A stretch of DNA of 64,000 nucleotides from Escherichia phage IrisVonRoten. The translations under genes were made by a program, and so were the position numbers. Shown one piece after another: positions 1 to 64,000 of this stretch (position 1 is the first letter of the stretch; the number at the start of each line of letters is the position of its first letter). A model generated the notes under the pieces. The model saw only the letters and a list, made by a program, of their open reading frames with translations, had not been told where the DNA came from and did no database searches. The stretch lies in sequence record MZ501075; one strand, written 5' to 3'.

Positions 1-689
1 TGCTTTGAGGAAAATCTTTTAGCAAAAAGATAATCTTCTGCTTTAACTTCTCGCCAATTGCCTGTGGCTAAATCGCGATGAAATCCTGCATGACCTTGTA
101 GGATTGAAAACACAACAATACTCCTGTGTTGGAAATGAAATAAGTTTTCTTTAGGACTATTCAGAAAGAATAGAACAACTGTTACTGTCAATTTCTCAAC
201 AAATTAATTGCAAATACTGAAGTGGGGTGGCAACTTCCACTTTCACGCTGCGCTGCTGCCTCATTATATCGCACAAATCCTTGAGGATGGCCGCTAAGCC
301 AGATTTGCTCACCTAATGCTTCATATACTAGCTCATACTAGATGCAATATAACTTACAGAATCACGTCTCGGTAGTTTTTCACTCCTCCCATCTCACTTC
401 ACAACCACCTCATACTAGGTTGCTTCGAGGCCTTACCAGGGTTCCTATGGGACGCAGATCGCTAAGTATTCTATTAACTATTTGTTTAAAAACTAACACG
501 TAACAGTTAAAACAACCCTTAATGGGGCAGCCTAACTGTTCCGTATCGCGGATTGTAAACAAGAAAAATTAGTAAAACCAATTTTTACTAATGTCTCTCA
601 ATTCAATATAAATATTATATCAAGATTTTGAGTATCATGCAAGTAAAATTTTCCGGATGGTGCTATCAGTGTCTTTGAGTACAGAGAAA

Positions 690-715
690 ACCGAGCCAAA
701 ATGACTCGGTTATAC
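690..715 (-). terminator. Rho-independent terminator (minus strand) ending the minus-strand operon
   Basis: Hairpin aaccgagccaaaatgactcggtt; on minus strand followed by TTTTCTCT. Confidence 0.5.
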
Positions 716-718
716 GGA

Positions 719-913
719 TTAATCATAAAAAAGACCACGAATAGTATTAGCAAATTTAAGTATAATAGCGCGGTTTGAGCTACTTAACTTTTTAATATCG
801 AAAGTGGGATCAGTCAAATATCTCGCCATAAATTTTACTTGTTTAGCGGAAAGTTGACCCTTATTCCACTTTTTAATTTTACCATAACATACCCAATATT
901 CTTTATTCATCAT
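719..913 (-). CDS. hypothetical protein (64 aa)
   Basis: ORF track; start overlaps stop of upstream gene (operon-like packing). Confidence 0.35.
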   Translation of the reverse strand: MMNKEYWVCYGKIKKWNKGQLSAKQVKFMARYLTDPTFDIKKLSSSNRAIILKFANTIRGLFYD

Positions 914-1295
914 TTAGTCCCGGAACATAGATTCCAACACGATTTAATTGTTCTTTAGCTTCTTTGAGAATACCTGGAGTGTACTCCCAAATATCATCTT
1001 CCACCTGTAAAAGATGGGGCGAACAACCGTCACCAGGCACACGACATATGGCCAAACCACGTGGATGGAACAAAGAGAAATTTAGTGCAACAATTAAACC
1101 CATAGCAGACAATTCATTCCAATCCAATTCCCATTCCCTAGCGTAGCCTGATAGGAAAACACCAACACAGGGATCATCTATTTGCTGCTCTGGAAAAGTG
1201 AAGGAGGCTTGTCTTACCCCCAACCAACGTTGTAGCAGCTTCTCCGCACGCTTCACCAAACTAGGATCAATCTGACGCCAATATACTTGTTTCAT
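903..1295 (-). CDS. hypothetical protein, paralog of 1304..1732
   Basis: ORF track; shared motifs with neighbour (MGL[IV]xALN, W-Y-PG, C-terminal PGL). Confidence 0.5.
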   Translation of the reverse strand: MKQVYWRQIDPSLVKRAEKLLQRWLGVRQASFTFPEQQIDDPCVGVFLSGYAREWELDWNELSAMGLIVALNFSLFHPRGLAICRVPGDGCSPHLLQVEDDIWEYTPGILKEAKEQLNRVGIYVPGLNDE

Positions 1296-1303
1296 TGTGC
1301 CCC

Positions 1304-1732
1304 TTAGGCAGTTAAACCCGGAATTTGATAACCAAAACGACGAAGTTTTTGGATACCATCATTTACTTCTTCCGGTGAGTAAGACCAACCGTAATGTTCA
1401 TTAATTTGAAAGCCTGGAGATTCACTGGTTTTATAATTAACAACAATACGGTGTTTATTGGGCATAAATAGCTTATAGTTTAATGCAAAAACCAAGCCCA
1501 TTTCATCTAACTCTTTCCAGCCGACAATCTCTTCAAGACCATCCTCTACCTGCACAATTAAACCAATACAGGGAGCTTCTTCAATCTCACCTTTAAAAGC
1601 AAAGGAGATTTCATTATTCTCACACCATATTTTCAGAGCATTAATAGCCTCATTGTACAGGTTGTCTGGAAGAGTACGCCAAAAATTAACCAATATTGGG
1701 TTAGCTTCTTTAGAGAATACATTATTGAACAT
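1304..1732 (-). CDS. hypothetical protein, paralog of 903..1295
   Basis: ORF track; tandem paralog pair. Confidence 0.5.
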   Translation of the reverse strand: MFNNVFSKEANPILVNFWRTLPDNLYNEAINALKIWCENNEISFAFKGEIEEAPCIGLIVQVEDGLEEIVGWKELDEMGLVFALNYKLFMPNKHRIVVNYKTSESPGFQINEHYGWSYSPEEVNDGIQKLRRFGYQIPGLTA

Positions 1733-1734
1733 AT

Positions 1735-2241
1735 TTACACCTTAAATTGTTGTAGGGCTTTACACATTTCAAGATCTGGACTAAATTCTAACATATAGCT
1801 AACAGCTTTTAAATCTTGAAGATTTATTCCAGTTCTACCGTTGACTATAACCGTTGGATACTGGTACATCATAGCACCAGCGTCATCCAGCACACACCAA
1901 TGTTTGAGCTTATGCTTTTCAACAAAGCGAAGAACAGAATTACCCCTAGATAGCCCACCACCAGTAAAATCCGTTGTACCAAGAAAACGATCGATAAGAT
2001 CTAATCCGGTCATAATCTGAACGTTCTCCATCTCATTCCTAACAGAGAACCATGAAGATACCCCAACAATCATTATTGGAGAAGGACTAATAAAGTCCTG
2101 AAAAGCCTTGAGAAGCGGTTTAAAAACCCAGTCACTTCCAAAGAAAATCTTTTCATCATCAGGTGCATGGTGATGGGAGATGCTCGAGTTGAGCACCCCA
2201 TCAATATCTAGAAAAATAATTGGAGTATTACTTATTTCCAT
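1735..2241 (-). CDS. HAD-superfamily phosphatase-like protein
   Basis: N-terminal IFLDIDGVLN (DxDG motif) and later VLDD; manual motif reading only. Confidence 0.45.
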   Translation of the reverse strand: MEISNTPIIFLDIDGVLNSSISHHHAPDDEKIFFGSDWVFKPLLKAFQDFISPSPIMIVGVSSWFSVRNEMENVQIMTGLDLIDRFLGTTDFTGGGLSRGNSVLRFVEKHKLKHWCVLDDAGAMMYQYPTVIVNGRTGINLQDLKAVSYMLEFSPDLEMCKALQQFKV

Positions 2242-2410
2242 TTTTGTTCCTTTCTAAGAACGTATCATACTCAACTGTATCAACATATATGACACCATAG
2301 TCATCGGATTTATAGTCCATTTCCCATAGCTCACATCGATAGCACCAACTACCATCCGCCCATACAAATATATCATCGGGATGTGTATATACAGATTTAA
2401 CTATGGACAT
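2228..2410 (-). CDS. hypothetical protein (60 aa)
   Basis: ORF track; overlaps neighbours by few codons. Confidence 0.3.
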   Translation of the reverse strand: MSIVKSVYTHPDDIFVWADGSWCYRCELWEMDYKSDDYGVIYVDTVEYDTFLERNKNGNK

Positions 2411-3225
2411 ATCTGTTTCCCCGGCATATAAGGTCTACCCTCTAGATGAGCTTCCACACGAGCAATAAAACCAGGGTCACTGAAAGCATCTACCGCACCT
2501 TTACTCCAGTAAGGAATACCACGATCTTCCAGTTGGTACATATCACTACGAGTCATACCTTGATAGCCTGGTTCCGCCGCTAAGGCACTATCGTAGTAGT
2601 TAACTACCATAAGTTTCGCAGCAGTCCGATTAAGAACAGGGAATAATTCCCAGTAGAAGTTAATTACTTGGTTAGAGCAACCAACCACCACAATCATATC
2701 TTGACTGGTAATACCATCAAAAACATTGTACATCTCAGCGTATGCTGGAGCACACTCCCCAAAGAAGATTACATTAGGTTTAACCCATTTATAATCATCA
2801 GGGTCAATAGAGCTATACCCAACATCAATAACTCGTTTATTACTACTATTGTAGCTATCAGCTACAACAACCTCTTTTAAATACCCGTGAATGTGCAGAA
2901 TGTCACTATGTGGAACGCCAGCACGCTCAATAAGGTCATCAACGTTGGTAGTTAAGTTTACTACTTGACCCGGATATTTCTTATACCATTCACCAATACG
3001 CAGGTGTGCAAGATTGGGCTCAACAGTTTCTAACTCTTCACGACGTTTGTTGTAAAACATGTGGGTTTTATGATAAAAGTTACCACGAAAGGCATGAATA
3101 TTACATACCTCTTCTAAGTCATAATCATCCCACAATGCTTTACCACTAGCAGTATCAGTACGAAAAGCTCGTACACCACTTTCAACACTCAAACCCGCAC
3201 CGCTAATAATAATTAATCTACGCAC
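2401..3225 (-). CDS. Sir2-like (sirtuin family) NAD-dependent protein
   Basis: ISGAGLSVESGVRAFR...LW, NVDDLIERAG and HIHG motifs typical of SIR2 family. Confidence 0.7.
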   Translation of the reverse strand: MRRLIIISGAGLSVESGVRAFRTDTASGKALWDDYDLEEVCNIHAFRGNFYHKTHMFYNKRREELETVEPNLAHLRIGEWYKKYPGQVVNLTTNVDDLIERAGVPHSDILHIHGYLKEVVVADSYNSSNKRVIDVGYSSIDPDDYKWVKPNVIFFGECAPAYAEMYNVFDGITSQDMIVVVGCSNQVINFYWELFPVLNRTAAKLMVVNYYDSALAAEPGYQGMTRSDMYQLEDRGIPYWSKGAVDAFSDPGFIARVEAHLEGRPYMPGKQICP

Positions 3226-3419
3226 TATACGATTCCTTGCTTAAATCCTTCGATAATATTTCGGAGTAAAATTGCTTCCTCCGGGCGTACCTTTTCTTGT
3301 TTAATAAGCATATCCAATCTAGCAATACAAGTAGCTACACCAGCATTATAACCAAAGTTCCACTGCTCAATAAGCATGTTTTCTGGATTACTTTTTAGAT
3401 TCTGATTCAAGAAGTCCAT
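3225..3419 (-). CDS. hypothetical protein (64 aa)
   Basis: ORF track. Confidence 0.3.
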   Translation of the reverse strand: MDFLNQNLKSNPENMLIEQWNFGYNAGVATCIARLDMLIKQEKVRPEEAILLRNIIEGFKQGIV

Positions 3420-3591
3420 AAAGTTTCTCCTCTAGTTCCATAACACGATTTTCATAAGAAGCACGCAACTTTTCAATTGCCAGTGCACGCACTGTAACCT
3501 CATTAGAATTAATAGCTAGTTGGGCCAGATCTTCTGTTTCCATACGTCCGTTGTAAATTAAGCGATATTTAAGATGTTTTACGTTTTTCAT
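3388..3591 (-). CDS. hypothetical protein (67 aa)
   Basis: ORF track. Confidence 0.3.
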   Translation of the reverse strand: MKNVKHLKYRLIYNGRMETEDLAQLAINSNEVTVRALAIEKLRASYENRVMELEEKLYGLLESESKK

Positions 3592-3899
3592 TCTTGTTCC
3601 TCAAACATTTCAATTTCTGCATTAGCAATAGAAAGGGCGGGCTCAGATAAGCACAATCACGCCCTAAGATCAATCTTCTCTTCGTCCATCCAAGTATTTA
3701 CTAAACATAATTTAGTTATACCCTCACGGAGAATGGAACCATATGCCCCAGAATCCATAATAAAATAGATACGTTCTTTATCTACCTTGTGAACTCTCAT
3801 ATCTTTCTCCTCTCAAATTTATAAATCTATTATATATAAATTTTTGGCTGAAAGCAAATAAAATAAAAGCCAGGTCGACTAGCAACCCGGCTGATTAGC

Positions 3900-5774
3900 T
3901 TATTTAGCTCGAATATCCTGATGTTTCACCCTGCCCATAACCTCGTGCTGTTTGCCGGGGTTAAATGGACGAGCACCTGGATTTCCAAGATACCCACAAA
4001 CTCGACGAGTTACTTCAAGAGTTTCGGGGTCATGATTACCACAGATAGGGCACTTAAACCCATCTTCGGATGCTACTGTTTCACCTAAGAATCCACATTT
4101 ACCGCAAGAATCCACTGGAGTATTAATACCGAAGTAATGAACTTTACTAGCAGCATAATTAATAACCCATTCCAGTGCATCTGGGAATCGTTTCATATCT
4201 GGTAGTTCTACATAGGAAATACACCCACCAGAAGCAATAGGAGTAAAGTTAGATTCATAATCAAATTTCACGTTAGGAGCAACTTTACGTTCCACATCAA
4301 GGTGGTGAGAGTTGGTGTAGTATCCTTTGGACAGAATATCTTCATGCTCCGGGAAATATTCACGGTCTAGACGACAAAAGCGATCACATAGGGACTCTGA
4401 TGGTGTAGCATACAGGCTATAACCTAACTTAGTCTCTTCCTTCTTCTGATCGACCCTATCCCGCATGTACTGCAATACACGCTGAACAAACTTGATGCAG
4501 GTCTCAGACATTGTATCTACATCTTTGCCAAACATGAACTGTAGCATTTCATGGCAACCAATATACCCCAGAGATACAGAAGCACGGTTATAGAAATGAT
4601 CGAATACATATTCATCCGGCCCTAAGCGTAGTCCAAAGGCTCCTGACATATAGAGGATGGGTGCGGCTTTAGCTTGAATGTACTTTAAGCGATCAACTCT
4701 CCACTCCAATGCTTTTAACGCTGTATCCACACGTAGCTCGAGCAAATCAAAGAATAGATCAATATTCCCTTCAGCTTCGATAGCAATTCTAGGCAGGTTT
4801 ACAGAAACAACACCTAAGTTATTACGACCTGCAGTTTCACCATCTTCTGTAGCAGCCAGGAATGAACGGCAGCCCATAGAAACTTTATAGTCACCAGTAA
4901 CTTCCACAACCTTATCGTAGCTGATATAGTCGGGATACATACGTTCAGCAGTACATTTCATAGCTAACTTCTTGACGTCATAATTAACATCTCCTGGCTT
5001 CATATTTACGCCATCACGCAGAACAAACACCAGTTTCGGGAAGATAGCTGTACGTTTATTGATACCTAAACCATCCATGCGTACTTTCAGTATTGCTTTC
5101 TGTACTAGACGTGCTTCCCAAGAAGTTCCTAGACCAAAACCAAAGGTAATAAATGGACTCTGACCATTAGAGTTGAACATGGTATTGATTTCATATTCTA
5201 AACCCTGACAAGCGTCATAGACTTCTTTTTCAGTCATCTCCGTAGCCATTACGGATGCTTTGGCTTCATCCTTAGTCCAACGTTTTGCAAACGCATGATT
5301 TTTGTCATAGGATTTACGAACATAAGGGGCTAATACTTCATCAAGGCGATCTACAGAAGTACCACCATACTGATGGGAGCTAACCTGAGTGATAATCTGA
5401 GCAGTAATAGCCGCCGCAGTAGTGATAGAGTTTGGAGTGCTAATTTCAGCATTACCAACCTTCATACCATTCTTCAACATATCTTCCAAAGCTACCAGAC
5501 AACAGTTAGTCATACCTAATGCAGCATAATCAGCATCATGGAAATGAATATCTCCAATCATATGAGCATTTCGAATCTGAATTGGCATTTCTTCTAGAAT
5601 CAGATATTTACTTAACTCCCCTGCAAGCATATCCCTTTGTGTAGGGAAACGCTCAGAGGGTTTATTCGCATTATTAAAGAGAAGCTCTTCATCAGCAGAA
5701 CCCTCAATAATTTCTTTGCAGTTTCTAATCAAGGACTGCATTTCCTTGTATTTTAGTTCATCATTGCGATTCAT
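3900..5774 (-). CDS. nrdD: anaerobic ribonucleoside-triphosphate reductase (class III RNR)
   Basis: 624 aa; C-terminal Cys cluster CGKCGF...CPICG and glycyl-radical motif RRVCGYLG. Confidence 0.9.
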   Translation of the reverse strand: MNRNDELKYKEMQSLIRNCKEIIEGSADEELLFNNANKPSERFPTQRDMLAGELSKYLILEEMPIQIRNAHMIGDIHFHDADYAALGMTNCCLVALEDMLKNGMKVGNAEISTPNSITTAAAITAQIITQVSSHQYGGTSVDRLDEVLAPYVRKSYDKNHAFAKRWTKDEAKASVMATEMTEKEVYDACQGLEYEINTMFNSNGQSPFITFGFGLGTSWEARLVQKAILKVRMDGLGINKRTAIFPKLVFVLRDGVNMKPGDVNYDVKKLAMKCTAERMYPDYISYDKVVEVTGDYKVSMGCRSFLAATEDGETAGRNNLGVVSVNLPRIAIEAEGNIDLFFDLLELRVDTALKALEWRVDRLKYIQAKAAPILYMSGAFGLRLGPDEYVFDHFYNRASVSLGYIGCHEMLQFMFGKDVDTMSETCIKFVQRVLQYMRDRVDQKKEETKLGYSLYATPSESLCDRFCRLDREYFPEHEDILSKGYYTNSHHLDVERKVAPNVKFDYESNFTPIASGGCISYVELPDMKRFPDALEWVINYAASKVHYFGINTPVDSCGKCGFLGETVASEDGFKCPICGNHDPETLEVTRRVCGYLGNPGARPFNPGKQHEVMGRVKHQDIRAK

Positions 5775-5803
5775 TATACTCTCCTTCTCTAACTAAGACT
5801 ACT

Positions 5804-5832
5804 ATTATAGCTTATTCAAGGGCAAATGTCAA
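5804..5832 (-). promoter_or_regulatory. consensus sigma70 promoter for nrdD (TTGACA-17-TATAAT on minus strand)
   Basis: Minus-strand reading ttgacatttgcccttgaataagctataat just upstream of nrdD start. Confidence 0.6.
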
Positions 5833-5901
5833 TATAATTTTTCTCTTAGATATTGTATTTTGATCTGTGCTAAAAGGTTAGCAAATTGTTAAAAAATTTA
5901 T

Positions 5902-5930
5902 TTGCTATTTTGTACTTAAAATAGTATAAT
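5902..5930 (+). promoter_or_regulatory. T5-type early promoter (TTGCTA-17-TATAAT)
   Basis: tttgctattttgtacttaaaatagtataat. Confidence 0.55.
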
Positions 5931-6042
5931 CACGCGCCTATGTACGCGGTATAAAATGATTATCTAATACCATACATTTCCCATTAAAAGCAAGCAAATT
6001 TTTTATTTAAATGCAATATCATAGGCTTATTTAAAATTGTAG

Positions 6043-6071
6043 TTGCTTTTTACTGTATATACTGGTATAAT
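6043..6071 (+). promoter_or_regulatory. T5-type early promoter upstream of phoH-like gene
   Basis: ttgctttttactgtatatactggtataat then ATTTGTAAGTTGATAAAC. Confidence 0.55.
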
Positions 6072-6144
6072 ATATTTGTAAGTTGATAAACAAGATCTTT
6101 TTGTTGATCCTCTGTTAGCGAAGTACACTATAGGAGTGTTATTT

Positions 6145-6897
6145 ATGGGAAAAGCACGTCAAAAAAGAGAGAACCGCAATGGTTCAAGAAAGCGTGGCAA
6201 CAAATATGAGAATAACGTAATTCAGGCTGATTTTTCTAATGATTACGCTAACCCAGTTGCTAAATCCCTAGTAGGTAAAAACCGAGAGCAAAAATCATAT
6301 ATCAATATGATCAAGAACAACACAGTGACTGTGGGTATCGGTGAGCCAGGTACTGGTAAAACCTTTATCCCGTCTGTTCTTGCAGCTCAGGAACTCGTAG
6401 ACATTCACTCAGATATTGAGCAAGTGATCCTCGTACGTCCTAACGAACCTCTAGGTAAGTCTCTTGGTATGCTTCCTGGTGACCTAGCAGAAAAGCTAGA
6501 GCCTTGGTTAGAGCCAATAGCTGATGGTATGAAATGGGCCATCGGTGATCATGCCTATAAGGGATATGTCGAACGTCAGAAAATTAAATTTTTGGCTATA
6601 GAACATGCTCGTGGCAGAACTTTCAACAACTCCTATGTAATTGTCGATGAAGCTCAGAATATTTCCGTTGAGGCAATGGTTTGTCTCCTAACTCGTGTAG
6701 GACAAGACTGCCGTTTAATTATCTGCGGGGATATAGCTCAAAAAGACATTAAAGGTGACTCAGGTCTAGCACTTCTTATGGAAGTTTATGAGAAATATGA
6801 AAATGCTCCATTCTCAATGATCGAATTAATTGATAACGTTCGTTCTGCTGAGTCTAAAGCATTCTACGATATTTTTAAAGACATGGGGAAGGTGTAA
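6145..6897 (+). CDS. phoH: PhoH-like ATPase
   Basis: Walker A GEPGTGKT, Walker B-like VIVDEAQN; start chosen at ATG after RBS taggag. Confidence 0.8.
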   Translation: MGKARQKRENRNGSRKRGNKYENNVIQADFSNDYANPVAKSLVGKNREQKSYINMIKNNTVTVGIGEPGTGKTFIPSVLAAQELVDIHSDIEQVILVRPNEPLGKSLGMLPGDLAEKLEPWLEPIADGMKWAIGDHAYKGYVERQKIKFLAIEHARGRTFNNSYVIVDEAQNISVEAMVCLLTRVGQDCRLIICGDIAQKDIKGDSGLALLMEVYEKYENAPFSMIELIDNVRSAESKAFYDIFKDMGKV

Positions 6898-6898
6898 T

Positions 6899-7096
6899 AT
6901 GGGAGACGTTGTACATCTACACCGAAAAACTAAAATACATCGTACTTCACTGAGTGCTGCTAATATGATTACACGTAAGGAAGGGGAAGAAAGTCCTAAG
7001 ACTACCCTAGCGTGGAAAATTGTAACCTCAAATCCAAATCGGCCCTTCAATTATAATGAACTAAGTACCTCAATAGATATTCTGCTGAGAACTTAA
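6899..7096 (+). CDS. hypothetical protein (65 aa)
   Basis: ATG 1 nt after phoH stop; in ORF track frame 6830..7096. Confidence 0.3.
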   Translation: MGDVVHLHRKTKIHRTSLSAANMITRKEGEESPKTTLAWKIVTSNPNRPFNYNELSTSIDILLRT

Positions 7097-7240
7097 GTGG
7101 CCAAAAACTAGACTGACAACACAGAAGGCCTGGGTATGAAAATACTCGGGCCTTTTCTATCAGAAAATTTTATTTGCCAAATGACTGAGAATAAAGTAGA
7201 ATATTCCTTAAATCCTGATAACTATAAAAAGGAAAACCAA

Positions 7241-9571
7241 ATGAGCCATCGCATTGAAAAAGTAATTAAACGTGACGGTACTGTAGAAGACTTTGCTCCT
7301 GAAAAACTCAATGGTTGGGCAGAGTATGGTTGCAAAACAGTTGATGTAAGTTGGTCAGCCATTACTATGGCTGCTCAAAAAACTCTGCCTAAAGGGGTTG
7401 TAGATTCCGACACTCTGATGGATGCTTTAATTAAGGCTGCTGAAAGTCTTATCAAAGATAATCCAGCATACGACGTGCCAGCAAAGGAATTACGTCTTGC
7501 GCAAATGCGTAAACGCCTTTATGATTCCTTCGAACCACCTTCTCTGCGCTTTTTCCACGATCATATGGTTAGTGTAGGTGCATGGGAAGACATGAGTGCA
7601 TGGATTACCAATGAGCAATTTGAAGCTCTGAATCAGGTTATCGACCATGATCGCGACCGTCTTTTCACTAGCGGAGGATTGAAACAATTCTTTGATAAGT
7701 ATTCTCGTCGTAATATCGCAACTGGCGAAATTTACGAAACCCCGCAATTTGCCTATATGGGTATGGCAATGGCGATGTTATCTCAACCTAATTGGACAAT
7801 TCTAGATGCAATCGACCTCTACAACGCAATGTCGCTACACAAAATCAACGTTCCTACGCCGCCATTGGTTGGCTTGCGCTCTAGTGACCGTGGATTTGCT
7901 AGTTGCTGCCTCGTGGATTCCACTGACACGTTGGATTCAATCGACACAGCCGAGCACATCGTCTTCAAAATGGTCGCAGCCAGAGCGGGAATCGGGTATC
8001 ATCTTGAAAGCCGATCAATTGCTGATCCGGTGCGAAATGGGGCATTCCCGCATTCCGGAAAACTGCCATATTATCGACACATTGACCGATCAGTAAAGGC
8101 TAATACTCAGCAAACTCGTGGCGGTTCTGCTACAGTGTCTTATCCTTACTTTGACCCTGAAATCATTCAGTTGATGCAGGTTAAGCAACAACGTGCTACA
8201 GATGAGAATAAAATCGATAAGATGGATTATTCTCTGAGCTTCAACAATCTTTTGTTAAAACGTTATCTGAAAAATGAAGATATTACGCTAATGTCATACT
8301 TCTATGCTCCAGAAGTTCATGAAGCGTTTTATAGTGATGACGAGGCTAAATTTGAAGAAATCTATGTGGCAGCGGAGAAACGTGTGGCATCTCTTACAAA
8401 GATCGACCACGAAGGAAAAACAGTTCCAGCAGCTCCTAAAGTCTCTGCAAAAGAAATCCTAGATACTTGGCTACGTATCCGAATGGAAACAGGACGTATG
8501 TATGCTCACCACATCGGGGAATCTAATCGTCATGGTAACTTCCTTGATCCGATCCGTATGACAAACCTTTGTGTTGAAATTACTCAGCCTACACGCCCAT
8601 TCCACCACATTACAGAGCTGTATAAAACAAAAGAACAACTTGATCAAATGAAGCCGGAGGATATTGGGGAAGTATCTCTGTGTAACTTAGGTGGTGTTGT
8701 ACTAGGACGCATGGAATCTCTGGCTGAGTGGGAAAAGACTTGCTATATTCTTCTGAAATTCGTTGATACCATCATTGAAATTCAGGACTATCCGTTCCCA
8801 ACTATGGAATATACAGCTAAGAAACGTCGTAACGTTGGTATTGGCCTTATGAACGCAGCAGGTGCAATGGCAGCAGAAGGTCTGGCTTATGAAGGCGTTG
8901 AAGCACGTAACTGGATCCATCGTGAAGCTGAAAAACTGTCCTACTTCCTGCATAAAGCTTCTGTACGTCTGGCTAAAGAACAAGGTGCATGTGAATGGTT
9001 TAATCGTACTAAACCATCTAAAGGAACTCTGGTAATCGATACGTATAAGAAAACTGTTGATGAGCTGGTATCAGTAGGCCTAGAAATGGATTGGGAATCT
9101 CTGCGTGCAGATATTCTGAAATACGGTATGCGTAACTCTGTTCTGACGGCACAGATGCCGGGAGAAAGTTCTTCCGTTCTGTTAGGGGTTACTAACTCTA
9201 TTGAACCACCTCGTAAGATTGTATCTATCAAGGGTAGTGCAGTGAATAAAGTAATTGCAATTGCTCCCGGTGCAACCGATTGGGAAACTTTAATGAGCTA
9301 TAAACTGGCTTATGATGTGGATCGTATTGAATGGATCAAATGGGTAGCAACTATGCAGAAATTCTTCAGCCAGTCTATCAGTACTAATATGTACTACGAC
9401 TACACCAAGTTTGAGAATGAAATCATTCCTGGCCCAGTAGTAGTTCGTGATTTCATGACTGCTGTTAAATATGGTTGGAAGACTTGGTACTACGCAAACT
9501 TCAACACTGCGAATGGTGGAGGAGCGGGTGAAGAAGCAGCGGGTTGTGCTTCTGGTGGTTGCCAGTTGTAA
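7241..9571 (+). CDS. nrdA: ribonucleoside-diphosphate reductase alpha subunit (class I)
   Basis: ATP-cone start MSHRIEKVIKRDG; catalytic motifs NLCxEI and PGESSS; start set at ATG after RBS aaggaaaa. Confidence 0.9.
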   Translation: MSHRIEKVIKRDGTVEDFAPEKLNGWAEYGCKTVDVSWSAITMAAQKTLPKGVVDSDTLMDALIKAAESLIKDNPAYDVPAKELRLAQMRKRLYDSFEPPSLRFFHDHMVSVGAWEDMSAWITNEQFEALNQVIDHDRDRLFTSGGLKQFFDKYSRRNIATGEIYETPQFAYMGMAMAMLSQPNWTILDAIDLYNAMSLHKINVPTPPLVGLRSSDRGFASCCLVDSTDTLDSIDTAEHIVFKMVAARAGIGYHLESRSIADPVRNGAFPHSGKLPYYRHIDRSVKANTQQTRGGSATVSYPYFDPEIIQLMQVKQQRATDENKIDKMDYSLSFNNLLLKRYLKNEDITLMSYFYAPEVHEAFYSDDEAKFEEIYVAAEKRVASLTKIDHEGKTVPAAPKVSAKEILDTWLRIRMETGRMYAHHIGESNRHGNFLDPIRMTNLCVEITQPTRPFHHITELYKTKEQLDQMKPEDIGEVSLCNLGGVVLGRMESLAEWEKTCYILLKFVDTIIEIQDYPFPTMEYTAKKRRNVGIGLMNAAGAMAAEGLAYEGVEARNWIHREAEKLSYFLHKASVRLAKEQGACEWFNRTKPSKGTLVIDTYKKTVDELVSVGLEMDWESLRADILKYGMRNSVLTAQMPGESSSVLLGVTNSIEPPRKIVSIKGSAVNKVIAIAPGATDWETLMSYKLAYDVDRIEWIKWVATMQKFFSQSISTNMYYDYTKFENEIIPGPVVVRDFMTAVKYGWKTWYYANFNTANGGGAGEEAAGCASGGCQL

Positions 9572-9580
9572 TAAAAGACA

Positions 9581-9606
9581 AGGAGATCTTCGGGTCTCCT
9601 TTTTCT
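9581..9606 (+). terminator. Rho-independent terminator after nrdA
   Basis: aggagatcttcgggtctcct followed by TTTTCTTT. Confidence 0.6.
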
Positions 9607-9618
9607 TTGAAATTTTAC

Positions 9619-9647
9619 TTGCTAATCGCTACCTGATTTGCTATAAT
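9619..9647 (+). promoter_or_regulatory. T5-type early promoter upstream of nrdB
   Basis: ttgctaatcgctacctgatttgctataat. Confidence 0.6.
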
Positions 9648-9678
9648 ATTCCTGAAATAGTGAGAAAGAGGAAAATCA

Positions 9679-10824
9679 ATGACTACTTTACTAAACCTGA
9701 ATTGGGATCATACTAACGCTGATCTTTTCCTGGGCGATTCTCTAGGTATCGCAGATTATGTACGTGTAGCACATCCAGAACTAGAACGTCTGGCACTTCT
9801 GCAACGCTCTCAATTTTGGACTGAGACAGAAATCAGTTTAGAAGCTGATAAGAAACAATGGCCTAACCTCCCACGTGAAATTCAGGAAATTACACTTCTG
9901 AATTTAGCATGGCAGACTCAAACTGATTCCTTTATCAGTCGAGCGCCTGAAGCAGCTATTATGCCACTTGTAAGTCGTCCAGAACTAGAGGGTATGCTCA
10001 AGCAGTGGAGCTACTTTGAAGACCTGCATAGTCGTGCTTATAGTAATATTATTCGTAATGTGCTGACTGATCCAGCAGAATTTATTGATTCTGTAACTAA
10101 AAACCAAGAAGCATTTGCACGTATTGCAGATTCTGTTGAACTGTTCGATGAACTGTACCAGTTAGGTCAGTATTTCATCGCAGTACGTGATCATCGTGGT
10201 GACAATACATATCCAGAAACTGAGTTCCCTGAAGTTAAGCGTGAAACTCAGGCTAAACTGTTAGATGCTTATTTTGCAATCTACGGTCTGGAAGCAATGC
10301 AGTTCTACGCATCCTTTGCGTGTACTTTTGCTCTAGCAGAGAACGATATTCTGCAGGGTATTGCTAAAAATCTGCAATTAATCGCTAAAGATGAGGCTCT
10401 GCACACCCAGATGTCTAAAGCAATCATCCAGATTATGTTCCAGCAGTTTGACAAAGATCTGGTAGATGAAGCAGTGGCTAAAGCACCAGCACAGCTCCTG
10501 AAAACTCTGAAAACTGAAATTGAATGGGGTCATTTCATCTTCAAAGGTCGTAGTCTAATCGGTTTGAATGCAGAACTTCTAGAAGAATACTTGTACTTTG
10601 TGGGGCGTAATGCATTTATGCACATTGGTGTAGAATGGCCTAGTCACTTACCAGTAATCACTAAAAACCCTATTCCGTGGATCATGAACTGGTTGGATAC
10701 TACTTCTCTACAGCCTGCTCCACAAGAAATCCAGATTGGCGCAGCCTACCGTGTAGGTCAGGTAACTGAGACCTCTACTGATACTCTGAAAGATCTGGGC
10801 AATGAATTTGGAGATTTCCTATGA
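9679..10824 (+). CDS. nrdB: ribonucleoside-diphosphate reductase beta subunit (class I)
   Basis: 381 aa; di-iron ligand motifs DEALH and FYASFA..FALAE typical of R2. Confidence 0.9.
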   Translation: MTTLLNLNWDHTNADLFLGDSLGIADYVRVAHPELERLALLQRSQFWTETEISLEADKKQWPNLPREIQEITLLNLAWQTQTDSFISRAPEAAIMPLVSRPELEGMLKQWSYFEDLHSRAYSNIIRNVLTDPAEFIDSVTKNQEAFARIADSVELFDELYQLGQYFIAVRDHRGDNTYPETEFPEVKRETQAKLLDAYFAIYGLEAMQFYASFACTFALAENDILQGIAKNLQLIAKDEALHTQMSKAIIQIMFQQFDKDLVDEAVAKAPAQLLKTLKTEIEWGHFIFKGRSLIGLNAELLEEYLYFVGRNAFMHIGVEWPSHLPVITKNPIPWIMNWLDTTSLQPAPQEIQIGAAYRVGQVTETSTDTLKDLGNEFGDFL

Positions 10825-11354
10825 TTACAGCAATGTATGCAGTTGGGCCGAATGGGGAGTTCGGCCTCCGAGGTAAGCTTCCCTGGGGTTCTTTTAAAGA
10901 AGAACTAGATGCTTTTTATTCACAATTAGATGTACTAAATCCTGATAATATTATTATTGGGGCGGGTACTTATTTAGCTCTTCCATATGCCGTTAGGGAA
11001 CGTATGATTGGAGCTTCTGACCTATTTATTCGTGCTGATCGTCCATTGCCAGACGATATTACACATGATATTTACACTCCCATATCAATGATAGGTGATA
11101 CACTACCTACTTTTCTAAAAGATCAGCAAACAGTAGTTCTAGGTGGAGCTAATCTTCTTCTAGAAATGTACCAACATGGACATATTGAAAGTGCTTTTGT
11201 ATCTACAATTTTTAGCGAGCAGAAGCTAGAGGCAGATACACACCTAGATAGTATGATACTGGATTATAACTATGAATCCACTCGATTAGTCTATGCAGTT
11301 GGCGCAAACAGTGATAACAGCCTGCGATTTGTACAGGAATTGGTTACTTATTAA
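10821..11354 (+). CDS. dihydrofolate reductase
   Basis: 177 aa; position between nrdB and thymidylate synthase; overlapping ATGA junctions; weak motif support. Confidence 0.65.
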   Translation: MITAMYAVGPNGEFGLRGKLPWGSFKEELDAFYSQLDVLNPDNIIIGAGTYLALPYAVRERMIGASDLFIRADRPLPDDITHDIYTPISMIGDTLPTFLKDQQTVVLGGANLLLEMYQHGHIESAFVSTIFSEQKLEADTHLDSMILDYNYESTRLVYAVGANSDNSLRFVQELVTY

Positions 11355-12193
11355 TGCAACAATACTTAAAAATTTTGACAGATGTAATTTTACTAGGTGA
11401 ACCCCGTAATGACCGTACAGGAACAGGCACAGTTTCAATTTTTGATTCCTATGCTAAGTTTGACCTACGTGAAGGGTTCCCGGCTGTAACTACTAAACGC
11501 CTGGCCTGGAAATCAGTAGTAGGAGAACTTTTATGGTTCTTGTCTGGCTCCACAAATCTTCATGATCTACGTGTATTCACATTTGGGCGTGACGAAGGAC
11601 AGTGGACCATCTGGACTCCAAATTATGAAGACCAAGCTATAAGTATGGGGTATGATAAGGGTAATCTAGGACCAGTATATGGTAAACAGTGGCGTAACTT
11701 TGGTGGGCGAGATCAGATTCTAGAACTTATTGAAGGACTCAAGAATAATCCTCATGGCCGCAGACATCTAGTTTCTGCGTGGAACGTAGCTGAACTTGAT
11801 AAAATGGCATTACCACCTTGTCACTACGGCTTCCAGTGTTATGTAAGTAACGATGGATACCTAGATCTTAAATGGACACAACGCTCTGTGGATTGTTTCC
11901 TCGGTTTACCTTTCAATATTGCTAGTTATGCTTTATTAACGCATATATTAGCAAAACTGACAGGATTAAAACCTCGTTATCTTATCTTTAGTGGCGGTGA
12001 TACTCATATCTATAATGACCACATGGAACAGGTAGAAGAACAGGTAAAACGCAAGCCACGCCCTCTACCAACTCTAGTAATGCCAGAGTTTGTAGATCTT
12101 TACGATTTATTAGAAAACAATACAGCAGCTTGGTCATTCCATTTAGAGGGGTACGATCCTCATCCAGCTCTTAAAGCTAAAATGTCCTCTTAA
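11354..12193 (+). CDS. thyA: thymidylate synthase
   Basis: ThyA-type motifs RxxxSAWN and PPCH..FQCYV (active-site Cys). Confidence 0.9.
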   Translation: MQQYLKILTDVILLGEPRNDRTGTGTVSIFDSYAKFDLREGFPAVTTKRLAWKSVVGELLWFLSGSTNLHDLRVFTFGRDEGQWTIWTPNYEDQAISMGYDKGNLGPVYGKQWRNFGGRDQILELIEGLKNNPHGRRHLVSAWNVAELDKMALPPCHYGFQCYVSNDGYLDLKWTQRSVDCFLGLPFNIASYALLTHILAKLTGLKPRYLIFSGGDTHIYNDHMEQVEEQVKRKPRPLPTLVMPEFVDLYDLLENNTAAWSFHLEGYDPHPALKAKMSS

Positions 12194-12199
12194 CTTAAA

Positions 12200-12222
12200 T
12201 AGCCCTTCGGGGCTATTATATT
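12200..12222 (+). terminator. putative terminator hairpin after thyA
   Basis: tagcccttcggggcta then T-rich. Confidence 0.45.
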
Positions 12223-12232
12223 TAAATTTCAT

Positions 12233-12261
12233 TTGCTTATTTAGTGAAATTTAAATATAAT
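12233..12261 (+). promoter_or_regulatory. T5-type early promoter
   Basis: ttgcttatttagtgaaatttaaatataat. Confidence 0.55.
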
Positions 12262-12286
12262 ATATTTTATAAATTGGAGGTATACA

Positions 12287-12568
12287 ATGATTTCAGCCAA
12301 AGAAGCCCAAGAACTTGCAGGATTAACAGAAGTACCTGCATTTCTAAAGTTTATAGAAGAAAAGATTGTAGAAGCTGCTAAGTCTGGAAATACAGAAGTA
12401 ATTATTCGAGATAATCCTTACGCTAGGTGGCTATATAATCCTAGAGAAATGCCAGGAGCCGCTAAATCGGTACTAAAAACCTTATCGGATAAGGGGTATC
12501 ATCTCTCACAATACTACCGAGAAGCCACCTTTGTAGACATGGGTCTTAAAATTAGTTGGGAGGTATAA
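12287..12568 (+). CDS. hypothetical protein (93 aa)
   Basis: ORF with RBS ggagg upstream. Confidence 0.45.
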   Translation: MISAKEAQELAGLTEVPAFLKFIEEKIVEAAKSGNTEVIIRDNPYARWLYNPREMPGAAKSVLKTLSDKGYHLSQYYREATFVDMGLKISWEV

Positions 12569-13044
12569 TGTCGGTTTTCCACATTTATACAGATGGTGCT
12601 TGTAAGTCTAACCCAGGTCCAGGCGCTTGGGGTTTTATTGTCTATGATGATAACGACGATCGTTTAGGTTCTAAATCTGGTTATAACCCTAAAACTACAA
12701 ATAATGAGATGGAACTCACAGCTATCGTAGAAGCCCTACGTTGGTCTGTTAAAAAAGATAATAGACCAATTGCTATCTATACTGACTCTGCTTATTGCAA
12801 AAATGGCATGGAAAGTTGGATGTTTTCTTGGCAAAGGAAAGGCTGGAAGAAAGCAGATGGTGAAGTTCCTCTTAATCTAGAACTTTGGCAGGAAGCATTT
12901 AAATTAACACAGCAGTATATCAACTTTCATAATACTAACCCTACTTTTATTAAGGTTAAAGGACATTCTGGTATTAGTGGTAATGAAGCTGTAGACGCCT
13001 TATGTAACACAGTTATTACTGAAGCTGAAATGGCTGAGATGTGA
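12568..13044 (+). CDS. rnhA: ribonuclease H
   Basis: YTDGACKSNPGPGAWG...NNEMEL...YTDS motifs of RNase HI; start at ATG after gggagg. Confidence 0.8.
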   Translation: MSVFHIYTDGACKSNPGPGAWGFIVYDDNDDRLGSKSGYNPKTTNNEMELTAIVEALRWSVKKDNRPIAIYTDSAYCKNGMESWMFSWQRKGWKKADGEVPLNLELWQEAFKLTQQYINFHNTNPTFIKVKGHSGISGNEAVDALCNTVITEAEMAEM

Positions 13045-13064
13045 TAAATAAGTTAAAAATCTTC

Positions 13065-13093
13065 TTGCTTAAAGCCCTCTAATTTAGTATAAT
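13065..13093 (+). promoter_or_regulatory. T5-type early promoter
   Basis: ttgcttaaagccctctaatttagtataat. Confidence 0.55.
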
Positions 13094-13120
13094 ATTCGTA
13101 TTGAAAGTGAGGAGGGCTTT

Positions 13121-13405
13121 ATGCGAATTTATAACTCAAATTCATTAGGATTTAAACCGTTGAGAAAACGTGCACAATCACCTCGTCAAATAAGAAAGGC
13201 TAATATTGGTGAGCCAGAAACACGTCTTCCACCTCCTCCAGAACAACGTTTAGTTTATCTGGATGAAGAATTAGCTGAACGCGAAGGAAAAGCTCAAGAA
13301 GAGATTGAGCGTAAGAAAATGTGTACTGCTCCAGCCTACTCCAAAGGGGCTTATCAGTATATCTATACAGCCGAAGAGGCTAAAGATGCGGGGCGTAAAA
13401 AATGA
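13121..13405 (+). CDS. hypothetical protein (94 aa)
   Basis: ORF after RBS gaggaggg. Confidence 0.45.
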   Translation: MRIYNSNSLGFKPLRKRAQSPRQIRKANIGEPETRLPPPPEQRLVYLDEELAEREGKAQEEIERKKMCTAPAYSKGAYQYIYTAEEAKDAGRKK

Positions 13406-13851
13406 AGATTACTGAATTTAAAGGTGCTTATAGTTTCTTATCTAACTTTTATTTATCACCAATTACTTTCGAATATCTAAATGAAATATGGCATGCTGAT
13501 ACTGTAGAACATGCTTTTCAGGCTATGAAATCCGACCAAAAAGATGATGTAGCTCATGTACTACGCTCCCTAAATGCAGGAGTTGCTAAACGTAGAGGAC
13601 GTAAATTAACTCTACGCTCTGACTGGGATAAGGTAAAAGATGATGTAATGCTAGAGCTTTTACGGTTAAAGTTTGCAATCCCTGATTTGAGAGATAAACT
13701 GTTAGCAACAGAAAATGCAACTTTGATTGAAGGAAATACCTGGGGAGATACATATTGGGGTGTTTGCCGAGGCATCGGGGATAATACTTTAGGAGTTCTT
13801 TTGATGCAGGTAAGGTCTGAAATTAAAAGAAGCTTACAGTTAATAAATTAA
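13402..13851 (+). CDS. NADAR / YbiA-like (DUF1768) domain protein
   Basis: FLSNFY, EHAFQAMK and GNTWGDTYWG motifs characteristic of the NADAR (YbiA) fold. Confidence 0.65.
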   Translation: MKITEFKGAYSFLSNFYLSPITFEYLNEIWHADTVEHAFQAMKSDQKDDVAHVLRSLNAGVAKRRGRKLTLRSDWDKVKDDVMLELLRLKFAIPDLRDKLLATENATLIEGNTWGDTYWGVCRGIGDNTLGVLLMQVRSEIKRSLQLIN

Positions 13852-13859
13852 AAATTCAT

Positions 13860-13889
13860 TTGCTAAACGCTTCAAATTCTCGTATAATA
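13860..13889 (+). promoter_or_regulatory. T5-type early promoter
   Basis: ttgctaaacgcttcaaattctcgtataat. Confidence 0.55.
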
Positions 13890-13926
13890 TACTTCATAAA
13901 TTGATAAACAAAAAGGAAAACAAATA

Positions 13927-14442
13927 ATGGCTAAGCAGAAAAACGCAAAAACTCAAGCAGCTACTACAGTTAAAACTTTCCCGCAGACTGAGGCTAACCG
14001 CAAAGCTCGTCTGGAACGCCATCTGCGCAAGCACCCTACTGATGCTCAAGCTGCACAGGCACTGAATCGTCCGGCTCCGATTCGTCAAAAGCCGAAGGCT
14101 AAGAATGCTACTCGTTCTGTAGCCCGCCTTGTGACCTATGTACAGGGTTATGGCCACAAATCTGTTCCAGTAACACTGAGTTTCAATGCTGGAGCTGAAT
14201 TGTTCTCTCGTAATGGCATGGCCATGAAAGATTATGAGAAAGCAGTTAACCAGAAGCGTAAACCAACGGCAGATGTACTGCGTGATACTCGCGGACAGTT
14301 CGGTTCTGTTAAACCAAATATCTTTGGTGTAGAATATAGCAAAGATAACGTTCGTGCTCTGTGTTATGGTGTGGGGATTAAATTCACAGGCGATTCTGCT
14401 CGTAAATCTGCTAAACCAGCTCGCAAGCGTAAAGCGAAGTAA
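13927..14442 (+). CDS. basic (Lys/Arg-rich) protein, possible nucleic-acid binding
   Basis: 171 aa; highly basic N- and C-termini. Confidence 0.45.
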   Translation: MAKQKNAKTQAATTVKTFPQTEANRKARLERHLRKHPTDAQAAQALNRPAPIRQKPKAKNATRSVARLVTYVQGYGHKSVPVTLSFNAGAELFSRNGMAMKDYEKAVNQKRKPTADVLRDTRGQFGSVKPNIFGVEYSKDNVRALCYGVGIKFTGDSARKSAKPARKRKAK

Positions 14443-14501
14443 TAGATAGGGGCGAAAGCCCCTACAGTCAACTAATTCTCTAACCAATCCAGGATATTTT
14501 T

Positions 14502-14717
14502 ATGTTCTCTAAGAAACCACGTTCCGTTACTGAAATCGTTGCTTCCTTTACTACTATTACTGATGAACTTCAAGCTCGTATTGAGGCTGATCAGAAAATT
14601 GCTGCTGATATTCAGAAACAGCAGGAAGAACTCGCTCTGAAGTTGGCTGAAACCAACAAGAGCGAAAAATCTGCCCAAACTATTATGGAAAATATCCTTA
14701 AACTGCTTGGCAAGTAA
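14502..14717 (+). CDS. hypothetical coiled-coil protein (71 aa)
   Basis: ORF track. Confidence 0.4.
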   Translation: MFSKKPRSVTEIVASFTTITDELQARIEADQKIAADIQKQQEELALKLAETNKSEKSAQTIMENILKLLGK

Positions 14718-14724
14718 TTTAAAT

Positions 14725-14750
14725 CAGGGGGCGAAAGCCCCTCTTATTTG
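14725..14750 (+). terminator. putative terminator hairpin
   Basis: gggggcgaaagcccctc followed by TTATTT. Confidence 0.45.
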
Positions 14751-14758
14751 GAGAAATT

Positions 14759-14995
14759 ATGCGTAATTTTGTAGCAAAGAATGATTTTAACCGTGCTAGC
14801 ACTCATAAGTCCGCTAGAGATTATACACGACTTTCTAGTCATGAGGTAATGGATACCTGTTATGAAGAGCTGGAAGGTAGTTGGAATGAATGGCCTGACT
14901 TCTCTATGGAAGAGAACTGGGATGTCAGTGAGGATATGCTTCCTGGTTTCAAAGACCCCAAGAAGTGGGAGTCTATTAAAGAGACAGCTCTTTAA
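14759..14995 (+). CDS. hypothetical acidic protein (78 aa)
   Basis: ORF track. Confidence 0.4.
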   Translation: MRNFVAKNDFNRASTHKSARDYTRLSSHEVMDTCYEELEGSWNEWPDFSMEENWDVSEDMLPGFKDPKKWESIKETAL

Positions 14996-15023
14996 TAGTT
15001 TTCTACACAATAAAGGATAAGTT

Positions 15024-15725
15024 ATGAAAGTAAAACCATTTGGTATGCTAGATATTGAATCTCTAGGAACTCCAGGAGATTGTGGTACTACTCATATCGC
15101 AATGCCTTCTTTCGCTTTTGTGGCTATGCACGGAATTGATAAAGACCCTGATCTAGTGTTTGTTACTTTGGATGTACAAGATCAGCTTAACTCTGGAGCT
15201 AAAGTTACGGCATCTACTCTAGCATTCTGGATGGATCAAGCTAAGAATAGCCCATCAGCTCTACATATTATGGAAGCTATGAAGGAATGCAATCCAAAGC
15301 TGATTGCTTTTCAAGATGGTAAACATCACTGTACTAATAAGCTAGGCTCTAACTATGCAGCTTATTCTATGGCTAAAAACATTATGGAGTTGGCTCTAGG
15401 TGAGAATGCTTTGTATTATGGCAATGGCCCAGAGTTTGATATGACTATCTACTCTGCAAACACTTTCCATGCTGGAACCAATGAAGAAATAGTTCCGTGG
15501 AAATTCTGGAACTTAGGCAATGTTCGATCTCTCCGCAATCTCTGGATGCAGGCTGGTTATAGTTACAAAGACCTAGAAGCAGAGGGAATTAGCTGGGCAA
15601 AAGCTAAGATGGAGAAGATGGACACTATTCGTTATGGGATCTATCCGGTTAAGCATGATCCAGCATTCGATGCCTTAGTTGAGAGCTATTGTGTTGCAGC
15701 TATGGTCGAAAAAATCAAAATTTGA
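15024..15725 (+). CDS. putative DEDDh-type 3'-5' exonuclease
   Basis: N-terminal MLDIESLG (Exo I DxE-like) and C-terminal HDPAFDA (Exo III H-x4-D-like); motif reading only. Confidence 0.4.
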   Translation: MKVKPFGMLDIESLGTPGDCGTTHIAMPSFAFVAMHGIDKDPDLVFVTLDVQDQLNSGAKVTASTLAFWMDQAKNSPSALHIMEAMKECNPKLIAFQDGKHHCTNKLGSNYAAYSMAKNIMELALGENALYYGNGPEFDMTIYSANTFHAGTNEEIVPWKFWNLGNVRSLRNLWMQAGYSYKDLEAEGISWAKAKMEKMDTIRYGIYPVKHDPAFDALVESYCVAAMVEKIKI

Positions 15726-15754
15726 TTTGCTTCCAGCTTCAAAATTCTGTATAA
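15726..15754 (+). promoter_or_regulatory. T5-type early promoter
   Basis: ttgcttccagcttcaaaattctgtataat. Confidence 0.55.
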
Positions 15755-15795
15755 TATACTCATAAATTTGAGAAAACAACAAAAGGAAAACAAAT

Positions 15796-15978
15796 ATGCC
15801 AGTATCTAAAAATGTTCGTAAAAATGGTAAGAAAGCTACTCGTAATCTGGGTATTCGTCGTATGGCTGAACGTCAATCAGGTGTCCAGAAAATCTTTGAT
15901 ATGCTAAATCGTGCTAATCCTAAAATTGATAACAGTAAAGATACTGTTCTGCGTACCTTACTGGCAATGGGTCTGTAA
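15796..15978 (+). CDS. hypothetical protein (60 aa)
   Basis: ORF after RBS aaaggaaaa. Confidence 0.4.
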   Translation: MPVSKNVRKNGKKATRNLGIRRMAERQSGVQKIFDMLNRANPKIDNSKDTVLRTLLAMGL

Positions 15979-16030
15979 TAGACCAACTTTAAACAAATTC
16001 AAATCTTAAACTTCATATAAGGAAGAAACA

Positions 16031-16669
16031 ATGACCACTCGTATTTCTAAAACTCGTGCTCTAGCAACTATCAAATCTCTGGAAGCTAAAATCCGTAAAG
16101 CTACTGAACAGCAGCTTCTGATCGCTGTTGGTGAAGGTAAGGATAAAAACCAGGTTGTAGTTGGCGCTGCAATCGAAGTAGCTGATCTGTCTACTCGTAT
16201 TAAGACTGATTTCCAGTCTCTGCTGGATATGATGTCCCAGCGTGATCGTATCAAAGCTGCTCTGATTAAGAGCAATGCGGAAACAATCGTTGAGATTGGC
16301 TCTCGTAAGATGACTGTTGCGGAAGCAATTGAAGCTAAGCGTTCTATGGAGCTTAAAGCTCAGCTGCTGGCTAACATGCGTAAGCAGTTCCATGCCGCTA
16401 CGGTTAAGTTTAATACGCAGAAAGCACAGTTTGATGCTAAATATGAGCGTTTGCAGGATAGCATGGCTACCCGCGATAAGAAAACTTCCGAAGATGAAGT
16501 TAAAATGCAGCTCAACCTGCTGGAACTCAAGAATACTCCATTCTTGATTGATCCGCTGGAACTGGAAAAGCTGATTAAGCAGCATGACGAGGAATATCAG
16601 GACTTTGCAACAAATGTTGACTTTGTTCTGTCCGAGTCTAACGCCTCTACCTTCATTGAAGTAGAGTAA
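16031..16669 (+). CDS. hypothetical coiled-coil protein (212 aa)
   Basis: ORF after RBS aaggaag; large antisense ORF 16061..16810 judged spurious. Confidence 0.5.
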   Translation: MTTRISKTRALATIKSLEAKIRKATEQQLLIAVGEGKDKNQVVVGAAIEVADLSTRIKTDFQSLLDMMSQRDRIKAALIKSNAETIVEIGSRKMTVAEAIEAKRSMELKAQLLANMRKQFHAATVKFNTQKAQFDAKYERLQDSMATRDKKTSEDEVKMQLNLLELKNTPFLIDPLELEKLIKQHDEEYQDFATNVDFVLSESNASTFIEVE

Positions 16670-17052
16670 TAATTTAAAAGCTAGTAAATCGGTAGACGAA
16701 AGCCCAAGCATCTTACCTCGCAGCAGCGGTTGAAATACGAGGTTAAATAAGACCGCTGACCATACTATAAAGTATAATCTATTGGAGATTATGTTTATTA
16801 CATCAGACATTTAATCTGACACGTAAAAACAAAGCGTCGTTGATATTACCGACACAACTTCAAAGATCAACATTTAAGTATGAAAGCTGAAAAGTTTAAA
16901 GAACTCAAACTTCTAAACTTCTAAAGCTAAAAGATGCAAAGTATTCGTTGATGATTCAAACCCTAGATCAAAGGTACATGGCTCATAAGATATGGCCTGT
17001 GGCGCCTCTAGGCTGTTTATCGGTTTACTAGTTTCACAATTTAAAAATGTAT

Positions 17053-17081
17053 TTGCTAATTTATTAAGTTATCTGTATAAT
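17053..17081 (+). promoter_or_regulatory. T5-type early promoter
   Basis: ttgctaatttattaagttatctgtataat. Confidence 0.55.
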
Positions 17082-17111
17082 ATATTTTTAAATTGATGAA
17101 ACGAGGCTATT

Positions 17112-17429
17112 ATGACTTTTCATATTTTGATTGATGATGTGCGTAATCTTCACGGAATGGACATTATCATTCGAACCCCAGAAGCCGCTGTAGAGTTTCT
17201 GAATAAAACTGATACCACAGGCCACTTCGTTTATATGGATAATGACTTGGCTGTAGATGGTATGGAAGGTTATCAAATTCTTCGTTTACTCTTAGAATTT
17301 GGGCAGAGACCAAAGAAAGTGGTACTAGTAACCTCGAACCCAGTAGCTAAGCAAAATATGCGTAATGATTTGCTTGACTTAGGGTATAAAGAAAATCCCA
17401 ATCGTGTTGAATATGATTGGCAGGAGTAA
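17112..17429 (+). CDS. stand-alone receiver (CheY/REC-like) domain protein
   Basis: ILIDDV...YMDNDL..DGMEG...VVLVTSNP pattern resembling a receiver domain; motif reading only. Confidence 0.4.
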   Translation: MTFHILIDDVRNLHGMDIIIRTPEAAVEFLNKTDTTGHFVYMDNDLAVDGMEGYQILRLLLEFGQRPKKVVLVTSNPVAKQNMRNDLLDLGYKENPNRVEYDWQE

Positions 17430-17434
17430 AAAGA

Positions 17435-17884
17435 ATGAAGGCAGCGTTGCTTTTAGTAGCTGCCCTTACCTTCAGCTTTAGTAGTCAGGCATCGCACGAT
17501 GCAAAAGAAATAGATTGCATTGCTAAAAATATCTATTTCGAAAGTCGTGGTGAGGGCATAAAGGGAATGACGGCGATTGCACATGTTACTAAAAACCGTG
17601 TAAACTCCGGTAAATTCCCAGATTCCTACTGTAAAGTAGTATATCAGTCTAACCAGTTCTCTTGGGTATCTAAGAGACCAAAAGTTGATAAAACTGATGA
17701 GGCTTGGCAAACCGCTAAGAATTTAGCTAGAGTGATATACTACGTTGATTTACCACAAGATCCTACATATGGAGCACTTTACTTCCATAGTGGTAAAGAT
17801 AAACCTTACTGGACAAAGAAGTTTAAGAAAACAACTAAGATTAAGGGACATACGTTTTATAAACCTGTTGTCACTAAAACTTAA
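17435..17884 (+). CDS. secreted cell-wall hydrolase (SleB/Hydrolase_2-like)
   Basis: Signal peptide MKAALLLVAALTFSFSSQA; NIYFESRGEG...AIAHVTKNR...YCKVVYQSNQFSW motifs. Confidence 0.55.
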   Translation: MKAALLLVAALTFSFSSQASHDAKEIDCIAKNIYFESRGEGIKGMTAIAHVTKNRVNSGKFPDSYCKVVYQSNQFSWVSKRPKVDKTDEAWQTAKNLARVIYYVDLPQDPTYGALYFHSGKDKPYWTKKFKKTTKIKGHTFYKPVVTKT

Positions 17885-17892
17885 AAATTTAC

Positions 17893-17921
17893 TTGCTTAA
17901 ATACTTAAACTTCTGTATAAT
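17893..17921 (+). promoter_or_regulatory. T5-type early promoter
   Basis: ttgcttaaatacttaaacttctgtataat. Confidence 0.55.
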
Positions 17922-17952
17922 ACTTTCATAAATTAATGAGAGGAAGCGAAAT

Positions 17953-18123
17953 ATGAAATCAGTTGTAATTATTGGTGTTAATACTCGCGGTATTCGTACT
18001 ACGAAAACTGTTAAAACTTCCAACGTTGCTGAGATCACTACGAACCCTAAAAAGTTTGATTTCGCCAAAGTCTCAGCAGTTATGACAGAACAATCTTTTA
18101 ACCAAGCGTTAGGAATGAAATAA
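17953..18123 (+). CDS. hypothetical small protein (56 aa)
   Basis: ATG after RBS gagaggaagcg; below ORF-track length cutoff. Confidence 0.4.
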   Translation: MKSVVIIGVNTRGIRTTKTVKTSNVAEITTNPKKFDFAKVSAVMTEQSFNQALGMK

Positions 18124-18566
18124 TGGAAGAGAATATTTTAGATGTTTTGCGTAGAGCTTTGCAGGATTCTAAGTTTAATGGTTCTGATAAAGAAGTCGCT
18201 AAAAGCTACCAGACCATAATCGGGGATCTTCAGCGTATTGATAAAGATTTCATCACTTCTGAACAATTTGTGTCTTATCTCAAAGCTCAACTAAAAAGCA
18301 TTAACCAGATGAAAGCTAAACTTCATGGTCAAGATCTTGATAGTTATAGCTTGCAGTCCGCTCAGTATGAATACATTCTAAATAAGTGGTTGCAGGAGTA
18401 TCTGCCTCCTCAGTTATCTGATACTGAGATTCGTAAATACTTTGCAGAATTAGTTAAGCTAAACCCTGGAATTACAAAAGGTATGCTGATGAAAGCGATT
18501 AAGGAAGAATTTCCTGGGCGTTATGATGGTGGTACTGCTGCTCAGATTGCTGGCGAATTTAATTAA
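18123..18566 (+). CDS. GatB/YqeY-domain protein
   Basis: C-terminal KYFAELVKLNPGITKGMLMKAIKEEFPGRYDGG resembles YqeY family. Confidence 0.5.
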   Translation: MEENILDVLRRALQDSKFNGSDKEVAKSYQTIIGDLQRIDKDFITSEQFVSYLKAQLKSINQMKAKLHGQDLDSYSLQSAQYEYILNKWLQEYLPPQLSDTEIRKYFAELVKLNPGITKGMLMKAIKEEFPGRYDGGTAAQIAGEFN

Positions 18567-18574
18567 AAATTTAT

Positions 18575-18603
18575 TTGCTAAATGCCTATAAATTCTGTAT
18601 AAT
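18575..18603 (+). promoter_or_regulatory. T5-type early promoter driving an ORF-less RNA region
   Basis: ttgctaaatgcctataaattctgtataat; no ORF for about 900 bp downstream. Confidence 0.55.
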
Positions 18604-18826
18604 ATATTCATAAATTAGAGAACAGCGAGCCGATTACGCTGAGTGCAGAATCCCAACCGGAGCGCATTGAATAGAGTCGGTGGGTTAGTTGGAAAACTAG
18701 TACACAGGGGGCGGCAATCCCGGTTAGTGGCTAGAACGTGTAAAATGGGGCGTCTGAAACCTCTCCCCTAAACTCTTCTTTAATTTACTGATAGTGGGGT
18801 GTGGAAATCACTTATGTAGTAACACT

Positions 18827-18899
18827 GCCGATCTAGTATAAAACGGTATTATCAAGCCGTAACTGGTGGAAGATGTAGGTTCGAATCCTACGGTCGGTA
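18827..18899 (+). tRNA. tRNA-like gene; canonical acceptor and T-arm, anticodon arm unresolved
   Basis: Acceptor gccgatc/ggtcggt; T-arm gtagg-ttcgaat-cctac. Confidence 0.45.
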
Positions 18900-19401
18900 A
18901 GAACTGGATAACTGGTGCTTTTAATGTAAAAGCTTCCGAGGTTAGTTGCGCACTGCCTAAACCACGCGGTAGTTGGTTCCAGACTAACCAACCAGTCTGC
19001 TGAATAGTTTTATTACGATTTAACTATGTCCAGGCTAAAGAAGAACTTTAGAAGGTATTCTAGGATAGTGAAGTTCTTTCTCCATATCGGAGTAGTTTTT
19101 CAAACTATCCACAAAGTGGGAAATGCTGGCATGAGAGATGCCACTAATGGTGCACAATAGCACAGGTAATTCGCGATAACTCCTGTTGAGTAGCAGCAAA
19201 AAGGTGGGGAGTCATGACCCTAACCTAACCGAGTCCTCAGTATACCGCAGGACATAACCACTAAGTCACCTTGACTTAAACTGGAAAATAATAGACGTTA
19301 CTGTATTTTGTCTTGAAATACTTAATGAGTGAGACTTATGACTCTCCCGGTATCGTCTGTATTTTTAAGAGTTTTTACGAGAGTTCTTAAAAATACTTAA
19401 A

Positions 19402-19473
19402 CGGGGTGTAGTCTAAGGGAGAGGCAGGAGTCTTCTAAATTCCTTTATGCAGGTTCGAATCCTGTCACCTCGG
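19402..19473 (+). tRNA. tRNA-Arg (anticodon TCT)
   Basis: Acceptor cggggtg/cacctcg, T-arm gcagg-ttcgaat-cctgt, anticodon loop cttctaa, encoded CCA. Confidence 0.65.
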
Positions 19474-19510
19474 CCAATTTTATTAACTGTAACTAAAACA
19501 AAGGAAATAT

Positions 19511-20458
19511 ATGTCTAATACTAAAAATATGAAAGAACTGACTTCTGAGCAAAAAGTAATTCGCACTATTAAACGTTGGAGTATTGGTGCTGTAGTTGGT
19601 TTAGCAGGTTTAATCCTAGCTTTTAATTCATATACTATTGTTTCTGATGGTACGGTTAAAACCCAAACATTTCTAGGTAAAGTAGATCCTAACCCAGTAT
19701 TACCTGGTTTCCATCTTGTAAACCCATTTGCATCTTTCGATACTTTTAGTACAAAAGATATTGCTGTAAAATTAGATAAACTTCAGGTTCCTAGCCAGGA
19801 TAAGTTTAAATCCACTGTTGACCTGACTGTTATGTTGCAGTTTGATGGTTCTAAGGCACCGATCAACCGTATTAATGCGGGTACTCAAGATCAGGCTCTA
19901 GATAAGTATGTAACTGAAAAATTACTGTCTACTATTCGTGAGTTTGGTAAGTCTGTACCTAAAGCACAAGATTTGTTTGATGCTAAAATTCAAGCACAAT
20001 TGCAAACTGCAATTCAACAGGAAGTTGAAGAGTATGCACGCCCCTATGGTTACACAGTTAAGCAAGTGTTCCTTCAGGATATTACATTGCCACCGGTAAT
20101 TATGGAACAGGTACAGAATACCAAAGTTCGCGAAGAACAAGTTAATGCTGCGAAAGCTGAATTAGCTCGCGTTGAACAAGAAGCACAGCAGAAGGTTAAA
20201 CAAGCAGAAGCAGATCGTGAAGCTCGTAACAACCAAGCTATTGCAAACGAACGTGATGCAGATGCTAAACTGTATGCAGCTAAGAAAGAAGCTGAAGCTA
20301 ACGCTGCTCTGCAACGTACCATTACTCCTGAGATGATTCGCTGGAAGCAACTAGAAGTTGAAATGATTCGTGCTCAGAAGTATCAAGGTGGTGTACCGCA
20401 GACTGTGGTTGGCACTGGTTATGATGGCCAGATGATTATGGATATGCGTAACAAGTAA
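19511..20458 (+). CDS. SPFH/band-7 (prohibitin/HflC-like) membrane protein
   Basis: N-terminal TM helix then SPFH-like core; C-terminal coiled-coil. Confidence 0.6.
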   Translation: MSNTKNMKELTSEQKVIRTIKRWSIGAVVGLAGLILAFNSYTIVSDGTVKTQTFLGKVDPNPVLPGFHLVNPFASFDTFSTKDIAVKLDKLQVPSQDKFKSTVDLTVMLQFDGSKAPINRINAGTQDQALDKYVTEKLLSTIREFGKSVPKAQDLFDAKIQAQLQTAIQQEVEEYARPYGYTVKQVFLQDITLPPVIMEQVQNTKVREEQVNAAKAELARVEQEAQQKVKQAEADREARNNQAIANERDADAKLYAAKKEAEANAALQRTITPEMIRWKQLEVEMIRAQKYQGGVPQTVVGTGYDGQMIMDMRNK

Positions 20459-20482
20459 TACCCACACGTAATATTCGAAGTA

Positions 20483-20518
20483 AGCCCTGCGTTCCCTGGA
20501 GAGCGCAGGGCTTTTCTG
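20483..20518 (+). terminator. Rho-independent terminator
   Basis: gccctgcg..cgcagggc hairpin then TTTTCTG. Confidence 0.6.
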
Positions 20519-20534
20519 TATTTAAGATAAGAGA

Positions 20535-20572
20535 AAAGCCCCTAAGTCTTTCGACTAGGGGCTTTTTATTAT
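20535..20572. terminator. bidirectional terminator hairpin
   Basis: agcccctag..ctaggggct flanked by T-tracts on both strands. Confidence 0.6.
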
Positions 20573-20579
20573 TGGTTCT

Positions 20580-20774
20580 TTAGAACCATATACTCTTGTT
20601 ACAGCAACCACCCATACGGGAGGCCAATCTTGACTGAAAATCTACTCTAGGGGGCAGGATAAGAGTAGGCTTAAAGGCAAAGGGATTGAACGCCGGTATT
20701 TGTGTAAACATTGCTGGAGAGCAACAACGTGCTACAGGCATTGGGCAGCACGAAACAGATTTTCTGCAACACAT
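20580..20774 (-). CDS. Cys-rich small protein (64 aa, 9 Cys)
   Basis: Strong RBS taaggagg upstream on minus strand. Confidence 0.45.
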   Translation of the reverse strand: MCCRKSVSCCPMPVARCCSPAMFTQIPAFNPFAFKPTLILPPRVDFQSRLASRMGGCCNKSIWF

Positions 20775-20783
20775 AATTCCTCC

Positions 20784-21200
20784 TTAGGAGTTATTACCAC
20801 CATTTTGAGCTTTTGCAACTTGGCTTTGGCAGAAGCTATTAAACTTACCCATAAGTGATACAAGCTGCTTCCCATCCTCTGTCTTTGCGAAGTCTTCGAA
20901 AAGGGCTAGTACTGCTTGTCCTTCCGTAGAAACCTGCGGTTGTTGGGTTTGCTGCTGAACTTGCTGCTGAGGCACCTGTTGCTGCATTTGTTGAGGCATT
21001 TGCGACTGCCCGCTCATTTGCTGCATCATTTGCATAGGACTCACACTTCCAGGGTTTTGCTGGAAGTGTTGCTGCATCTGTTGCGCTTCTGCTAAACGCT
21101 GTTGCAACTGTTGTAGGTAAGGATTATCCAGACCCGGAACGGGCTGCTGGGAGCCCATTGGTTGATTAAATCCGTTGTTTACAAAACCATATTTACTCAT
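20784..21200 (-). CDS. Gln-rich low-complexity protein
   Basis: 138 aa, long Q/M-rich repeats. Confidence 0.5.
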   Translation of the reverse strand: MSKYGFVNNGFNQPMGSQQPVPGLDNPYLQQLQQRLAEAQQMQQHFQQNPGSVSPMQMMQQMSGQSQMPQQMQQQVPQQQVQQQTQQPQVSTEGQAVLALFEDFAKTEDGKQLVSLMGKFNSFCQSQVAKAQNGGNNS

Positions 21201-21221
21201 AATGGGCTCCTCCCCTTAATT

Positions 21222-22202
21222 TTAAGCCGGCAGTTTAGCCTGCAGACCAGCCAGAGTCTGAGTGATAGCACCAAGACTTACAGCGATTTGATTAATTACC
21301 TGACCGTTAGCACCACTACCTGCAGCGATTGCTTCGCGCAGACGGCATTCATTCAGTTCGTCCTGGATACGTGCAGTAGTTACACCAGCGATTGCAGTCT
21401 GAAGCTCACAGCAACATTCAGCAAGCTGACGTTCGATAGCGTTCTGGTTAGCACACATCTGAGCCTGAACAGCGGCAAACTGGTTGTTGGTCTGAATAGA
21501 CTGCTGGAAAGCAATCTGAGCAGAGTCAAACTTATCTTGAGCACGTGCGATCTGGTTAGCAGCGAAAGATTGATCCATCTGACGAGAAAGATCGAATTGA
21601 CCCTGAATAACGTTACGAGTTTCAGCACAGATCTGGTTTGACAGATTAGCACCTGTACCATAGATAGTAGTCAGAACTTGCTGAGTGCTAGCAGCTTGAG
21701 CAGCTCCCACACCGTTTACTGCGCTTAGAACAGCCCCAGTGCCCTGGTTAGCTTCTGTACGAGTAGTATTGATTGCAGCTAGAATACTTGCAGTATCTTG
21801 GTTAGAAAGGATCGCGTCCACAGCAGTCCCTTCAGCGGCAACGCCAGCACCACGGCCAAAACCACCAAAACCACCAAATCCGCCCGTTAATAGAGCACCG
21901 ATTAGGATAGCTCCGAATAGACCCATACCTTCTCCACCGAAAGCACTTGCGTTAGCTGGGAATGCACCCATGCCAGGGAAGCCGTTAGTAAATACGTTTA
22001 CTGGTTCTTGCATTTTATGTTTTCCATATTTATGACAATGTTCATCATAGTCATCTTCTTCATCTTTATCATCGTGTTCACGATGTTCTTCTTCGTAGGC
22101 TTTGACTTTCTCCCACTTTTTCTTATCTGATTCCTCGTGACGGTGCAGTTCTGCTGCTACGCTAGCGACGGTTTCAGGACTCTTAGCTACTTCTTCTGTC
22201 AT
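21222..22202 (-). CDS. Gly-rich membrane-associated protein with acidic/His-rich N-terminus
   Basis: Start set at MTEEV after RBS aggaggtg; GGFGGFGGFGRG segment and TM stretch. Confidence 0.5.
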   Translation of the reverse strand: MTEEVAKSPETVASVAAELHRHEESDKKKWEKVKAYEEEHREHDDKDEEDDYDEHCHKYGKHKMQEPVNVFTNGFPGMGAFPANASAFGGEGMGLFGAILIGALLTGGFGGFGGFGRGAGVAAEGTAVDAILSNQDTASILAAINTTRTEANQGTGAVLSAVNGVGAAQAASTQQVLTTIYGTGANLSNQICAETRNVIQGQFDLSRQMDQSFAANQIARAQDKFDSAQIAFQQSIQTNNQFAAVQAQMCANQNAIERQLAECCCELQTAIAGVTTARIQDELNECRLREAIAAGSGANGQVINQIAVSLGAITQTLAGLQAKLPA

Positions 22203-22409
22203 TTTTTGACACCTCCTAGTATATAGAAAATGTGTGTCTCTTTGATCACTCATCCATAACATATACTTTACACTACCCTGGCAAAAATGTCAAGGGGTCT
22301 TTAAAAATTGCCCCCAGATTTTTAGTGGGGTCACAAATTTCGGTCCTGACCACTTACCTGCTACCCTTAAGCACCCTGTGATTTTCCTCTAAAAAGTTAA
22401 AAAATTCAA

Positions 22410-22438
22410 TTGCTTGAATGCTAAATTCTCTGTATAAT
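22410..22438 (+). promoter_or_regulatory. T5-type early promoter
   Basis: ttgcttgaatgctaaattctctgtataat. Confidence 0.55.
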
Positions 22439-22468
22439 ATATTTATAAATTTGAGAGAGGAATCTAGT

Positions 22469-22987
22469 ATGACTGTTGATGAACTAACAGAACACCTCTT
22501 ATCTAGAGGGTTTGATGCAGATAAATATCATTGCTGGTTAAGCCCGGAAGGATGGCTAACAGTACCATTGTATGACTTCTCTGGGATGTTGAGAGGCTAT
22601 CAGACGTATAATCCTTCTGCTCCAAAAGGTCATGGTAAATCTCCTTTTGAAGCTAAGTATTTTACTTATTCTACTACACAGTGTGTATGGGGGCTGGAAA
22701 CTCTCAATGGGGATGAAAAAGTAGTATTGGTTGCGGAATCTGTATTTAAGGCTGTAGCATTACATAACGCTGGTTATCCAGCCCTGGCAATGTTGGGTTC
22801 TTCTCCAGGAAAAGCGTTGTTAAAGCAATTGAAATTACTACCTTTTAAATTGGTAGCTGTTGGGGATAATGATCCTGCTGGTGAAAAATTTGCTAGACAA
22901 TTAAATGGATTTGTTTCTCCTGTAGATGTGGATGAGATGTCTACCGAAAACTTGAAAAATTTTCTTGCTATGAAGCTAAATTTCTAA
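22469..22987 (+). CDS. Toprim-domain-like protein
   Basis: VVLVAESVFKA...VAVGDNDPAG (E ... DxD Toprim-like); start at ATG after RBS gagagagg. Confidence 0.45.
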   Translation: MTVDELTEHLLSRGFDADKYHCWLSPEGWLTVPLYDFSGMLRGYQTYNPSAPKGHGKSPFEAKYFTYSTTQCVWGLETLNGDEKVVLVAESVFKAVALHNAGYPALAMLGSSPGKALLKQLKLLPFKLVAVGDNDPAGEKFARQLNGFVSPVDVDEMSTENLKNFLAMKLNF

Positions 22988-22993
22988 TATAAT
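22965..22993 (+). promoter_or_regulatory. T5-type promoter embedded in 3' end of preceding CDS, driving tRNAs
   Basis: ttgctatgaagctaaatttctaatataat. Confidence 0.5.
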
Positions 22994-23008
22994 ATATCTT
23001 ATAAATTC

Positions 23009-23094
23009 GGAAGAATAGCATAACGGTATTGCAGCAGATTGCTAATCTGTCGGTTTGAAATATAGCCTTGTGGGTTCGATTCCCACTTCTTCCG
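23009..23094 (+). tRNA. tRNA-Ser (anticodon GCT), long variable arm
   Basis: Acceptor ggaagaa/ttcttcc, T-arm gtggg-ttcgatt-cccac, anticodon loop ttgctaa, encoded CCA. Confidence 0.65.
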
Positions 23095-23103
23095 CCAAAT
23101 TCT

Positions 23104-23178
23104 GGTTCTCAAGCTCATATGGTATGAGCACCCGGCTCATAACCGGAAGGTACGTAGGTTCGAATCCTCGGGGAGCCA
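23104..23178 (+). tRNA. tRNA (anticodon CAT; Met or Ile2)
   Basis: Acceptor ggttctc/gggagcc, D-arm gctc..gagc, anticodon loop ctcataa; T-stem imperfect. Confidence 0.55.
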
Positions 23179-23202
23179 CCATCTTGATTAGAGAGGTTAC
23201 AA

Positions 23203-23391
23203 GTGGAACTATACCTAGTTTGTGTTGTGTTTATTCCAGATAGGGAATACCCGGATGAATATAAAAAAGGATATAGGTTAGCTAGGGCTACCTCTGAAGC
23301 TCAGGCTATGGATAAAGTGGCAGATTATATGATTACGGTAGAAAACGTACACTATATCGACTCCCTTGAAGCCTCAAAAGTAATTGAATAA
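23203..23391 (+). CDS. hypothetical protein (62 aa)
   Basis: ORF track. Confidence 0.3.
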   Translation: MELYLVCVVFIPDREYPDEYKKGYRLARATSEAQAMDKVADYMITVENVHYIDSLEASKVIE

Positions 23392-23400
23392 GGAAACTAT

Positions 23401-23586
23401 ATGTCTAAGTTTCAAGAACTCAAGCAAGAGCTAGAAGAATGTGCCTGCCCTGAATGTCGGGGGATTGGAGAAAGTTCTGATGCAGAAGCAGGGGATACTT
23501 TTTGCAATATCTGGGTTTGCCCTACATGCAAAGGCACAGGCATTAATCCTACCTGTGGTATTTCTCTAGATATTGAACGAGGTTGA
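23401..23586 (+). CDS. zinc-ribbon small protein (CPECRG..CPTCKG)
   Basis: Two CxxC pairs. Confidence 0.4.
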   Translation: MSKFQELKQELEECACPECRGIGESSDAEAGDTFCNIWVCPTCKGTGINPTCGISLDIERG

Positions 23587-23688
23587 TACCCGTGAAACTA
23601 AAAGATTATTATATTGGTTGGTTTGTAGGATTAGTAGTAGGGTTTTCTCTAGGCTATAATATGTATCAACTAATAAACTGATTACATG

Positions 23689-23762
23689 GGGGGTGTAATC
23701 GAATTGGCATAGGTACTGGACTTAAAATTCAGGTTTTGTGGGTTCGAATCCCACCACCCCTA
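23689..23762 (+). tRNA. tRNA, anticodon tentatively TAA (Leu) but class-I length
   Basis: Acceptor gggggtg/cacccct, T-arm gtggg-ttcgaat-cccac, anticodon loop cttaaaa. Confidence 0.5.
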
Positions 23763-23940
23763 CCAACTTAAGGAAATAAGATGTATAGACATCCACCTCC
23801 GCCAACACGTCGTTCTAGGGAAGTCATCCTCATGGAATTGACGAAAAACTTCAAGGCGACCCTTGAGGATAGAGACTTAGGCACAGATGAAGACGTTGAT
23901 TTCATCTGTAAACTATTAAAAATGAAACTGGAGAAACAAC

Positions 23941-24147
23941 ATGGCTAATCCTGAAATTACCATGCAACGATTCATGGCTAAAGGCATGATAGCCGAGGCA
24001 GGCATTGAACAAGAAGTAAAAAGTTATTACGAACAGATTAAGGATATTATAGACTCTGCTAAAAACACCGGAGAAAAAGAACACGGTGCGGCAATTATGG
24101 CTATAACTCTTATTAGTCTAGACTTGGCCGAAGAATCCGGAGTTTAG
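23941..24147 (+). CDS. hypothetical protein (68 aa)
   Basis: ORF track. Confidence 0.4.
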   Translation: MANPEITMQRFMAKGMIAEAGIEQEVKSYYEQIKDIIDSAKNTGEKEHGAAIMAITLISLDLAEESGV

Positions 24148-24177
24148 CTCCTCCAAACAGAATTTTTAAAAATGTAC

Positions 24178-24207
24178 TTGCCTTTTGCTTTAAATCTCTG
24201 ATATAAT
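24178..24207 (+). promoter_or_regulatory. T5-type early promoter
   Basis: ttgccttttgctttaaatctctgatataat. Confidence 0.5.
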
Positions 24208-24237
24208 AGTTATATAAATTGATGAAGGAGTTAACTA

Positions 24238-24513
24238 ATGCAAAATCGTGTTGTAGCAACTGGTATTGAAAGTGCAATCTGTAAATCCTGGGAAGACTGG
24301 GAAGGTGAGATTGAGTGGCTCTATCTCTATAACGTAGAACTCCTGCCGGAAGTTAAAGCTAAATGTGTTGAAGCTGGCATGGCTCCAGATGCAAAAGCTG
24401 ATATTGATATTTCAATGCCTGAACTTAAAGGTCGTGTAGTTACCGTTAGTAATGAGGGCGAAGAAGTTTTTGAACTTCCGTTCTCCTTAACTGTCACTCC
24501 TAAGTTCGACTAA
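24238..24513 (+). CDS. hypothetical protein (91 aa)
   Basis: ORF after RBS aaggag. Confidence 0.45.
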   Translation: MQNRVVATGIESAICKSWEDWEGEIEWLYLYNVELLPEVKAKCVEAGMAPDAKADIDISMPELKGRVVTVSNEGEEVFELPFSLTVTPKFD

Positions 24514-24549
24514 CTAATACAGCACTGAGCAAGTTCTTCAAAATCTGAC

Positions 24550-24578
24550 TTGCTCAGTGCCTTAAAACTTGATATAAT
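24550..24578 (+). promoter_or_regulatory. T5-type promoter driving tRNA cluster
   Basis: ttgctcagtgccttaaaacttgatataat. Confidence 0.5.
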
Positions 24579-24641
24579 AGTTATCTAATTTGGAAACATA
24601 TTTAAAAGTGTTTAAACAAGTATTTGAATGCTTCTAAATAT

Positions 24642-24726
24642 GGGCGTTTATTCCGTAAGTGGTAGCGGAGGGGATTGTAAATCCCCGGTCATTGCGACTC
24701 GAGTGGTTCGACTCCATTAACGCCCA
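24642..24726 (+). tRNA. tRNA-Tyr (anticodon GTA), long variable arm
   Basis: Acceptor gggcgtt/aacgccc, anticodon arm gggga-ttgtaaa-tcccc, encoded CCA. Confidence 0.65.
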
Positions 24727-24737
24727 CCAAATTTAAT

Positions 24738-24809
24738 ACACCTATCGTCTAAAGGCTAGGACATCAGGATTTCAATCTGAGAATCGGAGTTCAATTCTCC
24801 GTGGGTGTA
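24738..24809 (+). tRNA. tRNA-Glu (anticodon TTC)
   Basis: Acceptor acaccta/tgggtgt, T-arm cggag-ttcaatt-ctccg, anticodon loop atttcaa. Confidence 0.65.
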
Positions 24810-24820
24810 CCAATTTCTGC

Positions 24821-24894
24821 ATTCCTAGAGTGTTACTGGACAGCATGTCGGTCTCCAAAACCGTACGGTCTAGGTTCGAGTCCTAGTAGGTTTG
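24821..24894 (+). tRNA. tRNA-Trp-like (anticodon CCA) with mismatched acceptor stem
   Basis: T-arm ctagg-ttcgagt-cctag; anticodon loop ctccaaa; acceptor has two U-U mismatches. Confidence 0.4.
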
Positions 24895-24903
24895 CCAAAA
24901 TTT

Positions 24904-24975
24904 GCACCTTTAGCTGAGATGGATTAGCGCTTGCCTGAAGAGCTTGAGAGGTTCGTTCGATACGAACAGGGTGCA
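24904..24975 (+). tRNA. tRNA (tentatively Phe, GAA)
   Basis: Acceptor gcacctt/agggtgc, T-arm gttcg-ttcgata-cgaac; anticodon stem imperfect. Confidence 0.45.
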
Positions 24976-24980
24976 CCAAA

Positions 24981-25259
24981 TTGAAGGAGATGCTGATGCA
25001 TCCTGAAAACTTCTTTATTTACTGCGCGGATAAGTCGCTGAAACGTAGAATTAACAAAGTCTATCATTATCGTGCTAGTCAACAGCCTTATGTATACGCT
25101 TTTGACGGCGATCACATTCCACTAGAACAATTATCCTGTGATTACATGATATTGAAGAACTTTGACGAGACAAAGATCTCAAGCGTTTATAATCGACAAA
25201 ATCCATTAACGTGGAAATATAAGAAGAAAAAGAAAGGCATCAAATCCTTAAAAATGTAG
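24981..25259 (+). CDS. hypothetical protein (92 aa)
   Basis: ORF track. Confidence 0.35.
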   Translation: MKEMLMHPENFFIYCADKSLKRRINKVYHYRASQQPYVYAFDGDHIPLEQLSCDYMILKNFDETKISSVYNRQNPLTWKYKKKKKGIKSLKM

Positions 25260-25288
25260 TTGCTTAGTTTCCAAAAGTTCTATATAAT
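25260..25288 (+). promoter_or_regulatory. T5-type promoter
   Basis: ttgcttagtttccaaaagttctatataat. Confidence 0.5.
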
Positions 25289-25336
25289 AATTACATAAAT
25301 TGAACTGGAGAAGCAACATGACAGAACAAGATAAAC

Positions 25337-25409
25337 CGACCGTTGGCTGAATGGCTTAGGCGAAGGATTGCAAATCCTTTTTATGTGAGTTCAAATCTCA
25401 TGCGGTCGT
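25337..25409 (+). tRNA. tRNA-Cys (anticodon GCA)
   Basis: Acceptor cgaccgt/gcggtcg, anticodon arm aagga-ttgcaaa-tcctt, T-loop ttcaaat. Confidence 0.65.
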
Positions 25410-25414
25410 CCAAT

Positions 25415-25555
25415 TTGCTGAAAGAATTGTTAAATCAATTCAGGCACGCGTAGGAACACTGTCTCCGTAATTGAAAGATGAGGCACGGTTTGGAGAGGTA
25501 TGCCGCTACACGCTACGGTGCTAACTCCGTCTAGGTGAAAATCCTAGTCAGCAAT
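25415..25555 (+). ncRNA. approx. 140-nt tRNA-like structured RNA (possible tRNA with insertion)
   Basis: 5' ttgctga pairs with 3' tcagcaa; T-arm-like ctagg-tgaaaat-cctag adjacent to 3' end. Confidence 0.3.
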
Positions 25556-25564
25556 ATAAATTTA

Positions 25565-25644
25565 GGGTCGTTAGCCAAGCGGTTTGGCGGCGGATTGTTA
25601 ATCCGTGTCGAAAGACAACGTAGGTTCGAATCCTACACGGCCCG
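25565..25644 (+). tRNA. tRNA-Asn (anticodon GTT) with unusually long variable region
   Basis: Acceptor gggtcgt/acggccc, anticodon loop ttgttaa, T-arm gtagg-ttcgaat-cctac. Confidence 0.5.
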
Positions 25645-25749
25645 CCAAATTCTGTGTAGAGTTAAGTAAACCGGTAGCCAACCAGCTATCATTGCTGACA
25701 TCGAATTCAGCCACAGATACCATTTTCATTAATAACTGAGGAAACAAGC

Positions 25750-25935
25750 ATGTCCAAGAATGTGATTGCGCAGCTAGAAGTTCATCGTGATAGTACTATC
25801 AACAATATTGAAGTTGAGAAGAAATACATCGAAGAACTTAAACATGATATACTAGTAAGTCTCAATCGTCTTAATGTACGAAAAGAGTTTCTTAAAGAAC
25901 TTAATGCAGCTATTGAAAAACTCAAAGCTGAGTAA
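25750..25935 (+). CDS. hypothetical protein (61 aa)
   Basis: ORF after RBS tgaggaaa. Confidence 0.4.
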   Translation: MSKNVIAQLEVHRDSTINNIEVEKKYIEELKHDILVSLNRLNVRKEFLKELNAAIEKLKAE

Positions 25936-25944
25936 ATAAATTAT

Positions 25945-26018
25945 GCGACCGGGGCTGGCTTGGTAATGGTACTCCCCTGTCACGGGAGGGAATGTGGGTT
26001 CAAATCCCATCGGTCGCG
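25945..26018 (+). tRNA. tRNA-Asp (anticodon GTC)
   Basis: Acceptor gcgaccg/cggtcgc, anticodon arm ctccc-ctgtcac-gggag, T-loop ttcaaat. Confidence 0.65.
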
Positions 26019-26039
26019 CCAAATAAGGTAGGTTAGCTA

Positions 26040-26198
26040 TGGAACGTAGGGAGTTTACTCCAGAAGAGATAGAGCAGATAAAAGAATCTGCTATGAAAAA
26101 TGCTAGAATATCTCTGTCACTGGAAGGTATCATTATTAGTGATGTAAACTTTGAAAAAATCAAAGCCATAGCTGATGAACTGGAAAAAGTAATTTAAT
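26040..26198 (+). CDS. hypothetical small protein (52 aa)
   Basis: Manual ORF MERREFTPEE...; below track cutoff. Confidence 0.35.
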
Positions 26199-26271
26199 AC
26201 ATCCATAGCTCAATGGTTAGAGCTACCGCCTCTTAAGCGGAGGGTTCTAGGTTCAAGTCCTAGTGGGTGTA
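26199..26271 (+). tRNA. tRNA-Lys (anticodon CTT)
   Basis: Acceptor acatcca/tgggtgt, T-arm ctagg-ttcaagt-cctag, anticodon loop ctcttaa. Confidence 0.6.
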
Positions 26272-26300
26272 CCAAATTAAACTAGCACGAGAAATATGCT

Positions 26301-26648
26301 ATGATTAATGCTAAAGAAGAGTTGTTACTTGCCCTAAAGAATACTAAGTCTGAAGTTAAGTGTATTAAGATAGAATTCGGTTATTATGGGGACAAAGAAG
26401 TTTGGGTATTACCAGTAGGTTATACAGAAAAAGATATTGAAGATTTTCTAAATAACCTAGACTTTAAATATGATTCTGGTTTTGGTGGACAATTGCTTTA
26501 TGGTAACGTATGGTTTACTGATGGAACTTGGTTAGAACGTGGTGAATATGATGGTTCTGAATGGTGGGAGTATAAGACTACGCCAGCAATCCCAGAAGAA
26601 TGCCGAACAATTAATGGTGAAGTAGATAATACTTTACGGTTAAACTAA
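26301..26648 (+). CDS. hypothetical protein (115 aa)
   Basis: ORF track. Confidence 0.45.
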   Translation: MINAKEELLLALKNTKSEVKCIKIEFGYYGDKEVWVLPVGYTEKDIEDFLNNLDFKYDSGFGGQLLYGNVWFTDGTWLERGEYDGSEWWEYKTTPAIPEECRTINGEVDNTLRLN

Positions 26649-26770
26649 TAAAATTTCAGTGCAGAACACGGAGCTAGCAATTCGGAAGTGCTGACTCATG
26701 ATAAGCTGCCTATGTACTTGCTAAGCGGTCGTGTCCAAGACTCGGACTCTTGCACTGAAAACAATCAAAC

Positions 26771-26891
26771 ATTCTAGCGTGGTTGATGGGGAAACCAGCT
26801 TGGCGAGGGCAGAAGCTCGTTCGATTCGAGTGAAAGAATGGTTCTCGTAAGTCCGCACAAGTGATAACAGGTTCGAGTCCTGTCTAGAATG
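26771..26891 (+). ncRNA. approx. 120-nt tRNA-like element (acceptor and T-arm canonical, large internal insertion)
   Basis: 5' attctag pairs 3' ctagaat; T-arm acagg-ttcgagt-cctgt; internal about 50 nt extra. Confidence 0.3.
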
Positions 26892-27040
26892 ACACTATAA
26901 AGTTTACTTATTATGTAGGTTCCGATAGATCGGCGGGTCTATTCTGGCATTTAAGAGAGGTCTCGCAAACTTCTTTGTCAGCCGTGGGGTTGGTAGCCTC
27001 CAGGTGGCCTACACAATAAGTAAATTTATTAAAAATTCAT

Positions 27041-27069
27041 TTGCTATTTTGCTTAATTCTCTGTATAAT
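27041..27069 (+). promoter_or_regulatory. T5-type early promoter
   Basis: ttgctattttgcttaattctctgtataat. Confidence 0.55.
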
Positions 27070-27101
27070 ATATCTTATAAAGTGAAGAGAAGGAAAGCTA
27101 A

Positions 27102-27260
27102 ATGAAGTATAAAATTGCATCAGTATTCATGTGTACTTGGGTTATTCCTATAGTAATAGTAGGGTTTAACATAGATAACTTTTCTATCATAGAAAAGTTA
27201 TTAGGACTAAGTACAGGCTTTACAATGCTAGGATTAAGCATGTTGTGGCTGAAGAAATAA
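27102..27260 (+). CDS. small membrane protein (52 aa)
   Basis: ATG after RBS aaggaaag; hydrophobic. Confidence 0.4.
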   Translation: MKYKIASVFMCTWVIPIVIVGFNIDNFSIIEKLLGLSTGFTMLGLSMLWLKK

Positions 27261-27264
27261 TTTT

Positions 27265-27338
27265 CTCCGATTAGCTCAATTGGCTAGAGTACACCGTTTG
27301 GGGCGGTGGGGTTGAAGGTTCGAGTCCTTCATTGGAGA
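27265..27338 (+). tRNA. tRNA-Pro (anticodon TGG)
   Basis: Acceptor ctccgat/attggag, anticodon arm caccg-tttgggg-cggtg, T-arm gaagg-ttcgagt-ccttc. Confidence 0.65.
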
Positions 27339-27348
27339 CCAAACAATT

Positions 27349-27420
27349 GCGGGTGGGAGGCATAGAGTTCTTCTTAGTCTCATAAGCTAAGTAAGTCCAG
27401 GGCAGTACTGGAACCCGCTA
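27349..27420 (+). ncRNA. tRNA-sized tRNA-like element with non-canonical T-loop and 9-nt anticodon-like loop
   Basis: Acceptor gcgggt/acccgc; loop ggcagta in T position. Confidence 0.3.
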
Positions 27421-27444
27421 CCATTTTAATAGGGGATTTCGAAA

Positions 27445-27609
27445 TGAAAGTATTTCGATTAGTAGTAAGTGATCGACGTTCTAGCAAAGATCGTTCGAAG
27501 TATACCTTAGCCCATTATGGTAAAGATGAAAATGAAGTAATGGCTGAATTTGGTATTAACCATCCTTACTTAAAAGTCTACTCTATTAAGGAAGTTTATG
27601 CTTATTAAC
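27445..27609 (+). CDS. hypothetical small protein (54 aa)
   Basis: Manual ORF after RBS aggggatttcgaaATG. Confidence 0.3.
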
Positions 27610-28071
27610 AGGGTACTTCAAGCCCTGGATCTTCCAAGGCACTTTACTATTACTGACTCCTTAATACGTAGGTATATGGAGAAGTATAACGAAATATCTG
27701 GTAAAGAAGGTAAACTAAAGTCCTCGGAGTTTAAGTTCTGTTATAGAATGGCAGCGTTAAACCTGCTGAAGTATAAAAGGGAGCATAAAATCCCTATAAC
27801 AGAAGGGTTTGTATATGTAATAGGTAATCCAGCATGGCCTGGACTCTATAAGATAGGTATGACAGTAGACGTAAATGAAAGACTGTCTAGTTATCAAACA
27901 TATTCTCCCTATCGTGATTACAAGTTATACCATTTTAGATTCTCCTCGGACAAGAGAAGAACTGAAAAAGCATTACATAGTCTTCTGAAAGACTACAAAG
28001 TATCAGGAGAATGGTTTGAAGTACCTCTGTTAGACGCTTTCAAACTATTAGTAGAGAATTTGGATTGCTAG
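27598..28071 (+). CDS. T5orf172 (MUG113-like) domain protein
   Basis: GFVYVIGNPAWPGLYKIGMT...SGEWFEV pattern. Confidence 0.55.
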   Translation: MLINRVLQALDLPRHFTITDSLIRRYMEKYNEISGKEGKLKSSEFKFCYRMAALNLLKYKREHKIPITEGFVYVIGNPAWPGLYKIGMTVDVNERLSSYQTYSPYRDYKLYHFRFSSDKRRTEKALHSLLKDYKVSGEWFEVPLLDAFKLLVENLDC

Positions 28072-28146
28072 CTCAACTGGATAAGAGTAGCGGACCTTTA
28101 ATCCGTCAGTTCTGGGTTCGAATCCCAGGCAATCCACCAAATTTTT
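28072..28146 (+). tRNA. tRNA-Lys (anticodon TTT)
   Basis: Acceptor ggattgc/gcaatcc, anticodon loop cctttaa, T-arm ctggg-ttcgaat-cccag. Confidence 0.65.
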
Positions 28147-28156
28147 GCTCGGTTAG

Positions 28157-28227
28157 TTTAATGGGAGAACCCCGTCTTTACACGGCGGTTGCGATAGTTC
28201 GATTCTATCACCGAGTACCAAGTACAA
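28157..28227 (+). tRNA. tRNA-Val (anticodon TAC)
   Basis: Acceptor gctcggt/accgagt, anticodon stem ccgtc/ggcgg, loop tttacac. Confidence 0.6.
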
Positions 28228-28245
28228 GAAATTTCAAAAACTCAT

Positions 28246-28274
28246 TTGCTTAATGCTTAATTTCTTGTTATAAT
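28246..28274 (+). promoter_or_regulatory. T5-type promoter driving structured RNA and tRNAs
   Basis: ttgcttaatgcttaatttcttgttataat. Confidence 0.55.
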
Positions 28275-28289
28275 ATTTATATAAATTGA

Positions 28290-28510
28290 TGAGGAGAAAT
28301 CCTCATCATAGTTCACTAAGGTATTAGCTCGACCTAGGACTGGCTGCCAAAAAGCACGATCCCTACGATTTGGGAGAAGTTCTAGATTAGTCCACTAGAT
28401 TCAGCGGCAACTGAATAGTGTATCGGGTTTGCGAGATGACGTAGTTCCTTCCGCTCGAAGCGAAGGTGCTGTAGTTACGCCGAGCTAATAGCCTTAGTAA
28501 ACTAAAGAAT
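28290..28510 (+). ncRNA. ORF-free structured transcript (leader or small RNA)
   Basis: Hairpin gatgaggagaaatcctcatc; long-range pairing attagctcg (28323) with cgagctaat (28480). Confidence 0.3.
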
Positions 28511-28512
28511 TT

Positions 28513-28588
28513 GGGGAATGGGTCTGCATGGAGTGGACACCTCGCTTGCACCGAGGACATCAGAACGGTTCGATTCCGTTATTCTCCA
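28513..28588 (+). tRNA. tRNA-Ala (anticodon TGC)
   Basis: Acceptor ggggaat/attctcc, anticodon arm cctcg-cttgcac-cgagg, T-arm aacgg-ttcgatt-ccgtt. Confidence 0.6.
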
Positions 28589-28596
28589 CCAAATAC

Positions 28597-28670
28597 GCGT
28601 GATTGATGGAATGGGCATACATACCGTCCTTAGAAGTCGGGTTTTGAGGGTTCGAATCCCTTGTCACGCA
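28597..28670 (+). tRNA. tRNA, anticodon tentatively TAG (Leu) but class-I length
   Basis: Acceptor gcgtgat/gtcacgc, T-arm gaggg-ttcgaat-ccctt, anticodon loop cttagaa. Confidence 0.5.
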
Positions 28671-28785
28671 CCAAATTTGATGGTCAGAGTAAATTAAACC
28701 TACTATCTCGGTTGAGCTGTTTTAATGGGTTCGAATCCCAGCGAGGCGTAACTGCCTGGTGTGATAGAGGCATCATCTTATTATT

Positions 28786-28873
28786 GGAAGAGCAAATCGA
28801 ATTGGCGACGAAAACCGCTTGGAAAGCGGCTGACTGGTAAAACGGCTTGAGAGTTCAAATCTCTCCTCTTCCG
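28786..28873 (+). tRNA. tRNA-Ser (anticodon GGA), long variable arm
   Basis: Acceptor ggaagag/ctcttcc, anticodon loop ttggaaa, T-arm gagag-ttcaaat-ctctc. Confidence 0.6.
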
Positions 28874-28895
28874 CCAAACAATTGAGGTAATAATA

Positions 28896-29243
28896 ATGCT
28901 AGCAAAAGATAAAGCTCTAGAGTTTTTAGCATCTTTAGATGAAGATAAGATTATAGATGCAGCTGAAAAAGCTGGAATGCCTGATTTAACATATCTGGAA
29001 CGTGCTATTATTGCTCGTGATAAACTACAGAAAGAATTTGCTATTGCTCAGGAGGAGTTTTATACTCGCTATAACGCTCTTACTAAGCAAATTGAAAATG
29101 AGTGTTCTCATACTTGGGGAGTAACAGAAAACCTAGGTAATGATCACGATGGCTGGTCTAAAGTAAAAATTACCTATTATCATCGTAGGACTTGTAAAAT
29201 CTGTGGAAAAGTAGAAAACTTCACTAGTACGAGTGACTATTAG
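28896..29243 (+). CDS. hypothetical protein with C-terminal CxxC pairs
   Basis: ORF track. Confidence 0.4.
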   Translation: MLAKDKALEFLASLDEDKIIDAAEKAGMPDLTYLERAIIARDKLQKEFAIAQEEFYTRYNALTKQIENECSHTWGVTENLGNDHDGWSKVKITYYHRRTCKICGKVENFTSTSDY

Positions 29244-29256
29244 TATAATAAATACT

Positions 29257-29343
29257 AGAAGATAGGACGTAGTGGTACGTAACTGGTCTTGAAAACCAGC
29301 CCGCTGTAGTGATACGGTGATGGTTCGACTCCATTATCTTCTG
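29257..29343 (+). tRNA. tRNA-Ser (anticodon TGA), long variable arm
   Basis: Acceptor agaagat/atcttct, anticodon arm ctggt-cttgaaa-accag, T-arm gatgg-ttcgact-ccatt. Confidence 0.65.
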
Positions 29344-29362
29344 CCAACTTATAGGGTAATAT

Positions 29363-29545
29363 ATGTCTTTAACGAAAACTGTGAAGGTTACACTAACTGA
29401 TGGCACAGAGTTTAGTGCACAAATAACCTTACTAGAAGACGGTTATTGGGAAGTATATCTTCCACACGTTAATTCTACTGGTAGAGGATGGACTCAACAA
29501 CAGGCTATTGTTGATGCTTTAAATGAGGCTTCCGCTGGTTTATAA
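29363..29545 (+). CDS. hypothetical protein (60 aa)
   Basis: ORF track. Confidence 0.35.
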   Translation: MSLTKTVKVTLTDGTEFSAQITLLEDGYWEVYLPHVNSTGRGWTQQQAIVDALNEASAGL

Positions 29546-29552
29546 AAATTCT

Positions 29553-29683
29553 TGGAATATGCCGGAATTGGTAGACGGGACTGCCCAATAGGTTTACTAG
29601 GAACATCCACTCCTAGAAATATACCTTAAAAGCGGTTGAGTTAAATGGTCTAACTCATGAAGGTTCAAGTCCTTCTATTCCTT
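29553..29683 (+). ncRNA. approx. 130-nt tRNA-like element with Leu-like D-arm and internal insertions
   Basis: D-arm ccggaattggtagacgg; T-arm gaagg-ttcaagt-ccttc; hairpin ctaggaacatccactcctag. Confidence 0.3.
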
Positions 29684-29922
29684 GATACATCAATGGCTCA
29701 AAGTGTAACGGTGCTATTTGATGCGCTTGGAAAGACTTTCCCGACATGCGTTCGGGGGTAAGCTTCTGAGGCTAGAATAGAAGAGTTTCTGAGAGCCGCC
29801 ACAATTGAAAATTCGTACTCGTCTTGAGCTGCGTGCAATAGGAGATAACTTGATTAGTATTCTAGAACATGCTAATTGAGGATGGTTTCGCTAACCCTGC
29901 GAGTTTTCAATTGTGGCTATAT

Positions 29923-29996
29923 CATAATTGGTTAATGATCCTGATTGTGAATCAGGCCTATGTGGATTCGAATTCCACTAGCCACCCCAAATTAAC
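29923..29996 (+). tRNA. tRNA-His (anticodon GTG)
   Basis: Acceptor gtggcta/tagccac, anticodon arm cctga-ttgtgaa-tcagg, T-arm gtgga-ttcgaat-tccac. Confidence 0.65.
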
Positions 29997-30014
29997 TTAA
30001 ATAGGAAATAAAAT

Positions 30015-30215
30015 ATGGCTGATTTCTGCAAACAATGCTCCATTGATATGTGGGGCAGAGATACTGGTGACTTAGCTGGTCTGATTACAGAAGCCGAAGT
30101 CAAAGAAGGTTATGGTGCAGTTGTGGTTTGCGAAGGATGCGGAGTCATTCGAGTAGACCATGAAGGTAAGCGCCTTGAAGAACCTGAGCCAATCGCAACG
30201 GTTCCTGTAGAGTGA
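30015..30215 (+). CDS. hypothetical protein with CxxC pairs (66 aa)
   Basis: ORF track. Confidence 0.35.
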   Translation: MADFCKQCSIDMWGRDTGDLAGLITEAEVKEGYGAVVVCEGCGVIRVDHEGKRLEEPEPIATVPVE

Positions 30216-30216
30216 A

Positions 30217-30798
30217 ATGAAATTAGAGAATTTTAAAGTAATCCCAGAATATCCAGAATACTTAATCTCTCCATACGGAGAGGTTTACTCTACCAAGAGT
30301 AATAAATTACTTACACATCATTTAGGCAGTGCAGGATACCCGTTTGTAACGTTCTATGAACAGGGTAAAAATGTTTCTGTTGTACTGCATAGATTATTGG
30401 CTAGAGTATTTAAAGATTTACCTTCGCTAGAATCTGAACTAGAGGTGGATCACAAAGATAGGAATAAATTGAACTTTGCCCTGGATAATCTAGTTGTCAT
30501 GACCAAGGAAGATCACAGAGTAAAAACTACACTTGAAAGAGGACATATAATAGGTGGTAACAAGTGCCCTTATTGTAGTAAACAAATAAATTCTTCAGCT
30601 AAAACTTGTTTTAATTGTAAACCTAAGAGTAACCCTGCTATTACAGCAGAGCAAATAGAATATTGGGTAATAAATTATTCGTGGGTTAAAGCATCAAAAG
30701 AGCTGGGACTATCTGATAATGGTCTACGTAAACGTTATAAATCCTTAACAGGTAAAGATCCAAAAAGTATTAAGAAGAAGGTTAGCCAAGTCGGTTAA
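30217..30798 (+). CDS. HNH homing-endonuclease-like protein
   Basis: EVDHKDRNKLNFALDNLVVMTKEDH (HNH core) plus zinc-finger CPYC..CFNC. Confidence 0.55.
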   Translation: MKLENFKVIPEYPEYLISPYGEVYSTKSNKLLTHHLGSAGYPFVTFYEQGKNVSVVLHRLLARVFKDLPSLESELEVDHKDRNKLNFALDNLVVMTKEDHRVKTTLERGHIIGGNKCPYCSKQINSSAKTCFNCKPKSNPAITAEQIEYWVINYSWVKASKELGLSDNGLRKRYKSLTGKDPKSIKKKVSQVG

Positions 30799-30848
30799 GG
30801 CTGGGGTCTCTGAAATCCTGATCAGTGGTTCAAATCCACTACCTTCTG
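30776..30848 (+). tRNA. tRNA-Gln (anticodon CTG), overlapping 3' end of HNH gene
   Basis: Acceptor agaaggt/accttct, anticodon loop ctctgaa, T-arm agtgg-ttcaaat-ccact. Confidence 0.55.
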
Positions 30849-30857
30849 CCAAACAAT

Positions 30858-30932
30858 TGGGGATTAGCTTAGCTTGGCCTAAAGCTTCGGCCTTTGAAGT
30901 CGAGATCATTGGTTCAAATCCAATATCCCCTG
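30858..30932 (+). tRNA. tRNA (anticodon unresolved, possibly CCT)
   Basis: Acceptor ggggat/atcccc, T-arm attgg-ttcaaat-ccaat; anticodon loop non-canonical. Confidence 0.45.
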
Positions 30933-30946
30933 CCAGCCAAATTAAT

Positions 30947-31018
30947 GCGTGATTAGTTCAGTGGCTAGAATAACTGGCTTCCAACCAGTAGACACGAGTT
31001 CGACTCTCGTATCCCGCA
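30947..31018 (+). tRNA. tRNA-Gly (anticodon TCC)
   Basis: Anticodon arm actgg-cttccaa-ccagt, T-arm acgag-ttcgact-ctcgt, one acceptor mismatch. Confidence 0.6.
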
Positions 31019-31035
31019 CCAAATAAGGAATCTCT

Positions 31036-31287
31036 ATGCACGTTTTTGAGTTTCGTAATAAAAGTACCGATAAACGAGTTATCATTATTGGGGAAACATA
31101 CCGAGCTTATGAACAAACTGACGGCTCTGTTATCTTGAATGATGAAAAAGGAGGTTTTAGCTTTTATCCAGAAGAACCTTACGAAGAGTTTCGAAAACAA
31201 TTTAACCTAGACTGGAGAAAGCATTTAAACACTGTTGCTTCATCTGTAGTATTGCCAACTACCAGTACTGTACTCTCTAATGGCTGA
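31036..31287 (+). CDS. hypothetical protein (83 aa)
   Basis: ORF track. Confidence 0.35.
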   Translation: MHVFEFRNKSTDKRVIIIGETYRAYEQTDGSVILNDEKGGFSFYPEEPYEEFRKQFNLDWRKHLNTVASSVVLPTTSTVLSNG

Positions 31288-31454
31288 CAACCTAAAAGTA
31301 AAGATTGATAAACAAAAGAAACGTGTAGAAGTAGAGATTGGTGAAGAACGTGTTGCCTTTACTTTTGAATTTCTACAGCAAATGGCAATGACAGTTATGA
31401 CTGATAAGTCCCCTGTTATTGAAAAAGAAATCCCGTTGAAATAACGGGATTATC

Positions 31455-31526
31455 GCTCCTAAAGCATTGCTGGCGATGCAGTTGCCTTGTAAGCATCTGA
31501 ACCGGGTTCGATTCCTGGTGGGAGCA
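31455..31526 (+). tRNA. tRNA-Thr (anticodon TGT)
   Basis: Acceptor gctccta/tgggagc, D-stem gcat/atgc, anticodon loop cttgtaa, T-arm ccggg-ttcgatt-cctgg. Confidence 0.6.
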
Positions 31527-31544
31527 CCAAATTTAAAAATTCAT

Positions 31545-31573
31545 TTGCTTTCTCTCTTATTTATCGCTATAAT
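31545..31573 (+). promoter_or_regulatory. T5-type early promoter
   Basis: ttgctttctctcttatttatcgctataat. Confidence 0.55.
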
Positions 31574-31603
31574 ATTTATATAAATTAATGAGAGGGAAAC
31601 CAA

Positions 31604-31897
31604 ATGAAACGTTATCTTTCTGTAGTATTCCAAACTGGTGGCCAAAGATACACCTATGAATTTCCATCTTCTTGGAAAATCAAAGAGGGTGATCAAGTAG
31701 TAGTGCTAACACCGCGTGAAGAGTATAAAGTAGTAACGGTTAAACAAGTATTTCCAAAAGATCATGAACCAGCTAAAGGCATCCGCTATAAGATGATTCA
31801 TGGTGTGGTTCGTCAAGTACCACGAACTGAGGTAGAAGTAGATAAGACTGGAGAAGCTAAATTTCATTATACTTCTTACCTAAACGAGAGGCGATAA
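31604..31897 (+). CDS. hypothetical protein (97 aa)
   Basis: ORF after RBS gagagggaaacc. Confidence 0.45.
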   Translation: MKRYLSVVFQTGGQRYTYEFPSSWKIKEGDQVVVLTPREEYKVVTVKQVFPKDHEPAKGIRYKMIHGVVRQVPRTEVEVDKTGEAKFHYTSYLNERR

Positions 31898-32103
31898 TGA
31901 GAATTTCTTTTACAGAAAAGATCATGAGTAATGGTGTTATGATCATTACCGCGTGGGATGGTAATCAGTGGTGCAGTATTTCAGGTATTAAGCCTGCAGA
32001 TCAAACACCTGAAAACATCCGTAAAGTAAAACGAAAGATGGCGGAATGTGCCCGACTTCCCGGTGCGCCTAGAAATGGTAAACGTTCTACAATTAAATGT
32101 TAA
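31897..32103 (+). CDS. hypothetical protein (68 aa)
   Basis: ORF track; ATGA overlap. Confidence 0.35.
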   Translation: MRISFTEKIMSNGVMIITAWDGNQWCSISGIKPADQTPENIRKVKRKMAECARLPGAPRNGKRSTIKC

Positions 32104-32104
32104 T

Positions 32105-32178
32105 GCTTCGGTAGCTTAGCGATCTAAAGCACTCGGCCGATAACCGAGAGATCGGGGGTTTAAATCCCTCCCGGAGTA
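32105..32178 (+). tRNA. tRNA-Ile (anticodon GAT)
   Basis: Acceptor gcttcgg/ccggagt, anticodon arm ctcgg-ccgataa-ccgag; T-loop tttaaat atypical. Confidence 0.55.
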
Positions 32179-32277
32179 CCAAATTTAGGAATTAAGACTA
32201 TGCGTCCAGGAAAGTTTAAAAAAGCTAATTGGTCTATAGAGTATAAAGAATACTTACTTAGTCTAATAAAACATAAT

Positions 32278-32350
32278 AGTTAGTTGGCAGAGTGGTTATG
32301 CACCTCCTTCATACGGAGCGACTACAGTGGTTCAAATCCACTACTAACTA
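32278..32350 (+). tRNA. tRNA (anticodon CAT; Met or Ile2)
   Basis: Acceptor agttagt/actaact, anticodon loop ttcatac, T-arm agtgg-ttcaaat-ccact. Confidence 0.55.
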
Positions 32351-32390
32351 CCATTAACAGAGCTAGAGATAGCTAAATATAGGAGCAATT

Positions 32391-32585
32391 ATGTTAACAG
32401 TTAAAATAATGTCCACTGATGGTGGTGAGCAGATTCATGTTGGTAAAAGCGTAGGGTTTAATCCCAGAAATAAAAGCATAGCTATTTCTGGAATAGATCA
32501 AGCAATCTTCTTAAAAGAAGATGAAGTAGCATACGTTATGAACCAAACTGGTAAGACAGTTTCTGTATATCGTGGTAAACTATAA
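32391..32585 (+). CDS. hypothetical protein (64 aa)
   Basis: ORF after RBS taggag. Confidence 0.4.
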   Translation: MLTVKIMSTDGGEQIHVGKSVGFNPRNKSIAISGIDQAIFLKEDEVAYVMNQTGKTVSVYRGKL

Positions 32586-32627
32586 AGAATAAAGAGCTGA
32601 GCCAATTTCTAACATCGGGGAGAGCTA

Positions 32628-32996
32628 ATGAAAGCATATCAAAATCTTAAGTCTGGCGTAATTAATCTTGTTCATGATAATCAGATTATTCAACTATACT
32701 CTAAAGATGGTGAACTTAAACAAAAAGTTCTGGTTGAGGATCTAGAAGGTATCACACCACATTTTGACCCCGAATCCTTCCGTGAAGTCAAGGTGGAAGT
32801 AGTTCCTCAAATCGAGGGAGGTCAGCACCTAAATGTCAATGTGTTAAGTCGTGATCAGCTTTTGGATGCACAGAAACATCCTGAAAAATACCCTCAATTA
32901 ACTATCCGTGTTTCAGGGTATGCTGTACGTTTTAACTCACTGACGCGTGAACAGCAGAACGACGTTATTAGTCGTACATTTACTCAGGCGATGTAA
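32628..32996 (+). CDS. grcA: autonomous glycyl-radical cofactor (GrcA/YfiD-like)
   Basis: C-terminal half [38 protein letters not shown] closely matches GrcA/PFL C-terminal glycyl-radical domain. Confidence 0.8.
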
Positions 32997-33077
32997 TGGG
33001 GCTTGGATACGGTTTCTACGAACTACGTAAGGTAGTCGAGCAAACTCCATTTATCTCCCAAGTTTTAGGAGAAATGT

Positions 33078-33392
33078 GTGGATCGAGCATTAAGACGTCA
33101 TCACCGGCAACGTGTAAAGAATAACCGCAAGAAGTATTGGACAGTCTTCCCACATGAAGAAAGCCCTAAACGGTTAGGTATTATCACTACTACTCCTTGT
33201 ATCTGTTCTTGTTGGATGTGCGGGAATCCTCGCAAACACTTTAAGAATAGTAAAGCAGGGATGAAAACCTCGGAGATTAGGAAAATGGAAGCAATGATTA
33301 CGGATATTTCAAATGATGAATTTGATGGCTTCGTAGGATTCGGAGAAGGAATTAGCTCAGGCTGTTTCGAAGATGACCACCCCGATCTGTAA
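33078..33392 (+). CDS. hypothetical Cys-containing protein (104 aa)
   Basis: ORF track; CICSCWMCGNP. Confidence 0.4.
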   Translation: MDRALRRHHRQRVKNNRKKYWTVFPHEESPKRLGIITTTPCICSCWMCGNPRKHFKNSKAGMKTSEIRKMEAMITDISNDEFDGFVGFGEGISSGCFEDDHPDL

Positions 33393-33401
33393 TTAATAAC
33401 A

Positions 33402-33438
33402 AACCCCAGCTATTGAATAAGTAGTCTGGGGTTTTTCT
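33402..33438 (+). terminator. Rho-independent terminator
   Basis: aaccccag..ctggggtt hairpin + TTTTTCT. Confidence 0.6.
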
Positions 33439-33513
33439 ATATACAGGTAAATAATTTATGTATAATAAAATTCATCCACATTAGGTTAATTTAAAAGACT
33501 TAATGGAGGTAAT

Positions 33514-33861
33514 ATGAGCCGTACTTATCGTAAACAATCTGGTGATCAGTGGTGGAAGTCTAAAGAACAATTCTCTCAAGAATATTCTTTCCTCAAAGAA
33601 AATGGCTACTGGATTCGTGTTACTTATGCTAAATCCTGGGACGACATCAAAAAAGAAATGAAGGAAGCAACCATTCGTAATGAGAAAAAGGATGGTTATA
33701 GCTGGAATTCTGTTAGTAAGAATGTTAAGTGGCATTCTAATAAAATGGTTCGTCAAGGAAATCGTCAAGAACTCCACCGCGTGATGAAAGATCCAGAAAA
33801 TTACGACTATAATCGCGATCATGACATGCGTAAGCGTGGATTATGGTGGTGCTATGACTAA
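33514..33861 (+). CDS. hypothetical protein (115 aa)
   Basis: ORF after RBS ggaggtaat. Confidence 0.45.
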   Translation: MSRTYRKQSGDQWWKSKEQFSQEYSFLKENGYWIRVTYAKSWDDIKKEMKEATIRNEKKDGYSWNSVSKNVKWHSNKMVRQGNRQELHRVMKDPENYDYNRDHDMRKRGLWWCYD

Positions 33862-33878
33862 ATTCTGAAATAATTCAT

Positions 33879-33907
33879 TTGCTAAACCTCTCTTTTCTTG
33901 CTATAAT
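33879..33907 (+). promoter_or_regulatory. T5-type early promoter
   Basis: ttgctaaacctctcttttcttgctataat. Confidence 0.55.
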
Positions 33908-33937
33908 ATATTTATAAATTGATGAGAGAGGTTTGAA

Positions 33938-34219
33938 ATGAAAACTCGTCTAGACTGTGCCATTCATGTTCTTGAACATGATGTTGCGGGAACCTGTATG
34001 TCTTACCACGAAGCAGGTCGTTTAATTAAAGAACGTGTGGCAGATGTGTGCGGATTGAAGATTACTGCTGAGGAAGCTGATGATCTTTTAGGTCAAGCAC
34101 TGGAGAAAACCGAAATGTTTCTCTGCGATTCTTGTTCTTGGTGGTGTGAAGCTCACGAACATTCTTTCAACGATTATGATGTATGTCGTGATTGTAGTGG
34201 GGAGGATGAAGATGAATAA
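33938..34219 (+). CDS. Cys-rich small protein (93 aa)
   Basis: ORF after RBS gagagagg; CDSCSWWC..CRDCSG. Confidence 0.45.
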   Translation: MKTRLDCAIHVLEHDVAGTCMSYHEAGRLIKERVADVCGLKITAEEADDLLGQALEKTEMFLCDSCSWWCEAHEHSFNDYDVCRDCSGEDEDE

Positions 34220-34508
34220 GTTTATTATTGCACTGATGATCTCCGCAGTTAGTTTCGGTTCTCTGGCATCTACCAAAGTTTCTATGAAAAATGGTAATGT
34301 TAAAGTCCAACAGAACGGCATTATTACCGAGTATGGTAAAGTTCGTGATGTTAAAGAACGTAATGGTAAAGTAGAGGTATACACTAACAAAAATTTCTCT
34401 ACACCAGCAGTAACTATTCACCGTAATGGTAATATTACTACCCAGCGTTCGAACAATTCAGACTCCTTCACTTGCCGTTACGACTGTGATATTGAGATGG
34501 AAGAATGA
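34212..34508 (+). CDS. secreted small protein (signal peptide)
   Basis: MNKFIIALMISAVSFGSLAS signal-like N-terminus; start after RBS ggagg. Confidence 0.45.
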   Translation: MNKFIIALMISAVSFGSLASTKVSMKNGNVKVQQNGIITEYGKVRDVKERNGKVEVYTNKNFSTPAVTIHRNGNITTQRSNNSDSFTCRYDCDIEMEE

Positions 34509-35014
34509 TTACACAAGAAAGGTTAAAAGAACTGCTGATATATGATCCAGAAACAGGATTATTTTCTAGACGTCTAAAAAGTGGTAGAATAAAACCTATA
34601 AATAATAAGCCTAATAACTATGGGTATATTCAGATTAGAGTTGGAGATGGACACAGGGAACTAGCGCATAGATTAGCCTTCTTGTTTATGGAAGGGTATA
34701 TTCCTGAATTTGTTGATCATATCAATAGAATTAGGGATGATAATAGGTGGAGTAATCTCAGAGATAGTTCTAGGCAGGAAAATAATAGAAATAGGACTGC
34801 TACTAGCAATTCGGGATACTTAGGAGTATCTTGGGATACTCATCTCCAGAAAGGGAGAGTTTATACTAATAATAACGAAGGTATTAGAGTTTACGGTGGT
34901 CTATTCGATTATGAAGACTTAGAATCTGCAGTATACAAAGCTAATGGATTACGATTAGAATTGCACGGAACTCTAGCAGTCATCGAAGAGTTTAATGGGT
35001 TTCCTAAAGAATAA
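34505..35014 (+). CDS. HNH homing-endonuclease-like protein (paralog family, copy 1)
   Basis: MITQERLKELL..HRLAFLFMEGYIPEFVDHINRIRDDNRWSNLR; paralogous to 41913 and 45863 ORFs. Confidence 0.6.
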   Translation: MITQERLKELLIYDPETGLFSRRLKSGRIKPINNKPNNYGYIQIRVGDGHRELAHRLAFLFMEGYIPEFVDHINRIRDDNRWSNLRDSSRQENNRNRTATSNSGYLGVSWDTHLQKGRVYTNNNEGIRVYGGLFDYEDLESAVYKANGLRLELHGTLAVIEEFNGFPKE

Positions 35015-35324
35015 CAGAGAGAAGAACGTGAAAAGACTAAACATCAATAGCACAGTGCAGATTCCAGCAACTAAGGATGTTTTAACATTCCTACGTAGTG
35101 AAAACGCTCAGTTTTGGCATGACTATATTCAGGAAAATAAAAATAATCCAGGTGTAGTTGCCTTTGCCAAAAAACGTATCGAAGAATATAAAGATCCAGA
35201 GATTAAAGATGGGATGATTACTATGCAATTGTGGGTAGCCATGAATACGTTTGGACCCACTATGAGTCTAGGAGTTACTCCACTGTTTACTAATATTCTA
35301 ATTAATGAAAAGGATCTGAAATGA
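34995..35324 (+). CDS. hypothetical protein (109 aa)
   Basis: ORF track. Confidence 0.35.
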   Translation: MGFLKNNREKNVKRLNINSTVQIPATKDVLTFLRSENAQFWHDYIQENKNNPGVVAFAKKRIEEYKDPEIKDGMITMQLWVAMNTFGPTMSLGVTPLFTNILINEKDLK

Positions 35325-35605
35325 TTATTTCTCCGTTTGCTCTTTGGTTCGTCATTGGCTCTGTGGTTGCTATTTACAGCTGTGTTGACGATGTGTTCTT
35401 CTCGAAAAACAAGGCTGTATTATTAGAGCATCTGTGGCGAACTTCCCCAGATACTTTAATCTTCTTTGGTGCGGAAAAGGGATACAAGATCGCCCTAGTG
35501 ATGTTTATTATAATTGACACATTATTAGGGCCAGTAGCTCTCTACGGATTCTATCGTAAAACCCGCAAGATGAAACAACTCGAAGCTAAATACTTTGGGA
35601 AGTAA
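35321..35605 (+). CDS. small membrane protein (94 aa)
   Basis: Hydrophobic segments; ATGA overlap. Confidence 0.4.
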   Translation: MIISPFALWFVIGSVVAIYSCVDDVFFSKNKAVLLEHLWRTSPDTLIFFGAEKGYKIALVMFIIIDTLLGPVALYGFYRKTRKMKQLEAKYFGK

Positions 35606-35715
35606 AGAACTCGCGTAGGACCGAGTTGCGTCACCTGCAACTGTTACGGATAAGGGAGTCGTGCCCCTTAGTGCGGTAAGTGGTGAGGTTGCTGCTAGCA
35701 CTAACTGGAGATAAT

Positions 35716-36060
35716 ATGAGCTTTATTTTATTCATTGTAGCAGCATGGTTTATTATTGGTTTAGGCTATGCTATTGCAGTTATTCGTCATCTGGATGAAT
35801 ATTCTGCTGAATGGTTTATTAAGTACCTACGTTTAGACGATCAAGAATACGAGTTCGACAGTGATGAGGAAAGGCAGGCTGTCCAGTCAATGACTCCCAA
35901 AGAATGCTTGCTCTACATGCGTGTAATTGGTTTCTTTGGACTGTTGGTAGCAGGACCGCTAGGTCTTACTATTGCTCCTTACAAAGAAGTTATTGACGAC
36001 ATTAAACTATGGAGAACCGCTGGATCGCTACGCAAAGCTAGAGAAACTAATATTACATAA
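35716..36060 (+). CDS. membrane protein (about 114 aa)
   Basis: Start at ATG after RBS ctggag; two hydrophobic helices. Confidence 0.4.
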   Translation: MSFILFIVAAWFIIGLGYAIAVIRHLDEYSAEWFIKYLRLDDQEYEFDSDEERQAVQSMTPKECLLYMRVIGFFGLLVAGPLGLTIAPYKEVIDDIKLWRTAGSLRKARETNIT

Positions 36061-36104
36061 GATTGACACTAAGTCAACTTACTAGCAAAAGCAAATAATG
36101 ACAA

Positions 36105-36140
36105 AGCCCAGCCTGCACTTTTGCGACTGGGCTATTTTTA
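36105..36140 (+). terminator. Rho-independent terminator
   Basis: agcccag..ctgggct hairpin + TATTTTTAT. Confidence 0.55.
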
Positions 36141-36154
36141 TAATAAAATTTTAG

Positions 36155-36183
36155 TTGCTTAGATGCCCAAACTTTTGTATAAT
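36155..36183 (+). promoter_or_regulatory. T5-type early promoter
   Basis: ttgcttagatgcccaaacttttgtataat. Confidence 0.55.
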
Positions 36184-36214
36184 ATGTTTATAGATTGAGG
36201 CAAGAGGATTAAAT

Positions 36215-36913
36215 ATGAGGATTATTTCTAAGTTCTCCGATGTGTATGATTTGCAGAACAGTTTGTTTGACCCCGATCGTGTTTGGGAGCGTAAAACTGA
36301 AGAGTTACTGGTTAAGGTAACTGATGATGCAGAAAAGAACATTGTGCATACTCGCCAAGTATTTCGTGAAGGTTCACTATCTTTCCGTGGCGACTTCGAA
36401 TACTTTGTAAACCCACTGTTTGTTGCAGGTGAAGTTTACTGGTTACACGAGTTGTACTGCTGGCATCCAGCGTTTAGCTTTAAAACGTTCGACCTCGACA
36501 CTATGTTCGATAAAATGAAAGAGATGGGATTGCATGCTCGCTCTTACTTAATGGATAAGAGTCGCGGAGATGTTCGTGAAACAATGCGTGATCTGCTAGC
36601 TGAAGCAAAACCTAAAGCAGAACGTATCTTATCCGAACTACGTGTACCGATTGCATATGTGAAAGGTATTAAGAAGAACGATAACGATGATGTTCGTAAC
36701 TTCGTGATTCAGACTAACATTCGTTTTCATCAGTCAGGTATTCCGTGGCAGGAAATTGAAAGTAACTTATACCGTTTACACCAGATGATCGAGCAATATA
36801 TCTGGGGCGTGTTAGGAACCGGTGAACCAAATACCATTACGATTTCCGATAAGGATCGCTTAGCTGCACATGGATTTGATACTGTTACTTCTTTTAGGAA
36901 TATGAAAAGATGA
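36215..36913 (+). CDS. hypothetical protein (232 aa)
   Basis: ORF after RBS aagaggatt. Confidence 0.45.
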   Translation: MRIISKFSDVYDLQNSLFDPDRVWERKTEELLVKVTDDAEKNIVHTRQVFREGSLSFRGDFEYFVNPLFVAGEVYWLHELYCWHPAFSFKTFDLDTMFDKMKEMGLHARSYLMDKSRGDVRETMRDLLAEAKPKAERILSELRVPIAYVKGIKKNDNDDVRNFVIQTNIRFHQSGIPWQEIESNLYRLHQMIEQYIWGVLGTGEPNTITISDKDRLAAHGFDTVTSFRNMKR

Positions 36914-37335
36914 TAAAAAACTTTATTAGTTCTCTATGGCAAGGTAAATGGTATATCCTGGGAGCAGGTCTAGCGATAGGCATCGGGTTCGGTGCTTATC
37001 ACTTAGTAAATAAAGTGGAGACTTTGGCGGGAGATCTTGCGGTAGCTACTAAAAAGATTTCTTCTCTAGAGACTTCCCTTAATAAGGTGAAAGCTGAAAG
37101 CGAGCTTCGTGAGACTAGAATGAATCAGTATTTCACTATGAATAATATTTCGCAAGCAGATCTAGACAAAAAGATTAAGCAGTTAGATAAAGCTCTTAGT
37201 CGACAAGATATTATAGCTGCAAAGCCTGGATTGGTAACATTAATTGCTAAAAAGCAGAGTAAAGAGTTCGAGGAAAGATTAGCATGTCTTTCTGGTAGCC
37301 TGGAATACTGTGGGAATGAGCATAAAAATAAATAA
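36910..37335 (+). CDS. type-II membrane coiled-coil protein (i-spanin-like candidate)
   Basis: N-terminal TM helix then coiled-coil. Confidence 0.4.
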   Translation: MIKNFISSLWQGKWYILGAGLAIGIGFGAYHLVNKVETLAGDLAVATKKISSLETSLNKVKAESELRETRMNQYFTMNNISQADLDKKIKQLDKALSRQDIIAAKPGLVTLIAKKQSKEFEERLACLSGSLEYCGNEHKNK

Positions 37336-38014
37336 AGAAATCTTTAATAATGATTTAGAAGCTCAGGGCAGAACAGTAAGATTAGTTGGAGAGTATAAGC
37401 ATAATAAGACAAAAGCACAATTTAAGTGCCTTATATGTTCTAATATATGGTTAACAGCCCCTACAAATGTTAGGAATAAGGGTAGAGGGTGTCCAAAGTG
37501 TGCTGGCAATGAAAAATTAACCAAAGATAAGATTAACTTACTTCTTAGTCCTAGAAAAATCACATTACTAAGTGAATATACTAATTCTGCTTCTAAGTTA
37601 AAATTTTTATGTAATACGTGCTCCCATCAATGGGAGACAACTACCAACCATGTTTTACATGGTAGTGGTTGCCCAAATTGTGCTAAAACAGCTTGGGATA
37701 CTCAAGGATTTTTATACATATTTATATCTGATAAAGGTATAAAAATAGGAATAAGTAAGAATGTACAAAAGAGACTTTTAGAAGTTAGGTCTTGCAGTGG
37801 ATTTAAAGACTTGAGAATACTATCTTACTATCTTTGTGGTAATGGTTCAAAAGAAGAAACAGCTAAAATAGAAGCTGACCTACATAGTATCTATAAAGCT
37901 AAAAGATGCAATTATACAGGGTTTAGTGGTAGTACAGAGTTTTTCAATGTTCCCCCAAAAGAAGTAGAACAGTATATAGAAGCACATTATGAGGTGCGTA
38001 AATGCGCAAAATAA
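37310..38014 (+). CDS. zinc-ribbon repeat plus T5orf172-like domain protein
   Basis: Repeated CxxC..CPKC/CPNC units; C-terminal GFLYIFISDKGIKIGISKN..EFF. Confidence 0.5.
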   Translation: MGMSIKINKEIFNNDLEAQGRTVRLVGEYKHNKTKAQFKCLICSNIWLTAPTNVRNKGRGCPKCAGNEKLTKDKINLLLSPRKITLLSEYTNSASKLKFLCNTCSHQWETTTNHVLHGSGCPNCAKTAWDTQGFLYIFISDKGIKIGISKNVQKRLLEVRSCSGFKDLRILSYYLCGNGSKEETAKIEADLHSIYKAKRCNYTGFSGSTEFFNVPPKEVEQYIEAHYEVRKCAK

Positions 38015-38355
38015 AACTTGGAATACTGCTCGCAGCCGCAATCACAATCACAGGCTGTGCACAAGAAATAAAGCCAGAACCTACACATGAGCTACCAACA
38101 GCCCATGTGGATTGGCCTAAAGGACTTCAGCCTTGTAGCTTTGATTTCAAATTCGAAAAGAAATTAGCTACAAATGGCGAAGATGGCGTAGTAGTTGTTG
38201 TACCATATAAAGATTGGAATATGTTGGCAAAATGCCGGGAGGCAGAATATTCATATATCTCACGATTGACTAGTATGGTTTGCTTCTATCGCCAAGATTT
38301 ACAAGAAAAACGTTGCTTAGTTTACTATCCACCCATTAACAATAGGAAAGATTAA
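38002..38355 (+). CDS. lipoprotein (o-spanin-like candidate)
   Basis: Signal peptide with lipobox ITGC. Confidence 0.45.
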   Translation: MRKIKLGILLAAAITITGCAQEIKPEPTHELPTAHVDWPKGLQPCSFDFKFEKKLATNGEDGVVVVVPYKDWNMLAKCREAEYSYISRLTSMVCFYRQDLQEKRCLVYYPPINNRKD

Positions 38356-39107
38356 TGTCAGTATTAGTAGGTCTGCATGGTGAAGCTGGTTCGGGAAAAG
38401 ATACCGTTGCAAAATTAATTATCGATTGGTGTAATTACACGTATCCAACGTGTTTACCCCGTCGTTATAGTTTTGCTAAGCCCGTTTATGAACTTGCATC
38501 CGTAATCCTCGGTGTAACTCCAGAGTTTCTAGGAGAGCGCAGGGGAAAAGAGATTAACCAATGGTTTACGGTCACACAATCTCAATTGGAGCGAGCTAGA
38601 GACGTATGGTTTAAATACGGTATCGATAAGTTTGAAGACTTCTCGTACGTTTGGCCAATTTTTGAGGAAAAATATCTTAATCCTCAACAACTTATCTCAG
38701 AGAATAAAGAAGACGGACTTTATAGTTTATTTATTTCTACGAGAAAAATGTTACAGCTCGTAGGAACAGAGCTAGGAAGGCAGCTGGTACATGAACGCAT
38801 TTGGCTCATAATTCTGGAGCAATCCATCGCTAAAGACGACCCAGATGTCGCCGTAATAACAGATGTGAGATTCCCCAATGAAGGAGAGTTACTCAGAGAA
38901 ACGAACCATTTAGATATGGATTCTTTACTAGTAAATGTAGTGCCCGCTGAGCAGAAGTTCACTATTAAATCAGATCATCCATCTGAAAGTGGTATTCCTG
39001 CAAAATATATCACTCACGAATTAGTTAATAAATTCGATGGTATCAATAACCTTAAACTAGAAGTGTATAACTTCTGTGACTTAGAGCTAGAACCACTAGT
39101 TGGATAA
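38355..39107 (+). CDS. deoxynucleoside monophosphate kinase-like P-loop protein
   Basis: Walker A GLHGEAGSGKDT at N-terminus; 250 aa. Confidence 0.6.
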   Translation: MSVLVGLHGEAGSGKDTVAKLIIDWCNYTYPTCLPRRYSFAKPVYELASVILGVTPEFLGERRGKEINQWFTVTQSQLERARDVWFKYGIDKFEDFSYVWPIFEEKYLNPQQLISENKEDGLYSLFISTRKMLQLVGTELGRQLVHERIWLIILEQSIAKDDPDVAVITDVRFPNEGELLRETNHLDMDSLLVNVVPAEQKFTIKSDHPSESGIPAKYITHELVNKFDGINNLKLEVYNFCDLELEPLVG

Positions 39108-39119
39108 TCAAGGATCGCT

Positions 39120-39719
39120 ATGACTAATAAAAAAGAAGAAAAGACTAACCTGTTCCACTCCATTCGCCAATCTAATGAGTATACCTTCTTCTTTGATGAA
39201 GAACTTGGTCCGCCGGATGAATACCGTGATTTATCAATGGTACTTATGCAGGCAAATGAGGACGATGAAATTAATCTGATGATTAATGGCCCTGGTGGTT
39301 ATGTTGATACTGCTGCACAGTTATCTAACTTAATTGCTAATTGCCGTGGAACAGTTATAGGACACCTGATTGGCCCTAGTGCTTCTGCTTACTGCACAAT
39401 TTTTCTATCTTGTCATGGATGGGTAGTACATCCACATGCTACGCTAATGGGACACACGTTCTCTGGCGGGTTCTGTGAGAAAGGTCAAGAAATCAAGAAA
39501 GCCTATGAATCTTACAACAAGTTCGTAGAAGATATGATGCTAGATGTCTACTATCCGTTCTTCTCAATAGATGAAATCGACGAGATGGTAAAAGACAACA
39601 AAAATATCTATCTAGATAGCAAGGAAATCCATAAGCGTATTGAAATCTTGGCAAAATATCGATCTGAGCAATATAATAAAGCCCAGTTACCTCAATCCGA
39701 GGAGCATAACGAAGAGTAA
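39120..39719 (+). CDS. ClpP-like serine peptidase family protein
   Basis: INGPGGYVDTAAQ and GPSASAYCTIF resemble ClpP NSPGG / active-site Ser region. Confidence 0.45.
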   Translation: MTNKKEEKTNLFHSIRQSNEYTFFFDEELGPPDEYRDLSMVLMQANEDDEINLMINGPGGYVDTAAQLSNLIANCRGTVIGHLIGPSASAYCTIFLSCHGWVVHPHATLMGHTFSGGFCEKGQEIKKAYESYNKFVEDMMLDVYYPFFSIDEIDEMVKDNKNIYLDSKEIHKRIEILAKYRSEQYNKAQLPQSEEHNEE

Positions 39720-39728
39720 GTAATTTTA

Positions 39729-39758
39729 AGCCAGGGTTAAGTACCCTGGCTTTTCTTT
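39729..39758 (+). terminator. Rho-independent terminator
   Basis: gccagggttaagtaccctggc + TTTTCTTTT. Confidence 0.6.
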
Positions 39759-39821
39759 TATCTAAAATTCTTCTTGACAACGACAAAATTTTGTGCTCCA
39801 AAGAAAATCTTTAAAAACACA

Positions 39822-39850
39822 TTGTAATTTTCCTCCAAAATTAGTATAAT
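39822..39850 (+). promoter_or_regulatory. promoter upstream of holin gene (TTGTAA-17-TATAAT)
   Basis: ttgtaattttcctccaaaattagtataat. Confidence 0.5.
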
Positions 39851-39875
39851 GGTACTGGTTAGAGGAGGTTACAAA

Positions 39876-40532
39876 TTGGAAAAGTTCTTACAATTATTAA
39901 CAGTACTGCTCCAAGAAGCGAAAGACCCAGCATCGCTTCTTAAACGTCTGCTAACTATCTTAGTTGCTGTCATTATTTTCTTATTTGTTAGTAATACTAG
40001 TGAAGTGATGTCATTCTTAAAGACTTTTTCCACGTCTGCAGTTTTACAAGATTTACAAACCCAGAGGATAGATAACTTCCCTAATGTGGCGAGGGAAAAG
40101 AGCATGGTTCTCTTCTCTCAGACGGGTGCAGATGCTGTTTTTGTAGTCAAGTATAAACCAGATGCTATCAATGATTATTCCAATATTATTGCATGGGAAA
40201 GTAATGCGCAATTAGATAGGGCTGACTTGGCCGATAAAGCGGTAAATAAAACGTCTGAATTATACAGACGTCATTTAGAGGGCTTTAACTACGCATCGGA
40301 TTTAAGTGTAAGAGTAAATAAATATATGGGGTTAAATATACCTGCGTTTAAGAACGTTACTTTTAATTACATATACACTTGTCCGTACTTCAATCTAAAC
40401 AATATCTATGCTGGATATATTGGTATTGCTTGGAAAGATAATCCTGTAGATGCAGCCGATTCTGAGAAATTTAACGAGTATTTAACAAAGCTCTGTTCCC
40501 CACAACAGAGATCTTTAGGTAGATCAATATGA
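39876..40532 (+). CDS. holin (T5-type), likely TTG start
   Basis: 218 aa from TTG after RBS agaggagg; N-terminal TM helix; immediately upstream of endolysin with overlapping stop/start. Confidence 0.55.
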   Translation: MEKFLQLLTVLLQEAKDPASLLKRLLTILVAVIIFLFVSNTSEVMSFLKTFSTSAVLQDLQTQRIDNFPNVAREKSMVLFSQTGADAVFVVKYKPDAINDYSNIIAWESNAQLDRADLADKAVNKTSELYRRHLEGFNYASDLSVRVNKYMGLNIPAFKNVTFNYIYTCPYFNLNNIYAGYIGIAWKDNPVDAADSEKFNEYLTKLCSPQQRSLGRSI

Positions 40533-40942
40533 GTTTTAAATTTGGTAAAAATAGCGAAAAACAATTAGCTACCGTTAAGCCAGAGCTACAAAAAGTAGCT
40601 CGTAGAGCTTTAGAATTATCTCCTTATGATTTCACGATCGTACAGGGTATTCGTACAGTAGCACAAAGTGCCCAGAATATTGCTAATGGTACTTCATTCT
40701 TAAAAGATCCTAGTAAAAGCAAGCATATTACTGGGGATGCTCTTGATTTTGCTCCATACATTAATGGTAAGATTGATTGGAATGATTTAGAAGCATTTTG
40801 GGCAGTTAAAAAGGCTTTTGAACAAGCAGGTAAAGAACTAGGCATTAAACTTCGTTTTGGTGCTGATTGGAATGCTTCGGGAGATTATCACGATGAAATA
40901 AAACGTGGTACCTATGATGGCGGTCATGTCGAACTAGTTTAA
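40529..40942 (+). CDS. endolysin, L-alanyl-D-glutamate peptidase type
   Basis: 137 aa; matches T5 endolysin size; H..D..H zinc-peptidase-like residues. Confidence 0.75.
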   Translation: MSFKFGKNSEKQLATVKPELQKVARRALELSPYDFTIVQGIRTVAQSAQNIANGTSFLKDPSKSKHITGDALDFAPYINGKIDWNDLEAFWAVKKAFEQAGKELGIKLRFGADWNASGDYHDEIKRGTYDGGHVELV

Positions 40943-40953
40943 TTAATAACTTA

Positions 40954-40978
40954 GGCGGGAATATTCCCGCCTTTTTAG
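40954..40978 (+). terminator. Rho-independent terminator after lysis genes
   Basis: ggcgggaatattcccgcc + TTTTT. Confidence 0.65.
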
Positions 40979-41019
40979 GCAAAGGGGGCTTTAATAACTT
41001 TTGAAGATAGGAGAAAGCC

Positions 41020-41436
41020 ATGTTTGCAGAACTATTCACTATGATGCTACTAGGTATCTGGAAAATAAGTCTAGTAGTATTCGTTTTAATGATAGTCTTT
41101 ACTATCGTTGCATTAACTACCCGAAATAGCTTATTAATAAAGGTTATTCACGGACTAGAGTATATAATTATGGGTTCATTCGGCGTTTGTAAATGCAATT
41201 GCCATAGAGATACGAAATATTGTTGGTTATGGATGGAACTAGAGAATCCTATATCCATAGCTTTGGCTGTTTCATTCGGTATGATTCTTATGGCCCTTAC
41301 TCTAGCATTAATACCTTTGATGTTAGCTGGGGGAGTTACAGCGTATTTCACCCTTTTCTCCCCGATACTTATGTACTCAATTTATCCAATAACTATGTAT
41401 CTAGTTAGGAAAAGATTTATACATGCAGTAGATTAA
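41020..41436 (+). CDS. multi-pass membrane protein (138 aa)
   Basis: Several hydrophobic helices. Confidence 0.4.
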   Translation: MFAELFTMMLLGIWKISLVVFVLMIVFTIVALTTRNSLLIKVIHGLEYIIMGSFGVCKCNCHRDTKYCWLWMELENPISIALAVSFGMILMALTLALIPLMLAGGVTAYFTLFSPILMYSIYPITMYLVRKRFIHAVD

Positions 41437-41449
41437 GATAAAAAAGTAG

Positions 41450-41478
41450 TTGACTTTTAGCCCTAGTTATTATATAAT
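41450..41478 (+). promoter_or_regulatory. promoter (TTGACT-17-TATAAT)
   Basis: ttgacttttagccctagttattatataat. Confidence 0.55.
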
Positions 41479-41511
41479 ATATACATAAATTAGTTAAGAA
41501 AGGTATATATT

Positions 41512-41916
41512 ATGTCTGATCGTTTCTACACTCAAATGGCGGAACATTATAACATGGCCCCATATGAGTTGAACATCGCATTACGTGACCTCAATTCACC
41601 AGAGCGTAAAAAACTTGAGAAGAGGGCAGGAACTACTATGTCTAAAGGCAAGAAACTTACTCGTATTGATCTTAATAACATGCTGACCGAAATGCTTGGT
41701 GTGAATATTGAGGGTGCGAAGTTGCCTCTCAATGTTCTTGAAGCTATGTTGGATAAAGTAAAGAATAAAACCTACAAAAAGGTAGAAGTCCCTGAAGGGC
41801 GTTTAAAAGCGCCTTACCAGGCAGCATTAACAGAATGTTTAGGAACTACTCTAGATCTCAGCACTGCAACTGTTAGGTGCATGAAAAACTTCTTGGAGGC
41901 CATTAATAAATTGTGA
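41512..41916 (+). CDS. hypothetical protein (134 aa)
   Basis: ORF after RBS aaaggtat. Confidence 0.45.
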   Translation: MSDRFYTQMAEHYNMAPYELNIALRDLNSPERKKLEKRAGTTMSKGKKLTRIDLNNMLTEMLGVNIEGAKLPLNVLEAMLDKVKNKTYKKVEVPEGRLKAPYQAALTECLGTTLDLSTATVRCMKNFLEAINKL

Positions 41917-42452
41917 TAACACAAGAAAGATTAAAGGAATTACTAGATTATAACCCGGAAACGGGTGTGTTTACCCGGTTAATAAGTGTTGGAGGCCAAA
42001 AAGTAGGTAGTATTGCTGGTACTCTAAGGAAAGATGGATATATACAAATCCGAGTTGATAGAAATCGTTATTATGCCCATCAGCTAGCTTTTCTTTTTAT
42101 GGAAGGTTATTTACCAGAAATAGTAGATCATATAAATCGTATACGAAATGATAATAGGTGGGTCAATCTTAGGGAATCCAATAGTCAGAAGAACAACAGA
42201 AATAGGAACACTAAAAGTAAATCTGGCTACTTGGGGGTCTTCTGGGATACCCAAAAACAAAAGTGGAGAATAACTATTAGAGATTCTACAGGTAAAAATA
42301 TTCATGGTGGTTATTTTAACTACTTAGACCTAAGATTAGCAGTCCAAAGAGCTAACGAACTCAGATTAAAATTACACGGACCCGATGCTATTCTAGAAAC
42401 TTTCAACCCTACCAAGCTATTACCAACTTTAGAGGATTTAAATAATGAGTAA
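41913..42452 (+). CDS. HNH homing-endonuclease-like protein (paralog family, copy 2)
   Basis: MITQERLKELLDYNPETG..HQLAFLFMEGYLPEIVDHINRIRNDNRW. Confidence 0.6.
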   Translation: MITQERLKELLDYNPETGVFTRLISVGGQKVGSIAGTLRKDGYIQIRVDRNRYYAHQLAFLFMEGYLPEIVDHINRIRNDNRWVNLRESNSQKNNRNRNTKSKSGYLGVFWDTQKQKWRITIRDSTGKNIHGGYFNYLDLRLAVQRANELRLKLHGPDAILETFNPTKLLPTLEDLNNE

Positions 42453-42738
42453 TAAATTAGTCTATCTATTAAAAGGTTCCACGTGTCGTCCTTGTGCTCT
42501 TTTTGAGCCAGTATTTGATAAAGTAGTCAATGAATATAATTTGGAAGTCCATAAAGAGACTGATAATACAGAATTAATGCAGAAGTTCGGAGTAAGAGCT
42601 GTTCCTGTAGTAGTTCTGGCGGATCGCTTACCTAATGGTCGAGTAGAAGCTAATCATATTTTGATTGGACGTCAGCTTCGTAAAGAAACTATGCACGAAG
42701 CTATTAAAAATTTCCTGGACGATAATCCAGAGGATTAA
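42445..42738 (+). CDS. thioredoxin/glutaredoxin-fold protein
   Basis: CRPC redox-like motif near N-terminus; 97 aa. Confidence 0.45.
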   Translation: MSNKLVYLLKGSTCRPCALFEPVFDKVVNEYNLEVHKETDNTELMQKFGVRAVPVVVLADRLPNGRVEANHILIGRQLRKETMHEAIKNFLDDNPED

Positions 42739-42745
42739 TAAACCA

Positions 42746-42778
42746 AGCCTGATCTTAGCGGATCAGGCTTTTATTTTA
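42746..42778 (+). terminator. Rho-independent terminator
   Basis: agcctgatcttagcggatcaggct + TTTTATTTT. Confidence 0.65.
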
Positions 42779-42779
42779 C

Positions 42780-42808
42780 TTGCTTTTTGCTAAAAATTTT
42801 GGTACAAT
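42780..42808 (+). promoter_or_regulatory. promoter (TTGCTT-17-TACAAT)
   Basis: ttgctttttgctaaaaattttggtacaat. Confidence 0.5.
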
Positions 42809-42898
42809 ACTTATATAAATTGATGAGAAGGCTATCTTCGTATGGGTTCTAGTCATACTAAGGGCTATCTACGCACTACAAGAAATAGGAGTATTCCA

Positions 42899-43276
42899 AT
42901 GAACTATGCATATCTTATTATTAATAATAACGTAGTTTGTGGTACTCGCGCTGTTGAGATGGGTATTACAGAAGAAAAGTATAAGTCACTTCCAGAAAAG
43001 GAACAACAATATTATGTTGAAGAAGCTGCTTGGGAGTATGCTGAGGTTTATCCCGAAGAACGTGAAGATCGTCTTACTCTTGTTGTGTCTCTGGGTTTGG
43101 TTGGCTATGATACCGAAGTTGATACAGACCTAGAGACTTTGGAGGAGTGGGAAGAGTTAGATATCTCAGCTAAAAACTCCTTAATCCGTGAAGCCTTTTG
43201 GGAAGCTGTAGATTGCCACGTAGTATTTGAGCCTAATGATGAAGAGGCTGAAAAACATACCAACCATTGGAGATAA
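42899..43276 (+). CDS. acidic hypothetical protein
   Basis: Start at ATG after RBS aataggag. Confidence 0.4.
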   Translation: MNYAYLIINNNVVCGTRAVEMGITEEKYKSLPEKEQQYYVEEAAWEYAEVYPEEREDRLTLVVSLGLVGYDTEVDTDLETLEEWEELDISAKNSLIREAFWEAVDCHVVFEPNDEEAEKHTNHWR

Positions 43277-43280
43277 TTAA

Positions 43281-43526
43281 ATGTTAGCAGAGCAAGCAAA
43301 ACATTTAGCTAGGGTTAATAGAGCTGCTCTTCTCAAGAGCAGAAAGAAACCGTATAGATACGTTAAAAGACGGATTATATCTTCTGTAGAATGTGGTGGT
43401 TCTTATGTGCAGTTTAACCGTGATGAAATTAGTTATGAGGCCATAAAAGCCATTTATAAAGAGGGTTATACTCTCAAACTATCTAATAACTATGGTACAA
43501 CTATTTTAAATGTTATTTGGGAATAA
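43281..43526 (+). CDS. hypothetical protein (81 aa)
   Basis: ORF track. Confidence 0.35.
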   Translation: MLAEQAKHLARVNRAALLKSRKKPYRYVKRRIISSVECGGSYVQFNRDEISYEAIKAIYKEGYTLKLSNNYGTTILNVIWE

Positions 43527-43528
43527 TT

Positions 43529-44392
43529 ATGAAAAAAGAATTTAATGTGCATAAAACACTAGTAGTACCTGATGATGTTAACTTATTTTTTGTTGGTGAT
43601 ATTCATGGATGTAACGATTTACTAGAAGATGCACTACAATTAGCTGGCTATAACGGCAAGAAAGATTGCGTTGTATGCGTGGGAGATTTAATTGATCGAG
43701 GCACGCAGAACCTACAAGTTCTAGCTAAATTCTTATATAATCCACGTTTCTGTAGTGTTCGTGGAAATCATGACCAGTTTATGATTGTAGGAGATTGGGC
43801 TAACTGGATGTATAATGGTGGTATGTGGGCTATGAATGAGCTGGACGCAGATACCATTAAAAATATTGCCGAAGACATGGCTGAAAAACTTCCAGTATTT
43901 CTGACTGTGCTGCATCGTGGCAAGAAGTATGGTGTTGTTCATGGTGGTGTACCTTTTACATACAAAGAATGTGGTAACGAAGTAGAAACTCCAGTATGGG
44001 ATAACCTTATTGCACAAGTAGAAGCAGCTAAGGAAGACCCACATGACCATCCTGGATACCATGTTGAACCATATTTATGGGATCGAGATGTAATACAAGA
44101 AATAGGCTTCCATTTGTCCAAAAATGGTGAGGAACACCCCTACTTCCAGCGTTATGCAGGATTTAAAGAAAAATACATGGTAGAAGTACCTTCAGTTAGT
44201 GGGGTAGACTTTGTGTTTCATGGACATACTGGAGTACCTTACCCTATTTTACACCAAAATCGTGTTTACCTAGATACTGGCGGTGTCTTCAACGGGCAGT
44301 TGACGGTTGCGCAAGTTAATGATGAAACTGGGAAAATCACAACATTTACCACGCTTCGAGAAGATAGCTGTGGCATACAGAGGATTCTTTAA
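43529..44392 (+). CDS. Ser/Thr protein phosphatase (calcineurin-like metallophosphatase)
   Basis: GDIHG..GDLIDRG..RGNHD motifs. Confidence 0.75.
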   Translation: MKKEFNVHKTLVVPDDVNLFFVGDIHGCNDLLEDALQLAGYNGKKDCVVCVGDLIDRGTQNLQVLAKFLYNPRFCSVRGNHDQFMIVGDWANWMYNGGMWAMNELDADTIKNIAEDMAEKLPVFLTVLHRGKKYGVVHGGVPFTYKECGNEVETPVWDNLIAQVEAAKEDPHDHPGYHVEPYLWDRDVIQEIGFHLSKNGEEHPYFQRYAGFKEKYMVEVPSVSGVDFVFHGHTGVPYPILHQNRVYLDTGGVFNGQLTVAQVNDETGKITTFTTLREDSCGIQRIL

Positions 44393-44913
44393 TGAAAGTC
44401 TGCTTTTGGAGTGATCTACACTTAGGACATGCAAATATTACTAAATTCAGGCCAATCTTTTCTAGTATGGAAGAGCATGACGAATTTATTATGGATACCA
44501 TTACATCCATGAAGGATAAGCGTACAGTATTCTATATTTTAGGGGATGCATTTGTATCTAGAGATGGTTTGGAGAAGTTTGGGAAACTCTTCAGCAATGT
44601 TAGAACTACATTAGTTTTGGGGAACCACGACTTAGAACGAGAGGGGTTATCTTTCAAAGACTTAGTAGGAGTAGTAGATAGTGTACAATCCCTAGTTAAG
44701 TATAAAAACTTTTGGCTTTCCCATGCTCCAGTACATCCAGAAGAGTTAAGAGGCAAGAAGAACTTACACGGACATACTCACTTTGAGTTAATGGGAGACC
44801 CTCGTTATATTAACGTTTGTGTAGAGTATGCAAAATCACCGGTACGCCTGGAAGACATCATGAATGGTAAGTACACTTCTCATGATAAAACTAGCTGGAT
44901 GTTAAATGTCTAA
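44392..44913 (+). CDS. metallophosphoesterase (second, smaller)
   Basis: SDLHLGH..GD..GNHD..GHTH motifs. Confidence 0.55.
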   Translation: MKVCFWSDLHLGHANITKFRPIFSSMEEHDEFIMDTITSMKDKRTVFYILGDAFVSRDGLEKFGKLFSNVRTTLVLGNHDLEREGLSFKDLVGVVDSVQSLVKYKNFWLSHAPVHPEELRGKKNLHGHTHFELMGDPRYINVCVEYAKSPVRLEDIMNGKYTSHDKTSWMLNV

Positions 44914-45021
44914 GTATATAGCTGAGGCTATCATTAAACGAGTCATACAAGCAGTAGCAATACTTATAATCATTTGTATTGCTATTGGTACAGGATTAGG
45001 CATTTTAATTAAAAGTTTTAT

Positions 45022-45050
45022 TTGCTAAAATGCTTAAGTTTCTGTATAAT
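45022..45050 (+). promoter_or_regulatory. T5-type early promoter
   Basis: ttgctaaaatgcttaagtttctgtataat. Confidence 0.55.
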
Positions 45051-45080
45051 TACTTTATAAATTGATGAGAAGGAAACAAA

Positions 45081-45512
45081 ATGAACAAAGTTGATAAAGC
45101 TCTAGTTTTCGCAGCAGCAGATAAGTTTGAACAAGTTAAGGCAACTTTCCGAACCTTGTTTCAGTCTTACGTTCAGGATAAGTCTAACCCTATCTCTGAA
45201 CGATTAATGGTCTGGGAATGTCATGCTTGCAATGCCCTGCTAATTGCTGATTACCGTAGTGATATAGATAAAGATCTTTGTGAAATCCTTATCCCCGAGG
45301 AAGCAGAACGTTATCAGCTAATCTCTTTCCAAGATTTGGCAGAGCAGATCATCCCTGATGATCTTTGGGACAAATATTACGGTGATCCTGAAGACGAAGG
45401 AATGGCTCCAGAAGCATGTATTGAGTTAATCTGTAAAGATTATCCTGAAATTGCGGAAAAATTTGAAAAAGTTTTTGCTTCTGAGTTCTCTGGTGTTGTT
45501 AACGATTGGTAA
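45081..45512 (+). CDS. hypothetical acidic protein (143 aa)
   Basis: ORF after RBS gagaaggaaac. Confidence 0.45.
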   Translation: MNKVDKALVFAAADKFEQVKATFRTLFQSYVQDKSNPISERLMVWECHACNALLIADYRSDIDKDLCEILIPEEAERYQLISFQDLAEQIIPDDLWDKYYGDPEDEGMAPEACIELICKDYPEIAEKFEKVFASEFSGVVNDW

Positions 45513-45529
45513 GTAATTAAAAAATTCAG

Positions 45530-45558
45530 TTGCTTTAAGCCTTAAAATTCTGTATAAT
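45530..45558 (+). promoter_or_regulatory. T5-type early promoter
   Basis: ttgctttaagccttaaaattctgtataat. Confidence 0.55.
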
Positions 45559-45590
45559 AAGTTCATAAATTAATGAGAGAGGAAATTCTA

Positions 45591-45869
45591 ATGGAAAACA
45601 TGACTAAAGACTTCGACGCCTCTAACCTTACCAAGACTGAAATGGCCAATGTATTAGCAATTCTCCTCGACATGCAAGGATTTGAGGGGCAACTGATGAA
45701 AATGTCTATTCCGGCGATGAAGAAGATGTACGATTCTCTTAACAAGAACGCTATGGCCTTTAATTTAGCAAAACAAGAGGCACGCTTTGCTAAGGAGCAT
45801 CAAGCAGTGGCAGAACGCCGAGCAGCTAGCTTTGAGCGTGAAGTCAAGCAATTAAAGAAAAAATGTTAA
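45591..45869 (+). CDS. hypothetical protein (about 92 aa)
   Basis: Start after RBS gagagagg. Confidence 0.4.
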   Translation: MENMTKDFDASNLTKTEMANVLAILLDMQGFEGQLMKMSIPAMKKMYDSLNKNAMAFNLAKQEARFAKEHQAVAERRAASFEREVKQLKKKC

Positions 45870-46399
45870 CACAAGAAAGATTAAAAGAGTTATTTGAATA
45901 CCGCCCGGAAACGGGCGAGTTTATTAGATTAGTAAGTATAGGTAATCAAAAAGCTGGTAGTATTGCTGGCTGTCTAAGAAAGACTGGGTATATAGAAATA
46001 AGAGTAGATAAAGTAGGCTACAAAGCACATCGACTAGCCTTCCTCTATATGGAAGGTTATATTCCCAAAGTAATAGACCACGTAAATCGTATACGGAGTG
46101 ATAATAGGTGGTCTAACCTTAGAGAATCTAATAACCAAGAAAATTCTAGAAATAGAACAGCAAGAAGCAAATCAGGGTATTTGGGAATCTTTTGGCATAA
46201 ACAAAAGCAAAAATGGGAAGTAAGGGTTGTAGATTCATACAAAAAGTTAGTACATGGCGGGTATTTTGATTTCCTAGATCTAGAATTAGCGGTTCAAAGA
46301 GCTAATGAACTACGTTTAGAACTACAGGGGGCTAACGCTGTTATAGAAACTTTTGACCATACAAAACCCTTACCTACTTTAGAGGAATTAAATAAATGA
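45863..46399 (+). CDS. HNH homing-endonuclease-like protein (paralog family, copy 3)
   Basis: MLTQERLKELFEYRPETG..HRLAFLYMEGYIPKVIDHVNRIRSDNRW. Confidence 0.6.
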   Translation: MLTQERLKELFEYRPETGEFIRLVSIGNQKAGSIAGCLRKTGYIEIRVDKVGYKAHRLAFLYMEGYIPKVIDHVNRIRSDNRWSNLRESNNQENSRNRTARSKSGYLGIFWHKQKQKWEVRVVDSYKKLVHGGYFDFLDLELAVQRANELRLELQGANAVIETFDHTKPLPTLEELNK

Positions 46400-46677
46400 T
46401 TACAGAAATTCTTATTGGGTTACTAATTCTTACTACGCTAGTAGCGATTGGTGGAATTATTGGGATTGTAAACGCGCGAAAAAACATGGAAAGTATGCTT
46501 ATTACTAATGATGGACTACACCACCGTTTGCTAGAGCAAGAGCAAGATATTGAAATAGCCCAAAGACGCTCGGATATTCTTAAGGAAAAACTAAGTAATA
46601 TAGAAGCAATAGTTGGGAATAATAAATTACCTGCTAAAGTAATGCGTACACAGATAATCATGGAGATTAAAAAATGA
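46396..46677 (+). CDS. small membrane/coiled-coil protein (93 aa)
   Basis: ORF track; ATGA overlaps. Confidence 0.35.
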   Translation: MITEILIGLLILTTLVAIGGIIGIVNARKNMESMLITNDGLHHRLLEQEQDIEIAQRRSDILKEKLSNIEAIVGNNKLPAKVMRTQIIMEIKK

Positions 46678-46919
46678 TGATGTTTATTCTAGCATTTTAT
46701 TTGGTTGTGGTAGGGGTTCTAGTTACTAAGTACCATACATGGGCACCAAAGAATATAGCTAAGGTAGCATTATTTGTTATTCCAGTCCCACTTATTATAC
46801 TTTCTATGTTACTGGTGATGTTAATCGGTAAAGTGACGAAGACCGATACTAAGCGCATTGCTGACGAATTGCAACAGTCCTGTGATATGATTGAGGATAT
46901 TCTTAAAGATGAAACTTAA
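46674..46919 (+). CDS. small membrane protein (81 aa)
   Basis: Two hydrophobic helices. Confidence 0.4.
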   Translation: MMMFILAFYLVVVGVLVTKYHTWAPKNIAKVALFVIPVPLIILSMLLVMLIGKVTKTDTKRIADELQQSCDMIEDILKDET

Positions 46920-47235
46920 TTTTAACGAATTAAATACTTTGCATGAGCTGTTACAGTTTGTAAATAATAATATTAGTATTCCAGATGACACACTAGAAGT
47001 TCTCATGGTAATCGAGAAAAAGGTAGGAATTGCAATTGAGGACTCTTGGAAACCGCTCTCTGAACTGACACCTCTCAAAATGAAGGTGGTTGTTAAAAAT
47101 ATTGAAACTGGAGAAGAACGTGAGATGGTTCGTACAGAACTGGCGAATAGTTACTCTCCAACGTCTGTAGTAATGCAACATGATGATGTTTCCGAAGTTC
47201 TACAGACAGCTAATTACGTATGGCGTCTCCCATGA
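46909..47235 (+). CDS. hypothetical protein
   Basis: ORF track frame 46891..47235, start at overlapping ATG. Confidence 0.35.
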   Translation: MKLNFNELNTLHELLQFVNNNISIPDDTLEVLMVIEKKVGIAIEDSWKPLSELTPLKMKVVVKNIETGEEREMVRTELANSYSPTSVVMQHDDVSEVLQTANYVWRLP

Positions 47236-47334
47236 TTGATTTAGTACCAATTACTGCAGGGCTAATAGCACTATTAGTGCTCGCAGTTTTCATTATTGTG
47301 GAGCAGGCCAAAGTAATAAGGAGACTTAAAAACA

Positions 47335-47535
47335 ATGATAAAACGTCTTGTTTATCAGGCACCAAAGATTGTAACTGAGTATTTTGTATTACTTCCCCAG
47401 ATTGTATTTCTAACAGCATTATTTAATATACTTTTTCGACATCTAGGAATAACGGAAAATATATTCTACACTTCTGGGTTACTTCCTTTTATGTACGAAG
47501 GCATCATTATGGCAATTAACGGGGTTCGTAAATGA
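47335..47535 (+). CDS. small membrane protein (66 aa)
   Basis: ORF track. Confidence 0.35.
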   Translation: MIKRLVYQAPKIVTEYFVLLPQIVFLTALFNILFRHLGITENIFYTSGLLPFMYEGIIMAINGVRK

Positions 47536-47993
47536 CAGCACTACAACAACTACAGAATTATTGGTTTGATAACCAATTTAACGATCTCTTCATCCAGTTA
47601 TTTGTCGAAACGAATGGACGCTTCAATTACCGATTCTTTAATAAGTTTCATGAAACAAAGTTCTCACATACAGAAATTAATGCAGCGATTCAAGACCTAA
47701 CTGGTTCTAAAGTAATTCAATATCGCGAAGTAGACTTTACACCAGATTGTTTTGGATTTGAATTGTTTAAGAAAGCGTATAAATTTGGTAAGTTTGAAGA
47801 TGCTCGTCAATGGGTTCACGATTTTTGGTATAACACCGATATTGTTCCTAGTCGCGTGCTGATTCTTAACTGGATTGCTAAACAACATCCTCCTAAGACA
47901 CAATCATCCTTCTTACCCACAGATACAGGAAACCTCTACCATGACAGAAAAGAAAAATCCATTGCTGGAACAGATGAAGGAGTGGGAGAGTAA
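47532..47993 (+). CDS. hypothetical protein (153 aa)
   Basis: ORF track. Confidence 0.4.
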   Translation: MTALQQLQNYWFDNQFNDLFIQLFVETNGRFNYRFFNKFHETKFSHTEINAAIQDLTGSKVIQYREVDFTPDCFGFELFKKAYKFGKFEDARQWVHDFWYNTDIVPSRVLILNWIAKQHPPKTQSSFLPTDTGNLYHDRKEKSIAGTDEGVGE

Positions 47994-48312
47994 TATTGAA
48001 TTTGGTCTAATAGACGGTGAAGATATTGTTAACTCCATGCTAGAAGTAACAGTAGATAATATTAATCCTATTTTGGCTGGAGAAACCTCAGATCTTATAG
48101 GACTCTCTAGCACATTTGATTCTTTGGCTAAATTAGCTTTAGACGATGAAGAGATAACCAAAGAAGATCTCGCTACAGCTATGAATATGGCTATTAATGC
48201 TTACATCAGTAAACGTACTGATGAACTTGGTAAACAGATCAATAAGCGTGATACTACGCTAGGTCTTATGGAAACGGCCACTATGTTAAGAAGTGGTAAA
48301 CAACTTCATTAA
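47941..48312 (+). CDS. hypothetical acidic protein
   Basis: ORF track frame 47875..48312, start at internal ATG; overlaps previous CDS. Confidence 0.35.
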   Translation: MTEKKNPLLEQMKEWESNIEFGLIDGEDIVNSMLEVTVDNINPILAGETSDLIGLSSTFDSLAKLALDDEEITKEDLATAMNMAINAYISKRTDELGKQINKRDTTLGLMETATMLRSGKQLH

Positions 48313-48320
48313 TTTTAGGA

Positions 48321-48350
48321 GGCCAGGACTTAATTGTTCTGGCCTTTTAT
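48321..48350 (+). terminator. Rho-independent terminator
   Basis: ggccaggacttaattgttctggcc + TTTTATGTTTT. Confidence 0.6.
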
Positions 48351-48368
48351 GTTTTCAAGGAACTTCAA

Positions 48369-48572
48369 ATGCAAGTATATGTCCTTACTAGAGATATAAA
48401 TGAGTATAATCAGGATGGCGAGTATTTTGTAAAAGTATTCGCTGAAAAGCCAAGTAAACAACAATTATTAGATGCTGGAGTACCGGAAGACCAGGCTAAG
48501 TGTTTACTACAAGATAAAGAGTTTACTGGGGATGCTTACGAATGTTTCCACCTTAGTTGTGAGAGTATCTAA
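48369..48572 (+). CDS. hypothetical protein (67 aa)
   Basis: ORF track. Confidence 0.4.
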   Translation: MQVYVLTRDINEYNQDGEYFVKVFAEKPSKQQLLDAGVPEDQAKCLLQDKEFTGDAYECFHLSCESI

Positions 48573-48573
48573 T

Positions 48574-49020
48574 ATGAGAGAGAAAGTAAATGAATTATTA
48601 ATCGAGGAAGCTAACAACTTCCCAATAAATAGGTTCATCAAATCGGATGGATCTATTAATAGAACTAAGATTAAGCAGCTACACCCCGACTTTCAACAAG
48701 AAGCACTAAACCTTATATTTATCAAGAAAGCCGTTGCAGCTCATGGGGCTTTCTTCGGGTATGAGCGTGTAAATTATAAGACAATGCAACAGCAAGTCGA
48801 GATCTATTGTCCCGACCATGATGGTTATTACTGGCAAACTGCTAGATCTCATTTAGAAGGGCATGGTTGTCGACTGTGTGCACACAAGGTTGTGCAGCGT
48901 GTCACAGATTATGGAACTTATACCGTACCAGCATGTTACCATAAATTTGTAATTGACGATAATCATATAGTTTGGTATAATAAGTTTTCAAAGTTAAGAA
49001 TGGAGATAAATAGTGAGTAG
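48574..49020 (+). CDS. hypothetical protein with His/Cys cluster
   Basis: Internal start of track ORF 48472..49020; CPDHDG..HGCRLCAHK. Confidence 0.4.
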   Translation: MREKVNELLIEEANNFPINRFIKSDGSINRTKIKQLHPDFQQEALNLIFIKKAVAAHGAFFGYERVNYKTMQQQVEIYCPDHDGYYWQTARSHLEGHGCRLCAHKVVQRVTDYGTYTVPACYHKFVIDDNHIVWYNKFSKLRMEINSE

Positions 49021-49303
49021 CTATATTGTATGGTCAAACCCACTAGCAGCACTTAGTAACAAACTATTTAAAACAACGTGGGGATATAATGAAATAGACT
49101 TAGGTAGTCGCCCAATACCAAACAAACACCCCTTAGTTCCAGAGCTGTATAGGGTAGTGATAAATGGCACGGAGTATTTGGTTGATAAATTTGACAGAAA
49201 ACGTTTACTAGAGGGTATCTACGATAATTCTACATCGATAAATGAATTAGTAGAACATGCCCAAATATACGATAAGAGCTGGATGTTAATATGGAGATCA
49301 TAG
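49013..49303 (+). CDS. hypothetical protein (96 aa)
   Basis: ORF track. Confidence 0.4.
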   Translation: MSSYIVWSNPLAALSNKLFKTTWGYNEIDLGSRPIPNKHPLVPELYRVVINGTEYLVDKFDRKRLLEGIYDNSTSINELVEHAQIYDKSWMLIWRS

Positions 49304-49524
49304 TAATTATTTTAGCAGTTATGTTATTTATTGTAACATTTGTATCATTTGCTATTATGCGCAGAGCTAGAGAACTAGCGGAAGATATAACAAAATTACG
49401 TGGTGAGTTAGCTGCTCTTAAATTACAGCGTGAGGCTTTAAAGTTGTTTGTAGCTCAAGGTAGTGTGGAGCATACAGCAGAAGACTTCGTCATATATCTC
49501 AAACGTTACATGGGAATTAAATAA
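49291..49524 (+). CDS. small membrane protein (77 aa)
   Basis: ORF track. Confidence 0.4.
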   Translation: MEIIVIILAVMLFIVTFVSFAIMRRARELAEDITKLRGELAALKLQREALKLFVAQGSVEHTAEDFVIYLKRYMGIK

Positions 49525-49709
49525 TGGAAACTCTTTTTCTTTTAATGCTCGTAGGTTCCCTACTAGTTATACTAGCACTTCTACTAATCTGCAATATTCT
49601 TAATAATAAGAATTTAGAGTTAAAGTGTGAGAACCAAATCCTTAACCGTGAGGTTAAACAATATAATCTAGCAGCTCATAAGCTGTTAGACAAACTGGAG
49701 AATAAATAA
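49524..49709 (+). CDS. small membrane protein (61 aa)
   Basis: ORF track. Confidence 0.4.
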   Translation: METLFLLMLVGSLLVILALLLICNILNNKNLELKCENQILNREVKQYNLAAHKLLDKLENK

Positions 49710-50326
49710 TGACTTTATATACACAACAACCTATTCAAGTAGTACCAGACCATGAACTGAACACATGGGATTATAGCTTTAAAGATTTAACTGCTACTGT
49801 ACAATTCAAATCTATGAAGCTAACATTTGCACACACTGACCTTAGAGCATGTAAAGATCTTGAAGGTAAGCTCGAAGATGCTCGTAAGATTTTTGGCACG
49901 GCTCGCATCCCGGCTGATAACCTGATTAATGCACTGATCGATGCAGGATACAAACTCGTGAAGGCTGAGGTGAACCGCCCTAGTACTCCAGTGACTATTA
50001 GAGATCCGTGGCAGTCAGGGACAATCTCAATGCTGAATAACTCCGATAAAAGATTAATGTCGGATTTGCACAATGTTCCTTGTGGGGGTGTGGTAAGTAG
50101 TACGAAGTCATATAAGTTTGGTGAAGATTACGGCCCTTCTGTACAGTTGCAACATACTCAAGAAGCTTTTGAATCTGATATGCGAAGCGTAGCACCTGCG
50201 GATACTGAAGGTTTTAGAAGCCCCATCTATGTTACTCACTTTAATAATCTTAGACCTGGAGGTATAAATGATGCAATTATGGAAGCACTAGGGGCTGCTC
50301 TTAGCGAAGATAAGAGAGGTAGTTAA
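49709..50326 (+). CDS. hypothetical protein (205 aa)
   Basis: ORF track. Confidence 0.45.
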   Translation: MTLYTQQPIQVVPDHELNTWDYSFKDLTATVQFKSMKLTFAHTDLRACKDLEGKLEDARKIFGTARIPADNLINALIDAGYKLVKAEVNRPSTPVTIRDPWQSGTISMLNNSDKRLMSDLHNVPCGGVVSSTKSYKFGEDYGPSVQLQHTQEAFESDMRSVAPADTEGFRSPIYVTHFNNLRPGGINDAIMEALGAALSEDKRGS

Positions 50327-50814
50327 TGAAAGAAGCATTTAAATTTGCTAATATACTGTTTGAACCGACAGAGGATTCGTCGGTTTACTTTCTACAAATA
50401 ACCGATGGTTCTAATGTACGGCGTTATCTAACTGTACTAACTTTTGAAGCTATTAACCTTATTGAAGCTATCAGAAAAATCTCCTATGATTCAGAAGATG
50501 TCCAAACTATCGGATTCCTGAATTTCTTGAAAGAACAGAAATGTGCTGTGATCCCTATGAAAGAACATATTCCTATTGATAGTACGGGAATACTAGAGTC
50601 TTTCCCACTTACTAAATATACTCAATTACATTTGAAAGAGTATACTATATGTCTTGGGGAGGAAGAGTTTGAGGTTCCTAACCCAAGATTCTTATTTGAC
50701 CTAATAAAGAAAACAGCCAAAAATAAATCTGATGCAAAAGATATTATTAATAATATCTTGAGACGTGAAAAAAGATTAGCAGCAACAGCTAGTGGACAGG
50801 CGGATGATATATGA
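50326..50814 (+). CDS. hypothetical protein (162 aa)
   Basis: ORF track. Confidence 0.45.
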   Translation: MKEAFKFANILFEPTEDSSVYFLQITDGSNVRRYLTVLTFEAINLIEAIRKISYDSEDVQTIGFLNFLKEQKCAVIPMKEHIPIDSTGILESFPLTKYTQLHLKEYTICLGEEEFEVPNPRFLFDLIKKTAKNKSDAKDIINNILRREKRLAATASGQADDI

Positions 50815-51536
50815 GTATTAAAAAGAATTTAGCAGAGATTATTAAATTAGCTAGAGCTTGTAATGGAAAATGTGTTTCTCAGCTTAATGAACTAGAAGCA
50901 CATGCAGTAGCGTTTTGTGCAGAGTTTTATCCTGCATACCTTAATGCTAGTGGACAGCCCAAATATAATAAAGATGCAGAAGAAGTTACTTTAGCACCTT
51001 CTTATATTAGTTTACGTCGTTTAATTCAAACCGTTGATCCTACTATTAAAGGGTTCTCAGCAGATTCATTCCATGTCTTTGCGGATAAAGAACTCCCACA
51101 TTTTAAAGAAGGAAATGCAAAGGCTTGTCTAGAATGTTATCCTAATATTTTGATGGTTCCACCTAAGCAATGTAAGTATGATCATCTCCCTAGGCTCACT
51201 AAGAAAGTAGCACCACCTTATTCTTCTCTATCTGAATTAAAGCTAGGAATTGTATCTACACTTGCGCAGATTCATCTAAGTATAGTTGACGACTCAACAA
51301 CATCTAACCCTATTCTAGATGCTGCACATTATGAAATCTTACGTGATCCTGAGCAGGCTAGAAAAGTTGCGAAGTCTGTTAAGTTTGACATCTCAACAAT
51401 TCTTGATACGATGCAAGATACGAGACCTAGGGGAAGTGTAGATTATTCTGCGCTTAATTCTGAGTCATCTTACCTAGCAACATTCCTTTTCATGGCATCG
51501 AAGGGAATCATACTCAAAGTCAATCACGATGTATAA
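50811..51536 (+). CDS. hypothetical protein (241 aa)
   Basis: ORF track. Confidence 0.45.
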   Translation: MSIKKNLAEIIKLARACNGKCVSQLNELEAHAVAFCAEFYPAYLNASGQPKYNKDAEEVTLAPSYISLRRLIQTVDPTIKGFSADSFHVFADKELPHFKEGNAKACLECYPNILMVPPKQCKYDHLPRLTKKVAPPYSSLSELKLGIVSTLAQIHLSIVDDSTTSNPILDAAHYEILRDPEQARKVAKSVKFDISTILDTMQDTRPRGSVDYSALNSESSYLATFLFMASKGIILKVNHDV

Positions 51537-51553
51537 ACGTTAACGAAAAATTC

Positions 51554-51582
51554 TTGACATTATTTGAGCTGCATGTTATAAT
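51554..51582 (+). promoter_or_regulatory. perfect-consensus sigma70 promoter (TTGACA-17-TATAAT) with no downstream ORF
   Basis: ttgacattatttgagctgcatgttataat. Confidence 0.55.
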
Positions 51583-51936
51583 AATCTCATAGATTAAAAA
51601 CATCAACTTGTTTTTACCTCTAGGCCGTAGATTTACATCATTCCTCGTAGGAAAACACTTGATGACGGTTCTGTTCGCAGGTTCTCGTCAATTGTTCTTC
51701 CACACCGAGACTTAGGAGGATGTATCAAATCGCACGCGCCTAGAGGGGCTAACTCTCATGAAATGGGGGTATATTAACTTTTAAATAACTGATAAATATT
51801 TAAAGGCAATATCTGTGTTCAAGATGATACACTTGTTGCCGCTCATCTGCTAGGATGGCATAACACTTTCTTCTAGACTCCTAAGTTTCTAGGAAATTGA
51901 TAAGCACAAATTCTAGAGATCACATAAAAATATTCA

Positions 51937-52674
51937 TCGGATTTGCACATATTCTAGGGCAGTTTTCATGTTCCTAGAAACTCCAGCAATAGGCGGTTTA
52001 ATACAGGGCGGTTATAGGGAGGGCGGTTATTTCTAGGAGACATTTTTCGAAAACACATTTCTGGATTTTACTGTCGGATTTGCACATTGATATTCTAGAA
52101 ATTTATGGTCGGATTTGCACAAATGCCTAAGTTTTTAGGAACTCATACTCTCTTGAGAATAGCAGCATTATTTCGGGCCGAAGGCCCATGATTGCCTGAG
52201 TTTTTAGAGCCACAAGAATTTTCACTTGTCAAGCTATTTTGCCCCATTTTGCTAATAAAATTTTACTTTTTCTGCACCTATCTCAAATTTCCCCAAATTA
52301 TCTCAACTCTTCCCCAAAATCCCCGCAAATCAGGTGCTCCGCACCAATCCTGCGCCCCCACCATTCTAGCCCCCAAATTTCTCTCGCTCTCTCATCTTCT
52401 CCTCAAACCTATACAATCACACACCCTCCAATCGAAGTCACAAAAATCTTGTCGGATTCGCACATCTTAATCCTAGAAAAACCGTGTCGGATTTGCACAT
52501 ATCCCATAGGATTCGAACGCAGTTCGTGATTGCTGGAGTTTTTGGGAAAATTCGTCGTCGGATTCGCACATTACAAAAGTTTTTGGGGTCGGATTTGCAC
52601 ACTACCAAAAATTGTCGGATTCGCACATACATGCCCGCACGTAACACCCGTGGAGCAATGTCGGATTTGCACAA
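51937..52674. repeat. array of nine dispersed copies of a 14-bp motif GTCGGATT(T/C)GCACA
   Basis: Copies near 51937, 52073, 52108, 52451, 52486, 52557, 52588, 52614, 52660. Confidence 0.75.
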
Positions 52675-52731
52675 AAGCGCAGGGCAATTGCCCTGCTCGC
52701 CTGAATGCGAATGATAATGAGAATCAATCTT

Positions 52732-52890
52732 ATTTAAAAAGCGGAATGAGAATGATAATGATTCGCATTTAAAAAGCGGAATGAGAATCAATCTCATTTA
52801 AAAAGCGGAATGATTCTCATTTAAGAAGTGGAAGGATTCTCATTTAAAAAGCGGAATGAGAATCAATCTCATTTAAGAACGGAAGTGAGA
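52732..52890. repeat. iteron-like tandem repeats (about 6 copies of CATTTAARAAGCGGAATGA-like unit)
   Basis: Direct repeats with variable spacers; degenerate copies at 52820 and 52870. Confidence 0.7.
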
Positions 52891-52892
52891 AA

Positions 52893-53010
52893 CACTGTTA
52901 TTTAAGTTATCCACAGACTTATCAACAGCACGATTTGCCTTGACAGAATTCTAGCCATTTTGAGGCGTTATCAACAGACTTATCAACAGCTTATCCTACT
53001 GTATAAATAT
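52893..53010. repeat. left arm of approx. 120-bp imperfect inverted repeat (contains DnaA-box-like TTATCCACA)
   Basis: Reverse complement of 55215-55345 aligns (atttaagttatccaca ... ttatcctactgtataaatatacag). Confidence 0.65.
52907..52915 (+). promoter_or_regulatory. DnaA box consensus TTATCCACA
   Basis: Exact 9-mer. Confidence 0.5.
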
Positions 53011-53162
53011 ACAGTATTCCTATGCAGTGAATAATTCTAATATAGGCTTAAAACGTCCTGAATCGCATTCTAACGCGTTTTATTTTGGAGGAGGTATTTT
53101 AATAAGGGGAAATTTGTTTGCAGGCAGAAAAGGCGGGGCCAGATAGTTGCGCCCCGTTATTA

Positions 53163-53357
53163 TTAGTCCGGTATTTGATGGGAGAACTCTACGCTTTCAC
53201 CGTAGGAATCTACTAGATTAGTGTAGTAACCATACTCATCATATATAAGTTTGTCATACTCTTGATTCTCACAAATTGCGCGGTTTTCTTTTGTATCTTC
53301 TACATAGAATGTATCCACGGTAACACTAGTTTTACTAATAACAATTTTATCACTCAT
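53163..53357 (-). CDS. hypothetical protein (64 aa)
   Basis: ORF track; motif aacggggcgttact immediately upstream of ATG. Confidence 0.4.
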   Translation of the reverse strand: MSDKIVISKTSVTVDTFYVEDTKENRAICENQEYDKLIYDEYGYYTNLVDSYGESVEFSHQIPD

Positions 53358-53598
53358 AGTAACGCCCCGTTATTAATAGATGTATTGTTGAAAATAGCGG
53401 CGGATATTGTCGCCACCGTTGGGATCATTAGCAGGCTTAATATTACCCACGAAAATATATAGTCTCATAACGCCATCGCTCCTAGAATGAGAATGATTAT
53501 CAATATCATTGTAAAGCCATTACCAAATCGTAAACGCTGGGAATGTTTCCCAGCGGTATTATTAGATTTGTGACTTTGCGTTTTACGCCACCAGCTAT

Positions 53599-53811
53599 TC
53601 ACGGTTTTAAATTCTCTATAGTTAATTTTGCGCGAATAGTGATTCCATATAATTCGCCTCCCTTGTTTCTTACATCAGGTAGCCAGTCCCACAATTCAGG
53701 GTATCCGCTTAAAATTCCTAGCGATGCAAGATTAGCAATAAAACCGGCTATAGTAACCGCTTCCAGTGAAATAGTTACACGATTATTAATAACTAAAGTA
53801 AACTTTTTCAT
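53599..53811 (-). CDS. hypothetical protein (70 aa)
   Basis: ORF track. Confidence 0.4.
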   Translation of the reverse strand: MKKFTLVINNRVTISLEAVTIAGFIANLASLGILSGYPELWDWLPDVRNKGGELYGITIRAKLTIENLKP

Positions 53812-54167
53812 TGCGCCACCTTTCGAAACGCTGTTTCGATACTTTCAGCGGTTGATTGAATATACGCGCCTTTCATAATTAGACGCTCCGTACATACTTT
53901 GCGGAAAATGTCAATAAATTCATTTTCATTTTCCGCTATTAACGCTTCCCCCATAACCTGAACGTCACAAGACCCAAAAGTTAAAAATTGAAACGCTAGT
54001 TCACGGGCGACAACGGCATTAATTTTATAGTGCGCCTTGCCCTCATAAATATTAATAACGCCCTTATATGCTGGTGAAAGCTGATTTAAATAGTTTGCTA
54101 ATAATGCCGGACGGCAATTAGTAATAAAGCGATTGCCTTCATAAATAACCATTTTATAACCTCCCAA
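53808..54167 (-). CDS. hypothetical protein (119 aa)
   Basis: ORF track. Confidence 0.45.
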   Translation of the reverse strand: MGGYKMVIYEGNRFITNCRPALLANYLNQLSPAYKGVINIYEGKAHYKINAVVARELAFQFLTFGSCDVQVMGEALIAENENEFIDIFRKVCTERLIMKGAYIQSTAESIETAFRKVAQ

Positions 54168-54275
54168 TCAGGTATCCAGATAAAAGCATAAAAATCCCCA
54201 GTAAAAGGGGATCATTCTTAAATAAGGTGGCGGTAAAACCGCCAACCATTGCAAGGAGAATAACAATAACGCTTT

Positions 54276-54488
54276 TCATAGTACCCCACGAAAGGCCGCG
54301 TAAAAGGTGGCAAAATATTTAACCGTTTCAGCTATCACGTTGCCGCGCTTATCAAATTTCTTTTCTGTAACACGAAAGGCGTTTTTATTCCGTGCTACAT
54401 ATTCGATTTTACAATCCTCCCGCTCGAACGTGTTAACGTCCACCAGCTTAAAACCTTTTGAACGGGCAAGAGAAACGTTGCGGATCAT
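54276..54488 (-). CDS. hypothetical protein (70 aa)
   Basis: ORF track. Confidence 0.4.
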   Translation of the reverse strand: MIRNVSLARSKGFKLVDVNTFEREDCKIEYVARNKNAFRVTEKKFDKRGNVIAETVKYFATFYAAFRGVL

Positions 54489-54683
54489 TTTTATTCTCCT
54501 TTACTCATGCAGCCCAGCAAGTAAGAAAAAACAGCGATACCCGCGCCAATAATAACCGCGTGAACGTCGAAAGCTATTGCAAACAACGATAAAATAGCGC
54601 CCAAGATACCCGCTAGAATAGCTCGAAAAATAACCATTTTTATTCCCCTAGTTAGTGGGGCGAAAGTAACGCCCCGTTATTAA

Positions 54684-54947
54684 TTACATTAAAACGATTT
54701 TGGCGGCTTGTTTTTTGGTGCAATGTTCCGCCTTCAGGGTATCCAGCAAAAAGCCAGCCGTTTGCTGATCGATTTGATCATTATCATAAAGCGCCTGAAT
54801 GGTAGTGTATGTTTTAGCAATGCCGTATTCTTGCACCATTTCTTGAATGATCCAGCGATTTGATACCCAACCTTTTCCAGTGAAAAGAGCGTCAGAAGAA
54901 GAATAAGCAACCATTTTAAGCCTCCAATTTTTTGGGAAAATTTTCAA
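54684..54947 (-). CDS. hypothetical protein (87 aa)
   Basis: ORF track. Confidence 0.4.
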   Translation of the reverse strand: MKIFPKNWRLKMVAYSSSDALFTGKGWVSNRWIIQEMVQEYGIAKTYTTIQALYDNDQIDQQTAGFLLDTLKAEHCTKKQAAKIVLM

Positions 54948-55214
54948 CCGTCCTCGAACGGTGTAAAGGCATTATAACAAAAAAGGCCGCTATAAAAGGC
55001 GACCTTTACAAAACTTTACATTAGGTTAGTTATTACTCTCTTTCTCTTTCTAGTTACTTGGGGCATATTGGTCAACCGCGCAGCGGTACAGTAAAGAGCA
55101 AAACACGGTGAAGCCACCAGGGCGACGGGTGAAGGCTTCACTTTAATATTACCCCACCGCATTTAGCTCGTTAGAAAGCGTTTTAGGCCGCCTAAAATTG
55201 ATTGCAGTTGTTAA

Positions 55215-55345
55215 CACTACCCATTTACCCTGTATATTTATACAGTAGGATAACATGTGGATAAGTCTGTGGATAAGTCCTTATATCGCCGCCTATCGTG
55301 TCAAATCATTTTGTGCTGTTAATAACATTGTGGATAACTTAAATG
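55215..55345. repeat. right arm of approx. 120-bp imperfect inverted repeat with three DnaA boxes
   Basis: tgtggataag x2 and tgtggataa (reverse-complement TTATCCACA). Confidence 0.65.
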
Positions 55346-55371
55346 ATAGTGGTTCTCACTTAGGACGATAG

Positions 55372-55424
55372 TTTCTTATAGTTATTATTTCTATCGGTTA
55401 CGATTTCTTATAATTATTATTTCT
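55372..55424. repeat. 21-bp direct repeat pair (TTTCTTATARTTATTATTTCT)
   Basis: Two near-identical copies 11 bp apart. Confidence 0.6.
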
Positions 55425-55620
55425 CATTAATTTATAAGTATATTATATATCATGAAATAGTTAGTTGGCTAATGAGATTTTCCGTGATTAATAGTCTGCT
55501 AATAGTTCCGGCTGTTACAATCCACCAGCATGATTATCATCCTAGCAACTATTAGTCTGCTATCTTTCCGATGCATACTAACAAATAAAAGTCAATTAAT
55601 TTATTTCATAAAATAAGTAG

Positions 55621-55653
55621 TTATCCACTGGAAAATAAAAGTCAAGTGGATAA
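55621..55653. promoter_or_regulatory. pair of convergent DnaA-box-like sites (TTATCCACT / AGTGGATAA)
   Basis: 8/9 matches to TTATCCACA in inverted orientation. Confidence 0.4.
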
Positions 55654-56109
55654 CTAGGAAAATTTCATTTTTGCTTTTGGGGATAAGTTATCAACAAGGC
55701 TAGAATGCGCCTAAAACGCCCTAGAACGCGATGAAAGTTTTAGCCATGCCATTGCATTGCCTACCCTCGTTTATCGCTACCACGAGCTTTTTAGTTTTTG
55801 TCAAGTAGGGCAAGGCAAATATAAATGAAAAAATTACTTGCCAACCTGCTCGGTTTTATGGTATTCGCGCGCCCGTTTCCTTTAATTTTAGTGCGCCGCG
55901 CCCAGGTCGCCGCACGGTGTCCGGTGGCATTTTGTCTTTACGTTTCTTTACAAAAATAAGGTTGCGCCATTTTTACTATTTGCTATTATTTATCTCGTAG
56001 GGCGGCAATGACGAACTACACGGCGGGAAGTTTACCGCCGCGCTCTTTAAAAATTGGGTACATCTTAAAGTCTATCGGCGGTAAACTTATATTATAAGGA
56101 ATCGCAGAT

Positions 56110-56313
56110 ATGAAACAAACTTTATTGATCACTGGTAAACCAGCTAAAAAATTAGATGGTACTACTAAAAAATTGTTGACAATAGCCCAGCAATCCGTAA
56201 AATACCGATTTGCTCAGTACAAGAAAGGCCGCCAGCAGGGTTTAGAAATGATCTGGCGTAATATTATGATCGACCTGAAAGAAAATCATAAAAAACTGCA
56301 AAAAACAGTTTGA
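56110..56313 (+). CDS. hypothetical basic protein (67 aa)
   Basis: ORF after RBS taaggaatcgcagatATG. Confidence 0.4.
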   Translation: MKQTLLITGKPAKKLDGTTKKLLTIAQQSVKYRFAQYKKGRQQGLEMIWRNIMIDLKENHKKLQKTV

Positions 56314-56542
56314 CACTCTAGCCGATAGGCTTTAAGATGTACCCAGTTCGATGAGAGCGATAACTTGATACAATTTGACGGCCGGTACTTGCCATAATGT
56401 GCCCCGCCCCCCTAACTGGGATATAGCGGCCCGCGTGGAGTTCCTTAAATTGATTATAATGGCGAGTGGATTTTTTCTTATTATCTGCTAGAAAGTAGCA
56501 GATAATGCGGAACAATCCGTTTAATAAACTGGAGTTTATACC

Positions 56543-56794
56543 ATGAAAAACGTTATTAATACGCCTAAAATTGGTCAATCCGTTTTCATCCCTTTCGTTA
56601 CTAAAACGGATGAACTAACCGGAAAAGCCGAACGTATTAAAGGTGCGGCGCTTATGCCGTTTGATACAATCGACGCGGTATACGCTGAAAATGAACGTAG
56701 TAACAACGGCAAAACCGTTTTTAGCGTTCGCGTTAAATCCGGCGACGTTGTAAAGGTTGTACAGCGTAACGAAAAATGGGAAGCTGTAGCGTAA
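56543..56794 (+). CDS. hypothetical protein (83 aa)
   Basis: ORF after RBS ctggagttt. Confidence 0.45.
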   Translation: MKNVINTPKIGQSVFIPFVTKTDELTGKAERIKGAALMPFDTIDAVYAENERSNNGKTVFSVRVKSGDVVKVVQRNEKWEAVA

Positions 56795-56890
56795 TAGTGT
56801 TACTTTTATATCCCCCAGTAGTTCGGGGGATATAACGATTAACATTATGTTAATCTTATCCCTTAAATTAAACTAATAGGAGTTTTTACC

Positions 56891-57298
56891 ATGACTAACG
56901 TTAAAACCGCAAAATTTGCTTGGAATGAAGAAAACACTCAAAAAGCTGTTTCTATGTACCAGCAGTTAATTAATGAAAACGGTTTAGATTTCGCAAATAG
57001 CGACGGTTTAAAAGAGATTGCAAAAGCAGTGGGCGCGTCTTCTCCCGTGTCTGTTCGCTCAAAATTGACCAGCGCAAAAGCGTATCAGAAAAGCGATAAG
57101 CCTCGCAAAGTTGGCGGCGGTAGCTCAATCCGCAAAGCTCACTATGTACGCGTTATCGCTAAACATGCTATTGATTCCGGCATTATTAAAGACGCCGACG
57201 ATCTGGCAAGTCTGGAAAGTGCAAAACTTGAAACGCTGGACGCCGTAGCGCAACTGTTAGGCGTTGCCGATGAAGTAAAACAGGCCGCAGGTGAATAA
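56891..57298 (+). CDS. A2: A2-like pre-early protein (candidate)
   Basis: 135 aa protein just upstream of A1-like gene; identification by size/position only. Confidence 0.4.
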   Translation: MTNVKTAKFAWNEENTQKAVSMYQQLINENGLDFANSDGLKEIAKAVGASSPVSVRSKLTSAKAYQKSDKPRKVGGGSSIRKAHYVRVIAKHAIDSGIIKDADDLASLESAKLETLDAVAQLLGVADEVKQAAGE

Positions 57299-57306
57299 AT
57301 TTAATT

Positions 57307-57332
57307 AGTGGGGAATATTCCCCACTATAATT
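57307..57332 (+). terminator. terminator-like hairpin
   Basis: agtggggaatattccccact. Confidence 0.45.
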
Positions 57333-57354
57333 TCCCTTTGACTGGAGTTTTAAA

Positions 57355-57552
57355 ATGATCTTTTACCCCACTGAATCGTTAATTCTAGGCTTATTTATTA
57401 TGGCGGCCTCGTTATTATTCGCTTATTTTCAAAATGATTTAGACTCATATTATTTTAAACGTAAGTCTAAATTGGCAAAGCGTTTAGGTCTGATTTGTTT
57501 TATTGCCGCCATTGCTTGTGGTGTTAGTTCTAGCCTAGTGCCTTTAAATTAA
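57355..57552 (+). CDS. small membrane protein (65 aa)
   Basis: Two hydrophobic helices. Confidence 0.4.
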   Translation: MIFYPTESLILGLFIMAASLLFAYFQNDLDSYYFKRKSKLAKRLGLICFIAAIACGVSSSLVPLN

Positions 57553-57642
57553 TGTTGCAAATTATAACGCCTATTGTTCGAGGCGTTATATTTGGCAATA
57601 TTGCCGTTATTAACCTAATCCCTTTAATGGAGTTTTATTACT

Positions 57643-59313
57643 ATGATTATTTCCGCAGAAAAACAAACCGTTATCCTGAAAATGGCCGCTGACTTTAACT
57701 TCTACGGTAAACGCCTGCGCGCCACTAAATTGGAAGTTTGTGACGATATTTCGAAAGCGGTATACGATACTACTAAACACTCCACCGCCATTTGTGATTG
57801 GTTGGAAGCAAATAAACCAGCGAAACCAAAAGCGGCAAAAGTAGCAAAAGCCATTAAAAATGATGAGCGCCCAGAAGCGGCTGGGATTGTTTCTAGTACG
57901 GTGGAGCAATGGGAAGTAAAACAAGGTAAACGCTTTATTATTACATCGATTCAGAATAATACTTTCCCGCATAAAAACTTTTTAGCCTCACTGGAGCAAT
58001 TTGCTAAATATATCGGTGCTGATTTGCTTGTTTCTAAGTATATTTATAATAAAAACGGTTTTCAAAATGGGGAAGGTGCGGATGGAATCAAATATGATTC
58101 CGCGTTCGATAAATATATTTGCAGCAAAAACGTGTTTTTAAATAACCGCCGCTTTGCTTTCATGGCTGAAATTAATGTTTTGCCAACCGCAGATTATCCG
58201 CTTTCTGGATTCGCCGAGACTGCAACGGCTTTAAATATTGAGGGGCTGGCAATTGGTCACGCTAAAATTACCGCTGAAAGCGTGCCAGCTTTAAAAGGTG
58301 AAGTAGTGCGCCGTATGTATTCAACCGGAACGGCAACGTTAAAAAACTACATTCAGCAGAAAGCAGGACAAAAGGCCGAGGCGCTGCATAACTTCGGTGC
58401 GCTAATTGTCGAGTTCGACGAGGACGGGGAATTTTTTGTTCGCCAGCTTGAAACAATGGACGAAAGCGGGGTGTTTTATGATCTGAACGTTTGCGCTACT
58501 CCTGCCGGATGCTATGAGACATCGGGGCATGTTTTAGGCTTGCAGTATGGCGATATTCACGCCGAAAAATTAGATGAGGAGTGCGCCGCCGCATCTTGGG
58601 GGCATGGTGATACTTATGGGCTAGTAGATATTCTTAAACCAAAATATCAGTTTGTGCATGACGTTCACGATTTTACATCCCGCAATCATCATAACCGCGC
58701 ATCCGGTGTATTCCTAGCTAAACAATACGCCGCCGGACGTGATAAAGTTCTGGATGATCTTATCGATACGGGGCGCGTGCTGGAATCAATGGAACGTGAT
58801 TTTAGTCAAACAATCATTGTTGAATCTAATCACGATTTGGCGCTATCCCGTTGGCTTGATGATCGTAATGCTAACATCAAAGACGATCCAGCAAACGCCG
58901 AGTTATATCACCGCCTGAATGCTGCAATTTACGCGGCAATCGGTGAACACGACGAAACGTTTAACGTGCTAGATTATGCGTTGCGCAAGGTTGCAGGTTG
59001 TGAATTTAACGCCATTTTCCTGACCACTGATCAATCTTTCAAGATTGCAGGCATTGAATGCGGCGTACACGGTCACAATGGCATTAACGGCAGTCGTGGC
59101 AATCCTAAACAATTTAAAAAATTGGGCAAGTTAAACACGGGGCATACCCATACCGCCAGCATTTATGGCGGCGTATATACCGCTGGCGTTGCTGGTAGTC
59201 TGGATATGGGTTACAACGTTGGCGCGTCAAGCTGGACGCAAACGCATTTAATTACCTATGCAAATGGTCAACGCACTTTGATTGACTTTAAAAACGGTAA
59301 ATTCTTTGCATAA
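57643..59313 (+). CDS. A1: A1-like pre-early protein with metallophosphoesterase motifs
   Basis: 556 aa; GDIHAEKLD, GHGDTYG, HDVHDF, GHTHT phosphoesterase-like motifs. Confidence 0.55.
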   Translation: MIISAEKQTVILKMAADFNFYGKRLRATKLEVCDDISKAVYDTTKHSTAICDWLEANKPAKPKAAKVAKAIKNDERPEAAGIVSSTVEQWEVKQGKRFIITSIQNNTFPHKNFLASLEQFAKYIGADLLVSKYIYNKNGFQNGEGADGIKYDSAFDKYICSKNVFLNNRRFAFMAEINVLPTADYPLSGFAETATALNIEGLAIGHAKITAESVPALKGEVVRRMYSTGTATLKNYIQQKAGQKAEALHNFGALIVEFDEDGEFFVRQLETMDESGVFYDLNVCATPAGCYETSGHVLGLQYGDIHAEKLDEECAAASWGHGDTYGLVDILKPKYQFVHDVHDFTSRNHHNRASGVFLAKQYAAGRDKVLDDLIDTGRVLESMERDFSQTIIVESNHDLALSRWLDDRNANIKDDPANAELYHRLNAAIYAAIGEHDETFNVLDYALRKVAGCEFNAIFLTTDQSFKIAGIECGVHGHNGINGSRGNPKQFKKLGKLNTGHTHTASIYGGVYTAGVAGSLDMGYNVGASSWTQTHLITYANGQRTLIDFKNGKFFA

Positions 59314-59369
59314 TTAAATTATTCCCCTAGCGGCTTGAAATATAGCCGCTATTACAGGAGTCACAAAAA

Positions 59370-59627
59370 ATGAAAGTTACATTACCCAAAACATTGGACG
59401 AAAAAGTATTCATTTCACCGGATGAAATGGAATCTGATAAAGTTTACAGCTTCGGGCCTATCCTAGCCGCTAAAACTAACACTGATGGTATTATTTCCGT
59501 CGATTCCCGTGATAATGATGTTGTTCCTTTTGATGACGATGGCGCTTTTTATGAGTGGCTGAGCGATAATAATTTACCCGTAAACGGTGAATTAACGCCG
59601 TACCAGATGCAGATTATTATCAAATAA
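59370..59627 (+). CDS. hypothetical acidic protein (85 aa)
   Basis: ORF track. Confidence 0.4.
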   Translation: MKVTLPKTLDEKVFISPDEMESDKVYSFGPILAAKTNTDGIISVDSRDNDVVPFDDDGAFYEWLSDNNLPVNGELTPYQMQIIIK

Positions 59628-59665
59628 ATTAAATCAATTATTAAACTAATTGGAGTTTTATAAAC

Positions 59666-60064
59666 ATGAAAAAGCAAAATATTCCATTTGACCGCGCTCA
59701 GTCTTCCATTGTTCTGGTTTATTCTAATGGCGAACGTTACCACGTCGAGGCGGGGCACGTTATTGATGAATTACTAGACTTTAATGACGCTTTGCAGGTT
59801 ACAACATTTGCATATACGCAGGGCAAACTAACCAGCCATATTAAAGCAAAAGGCGTTTATGTTGACACGGTGAAACAAGAAACGACCATTATTGACGCCG
59901 TAAAATCCGGCCTAGCCTTTGCAGTTGTAGCGCCTTGCCTCGCTTGCCTCGATGATCAATTGATCAGCGCAAAGGTATACACCTGCGCGGGTATTCGTTC
60001 CAGCGTATCCGGTGAGGATGTTAGTTTTATCGCTGATGCGTTGGCTTTTGGTCTGGCGTTCTAA
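59666..60064 (+). CDS. hypothetical protein (132 aa)
   Basis: ORF track. Confidence 0.4.
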   Translation: MKKQNIPFDRAQSSIVLVYSNGERYHVEAGHVIDELLDFNDALQVTTFAYTQGKLTSHIKAKGVYVDTVKQETTIIDAVKSGLAFAVVAPCLACLDDQLISAKVYTCAGIRSSVSGEDVSFIADALAFGLAF

Positions 60065-60144
60065 TAGTTAATTTATTATTACCCGCTATCTATAAGCGGG
60101 TAATGCTGAATTAATCTAATCCCTTAAATGGAGAACGTAACAAA

Positions 60145-60879
60145 ATGAATCAAGTTAAGACGAATATTACCCGTAATTTCCCGCATATTTCCCGCGTCAT
60201 GATTTGGGATCTGGACGGCACTATCATTAACTCTTTCCATCGTGTAGCGCCTTGCTTTGATAGCGAGGGCAATTTAGATTTAAATAAGTATAAAAATGAA
60301 GCCTGCAAACATGATTTAATAATGCAAGATACACTATTGCCCCTTGTTACATATATGCGCCAGTGCATGAATGACGCAAATACTTTAAACATTATTTGCA
60401 CCGCTCGACTAATGAGCAAGTCGGACTATTATTATTTGCGTAAACAAGGGTTGCGCGGTCGTGGTGATAGTAATATCCGTGTATTTTCCCGCGATACACT
60501 ACACAAATATTTTGAAGCTGATAAAGTTAGCGAGATATACCACAGCAAAGACGCAGTTTATAAAAGTTACTATTTTGGGCTATTCAAACAATTATATCCG
60601 AACGCTGATTTTACAATGATTGATGATCATAAAGGCGTGCTATCAGCGGCAGCGTCATACGGATTTAAAACGCTGGACGCACAAGCCGTTAACGATATTC
60701 TATCAATCGGCGTGACATTGATAGGTGAAACCTTTATTGATGAATCTCTTGAGGATGATAATGATTATCAGTTCCTAGCCGACCGCCTGCAATTATGTTG
60801 GGAAGGTATGACCGAAGAAGAACGCGCAGAATATAGTTGCAGCCCGCAACAATATATTGAGAAATTAAAAGTTGCGTAA
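60145..60879 (+). CDS. dmp: deoxyribonucleoside-5'-monophosphatase-like HAD protein (Dmp-like)
   Basis: 244 aa; HAD motif I MIWDLDGTIINS; location next to A1-like gene. Confidence 0.55.
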   Translation: MNQVKTNITRNFPHISRVMIWDLDGTIINSFHRVAPCFDSEGNLDLNKYKNEACKHDLIMQDTLLPLVTYMRQCMNDANTLNIICTARLMSKSDYYYLRKQGLRGRGDSNIRVFSRDTLHKYFEADKVSEIYHSKDAVYKSYYFGLFKQLYPNADFTMIDDHKGVLSAAASYGFKTLDAQAVNDILSIGVTLIGETFIDESLEDDNDYQFLADRLQLCWEGMTEEERAEYSCSPQQYIEKLKVA

Positions 60880-61039
60880 TAATTAAAGTTGAAATTGTTT
60901 CACCTTGCAATTAAAATGGTTGCAGGGTGAAACAGTTAGCATGGTAATAGTAACGGGCGGTAATGAGACTCATTCTCATCTGAGAGGCCACTGGACACAC
61001 CCACGCGTACGTAATCCAAAGAAATTGGCAAAAGTCAAA

Positions 61040-61285
61040 TTAGCGCATAGAAGGGTCATCAAACCTGTGCTCTGGTCTGAACTCACGGAATCTCTTCCGC
61101 GACGCCCGAGATCCATCCGACCACTCCCGCTCAAACTCCGCACGTTTCTCGTCAAACTTCCGCTCCCTTTCCGCAATCTCCCGCGATACTTCCGCAGTAT
61201 ACTTACGATGCTTGTTAATAGCCGCAGTCATTCCGAAAATTCCCGCAAGTACCCCGATAATAAAAGCAATTATAATACTAAACAT
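61040..61285 (-). CDS. small membrane protein (81 aa)
   Basis: N-terminal TM helix, charged C-terminus. Confidence 0.4.
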   Translation of the reverse strand: MFSIIIAFIIGVLAGIFGMTAAINKHRKYTAEVSREIAERERKFDEKRAEFEREWSDGSRASRKRFREFRPEHRFDDPSMR

Positions 61286-61472
61286 CTAATTCCCTCTCAA
61301 TTTGCAGAATACGGGTACTATCACAACGTTGGAGTTCTACTAATTTTTCTATAGCAAATTGTTGCTGTTTTACCCGAGCCTCTAGAGTTTTTAGGCGAAC
61401 GTATACGGTGCAAGAAGCAATGAAAATTGTCCAGACTAGTATTACTGTTACTATAGCTACTACTTCCATCAT
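61278..61472 (-). CDS. small membrane protein (64 aa)
   Basis: N-terminal TM helix; overlapping start/stop with neighbours. Confidence 0.4.
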   Translation of the reverse strand: MMEVVAIVTVILVWTIFIASCTVYVRLKTLEARVKQQQFAIEKLVELQRCDSTRILQIERELDV

Positions 61473-61880
61473 TTACGTTTCTCCGTTAATAAAGTTTCAA
61501 TTCTAGCTAAGTGATTATCTAAAATACATTGCCCGATAATCACAACCCCTAGTAGTGCAATAATTATCCATTCCATTAAATCCACCCCGCCATAGCGGCT
61601 AACCAAAAACCTACGAAAATAAAGAATAGGATAGTTCCGAACCCAAAACTATTTATCCAACTCTCATACACTTCTCCACGCCTGCTCTTTCTTTTGTTTG
61701 ACATATCTTTCATGCTCCTATAAATGTGGTATTTAAAATATTTTATAATTTGGGCATAACCAACCGTGCCTGTGAACTCCTAGAAGGACTCCTATTTTTC
61801 TTACCTAGTGGTTTCTGCCAATATACCATCCAAGAAATAAAAAATTTAGTTTACTTGGATGTCTTTTTGTTTTATACTAA

Positions 61881-62147
61881 TTACAGGTAATTAGATTGCT
61901 CTAGTTTAAATTTACAATCACCATATTTAAGGTCAAACTGACTGAGATCCCACCACCCAAATTTAGTACGGAGCTGTACTACTGGGAAGCGATCTCCCTT
62001 AATACGAACTTTTTGAACCTTGAGGCCGTAATGTTCTTCTCCCGCACCACCAAAAGATTTTACAAATCCAGTACAAAATGGTTTGGGAGCAGGTGCACAA
62101 CCAGATAACATAACTGTGGCAACTAGTGCAATTACAAACTTTTTCAT
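61881..62147 (-). CDS. llp: lipoprotein, Llp-like (candidate superinfection-exclusion lipoprotein)
   Basis: Signal peptide + lipobox LSGC; divergent from adjacent receptor-binding-protein candidate. Confidence 0.5.
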   Translation of the reverse strand: MKKFVIALVATVMLSGCAPAPKPFCTGFVKSFGGAGEEHYGLKVQKVRIKGDRFPVVQLRTKFGWWDLSQFDLKYGDCKFKLEQSNYL

Positions 62148-62232
62148 ATTTATCTCTCCATTTCTAATTTATGAATTTATTATAGCAAAATAGAGGGATG
62201 AAAGCAAATACATTTTTATAATAGGAGATTAT

Positions 62233-63990
62233 ATGGGTTTTTTCGCTGGAAAGTATAGCGATGGTAAGACCGTACTATCCTTAAATACTGAATCTGGTGG
62301 TGACATTAATCGTCACTATAGTCCAAATGCCAATAGTATTTTTCATAGTGATATGCCATTTGTCCTAGTTGATGGTACTTACGAGGCTGGGCTAGGTAAT
62401 GCCGGAAATGGGTTTTTTGTATGTCAGATGCCTTCTGACATAATAAATATTAAATCCAATGACCCAGGTAGAGTTATACTAACTGCTATTGAAATTAATG
62501 GTACTCACAGAGCTTTTCTTAATGGTACTCAGAGTAAAGTTGGTCAAACTATAGTTGCCACTCAGGCAGATCCCTTTAGATCTTTTGCTAGTGTTTCTCA
62601 AACCAGTGGGTTTGCATTTGGTAATAGTCTAGCATCTGGCACTTATAATTATAATCCCTCGATAGGGCATGAAGAATCTATCTCTAGGAGTGGTACAGGG
62701 GGTACTACGTTACATAGTACCTATCATGGGATAGTTAGGCCCGGTGCGGGAGCTCCTGTAGGTGTTACTGTTGCAGAAGCCTTTGCACAATTAGGTTTTC
62801 CTACTAATAGTAGCACAGTACCTGTAGATGGCAATAACCCGTACTATTGGGATCCTGGATGGATGTCGCCTCTAGGAGCAGCGCATAGAGGGCATGATTG
62901 GTTTTATGTCTGCAATTCTAATATACGTGGATATGGTGGGGTTAGACAAGGGCTCCCAGGTAATGTAAATACTATGTACCACGACGGTGGGAACAGATTT
63001 GTTTGTAGGGGATCTACTACTAATTTAGCTAACCAGTCGGGTGACTCTACAATACTACAGGATTGGTATAATATAACTCCTACTAAGGTTATTTGGTATG
63101 TTCTTAATTTAAGGTACTCTAATGGTGGAATGAGTATTTCAGGCAACCCCTTTACTGGTTCCGATATTCTTATATCTCCTTCTAATTTCATAATTAAAGG
63201 GGTAAGTCTCCCCAATACCGGGTATAAATTTATAAATCAGAATGCTTTTGGTAACCTAGGTTACCGTCCTGATATGGAGTATATAGGGAATAACGCAGCG
63301 TATACTGGGGTTTTTGGGGATACTACTGCAAGGTGTGAACTTGTAGGGTCTAGTAATGGAGGATTATGGTCTCCTGTAGACTATGGTGGAGCTAAATCAC
63401 AGATTAGCATTTATAAGTTCGGAGTAGGTAAACAGTGGTATGTAAACTCAAATAATAATACTATTGGTAATGAACATGGGGTTGTTTGGGGGCCCTCAGC
63501 AGTTCCACTGCGACTTTTTGGTGGAAATGTAGGTAGTTCTTATATGGGAGATGATATTACACCCCACTATCCAGGAACTGGGGATAGATACGTTGGTTTA
63601 TCAACTATTGGGCTGGGTATACCAGGCGGAAATGCTACAGTAATTCTTACTACTGAAGTTATATCAGGTAATCTTAATTGTGCAGGTGTTCCCGCTAATA
63701 CATGGAATAATGGTGTGTTTCAGGTGCAAGGAAGAAGAGCATATAGCTATAGCGGCGGGGATGCAATATTCCACCAGATTTTAACGCTACCTGTGGGCTA
63801 TCTAGTACCTTTTCATACTACATCTGCTTTTAGATACACGCCTAACAATGCTCTTAGTAGAAACAGTTTTATATATACCGTTAAAAATCTAGGAAATGGA
63901 AATGTAGAGTTAGGAGTAGTTATGCACGTGAGTTTGGGTAGCGCAGTTTTCCTACCTAGATTAAGAGTAACAGTTCAACGCCTTACCTAA
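62233..63990 (+). CDS. candidate receptor-binding tail protein (pb5/Oad-like)
   Basis: 585 aa Gly/Asn/Ser-rich protein adjacent to Llp-like gene; assignment by context. Confidence 0.45.
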   Translation: MGFFAGKYSDGKTVLSLNTESGGDINRHYSPNANSIFHSDMPFVLVDGTYEAGLGNAGNGFFVCQMPSDIINIKSNDPGRVILTAIEINGTHRAFLNGTQSKVGQTIVATQADPFRSFASVSQTSGFAFGNSLASGTYNYNPSIGHEESISRSGTGGTTLHSTYHGIVRPGAGAPVGVTVAEAFAQLGFPTNSSTVPVDGNNPYYWDPGWMSPLGAAHRGHDWFYVCNSNIRGYGGVRQGLPGNVNTMYHDGGNRFVCRGSTTNLANQSGDSTILQDWYNITPTKVIWYVLNLRYSNGGMSISGNPFTGSDILISPSNFIIKGVSLPNTGYKFINQNAFGNLGYRPDMEYIGNNAAYTGVFGDTTARCELVGSSNGGLWSPVDYGGAKSQISIYKFGVGKQWYVNSNNNTIGNEHGVVWGPSAVPLRLFGGNVGSSYMGDDITPHYPGTGDRYVGLSTIGLGIPGGNATVILTTEVISGNLNCAGVPANTWNNGVFQVQGRRAYSYSGGDAIFHQILTLPVGYLVPFHTTSAFRYTPNNALSRNSFIYTVKNLGNGNVELGVVMHVSLGSAVFLPRLRVTVQRLT

Positions 63991-64000
63991 AGGAGGAAAT

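What the first reader, a model, noticed from the sequence alone, without database searches (positions are those of the whole stretch)
23689..28670. Two class-I-sized tRNAs with apparent leucine anticodons (TAA, TAG)
The tRNAs at 23689-23762 and 28597-28670 share the same architecture (5-nt variable loop gtttt) and have anticodon loops cttaaaa and cttagaa. Bacterial tRNA-Leu normally has a long variable arm. These could be unusual Leu isoacceptors, or, if the anticodon is shifted by one position, potential stop-codon readers.
Basis: seen in the sequence. Interest (0 to 1): 0.45.

Follow-up and report, generated by a model that had tools for sequence, protein, structure and literature searches.

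The report
Phage leucine tRNAs lacking long arm
Two genuine leucine tRNA genes of a T5-like phage lack the long extra arm that bacterial leucine tRNAs normally carry but keep the features the host's leucine-charging enzyme reads; the genes are already in databases and this armless form turns out to be common in phages.

Summary
The window is a T5-like phage (Tequintavirus) tRNA cluster. ARAGORN and Rfam both call tRNAs at 23689-23765 (anticodon UAA) and 28597-28673 (UAG). Each is 77 nt with CCA and has a 5-nt variable loop, GUUUU.

They are not stop-codon readers. Each has a canonical 7-nt anticodon loop with U33, and TAA ends 26 of 39 long ORFs in the window.

They are not pseudogenes, although RefSeq flags them as such. 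In 109 related sequences, all 20 cloverleaf pairs show compensatory changes and 98.8% of cells are paired.

Both keep the published E. coli LeuRS identity set: A73, A14, the A15-U48 pair, G18G19, A20a and a 3-bp D stem with an 11-nt loop. Published work shows the long arm is dispensable for E. coli LeuRS. Ser and Tyr tRNAs in the same phages, whose synthetases need the arm, keep theirs.

Their cognate codons, UUA and CUA, are the Leu codons the phage over-uses relative to E. coli.

Best reading: ordinary Leu isoacceptors charged by host LeuRS. Charging is inferred, not shown.

Identical genes sit in hundreds of deposited genomes. Armless tRNA-Leu is widespread in phages (26 of 58 in a Leu-independent sample) and in Actinomycetota chromosomes. 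I found no paper discussing it for phages. Interest is modest.

The parts
23689..23765 (+). tRNA-Leu(UAA), class-I size, 77 nt with encoded CCA. Layout: acceptor 1-7/66-72, U8 A9, 3-bp D stem, 11-nt D loop, 5-bp anticodon stem, 7-nt loop, 5-nt variable loop, T arm, A73.
   Evidence: ARAGORN. Rfam tRNA model at 57.4 bits. 100% identical in about 290 deposited T5-like phage genomes.
23698..23714 (+). D arm of Leu(UAA): atc / gaattggcata / ggt. It carries A14, A15, G18G19 and A20a in the same spacing as the E. coli tRNALeu loop gaattggtaga.
   Evidence: Segment table. The signature is found in 8/8 E. coli Leu genes, 0/22 other E. coli tRNAs and 0/23 other window tRNAs.
23723..23725 (+). Anticodon TAA (reads UUA/UUG), inside the loop c-t-TAA-a-a at 23721-23727.
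23733..23737 (+). 5-nt variable loop GTTTT. Its last base is U48, the partner of A15.
   Evidence: U48 is invariant in alignment A1.
23762..23762 (+). Discriminator A73, followed by the encoded CCA at 23763-23765.
   Evidence: A73 is invariant in 109/109 sequences and in 180/180 short Leu tRNAs from IMG/VR.
28597..28673 (+). tRNA-Leu(UAG), class-I size, 77 nt with encoded CCA. It starts 5 nt downstream of tRNA-Ala(UGC). There is one U-U mismatch in the anticodon stem (30-40).
   Evidence: ARAGORN. Rfam at 47.7 bits. At least 95% identical in about 160 deposited genomes.
28606..28622 (+). D arm of Leu(UAG): atg / gaatgggcata / cat.
28631..28633 (+). Anticodon TAG (reads CUA/CUG, possibly further CUN codons), in the loop c-t-TAG-a-a. 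Position 37 is A; E. coli leuW has G there.
28641..28645 (+). 5-nt variable loop GTTTT ending in U48.
28670..28670 (+). Discriminator A73, followed by the encoded CCA at 28671-28673.

Best explanation
Both genes encode functional leucine isoacceptor tRNAs of a T5-like phage that have the short 5-nt variable loop of class I tRNAs instead of the long arm of bacterial tRNALeu.

Shown here:
- Both fold into a cloverleaf that is kept by compensatory changes across a large family.
- Both have standard anticodons, UAA and UAG.
- Both retain every element reported as necessary for E. coli LeuRS: A73, A14, the A15-U48 pair, G18G19, A20a, an enlarged D loop on a 3-bp D stem, and U54/U55/C56/A58.

Inferred:
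- The host (E. coli or Salmonella) LeuRS charges them with leucine. This enzyme reads neither the anticodon nor, according to published mutagenesis, the long arm.
- They then decode UUA/UUG and CUA/CUG (possibly more CUN codons), supplementing the host pool for the two Leu codons that this A+T-rich phage over-uses.
- The arm could be lost only in Leu. Of the three class II isotypes, Leu is the only one whose bacterial synthetase does not need the arm.
For: Callers:
- ARAGORN and Rfam agree on both tRNAs and on the anticodon position.

Structure:
- 109 sequences of 77 nt align without gaps.
- All 20 of 20 pairs carry double changes, 98.8% of cells are paired, and covariation is 0.986 against 0.24 in shuffles and at most 0.16 when slid.

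Identity:
- U8, A14, A15, G18, U48, U55, C56, A58 and A73 are invariant.
- The D-arm signature is present in 2/2 window Leu tRNAs and 8/8 E. coli Leu genes. It is absent from 0/23 other window tRNAs and 0/22 other E. coli tRNAs.
- In IMG/VR loci the signature occurs in 123/180 short Leu tRNAs against 24/1349 non-Leu tRNAs. A73 is present in 180/180 and U48 in 179/180.
- Among tRNAs that did not themselves match the search pattern, signature plus A73 plus U48 goes with Leu anticodons 35 times and with other anticodons 11 times.

Literature:
- E. coli Leu identity rests on A73, A15-U48, G18G19, A20a and the D/T tertiary pairs, not on the anticodon or the long arm. [quoted passage not shown]

Specificity of the arm loss:
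- In the same viral loci Ser is long in 119/120 and Tyr in 44/45.
- In a Leu-independent sample, Ser is short in 0/45.

Codon match:
- Window Leu codons are TTA 26.3%, CTA 19.3% and CTG 20.6%.
- An E. coli sample gives 14.8%, 3.8% and 46.1%.

Conservation:
- Leu(UAA) is 100% identical in about 290 genomes whose flanks are only about 91-95% identical.
Against: - No aminoacylation or expression data exist for these tRNAs in anything I could search.
- Fan et al. 2019 (PMC6614811) report that E. coli LeuRS did not charge the Streptomyces type I tRNALeu(CAA). They state that E. coli LeuRS charges only type II.
- Cho et al. 2025 (PMC12360207) see contacts between the variable loop and K809/R811 of E. 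coli LeuRS, so charging may be less efficient than for host tRNALeu.
- Leu(UAG) has A37 where the E. coli CUN readers have G37 (m1G37), and it has a U-U mismatch in the anticodon stem.
- Single-sequence MFE folding does not reproduce the cloverleaf (z = -1.2 and -1.7).
- A plain identity ranking does not place E. coli tRNALeu as the nearest neighbour, so descent from a class II tRNALeu is not shown.
- RefSeq flags both genes as pseudogenes in phage VSe12.
Confidence: 0.85

Rival explanations
1. They are stop-codon suppressors. The anticodon is read one base 5' of the standard position (U33-U34-A35 = UUA), so they decode UAA as sense.
For: Both loops contain t-t-a at positions 33-35. Nothing else supports this.
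Against: - The loop is a canonical 7-nt loop on a covarying 5-bp stem, with U33 and a purine at 37.
- Positions 34-36 vary in the family only among Leu anticodons. Position 36 switches between A and G, which a shifted reading leaves unexplained.
- TAA ends 26 of 39 ORFs of at least 150 aa, and all three stop codons are used.
- ORFs of at least 60 aa under the standard code cover 81% of the window.
Confidence: 0.01
2. They are decaying or non-functional tRNA pseudogenes, as the RefSeq annotation of phage VSe12 and the tRNA-OTHER and tRNA-Xle labels in some records imply.
For: - Both genes carry the pseudo flag in NC_048794.1.
- Some records label them tRNA-OTHER, tRNA-Xle or even tRNA-Thr.
- Leu(UAG) has one U-U mismatch.
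- The Rfam score of Leu(UAG) is in the lower half of the cluster.
Against: - All 20 base pairs are maintained by compensatory changes in 109 sequences.
- The tertiary and identity positions are invariant.
- The CCA end is encoded.
- Leu(UAA) is 100% identical across about 290 genomes whose flanks have diverged.
- The pseudo flags are what isotype models trained on class II tRNALeu would produce. This last point is my inference.
Confidence: 0.04
3. They are class I tRNAs of another amino-acid identity whose anticodon has changed, so Leu codons are partly decoded as another amino acid (recoding or deliberate mistranslation).
For: - Plain identity ranking puts window Pro(UGG) and Lys tRNAs among the closest neighbours of Leu(UAA).
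- Precedents exist in yeast mitochondria, where CUN is read as Thr or Ala (PMC7609411).
Against: - Anticodon-independent alternatives are excluded by sequence. There is no G3:U70 (both have G3-C70), so they are not Ala. There is no long arm and no G73, so they are not Ser.
- From established identity rules (general knowledge), the synthetases that share A73 read the anticodon, which here is UAA or UAG.
- The Leu-type D arm, A73 and U48 co-occur with Leu anticodons far more often than with any others.
Confidence: 0.04
4. They are Leu tRNAs whose arm loss is itself adaptive. On this view they are counter-defence tRNAs that escape host or competitor nucleases which recognise or cut the long variable arm or the anticodon loop of host class II tRNALeu, rather than simple codon-supply tRNAs.
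For: - T5 tRNAs do serve as anti-defence spares. T5 tRNALys works against PARIS (PMC11464382).
- T5 tRNATyr works against retron-Eco7 PtuAB and Septu, which cut the variable loop of host tRNATyr. The phage copy resists because of its different variable loop (PMC13096335).
- Mammalian SLFN11 targets type II tRNAs (cited in PMC13056530).
- Armless Leu recurs in unrelated phage families.
- A37 replaces the host's G37 in Leu(UAG).
Against: - I found no bacterial defence nuclease known to target tRNALeu.
- The same architecture is the ordinary chromosomal tRNALeu(UAA) of many Actinomycetota, so it needs no defence rationale.
- Many phages carry class I and class II Leu side by side, and T5 itself keeps a class II allele.
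- The codon-usage match already explains retention.
Confidence: 0.12

Closest known systems
E. coli tRNALeu isoacceptors leuZ (UAA) and leuW (UAG)
   Same: Same anticodons. A73 is present. U8 with G9 or A9. The D stem is 3 bp and the 11-nt D loop has A14 A15 U16 N17 G18 G19 Y20 A20a (gaattggtaga against gaattggcata). U48 is present. The T loop has U54 U55 C56 A58.
   Different: The E. coli tRNAs are 85-87 nt with a 13-15-nt variable arm; the phage tRNAs have 5 nt. Phage Leu(UAG) has A37 and leuW has G37. Acceptor and anticodon stems are unrelated in sequence, and overall identity is not higher than to other tRNAs.
Type I tRNALeu(CAA) of Streptomyces coelicolor (Fan et al. 2019, PMC6614811)
   Same: A bacterial-type tRNALeu with a short variable loop that coexists in one cell with type II tRNALeu and a single LeuRS.
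   Different: The Streptomyces tRNA is chromosomal, and its LeuRS needed a special leucine-specific domain to charge it and did not use A73. E. coli LeuRS did not charge it. The phage tRNAs must work with enterobacterial LeuRS and keep the full E. coli identity set, including an invariant A73.
Human mitochondrial tRNALeu(UUR)
   Same: Class I size, UAA anticodon, and identity specified mainly by A73 and A14 without a long arm (PMC9976931).
   Different: It is an organellar tRNA with a structurally weak anticodon arm and a dedicated mitochondrial LeuRS. The phage tRNAs have canonical D/T-loop elements.
Phage T5 tRNAL1(UAG) (AY543070)
   Same: Same phage group, same anticodon and the same slot immediately after tRNA-Ala(UGC).
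   Different: The T5 gene is 85 nt and class II, with the variable arm agcttaaatgcgt. It has no meaningful sequence similarity to the window's gene. The two are alternative alleles: about 54 records carry the T5 type and about 162 the class I type at 90% identity or more. T5 has no tRNALeu(UAA).
Engineered minimal E. coli tRNALeu lacking the variable arm and anticodon arm (Larkin et al. 2002, as summarised in PMC9976931)
   Same: These show that E. coli LeuRS can charge and edit tRNALeu without the long arm, provided A73 and the D/T tertiary contacts are intact. Those are exactly the features the phage tRNAs conserve.
   Different: They are laboratory constructs, whereas the phage tRNAs are natural, full-length decoding tRNAs. 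I could not read the original paper.

Membership tests
Bacterial tRNALeu as a substrate of E. coli-type LeuRS | Anticodon from the Leu boxes (NAA or NAG) at positions 34-36 of a 7-nt loop | tested here: met
   UAA and UAG, called by ARAGORN. The loops are c-t-TAA-a-a and c-t-TAG-a-a.
Bacterial tRNALeu as a substrate of E. coli-type LeuRS | Discriminator A73 | tested here: met
   A at 23762 and at 28670. Invariant in 109/109 and in 180/180.
Bacterial tRNALeu as a substrate of E. coli-type LeuRS | A15-U48 Levitt pair, A14, G18G19 and A20a in an enlarged D loop on a 3-bp D stem | tested here: met
   Segment table. The signature regex matches 2/2 window Leu tRNAs and 8/8 E. coli Leu genes, and 0/45 other tRNAs from the window and E. 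coli. The list of elements comes from PMC9976931.
Bacterial tRNALeu as a substrate of E. coli-type LeuRS | T-loop partners U54, U55, C56 and A58 for the D/T tertiary pairs | tested here: met
   Both T loops are ttcgaat. U55, C56 and A58 are invariant in A1.
Bacterial tRNALeu as a substrate of E. coli-type LeuRS | Long variable arm (class II architecture, more than 10 nt) | tested here: not met
   The variable loop is 5 nt, GUUUU, in both. This is a textbook hallmark of the family, but it is reported not to be an identity element for E. coli LeuRS.
Bacterial tRNALeu as a substrate of E. coli-type LeuRS | Leucylation by host LeuRS | not testable with these tools
   No data were found. The literature conflicts on whether E. 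coli LeuRS accepts type I substrates.
Type I (short-variable-loop) tRNALeu, as in Streptomyces and mitochondria | Variable loop of 4-5 nt with a Leu anticodon in an otherwise complete cloverleaf | tested here: met
   The cloverleaf is supported by covariation.
Type I (short-variable-loop) tRNALeu, as in Streptomyces and mitochondria | Coexistence with type II tRNALeu and a single LeuRS in the same compartment | tested here: inconclusive
   All E. coli K-12 tRNALeu genes fetched are type II, and no E. coli chromosome holds a homologue of the phage gene. Coexistence during infection follows by inference. The window was not scanned for a phage LeuRS, and none is annotated in the stretches of VSe12 and T5 I examined.
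Nonsense suppressor tRNA | Anticodon complementary to a stop codon (UUA, CUA or UCA) at positions 34-36 | tested here: not met
   The anticodons are UAA and UAG. TAA, TGA and TAG all terminate long ORFs in the window.
tRNA pseudogene | Loss of constraint: broken pairs and drifting conserved positions | tested here: not met
   98.8% of cells are paired with compensatory changes. Tertiary positions are invariant. Leu(UAA) is 100% identical in about 290 genomes.

The most novel reading that the evidence does not exclude
Armless (class I) tRNALeu may be a recurrent phage adaptation rather than a neutral curiosity. Bacterial LeuRS ignores the long arm, so phages can shed it, and also change position 37. 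The resulting Leu tRNAs would be invisible to host or rival-phage nucleases, or to other factors that recognise class II tRNAs by their variable arm. They would then be counter-defence spare parts, like T5 tRNATyr and T5 tRNALys. A corollary is that enterobacterial LeuRS efficiently charges natural type I tRNALeu, contrary to the published statement that only Streptomyces LeuRS does so among prokaryotes.
Probability: 0.15. Interest if true: 0.7.

Novelty: new member of a known kind. Interest (0 to 1): 0.35.

Why it matters
The genes themselves are not new. Identical sequences are deposited in hundreds of T5-like genomes, mostly labelled tRNA-Leu. What matters is the following.

- **A natural test of LeuRS recognition.** These tRNAs are a natural, strongly conserved case of a short-armed tRNALeu that has to work with enterobacterial LeuRS. 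That supports 1990s-2000s mutagenesis showing the long arm is dispensable. It is in tension with a 2019 claim that E. coli LeuRS charges only type II tRNALeu. One aminoacylation assay would settle the point.
- **Scale.** The architecture is far commoner than the literature I could search suggests. It makes up about 45% of tRNA-Leu calls in a Leu-independent sample of viral contigs, and it also occurs in Actinomycetota chromosomes and in bacterial tRNA arrays.
- **Annotation.** Pipelines mislabel these genes as pseudogenes or as tRNA-OTHER, which distorts phage tRNA and codon-usage analyses.
- **Logic of the arm loss.** Only Leu loses the arm; Ser and Tyr do not. This mirrors which synthetases need the arm.

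Tried and rejected
- **MFE folding.** Neither sequence gives the cloverleaf, and the z-scores are only -1.2 and -1.7. This is uninformative and is superseded by covariation.
- **Pairwise identity ranking.** I ranked D arms and whole tRNAs with the variable region and anticodon removed. It did not single out E. coli tRNALeu: window Pro(UGG) has the most similar D arm to Leu(UAA). So I do not claim descent from a class II tRNALeu by deletion.
- **Comparison with T5's class II tRNAL1 in the same slot.** There is no real similarity, so the class I gene is not a deletion derivative of that allele.
- **BLAST of Leu(UAA) against 5,426 E. coli genomes.** It returned only 23-nt T-arm matches on plasmids and no chromosomal homologue.
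- **Promoter and terminator scan of 22.8-29.4 kb.** Counts equal the shuffled expectation, so no conclusion about transcription units.
- **Literature.** Eight full-text searches and targeted reads found no paper discussing short-armed tRNALeu in phages. That includes the phage-tRNA evasion paper and the PARIS, retron and Septu papers. Larkin 2002 and Scherberg & Weiss 1970 are not held.
- **Rejected readings.** I rejected the shifted-anticodon suppressor, pseudogene, and Ala or Ser identity readings; see the rival explanations.

Full report
**What the window is**

The 6.4 kb around the finding matches T5-like phages of Salmonella and Escherichia at 91-95% identity. The best matches are Salmonella phage VSe12, genus Tequintavirus, and Escherichia phage OSYSP. 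ARAGORN finds 25 tRNA genes between 18.8 and 32.4 kb, all on the + strand. Rfam and a comparison with T5 add at least two more.

**Checking the observation**

ARAGORN calls tRNA-Leu(taa) at 23689-23765 and tRNA-Leu(tag) at 28597-28673. Both are 77 nt with an encoded CCA. The Rfam tRNA model matches 23689-23762 at 57.4 bits and 28597-28670 at 47.7 bits, against a gathering score of 29.

- the anticodon loops are cttaaaa and cttagaa;
- both variable loops are gtttt;
- both tRNAs share one layout: 7-bp acceptor, U8 and N9, a 3-bp D stem, an 11-nt D loop (gaattggcata or gaatgggcata), a 5-bp anticodon stem, the T loop ttcgaat, and A73.

In the same window Ser(GCU), Ser(UGA) and Tyr(GUA) keep long arms and are 88-90 nt. 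All eight E. coli K-12 tRNA-Leu genes I fetched are 85-87 nt with 13-15-nt variable regions.

**Real tRNAs, not chance and not pseudogenes**

Leu(UAA) is 100% identical in about 290 deposited phage genomes. Leu(UAG) is at least 95% identical in about 160. The surrounding DNA is only about 91-95% identical.

More distant matches of full length and without gaps occur in unrelated phages:
- Vequintavirinae (PVP-SE1) has one short and one long Leu.
- Felixounavirus (KhF2) has three short Leu tRNAs, with anticodons UAG, CAA and UAA, and no long one.
- Another Ounavirinae phage, Pectobacterium Wc4-1, has one short and one long Leu.
- Schitoviridae (Pseudomonas ZC08) has one short and one long Leu.
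- Other Demerecviridae, Vibrio JSF10 and Aeromonas AhP_Mru1, carry a short Leu.

A pattern scan of IMG/VR hit its 120-locus limit. ARAGORN found 180 class-I-size tRNA-Leu genes in those loci, 170 of them unique.

I aligned 109 of the 77-nt sequences. They aligned without gaps. On the class-I cloverleaf, 98.8% of cells are standard pairs and all 20 pairs show changes on both sides. The covariation score is 0.986, against 0.24 ± 0.009 in shuffles and at most 0.16 when the 3' partners are slid by 1-3 columns.

This contradicts the pseudogene flags that RefSeq puts on both genes in phage VSe12. It also contradicts the tRNA-OTHER, tRNA-Xle and tRNA-Thr labels in a few records. Isotype models trained on class II tRNALeu would be expected to produce such labels; that is my inference.

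**Amino-acid identity**

The review by Giegé and Eriani summarises E. coli leucine identity as follows (PMC9976931). A73 is crucial. The anticodon and the long arm are not. In vitro selection shows that the A15-U48 Levitt pair, G18G19 and A20a are essential. The G18:U55, G19-C56 and U54:A58 contacts matter. [quoted passage not shown]

Both window tRNAs have every one of these elements.

I turned the D-arm geometry into a signature: U8, a 3-nt stem strand, then N13 A14 A15 Y16 N17 G18 G19 N20 A20a N21 A22. Results:

| Set | Leu tRNAs with signature | Non-Leu tRNAs with signature |
|---|---|---|
| Window | 2/2 (short) | 0/23 |
| E. coli K-12 sample | 8/8 (long) | 0/22 |
| IMG/VR loci | 123/180 (short) | 24/1349 |

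In the IMG/VR set A73 is present in 180/180 short Leu tRNAs, against 56% of other tRNAs. U48 is present in 179/180, against 35% of other class I tRNAs.

The search pattern itself fixed part of the D loop and the anticodon loop, so I repeated the test on tRNAs that do not match the pattern. Signature plus A73 plus U48 then goes with Leu anticodons 35 times (CAA 20, UAG 8, UAA 5, GAG 2) and with all other anticodons 11 times.

Other identities are unlikely. There is no G3:U70, since both tRNAs have G3-C70, so they are not Ala. There is no long arm and no G73, so they are not Ser. By established identity rules, the remaining synthetases that accept A73 read the anticodon.

**Why only Leu loses the arm**

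In the loci that hold short Leu genes, Ser is long in 119/120 cases and Tyr in 44/45. In a sample chosen without reference to Leu, through a tRNA-Gly(UCC) pattern, 26 of 58 tRNA-Leu calls are class-I size. In that sample Ser is short in 0/45 and Tyr in 3/21. All 26 short Leu tRNAs have A73.

This is the pattern expected if the arm can be lost only where the synthetase does not need it.

**Decoding**

The window has 39% G+C. In its 39 ORFs of at least 150 aa, Leu codons are TTA 26.3%, TTG 10.7%, CTT 16.4%, CTC 6.7%, CTA 19.3% and CTG 20.6%. In eleven E. coli K-12 genes from the fetched loci they are TTA 14.8%, CTA 3.8% and CTG 46.1%. The cognate codons of the two phage tRNAs, UUA and CUA, are therefore the Leu codons the phage over-uses, by about 1.8-fold and 5-fold.

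**The stop-codon idea**

The loops are canonical, and the 5-bp stem beneath them covaries. Positions 34-36 vary in the family only among Leu anticodons. TAA terminates 26 of the 39 long ORFs, TGA 9 and TAG 4. An efficient UAA reader would run through the phage's main stop codon. I reject this reading.

**Relation to T5 itself**

T5 (AY543070) has a single tRNA-Leu, tRNAL1(UAG). It is 85 nt and class II, and it sits in the same slot directly after tRNA-Ala(UGC). The depositors' note says an anticodon swap converts it into an amber suppressor.

It shows no real similarity to the window's gene. About 54 T5-like records carry the T5 allele at 90% identity or more, and about 162 carry the class I allele. 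Phage SB9 combines a class I UAA gene with the class II UAG gene. The tRNA region is mosaic.

The window's Leu(UAG) is closer to the Leu(UAG) genes of PVP-SE1 and KhF2 (82-83% identity outside the variable region and anticodon) than to anything in its own cluster. This suggests exchange of tRNA genes between unrelated enterobacterial phages. Whether the class I form arose by deletion of an arm or has another origin is not resolved.

**Bacteria**

The same pattern scanned over GTDB species representatives also hit its limit. Most hits are single-copy chromosomal class I tRNALeu(UAA) genes of Actinomycetota, including Nocardia, Mycobacterium, Gordonia, Rhodococcus and Arthrobacter. About twenty loci are dense tRNA arrays, with 10-28 tRNAs in 8 kb, in cyanobacteria, Acidobacteriota and other groups. 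These arrays carry several class I Leu genes. No enterobacterium appears in the list.

**Literature**

Type I tRNALeu is documented for animal mitochondria and for Streptomyces coelicolor tRNALeu(CAA) (PMC6614811). That paper found E. coli LeuRS unable to charge the Streptomyces tRNA and states that E. coli LeuRS charges only type II.

Cho et al. 2025 report contacts between the variable loop and LeuRS residues K809 and R811 (PMC12360207). These two points are the main reasons for caution about charging efficiency.

T5 tRNAs are known counter-defence tools. T5 tRNALys acts against PARIS. T5 tRNATyr acts against retron-Eco7 and Septu, which cut the variable loop of host tRNATyr. This motivates the speculative reading that arm loss helps evade nucleases. 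I found no nuclease known to target tRNALeu, and no paper that discusses short-armed tRNALeu in phages.

**Verdict**

The two genes are functional leucine isoacceptors of class I architecture. They are most likely charged by host LeuRS (inferred; confidence about 0.85) and supply UUA and CUA decoding.

The genes are already in public records. The kind, type I tRNALeu, is known. Their membership of it, and the scale of the phenomenon in phages, seem not to have been described. Interest is modest for this window. It is higher for the general pattern and for the open question about E. coli LeuRS.

Noticed in passing
window 23104-23181 (+): A tRNA-Ile2(CAU)-type gene that ARAGORN missed. Rfam scores it at 40.3 bits. 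It is 76/78 identical to T5 tRNAI2(CAU), and the two differences form a compensatory G-C to A-U change in the anticodon stem.
   Followed up: partly
window 28786-28876 (+): A long-arm tRNA-Ser(GGA) of 91 nt, ending GCCA, missed by ARAGORN and seen only as a weak Rfam tRNA-Sec hit (24 bits). It aligns with T5 tRNAS2(GGA) and resembles PVP-SE1 Ser(GGA).
   Followed up: partly
window 28680-28760 (+): A T-arm-like fragment, GGGTTCGAATCCC at about 28727-28739, lies between tRNA-Leu(UAG) and tRNA-Ser(GGA). It may be a tRNA remnant or one of the tRNA-like stable RNAs annotated in T5.
   Followed up: no
window 25565-25647 (+): tRNA-Asn(GUU) is 83 nt with a 13-nt variable region, GTCGAAAGACAAC, that can form a small hairpin. 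This is the converse oddity: a class I isotype with an enlarged variable region. PVP-SE1 Asn is 85 nt and T5 Asn is 78 nt.
   Followed up: no
window 18826-18900 (+): ARAGORN calls a tRNA-Ser(ACU) with an 8-bp acceptor and an aberrant layout (Rfam 34.5 bits). A similar call falls inside the 'rnaX' stable RNA of T5 (L255 17432-17505).
   Followed up: no
window 28513-28591 (+): tRNA-Ala(UGC) is 79 nt with a 7-nt variable loop and an unusual D arm. PVP-SE1 has a near-identical architecture. T5's tRNA-Ala in the same slot is 75 nt and differs in sequence.
   Followed up: no
L255 (T5 AY543070) 7625-7709; T5 itself carries a class II 85-nt tRNALeu(UAG) in the slot where the window has the class I gene, and it has no tRNALeu(UAA). 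Among T5-like records, about 54 have the class II allele and about 162 the class I allele.
   Followed up: yes
L256 (RefSeq NC_048794.1, phage VSe12) 1189-1262 and 6232-6305: RefSeq marks both class I tRNA-Leu genes, and also Tyr, Val and one Met, as pseudogenes. Other records label the same sequences tRNA-OTHER, tRNA-Xle or tRNA-Thr.
   Followed up: partly
L135-L254 (genome-contig scan): Many Actinomycetota (Nocardia, Mycobacterium, Gordonia, Rhodococcus, Arthrobacter, Rothia, Amycolatopsis) have a single-copy chromosomal class I tRNALeu(UAA), with a sequence beginning gcccccatagcccaattggcagaggc. Dense tRNA arrays in cyanobacteria, Acidobacteriota and other groups hold several class I Leu genes.
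   Followed up: partly
window 28634 and homologues: In every database phage checked (T5-like, PVP-SE1, KhF2, Wc4-1, JSF10), the class I tRNALeu(UAG) has A37. E. coli leuW has G37, the m1G37 site. The IMG/VR set cannot test this, because the search pattern fixed A37.
   Followed up: partly

What the first reader, a model, noticed from the sequence alone, without database searches (positions are those of the whole stretch)
25415..29926. tRNA island contains several oversized or non-canonical tRNA-like elements
Besides about 27 standard tRNAs, manual folding finds elements with perfect acceptor and T-arm pairing but long insertions (25415-25555, about 140 nt; 26771-26891, about 120 nt; 29553-29683, about 130 nt). 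There is also a tRNA-sized element with an aberrant T-loop (27349-27420), a minihelix-like fragment (28706-28748), and long-range pairings directly upstream of tRNA-His (ccacaattgaaaa at 29809 with ttttcaattgtgg at 29914). These could be processed small RNAs, intron-containing tRNAs, or decayed tRNA genes.
Basis: seen in the sequence. Interest (0 to 1): 0.6.

Follow-up and report, generated by a model that had tools for sequence, protein, structure and literature searches.

The report
Phage T5-type tRNA-like stable RNAs
The tRNA island of this T5-like phage also carries conserved, oversized tRNA-shaped RNA genes with no anticodon; most are obscure T5/BF23 "tRNA-like RNAs of unknown function", one is unannotated anywhere I looked, and what they do is still open.

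Summary
The window is a T5-like phage (Demerecviridae).

- **Known elements.** 26771-26891 and 29553-29683 are "RNA2" and "RNA1", annotated as "tRNA-like RNA with unknown functions" in the BF23 and phage 5 GenBank records. The pairing upstream of tRNA-His is the terminal helix of the annotated stable RNAIII.
- **Unannotated element.** 25415-25555 (E1) has no feature even in the phage 5 expert record (BF23 lacks the element). It occurs in 218 phage records, including unrelated Klebsiella myophages.
- **Structure.** All three oversized elements keep the acceptor stem, D arm and T arm. The anticodon arm is replaced by a long helix capped by a conserved domain. Support is strong: 93-100% of cells paired against 24-47% in slid controls, and 11-18 pairs with compensatory changes. 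None has a conserved anticodon or an encoded CCA, whereas all 12 true tRNAs in the interval encode CCA.
- **What they are not.** They are not intron-containing tRNAs and not free-decaying pseudogenes. RNA1 clearly derives from a class II tRNA-Leu.
- **27349-27420** is a conserved non-standard tRNA(CAU) that replaces T5's tRNA-fMet at the same site.
- **The "minihelix"** is one hairpin of a conserved ~100-nt multi-hairpin RNA.

Function is unknown. tRNA mimicry towards a tRNA-binding factor is my inference, not a result. Verdict: new members of a known but neglected kind.

The parts
25415..25555 (+). E1: oversized tRNA-like RNA with a 7-bp acceptor stem, D arm, 10-bp long helix capped by two hairpins, 8-nt variable region and a T arm with loop UGAAAAU. 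Discriminator is U and no CCA is encoded. It lies between tRNA-Cys and tRNA-Asn.
   Evidence: Fold. Found in 218 phage records, almost all without a feature there. Unannotated even in the phage 5 expert record. Homologs in Mydovirus Klebsiella myophages carry compensatory changes. 100% of cells paired and 11 compensatory pairs. The covariance model R2 hits only these lineages.
25650..25723 (+). RNA3: tRNA-sized tRNA-like RNA with acceptor, T arm, a 6-bp hairpin and no D stem; it ends in ACCA.
Evidence: 98.7% identical to BF23 rna3, 'tRNA-like RNA with unknown functions'. Fold z = -3.3.
26654..26760 (+). Hairpin-closed ~105-nt element (UUCAGUGCA...UGCACUGAA) directly upstream of RNA2.
   Evidence: 97-100% conserved in T5-like phages but unannotated in BF23 and phage 5. 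Fold. No diverged homologs were found, so there is no covariation test.
26770..26894 (+). RNA2: oversized tRNA-like RNA with acceptor, D arm, an 11-bp two-segment long helix, an inner T-arm-like hairpin (CUCG-UUCGAUU-CGAG), a conserved single strand UGAAAGAAUGGUUCUCGUAA and a T arm. No CCA is encoded here.
   Evidence: 96.7% identical to BF23 rna2. Alifold. 93.2% of cells paired and 18 compensatory pairs over six lineages. The core is also present in T4-like Acinetobacter phage 133.
26913..27015 (+). RNAIV: stable RNA closed by a terminal stem.
   Evidence: Mapped from BF23 rnaIV. Fold.
27348..27424 (+). E4: non-standard tRNA(CAU). U1.U72 mismatch, A73, encoded CCA, G8/C14, D loop CAUAGAGU, T loop GGCAGUA. 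It occupies the slot of T5 tRNA-fMet.
   Evidence: Missed by ARAGORN and Rfam. Found in 58 records. Alignment with FBKp34, Aeromonas 4_4572 and T5 tRNA-fMet. 97% of cells paired and the T stem fully covaries. ARAGORN calls the FBKp34 and Aeromonas homologs tRNA-Met.
28322..28493 (+). RNA 2H: stable RNA downstream of the P13b promoter.
   Evidence: Mapped from BF23 rna2H at 98.7% identity.
28678..28775 (+). Conserved multi-hairpin spacer RNA with terminal stem UGAUG/CAUCA and three hairpins.
   Evidence: 100% identical in BF23 but unannotated there. Homologs in DU_PP_V and a Klebsiella T5-like phage show compensatory changes in two hairpins.
28786..28876 (+). tRNA-Ser(GGA), a class II tRNA with encoded CCA.
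   Evidence: Matches BF23 tRNAS2. Only a weak tRNA-Sec hit in Rfam (24 bits). Not called by ARAGORN. Fold.
29551..29694 (+). RNA1: oversized tRNA-Leu-derived RNA with acceptor, canonical D arm (AAUUGGUAGA loop), anticodon stem extended by two more helices, invariant apical loop AACAUCCACU, class II variable arm with invariant loop AAAUGGUCU, and a T arm. No CCA is encoded.
   Evidence: 95.6% identical to BF23 rna1. 97.9% of cells paired and 14 compensatory pairs. The covariance model R1 cross-hits class II tRNAs, and RNA1 aligns to tRNA-Leu.
29695..29801 (+). RNAI: stable RNA.
   Evidence: Mapped from BF23 rnaI. Fold.
29806..29911 (+). RNAIII: stable RNA. In the precursor its terminal helix extends to 20 bp (29798-29817 with 29898-29917) and includes the first bases of tRNA-His.
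   Evidence: Mapped from BF23 rnaIII. Fold z = -2.85 for the RNA and -6.04 for the precursor helix. The annotated ends leave a 2-nt 3' overhang.

Best explanation
The interval holds ordinary tRNA genes plus a set of conserved structured RNA genes that descend from tRNA genes or borrow tRNA modules.

Three of them are oversized tRNA-like RNAs: E1 (25415-25555), RNA2 (26770-26894) and RNA1 (29551-29694). Each keeps the 'top half' of a tRNA, meaning the acceptor stem stacked on the T arm, usually with a D arm. In each, the anticodon arm has been rebuilt into a long helix capped by a family-specific domain with invariant loops. They have no anticodon and no encoded CCA.

Shown here: they are real, conserved and structured; two are the RNA1 and RNA2 already deposited for BF23 and phage 5; RNA1 derives from tRNA-Leu.

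Inferred from established tRNA biology: they are transcribed within the long early transcripts of the tRNA island. RNase P and the 3' tRNA-trimming nucleases release them because these enzymes recognise the acceptor/T-arm stack. For RNAIII, RNase III probably cuts the 20-bp helix. The RNAs then persist because they fold like tRNA.

Most likely function (inference, roughly 30-40%): they act in trans as non-decodable tRNA mimics whose rebuilt arm binds a tRNA-recognising partner. That partner could be a host tRNA-targeting defence nuclease or a tRNA-processing or modifying enzyme. This would complement the phage's nuclease-resistant tRNAs.

The tRNA-sized element at 27348-27424 is a working-looking, non-standard tRNA(CAU) allele that replaces T5's tRNA-fMet.
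For: - Identity and synteny with the annotated BF23/phage 5 features RNA1, RNA2, RNA3, RNAI, RNAIII, RNAIV and RNA 2H.
- Covariation: RNA1 has 14 compensatory pairs, E1 has 11 and RNA2 has 18. 93-100% of cells pair against 24-47% in slid controls, and 0 of 500 shuffles reach the observed values.
- Invariant loops persist while the stems that carry them change.
- Spread across unrelated phage groups, always inside tRNA islands. E1 is in Demerecviridae and in Mydovirus myophages. The RNA2 core is in Demerecviridae and in a T4-like Acinetobacter phage.
- All 12 true tRNAs in 25300-30060 encode CCA and the three oversized RNAs do not. There is no + strand terminator inside the island other than the T arm of RNA1 and a hairpin within RNAIII, which is consistent with polycistronic transcripts.
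- RNA1's covariance model cross-hits class II tRNAs, and RNA1 aligns to phage tRNA-Leu.
- T4 RNA C, a 139-nt stable RNA in the T4 tRNA cluster, folds into the same layout.
- Context: T5 tRNAs are known to counter tRNA-cleaving defences such as PARIS and retron Eco7 (PMC11464382, PMC11555353, PMC10644984).
Against: - I could not reach any expression or end-mapping data. The ends in the GenBank records may be partly predicted.
- No partner is known.
- I found no antisense target above chance in the window.
- The tRNA region of T5 tolerates deletions (cited in PMC11464382). E1 is absent from T5 and BF23, where a T5orf172 nuclease-like ORF fills the slot. Any function is therefore conditional.
- The Acinetobacter phage version of RNA2 lacks the acceptor and D arms, so the tRNA shape is not the conserved essence of that family.
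- The Klebsiella-phage RNA2 encodes CCA, so some members could be aminoacylated.
Confidence: 0.7

Rival explanations
1. Cis-acting processing and insulation elements. On this view the structured spacers exist to guide RNase P, RNase E and RNase III cleavage of the long tRNA-island transcripts, and to stop neighbouring tRNAs and small mRNAs from misfolding. The stable RNAs would be by-products that accumulate only because they are well folded.
For: - They abut tRNAs within 2-10 nt.
- The RNAIII precursor helix sequesters the 5' strand of tRNA-His, and its annotated ends have an RNase III-like 2-nt overhang.
- No terminators separate the genes.
- Presence varies between related phages.
Against: - Punctuation needs only an acceptor/T-arm minihelix. 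It does not explain invariant 10-nt apical loops, a conserved 20-nt single strand, or retention of whole domains at 74-76% overall identity and across phage families.
- E1 sits between two tRNAs that would be processed correctly without it.
Confidence: 0.2
2. Decaying tRNA pseudogenes. On this view they are former tRNA genes that picked up insertions, for example during homing-endonuclease traffic, and are drifting without function.
For: - RNA1 is clearly tRNA-Leu-derived and has lost both anticodon and CCA.
- The island is rich in homing-endonuclease-like ORFs: T5orf172 at 27598-28071 and HNH at 30217-30798.
- One phage (L014) carries a 5'-truncated E1.
Against: - There are 11-18 compensatory pairs per family and almost no broken pairs.
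- Loops are invariant.
- The elements are conserved across genera and phage families.
- BF23/phage 5 annotators list them as RNAs.
Confidence: 0.05
3. Intron-containing tRNAs. On this view the 40-70-nt inserts are removed to give functional tRNAs, for example tRNA-Leu(UAA) from RNA1.
For: In this window, removing 40 nt from RNA1 would leave a perfect CUUAAAA anticodon loop. A related phage (J2-1) has an E4-type tRNA(CAU) gene interrupted after nucleotide 37 by a ~446-nt insert with an endonuclease ORF.
Against: - There is no group I or other intron model hit.
- The inserts are far below group I intron size.
- The heptamer is not conserved in other RNA1 lineages.
- The inserts themselves are the best-conserved parts.
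- No CCA is encoded, although every true tRNA here has one.
- Enterobacteria have no known splicing machinery for such inserts (established knowledge).
Confidence: 0.03
4. Chargeable but non-decoding tRNA-like RNAs. On this view CCA is added by the host enzyme after trimming. The RNA is then aminoacylated by a synthetase that ignores the anticodon (LeuRS, SerRS or AlaRS) and serves as an amino-acid donor, or titrates a synthetase or EF-Tu.
For: - RNA1 keeps a tRNA-Leu-type D arm and a long variable arm.
- The Klebsiella-phage RNA2 encodes UCCA at its 3' end.
- The acceptor/T-arm stack is the substrate of the CCA-adding enzyme (established knowledge).
Against: - The discriminator is U in RNA1 and E1, not the A73 needed by E. 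coli LeuRS (established knowledge).
- There is no G3.U70.
- CCA is absent in most lineages.
- E1's D and T loops lack the canonical elbow nucleotides.
Confidence: 0.05

Closest known systems
RNA1, RNA2 and RNA3 'tRNA-like RNA with unknown functions', and RNAI/III/IV/2H/X 'stable RNA with unknown functions', in the BF23 and phage 5 tRNA-region GenBank records (AJ604530, AJ604531)
   Same: Same genes at the same sites. Window 29551-29694, 26770-26894 and 25650-23 (25650-25723) are 95.6-98.7% identical to rna1, rna2 and rna3. 29806-29911 is rnaIII.
   Different: E1 (25415-25555), the spacer RNA (28678-28775), the hairpin element (26654-26760) and the E4 tRNA(CAU) allele have no feature in those records. 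BF23 and T5 lack E1 altogether. The records give no structure, covariation or distribution.
Phage T4 RNA C (species 1, 139 nt) and RNA D (species 2), stable RNAs in the T4 tRNA cluster
   Same: They are small stable RNAs encoded among phage tRNA genes. RNA C folds with a canonical T arm, a variable-arm-like hairpin and a long arm closed by terminal pairing. Their function is still unknown (PMC3014915, PMC9697503).
   Different: No sequence or covariance-model similarity was detected: models R1 and R2 and nhmmer find nothing in the T4 locus. This is an analogy of layout and context, not shown homology.
tmRNA tRNA-like domain
   Same: An acceptor/T-arm module in which the anticodon arm is replaced by a long helix leading to another domain.
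   Different: No tag reading frame, no pseudoknot array, no G3.U70 and no CCA. ARAGORN reports no tmRNA, and the only Rfam hit is noise (16 bits, elsewhere in the window). Length is 120-145 nt against about 360 nt.
Bacterial Y RNAs (YrlA) and other tRNA mimics
   Same: Non-coding RNAs that imitate the tRNA D/T-arm elbow and are thought to bind tRNA-recognising proteins.
   Different: In YrlA the RNA ends emerge from the Ro-binding stem and the acceptor-like stem is closed. Here the ends form the acceptor stem. There is no Rfam hit and no Ro/Rsr gene nearby. This comparison rests on my own knowledge of YrlA and was not tested further.
Nuclease-resistant phage tRNAs: T5 tRNA-Lys against PARIS, T5 tRNA-Tyr against retron Eco7/PtuAB
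   Same: Same gene island and the same phage group. These are RNAs whose value lies in how host tRNA-targeting nucleases see them (PMC11464382, PMC11555353).
   Different: Those are decoding tRNAs with small sequence changes. The oversized elements cannot decode. A decoy role for them is untested.

Membership tests
Canonical tRNA (Rfam RF00005 / ARAGORN) | Score at or above the family threshold (29 bits), or an ARAGORN call | tested here: not met
   No call for E1, RNA2, E4 or the spacer. The RNA1 3' part scores 23.9 bits.
Canonical tRNA (Rfam RF00005 / ARAGORN) | 5-bp anticodon stem with a 7-nt loop carrying a conserved anticodon | tested here: not met
   In E1, RNA1 and RNA2 it is replaced by 10-12-bp helices with capped domains, and the loop-like heptamer in RNA1 varies between lineages. 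E4 does meet this feature (CUCAUAA).
Canonical tRNA (Rfam RF00005 / ARAGORN) | 3' CCA, encoded in every true tRNA of this phage | tested here: not met
   12 of 12 tRNAs in 25300-30060 encode CCA. E1, RNA2 and RNA1 do not, and E4 does.
T5/BF23 RNA1 and RNA2 tRNA-like RNAs | Sequence identity and the same position in the tRNA island | tested here: met
   95.6% and 96.7% identity, in syntenic positions. E1 has no annotated counterpart.
T5/BF23 RNA1 and RNA2 tRNA-like RNAs | Accumulation as a discrete stable RNA in infected cells | not testable with these tools
   This rests on the depositors' annotation. The primary papers are not in the library.
Group I intron-containing tRNA | Group I catalytic core within the insert | tested here: not met
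   No Intron_gpI or other ribozyme hit at E<=10. The inserts are 40-70 nt.
Group I intron-containing tRNA | Exons that rejoin into a conserved anticodon loop | tested here: not met
   The flanks of the RNA1 insert differ between lineages: CUUAAAA, CUCAUAAA, CUCGACGG, CCGAAAAC.
tmRNA | tRNA-Ala-like acceptor (G3.U70), tag reading frame, pseudoknots | tested here: not met
   ARAGORN reports no tmRNA. The acceptor sequences lack G3.U70.
T4 RNA C / RNA D | Detectable homology to T4 rnaC or rnaD | tested here: not met
   nhmmer and models R1 and R2 give no hit in the T4 locus L027. Only the layout is similar.
Bacterial initiator tRNA-fMet (for E4, 27348-27424) | Mismatch at positions 1:72 | tested here: inconclusive
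   U1.U72 in the window and T5 alleles, but U1-A72 in the FBKp34 and Aeromonas homologs.
Bacterial initiator tRNA-fMet (for E4, 27348-27424) | Three consecutive G:C pairs at the bottom of the anticodon stem | tested here: not met
   The stem is UUAGU/GCUAA. The T5 tRNA-fMet allele lacks them too.
Bacterial initiator tRNA-fMet (for E4, 27348-27424) | Formylation of the charged tRNA | not testable with these tools
   A T5-coded formylatable Met-tRNA is reported in a paper I saw only as a citation (Chen et al. 1975, cited in PMC4810235). Nothing is known for the E4 allele.

The most novel reading that the evidence does not exclude
Phage tRNA islands carry a horizontally exchanged class of 'tRNA-scaffolded effector RNAs'. 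The tRNA top half serves only as a processing and stability cassette. The rebuilt anticodon arm, with its invariant loops, binds and neutralises a host factor, most attractively a tRNA-targeting defence nuclease of the PARIS, Septu, PtuAB, PrrC or VapC kind. E1, RNA1, RNA2 and perhaps T4 RNA C would then be RNA anti-defence decoys. The non-standard tRNA(CAU) family, with its re-engineered elbow (G8/C14, G55, G54/G58), would be a nuclease-evading Met or fMet tRNA.
Probability: 0.2. Interest if true: 0.8.

Novelty: new member of a known kind. Interest (0 to 1): 0.45.

Why it matters
Phage tRNA genes have recently gone from a codon-usage curiosity to proven counter-defence tools, and T5 is the main model for that work. 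The same island holds at least eleven further conserved structured RNAs. Several of them are tRNA-shaped but cannot decode, and none has ever been given a function. The analogous T4 RNAs C and D have also been unexplained for some 50 years.

This analysis shows that they are under strong structural selection. At least two families move between unrelated phage groups, always within tRNA islands. One family (E1), a ~100-nt spacer RNA and a non-standard tRNA(CAU) are missing from the annotation of every record I examined.

That gives concrete, cheap experiments: deletions tested on defence-carrying hosts, pull-downs and end mapping. It also shows that standard tRNA and Rfam pipelines overlook these genes. 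If they turn out to be by-products of processing, the result is still useful for annotating several hundred T5-like genomes, where these stretches are often mis-called as hypothetical proteins.

Tried and rejected
- **Rfam.** Gathering thresholds on the whole window and E<=10 on 18-33 kb found nothing but tRNAs and noise for these elements.
- **Exact-pattern scan of IMG/VR with the E1 17-mer.** It returned T5-like and Mydovirus contigs plus four coding-sequence coincidences.
- **Gapped E1 pattern on metagenome and genome collections.** The 92 and 53 hits were almost all chance matches: about 56 are expected in the genome collection for 19 specified bases and 13 gap lengths. nhmmer kept only T5-like contigs and no bacterial genome. 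These two capped scans were poorly spent.
- **Homology between T4 rnaC/rnaD and the T5 families.** Not detected.
- **BLAST of RNA1 against all complete E. coli genomes.** No match.
- **Antisense targets of the invariant loops in the window.** Only 8-10-mers, as expected by chance.
- **Ideas about the loops.** I considered that the RNA1 apical loop mimics the 16S anti-Shine-Dalgarno sequence and that the E1 purine-rich loop is Shine-Dalgarno-like or CsrA-like. The flanking CC is not conserved in the Klebsiella lineage and the two loops do not pair well with each other, so I dropped both.
- **Alternative RNA2 pairing (CGAGGG with UUCUCG).** It is not kept in the Klebsiella lineage, so I preferred the long-helix model.
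- **Literature.** Searches for primary T5 RNA papers, for Glukhov 2018 and for the T4 genome review found nothing held in the library.
- **Group I intron in the interrupted J2-1 tRNA gene.** No Rfam hit.

Full report
**What the window is.** The 4.7-kb interval matches 620 phage records, all T5-like where named. The best are Salmonella phage S.Inf 5-2 (99.7%), several Escherichia and Salmonella Demerecviridae (92-97%) and BF23 (92.5%). Two of the matching records are expert-annotated tRNA-region entries from the laboratory that sequenced the T5-group tRNA genes: AJ604530 for BF23 and AJ604531 for phage 5. They list tRNAs, promoters and small ORFs. They also list misc_RNA features: RNA1, RNA2 and RNA3 ('tRNA-like RNA with unknown functions'), and RNAI, RNAIII, RNAIV, RNA 2H and RNAX ('stable RNA with unknown functions').

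**Checking the observation.** ARAGORN finds 25 tRNAs in the window and Rfam finds 23 at gathering score.
Even at E<=10, only the 3' third of 29553-29683 gets a sub-threshold tRNA hit of 23.9 bits.
- Two real tRNAs are each missed by one or both tools: 23104-23178 (CAU anticodon, Rfam only) and tRNA-Ser(GGA) at 28786-28876 (annotated in BF23).
- Single-sequence folds of the three oversized elements give acceptor stem, D arm, a long central arm and T arm.

**Mapping to known features.** BLAST against the BF23 locus gives the following.

| Window coordinates | BF23 feature | Identity |
|---|---|---|
| 26770-26894 | RNA2 | 96.7% |
| 29551-29694 | RNA1 | 95.6% |
| 29695-29801 | RNAI | mapped by offset |
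| 29806-29911 | RNAIII | mapped by offset |
| 25650-25723 | RNA3 | 98.7% |
| 26913-27015 | RNAIV | mapped by offset |
| 28322-28493 | RNA 2H | 98.7% |

In the precursor it extends to a 20-bp helix (29798-29817 with 29898-29917; z = -6.0) that includes the first bases of tRNA-His. The annotated RNAIII ends leave a 2-nt 3' overhang. That fits RNase III cutting, or RNase P cutting at tRNA-His. This step is my inference.
- Three things have no counterpart feature in either expert record. The first is E1 (25415-25555). BF23 and T5 carry a T5orf172/MUG113 nuclease-like ORF in that slot, and phage 5 has E1 but leaves it unannotated. The second is the 112-nt spacer that holds the 'minihelix'. The third is a hairpin-closed element at 26654-26760.

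**E1.** E1 occurs in 218 phage records, and almost none has a feature there.
- It is also present, at about 76% identity, in Klebsiella myophages of the genus Mydovirus (Vequintavirinae). There too it lies inside the tRNA island, between two tRNA-Ser genes, and is unannotated.
- Across three lineages, three acceptor pairs, one T-stem pair, the D stem and two pairs of a 10-bp long helix change on both sides with pairing kept. 100% of cells pair against 24-42% in slid controls, and there are 11 compensatory pairs.
- The 3' half of the core (ACGGUU...AUGCCGCUACACGCUACGG) and the T loop UGAAAAU are invariant.
- A covariance model finds E1 only in these lineages.
- Scans of metagenomes and of 185,579 species genomes produced no bacterial copy, but the pattern I used was too loose and most hits were chance.

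**RNA1.** Ten distinct sequences from four lineages, down to 74% identity, support seven helices. 97.9% of cells pair and 14 pairs are compensatory.
- The apical loop AACAUCCACU and the variable-arm loop AAAUGGUCU never change, although the stems that carry them do.
- The covariance model cross-hits class II tRNAs, and RNA1 aligns along its D arm, variable arm and T arm with phage tRNA-Leu. It is therefore a tRNA-Leu derivative with about 49 nt inserted in the anticodon loop.
- In this window the insert is followed by CUUAAAA, a perfect Leu(UAA) loop. Other lineages have unrelated sequences there, so splicing back to a tRNA is not supported.

**RNA2.** Six lineages give 93.2% of cells paired and 18 compensatory pairs.
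- The long helix is capped by a second T-arm-like hairpin (GG-UUCGAUU-CC type) and a conserved 20-nt strand.
- The core, without the acceptor and D arms, also sits between tRNA-Gly and tRNA-Cys of the T4-like Acinetobacter phage 133.
- The Klebsiella T5-like version ends in UCCA.

**The tRNA-sized element (E4, 27348-27424).** It sits exactly where T5, BF23 and phage 5 have tRNA-fMet. It shares that gene's acceptor stem and CUCAUAA loop but has different D and T arms.
- It is present in 58 records. In the loci I examined, each carries either this allele or the T5 allele, never both.
- Homologs exist in a Stephanstirmvirinae Klebsiella myophage, in Aeromonas Lahexavirus phages and in a Pseudoalteromonas phage.
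- The cloverleaf is 97% paired, and four of five T-stem pairs are compensatory.
- The unusual features recur across the family: G8 with C14, D loop CANAGAGY, and T loop KGCARUA with positions 54/58 either U/A or G/G.
- ARAGORN calls the U54/A58 versions tRNA-Met but not the window allele. The Rfam tRNA model misses them all.
- It is therefore a conserved non-standard tRNA(CAU), not a relic. Whether it acts as an initiator cannot be decided here.

**The 'minihelix'.** The hairpin at 28726-28740 (UGGG-UUCGAAU-CCCA) covaries in Pectobacterium and Klebsiella T5-like phages. It is the middle arm of a ~100-nt element closed by UGAUG/CAUCA, with two other hairpins.

**How it probably works.** All 12 true tRNAs in the interval encode CCA, and the oversized elements do not. 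There are no convincing + strand terminators inside the island, and the BF23-type promoters lie upstream of groups of genes. From established knowledge, RNase P and the 3' trimming enzymes recognise the acceptor/T-arm stack. The simplest model is that the tRNA top half acts as a built-in maturation and stability cassette, while the rebuilt arm carries the function.
- Strong selection on loops, spread between unrelated phages within tRNA islands, and dispensability in the laboratory all point to a conditional, trans-acting role.
- T5 tRNAs are documented counters to tRNA-cleaving defences (PMC11464382, PMC11555353, PMC13096335). I therefore consider mimicry or decoy action towards a tRNA-binding factor the most likely function. 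It remains an inference.
- A purely cis role in processing is the main rival.

**Comparison with known things and verdict.** The closest known items are the BF23/phage 5 features themselves, followed by T4 RNA C and RNA D.
- T4 RNA C folds into the same kind of layout but shows no detectable homology. Its function is still called unknown in 2010 and 2022 papers (PMC3014915, PMC9697503).
- tmRNA, Y RNAs and intron-containing tRNAs each fail defining features.
- A 2023 survey of structured RNAs in viruses mentions tRNA-like candidates only in general terms (PMC10690425). I found no paper on these elements in the library.
- The finding is real and correctly located. It is largely a rediscovery of neglected known RNAs, with several unannotated members added (E1, the spacer RNA and the E4 tRNA family) and an open functional question that has become timely.

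Noticed in passing
L029 (Pseudoalteromonas phage J2-1, MF988720): about 601-638 and 1085-1129, with an ORF at 676-1089: An E4-type tRNA(CAU) gene is split after nucleotide 37 of the anticodon loop by a ~446-nt insert that encodes an 'endonuclease'. The 3' part has the same unusual T loop (GGCAGUA) as the window allele, with a compensated T stem. Rfam finds no group I intron. It could be an unrecognised intron or a gene disrupted by a homing endonuclease.
   Followed up: partly
window 28786-28876 and 23104-23178: Two real tRNAs are missed by standard tools. tRNA-Ser(GGA) is not called by ARAGORN and is below threshold in Rfam. A CAU-anticodon tRNA, annotated tRNA-Ile2 in phage 5, is called by Rfam only.
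   Followed up: yes
window about 18617-19401, including 18826-18900: The phage 5 record annotates a 785-nt 'RNAX, stable RNA with unknown functions' directly upstream of tRNA-Arg. In the window this stretch contains the weak tRNA call at 18826-18900 (ARAGORN 'tRNA-Ser ACT', Rfam 34.5 bits). That call lacks an encoded CCA and is marked as a pseudo-tRNA in a T5 record.
   Followed up: no
window 26654-26760: A ~105-nt element closed by an 11-bp stem (UUCAGUGCAAG/CUUGCACUGAA) lies just upstream of RNA2. It is 97-100% conserved in T5-like phages and unannotated in the expert records.
   Followed up: partly
window 27598-28071 and 30217-30798; BF23 L001:1610-2128: Homing-endonuclease-like ORFs are interspersed with the RNA genes: T5orf172/MUG113 domain proteins and an HNH_3+NUMOD4 protein. 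In T5 and BF23 a T5orf172 ORF occupies the E1 slot, and phage NR01 (L014) has a 5'-truncated E1. This suggests the island's mosaic make-up is driven by these mobile genes.
   Followed up: partly
window 23689-23765 and 28597-28673: Both tRNA-Leu genes of this phage are only 77 nt, with a short variable region. Related Klebsiella and other T5-like phages have ~92-94-nt class II tRNA-Leu genes, and RNA1 keeps a class II variable arm.
   Followed up: no
window 29798-29917: The 20-bp precursor helix around RNAIII buries the 5' acceptor strand of tRNA-His (including G-1). The annotated RNAIII ends are staggered by 2 nt, which is an RNase III-like signature, so tRNA-His maturation may depend on this cut.
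   Followed up: partly
L025 about 13058-13184 (Klebsiella phage vB_Kpn_K7_rec17) and many records: The Klebsiella version of RNA2 encodes a 3' UCCA, unlike the T5-type. In many deposited genomes these RNA genes are overlaid by spurious 'hypothetical protein' or even 'excisionase' CDS calls.
   Followed up: no
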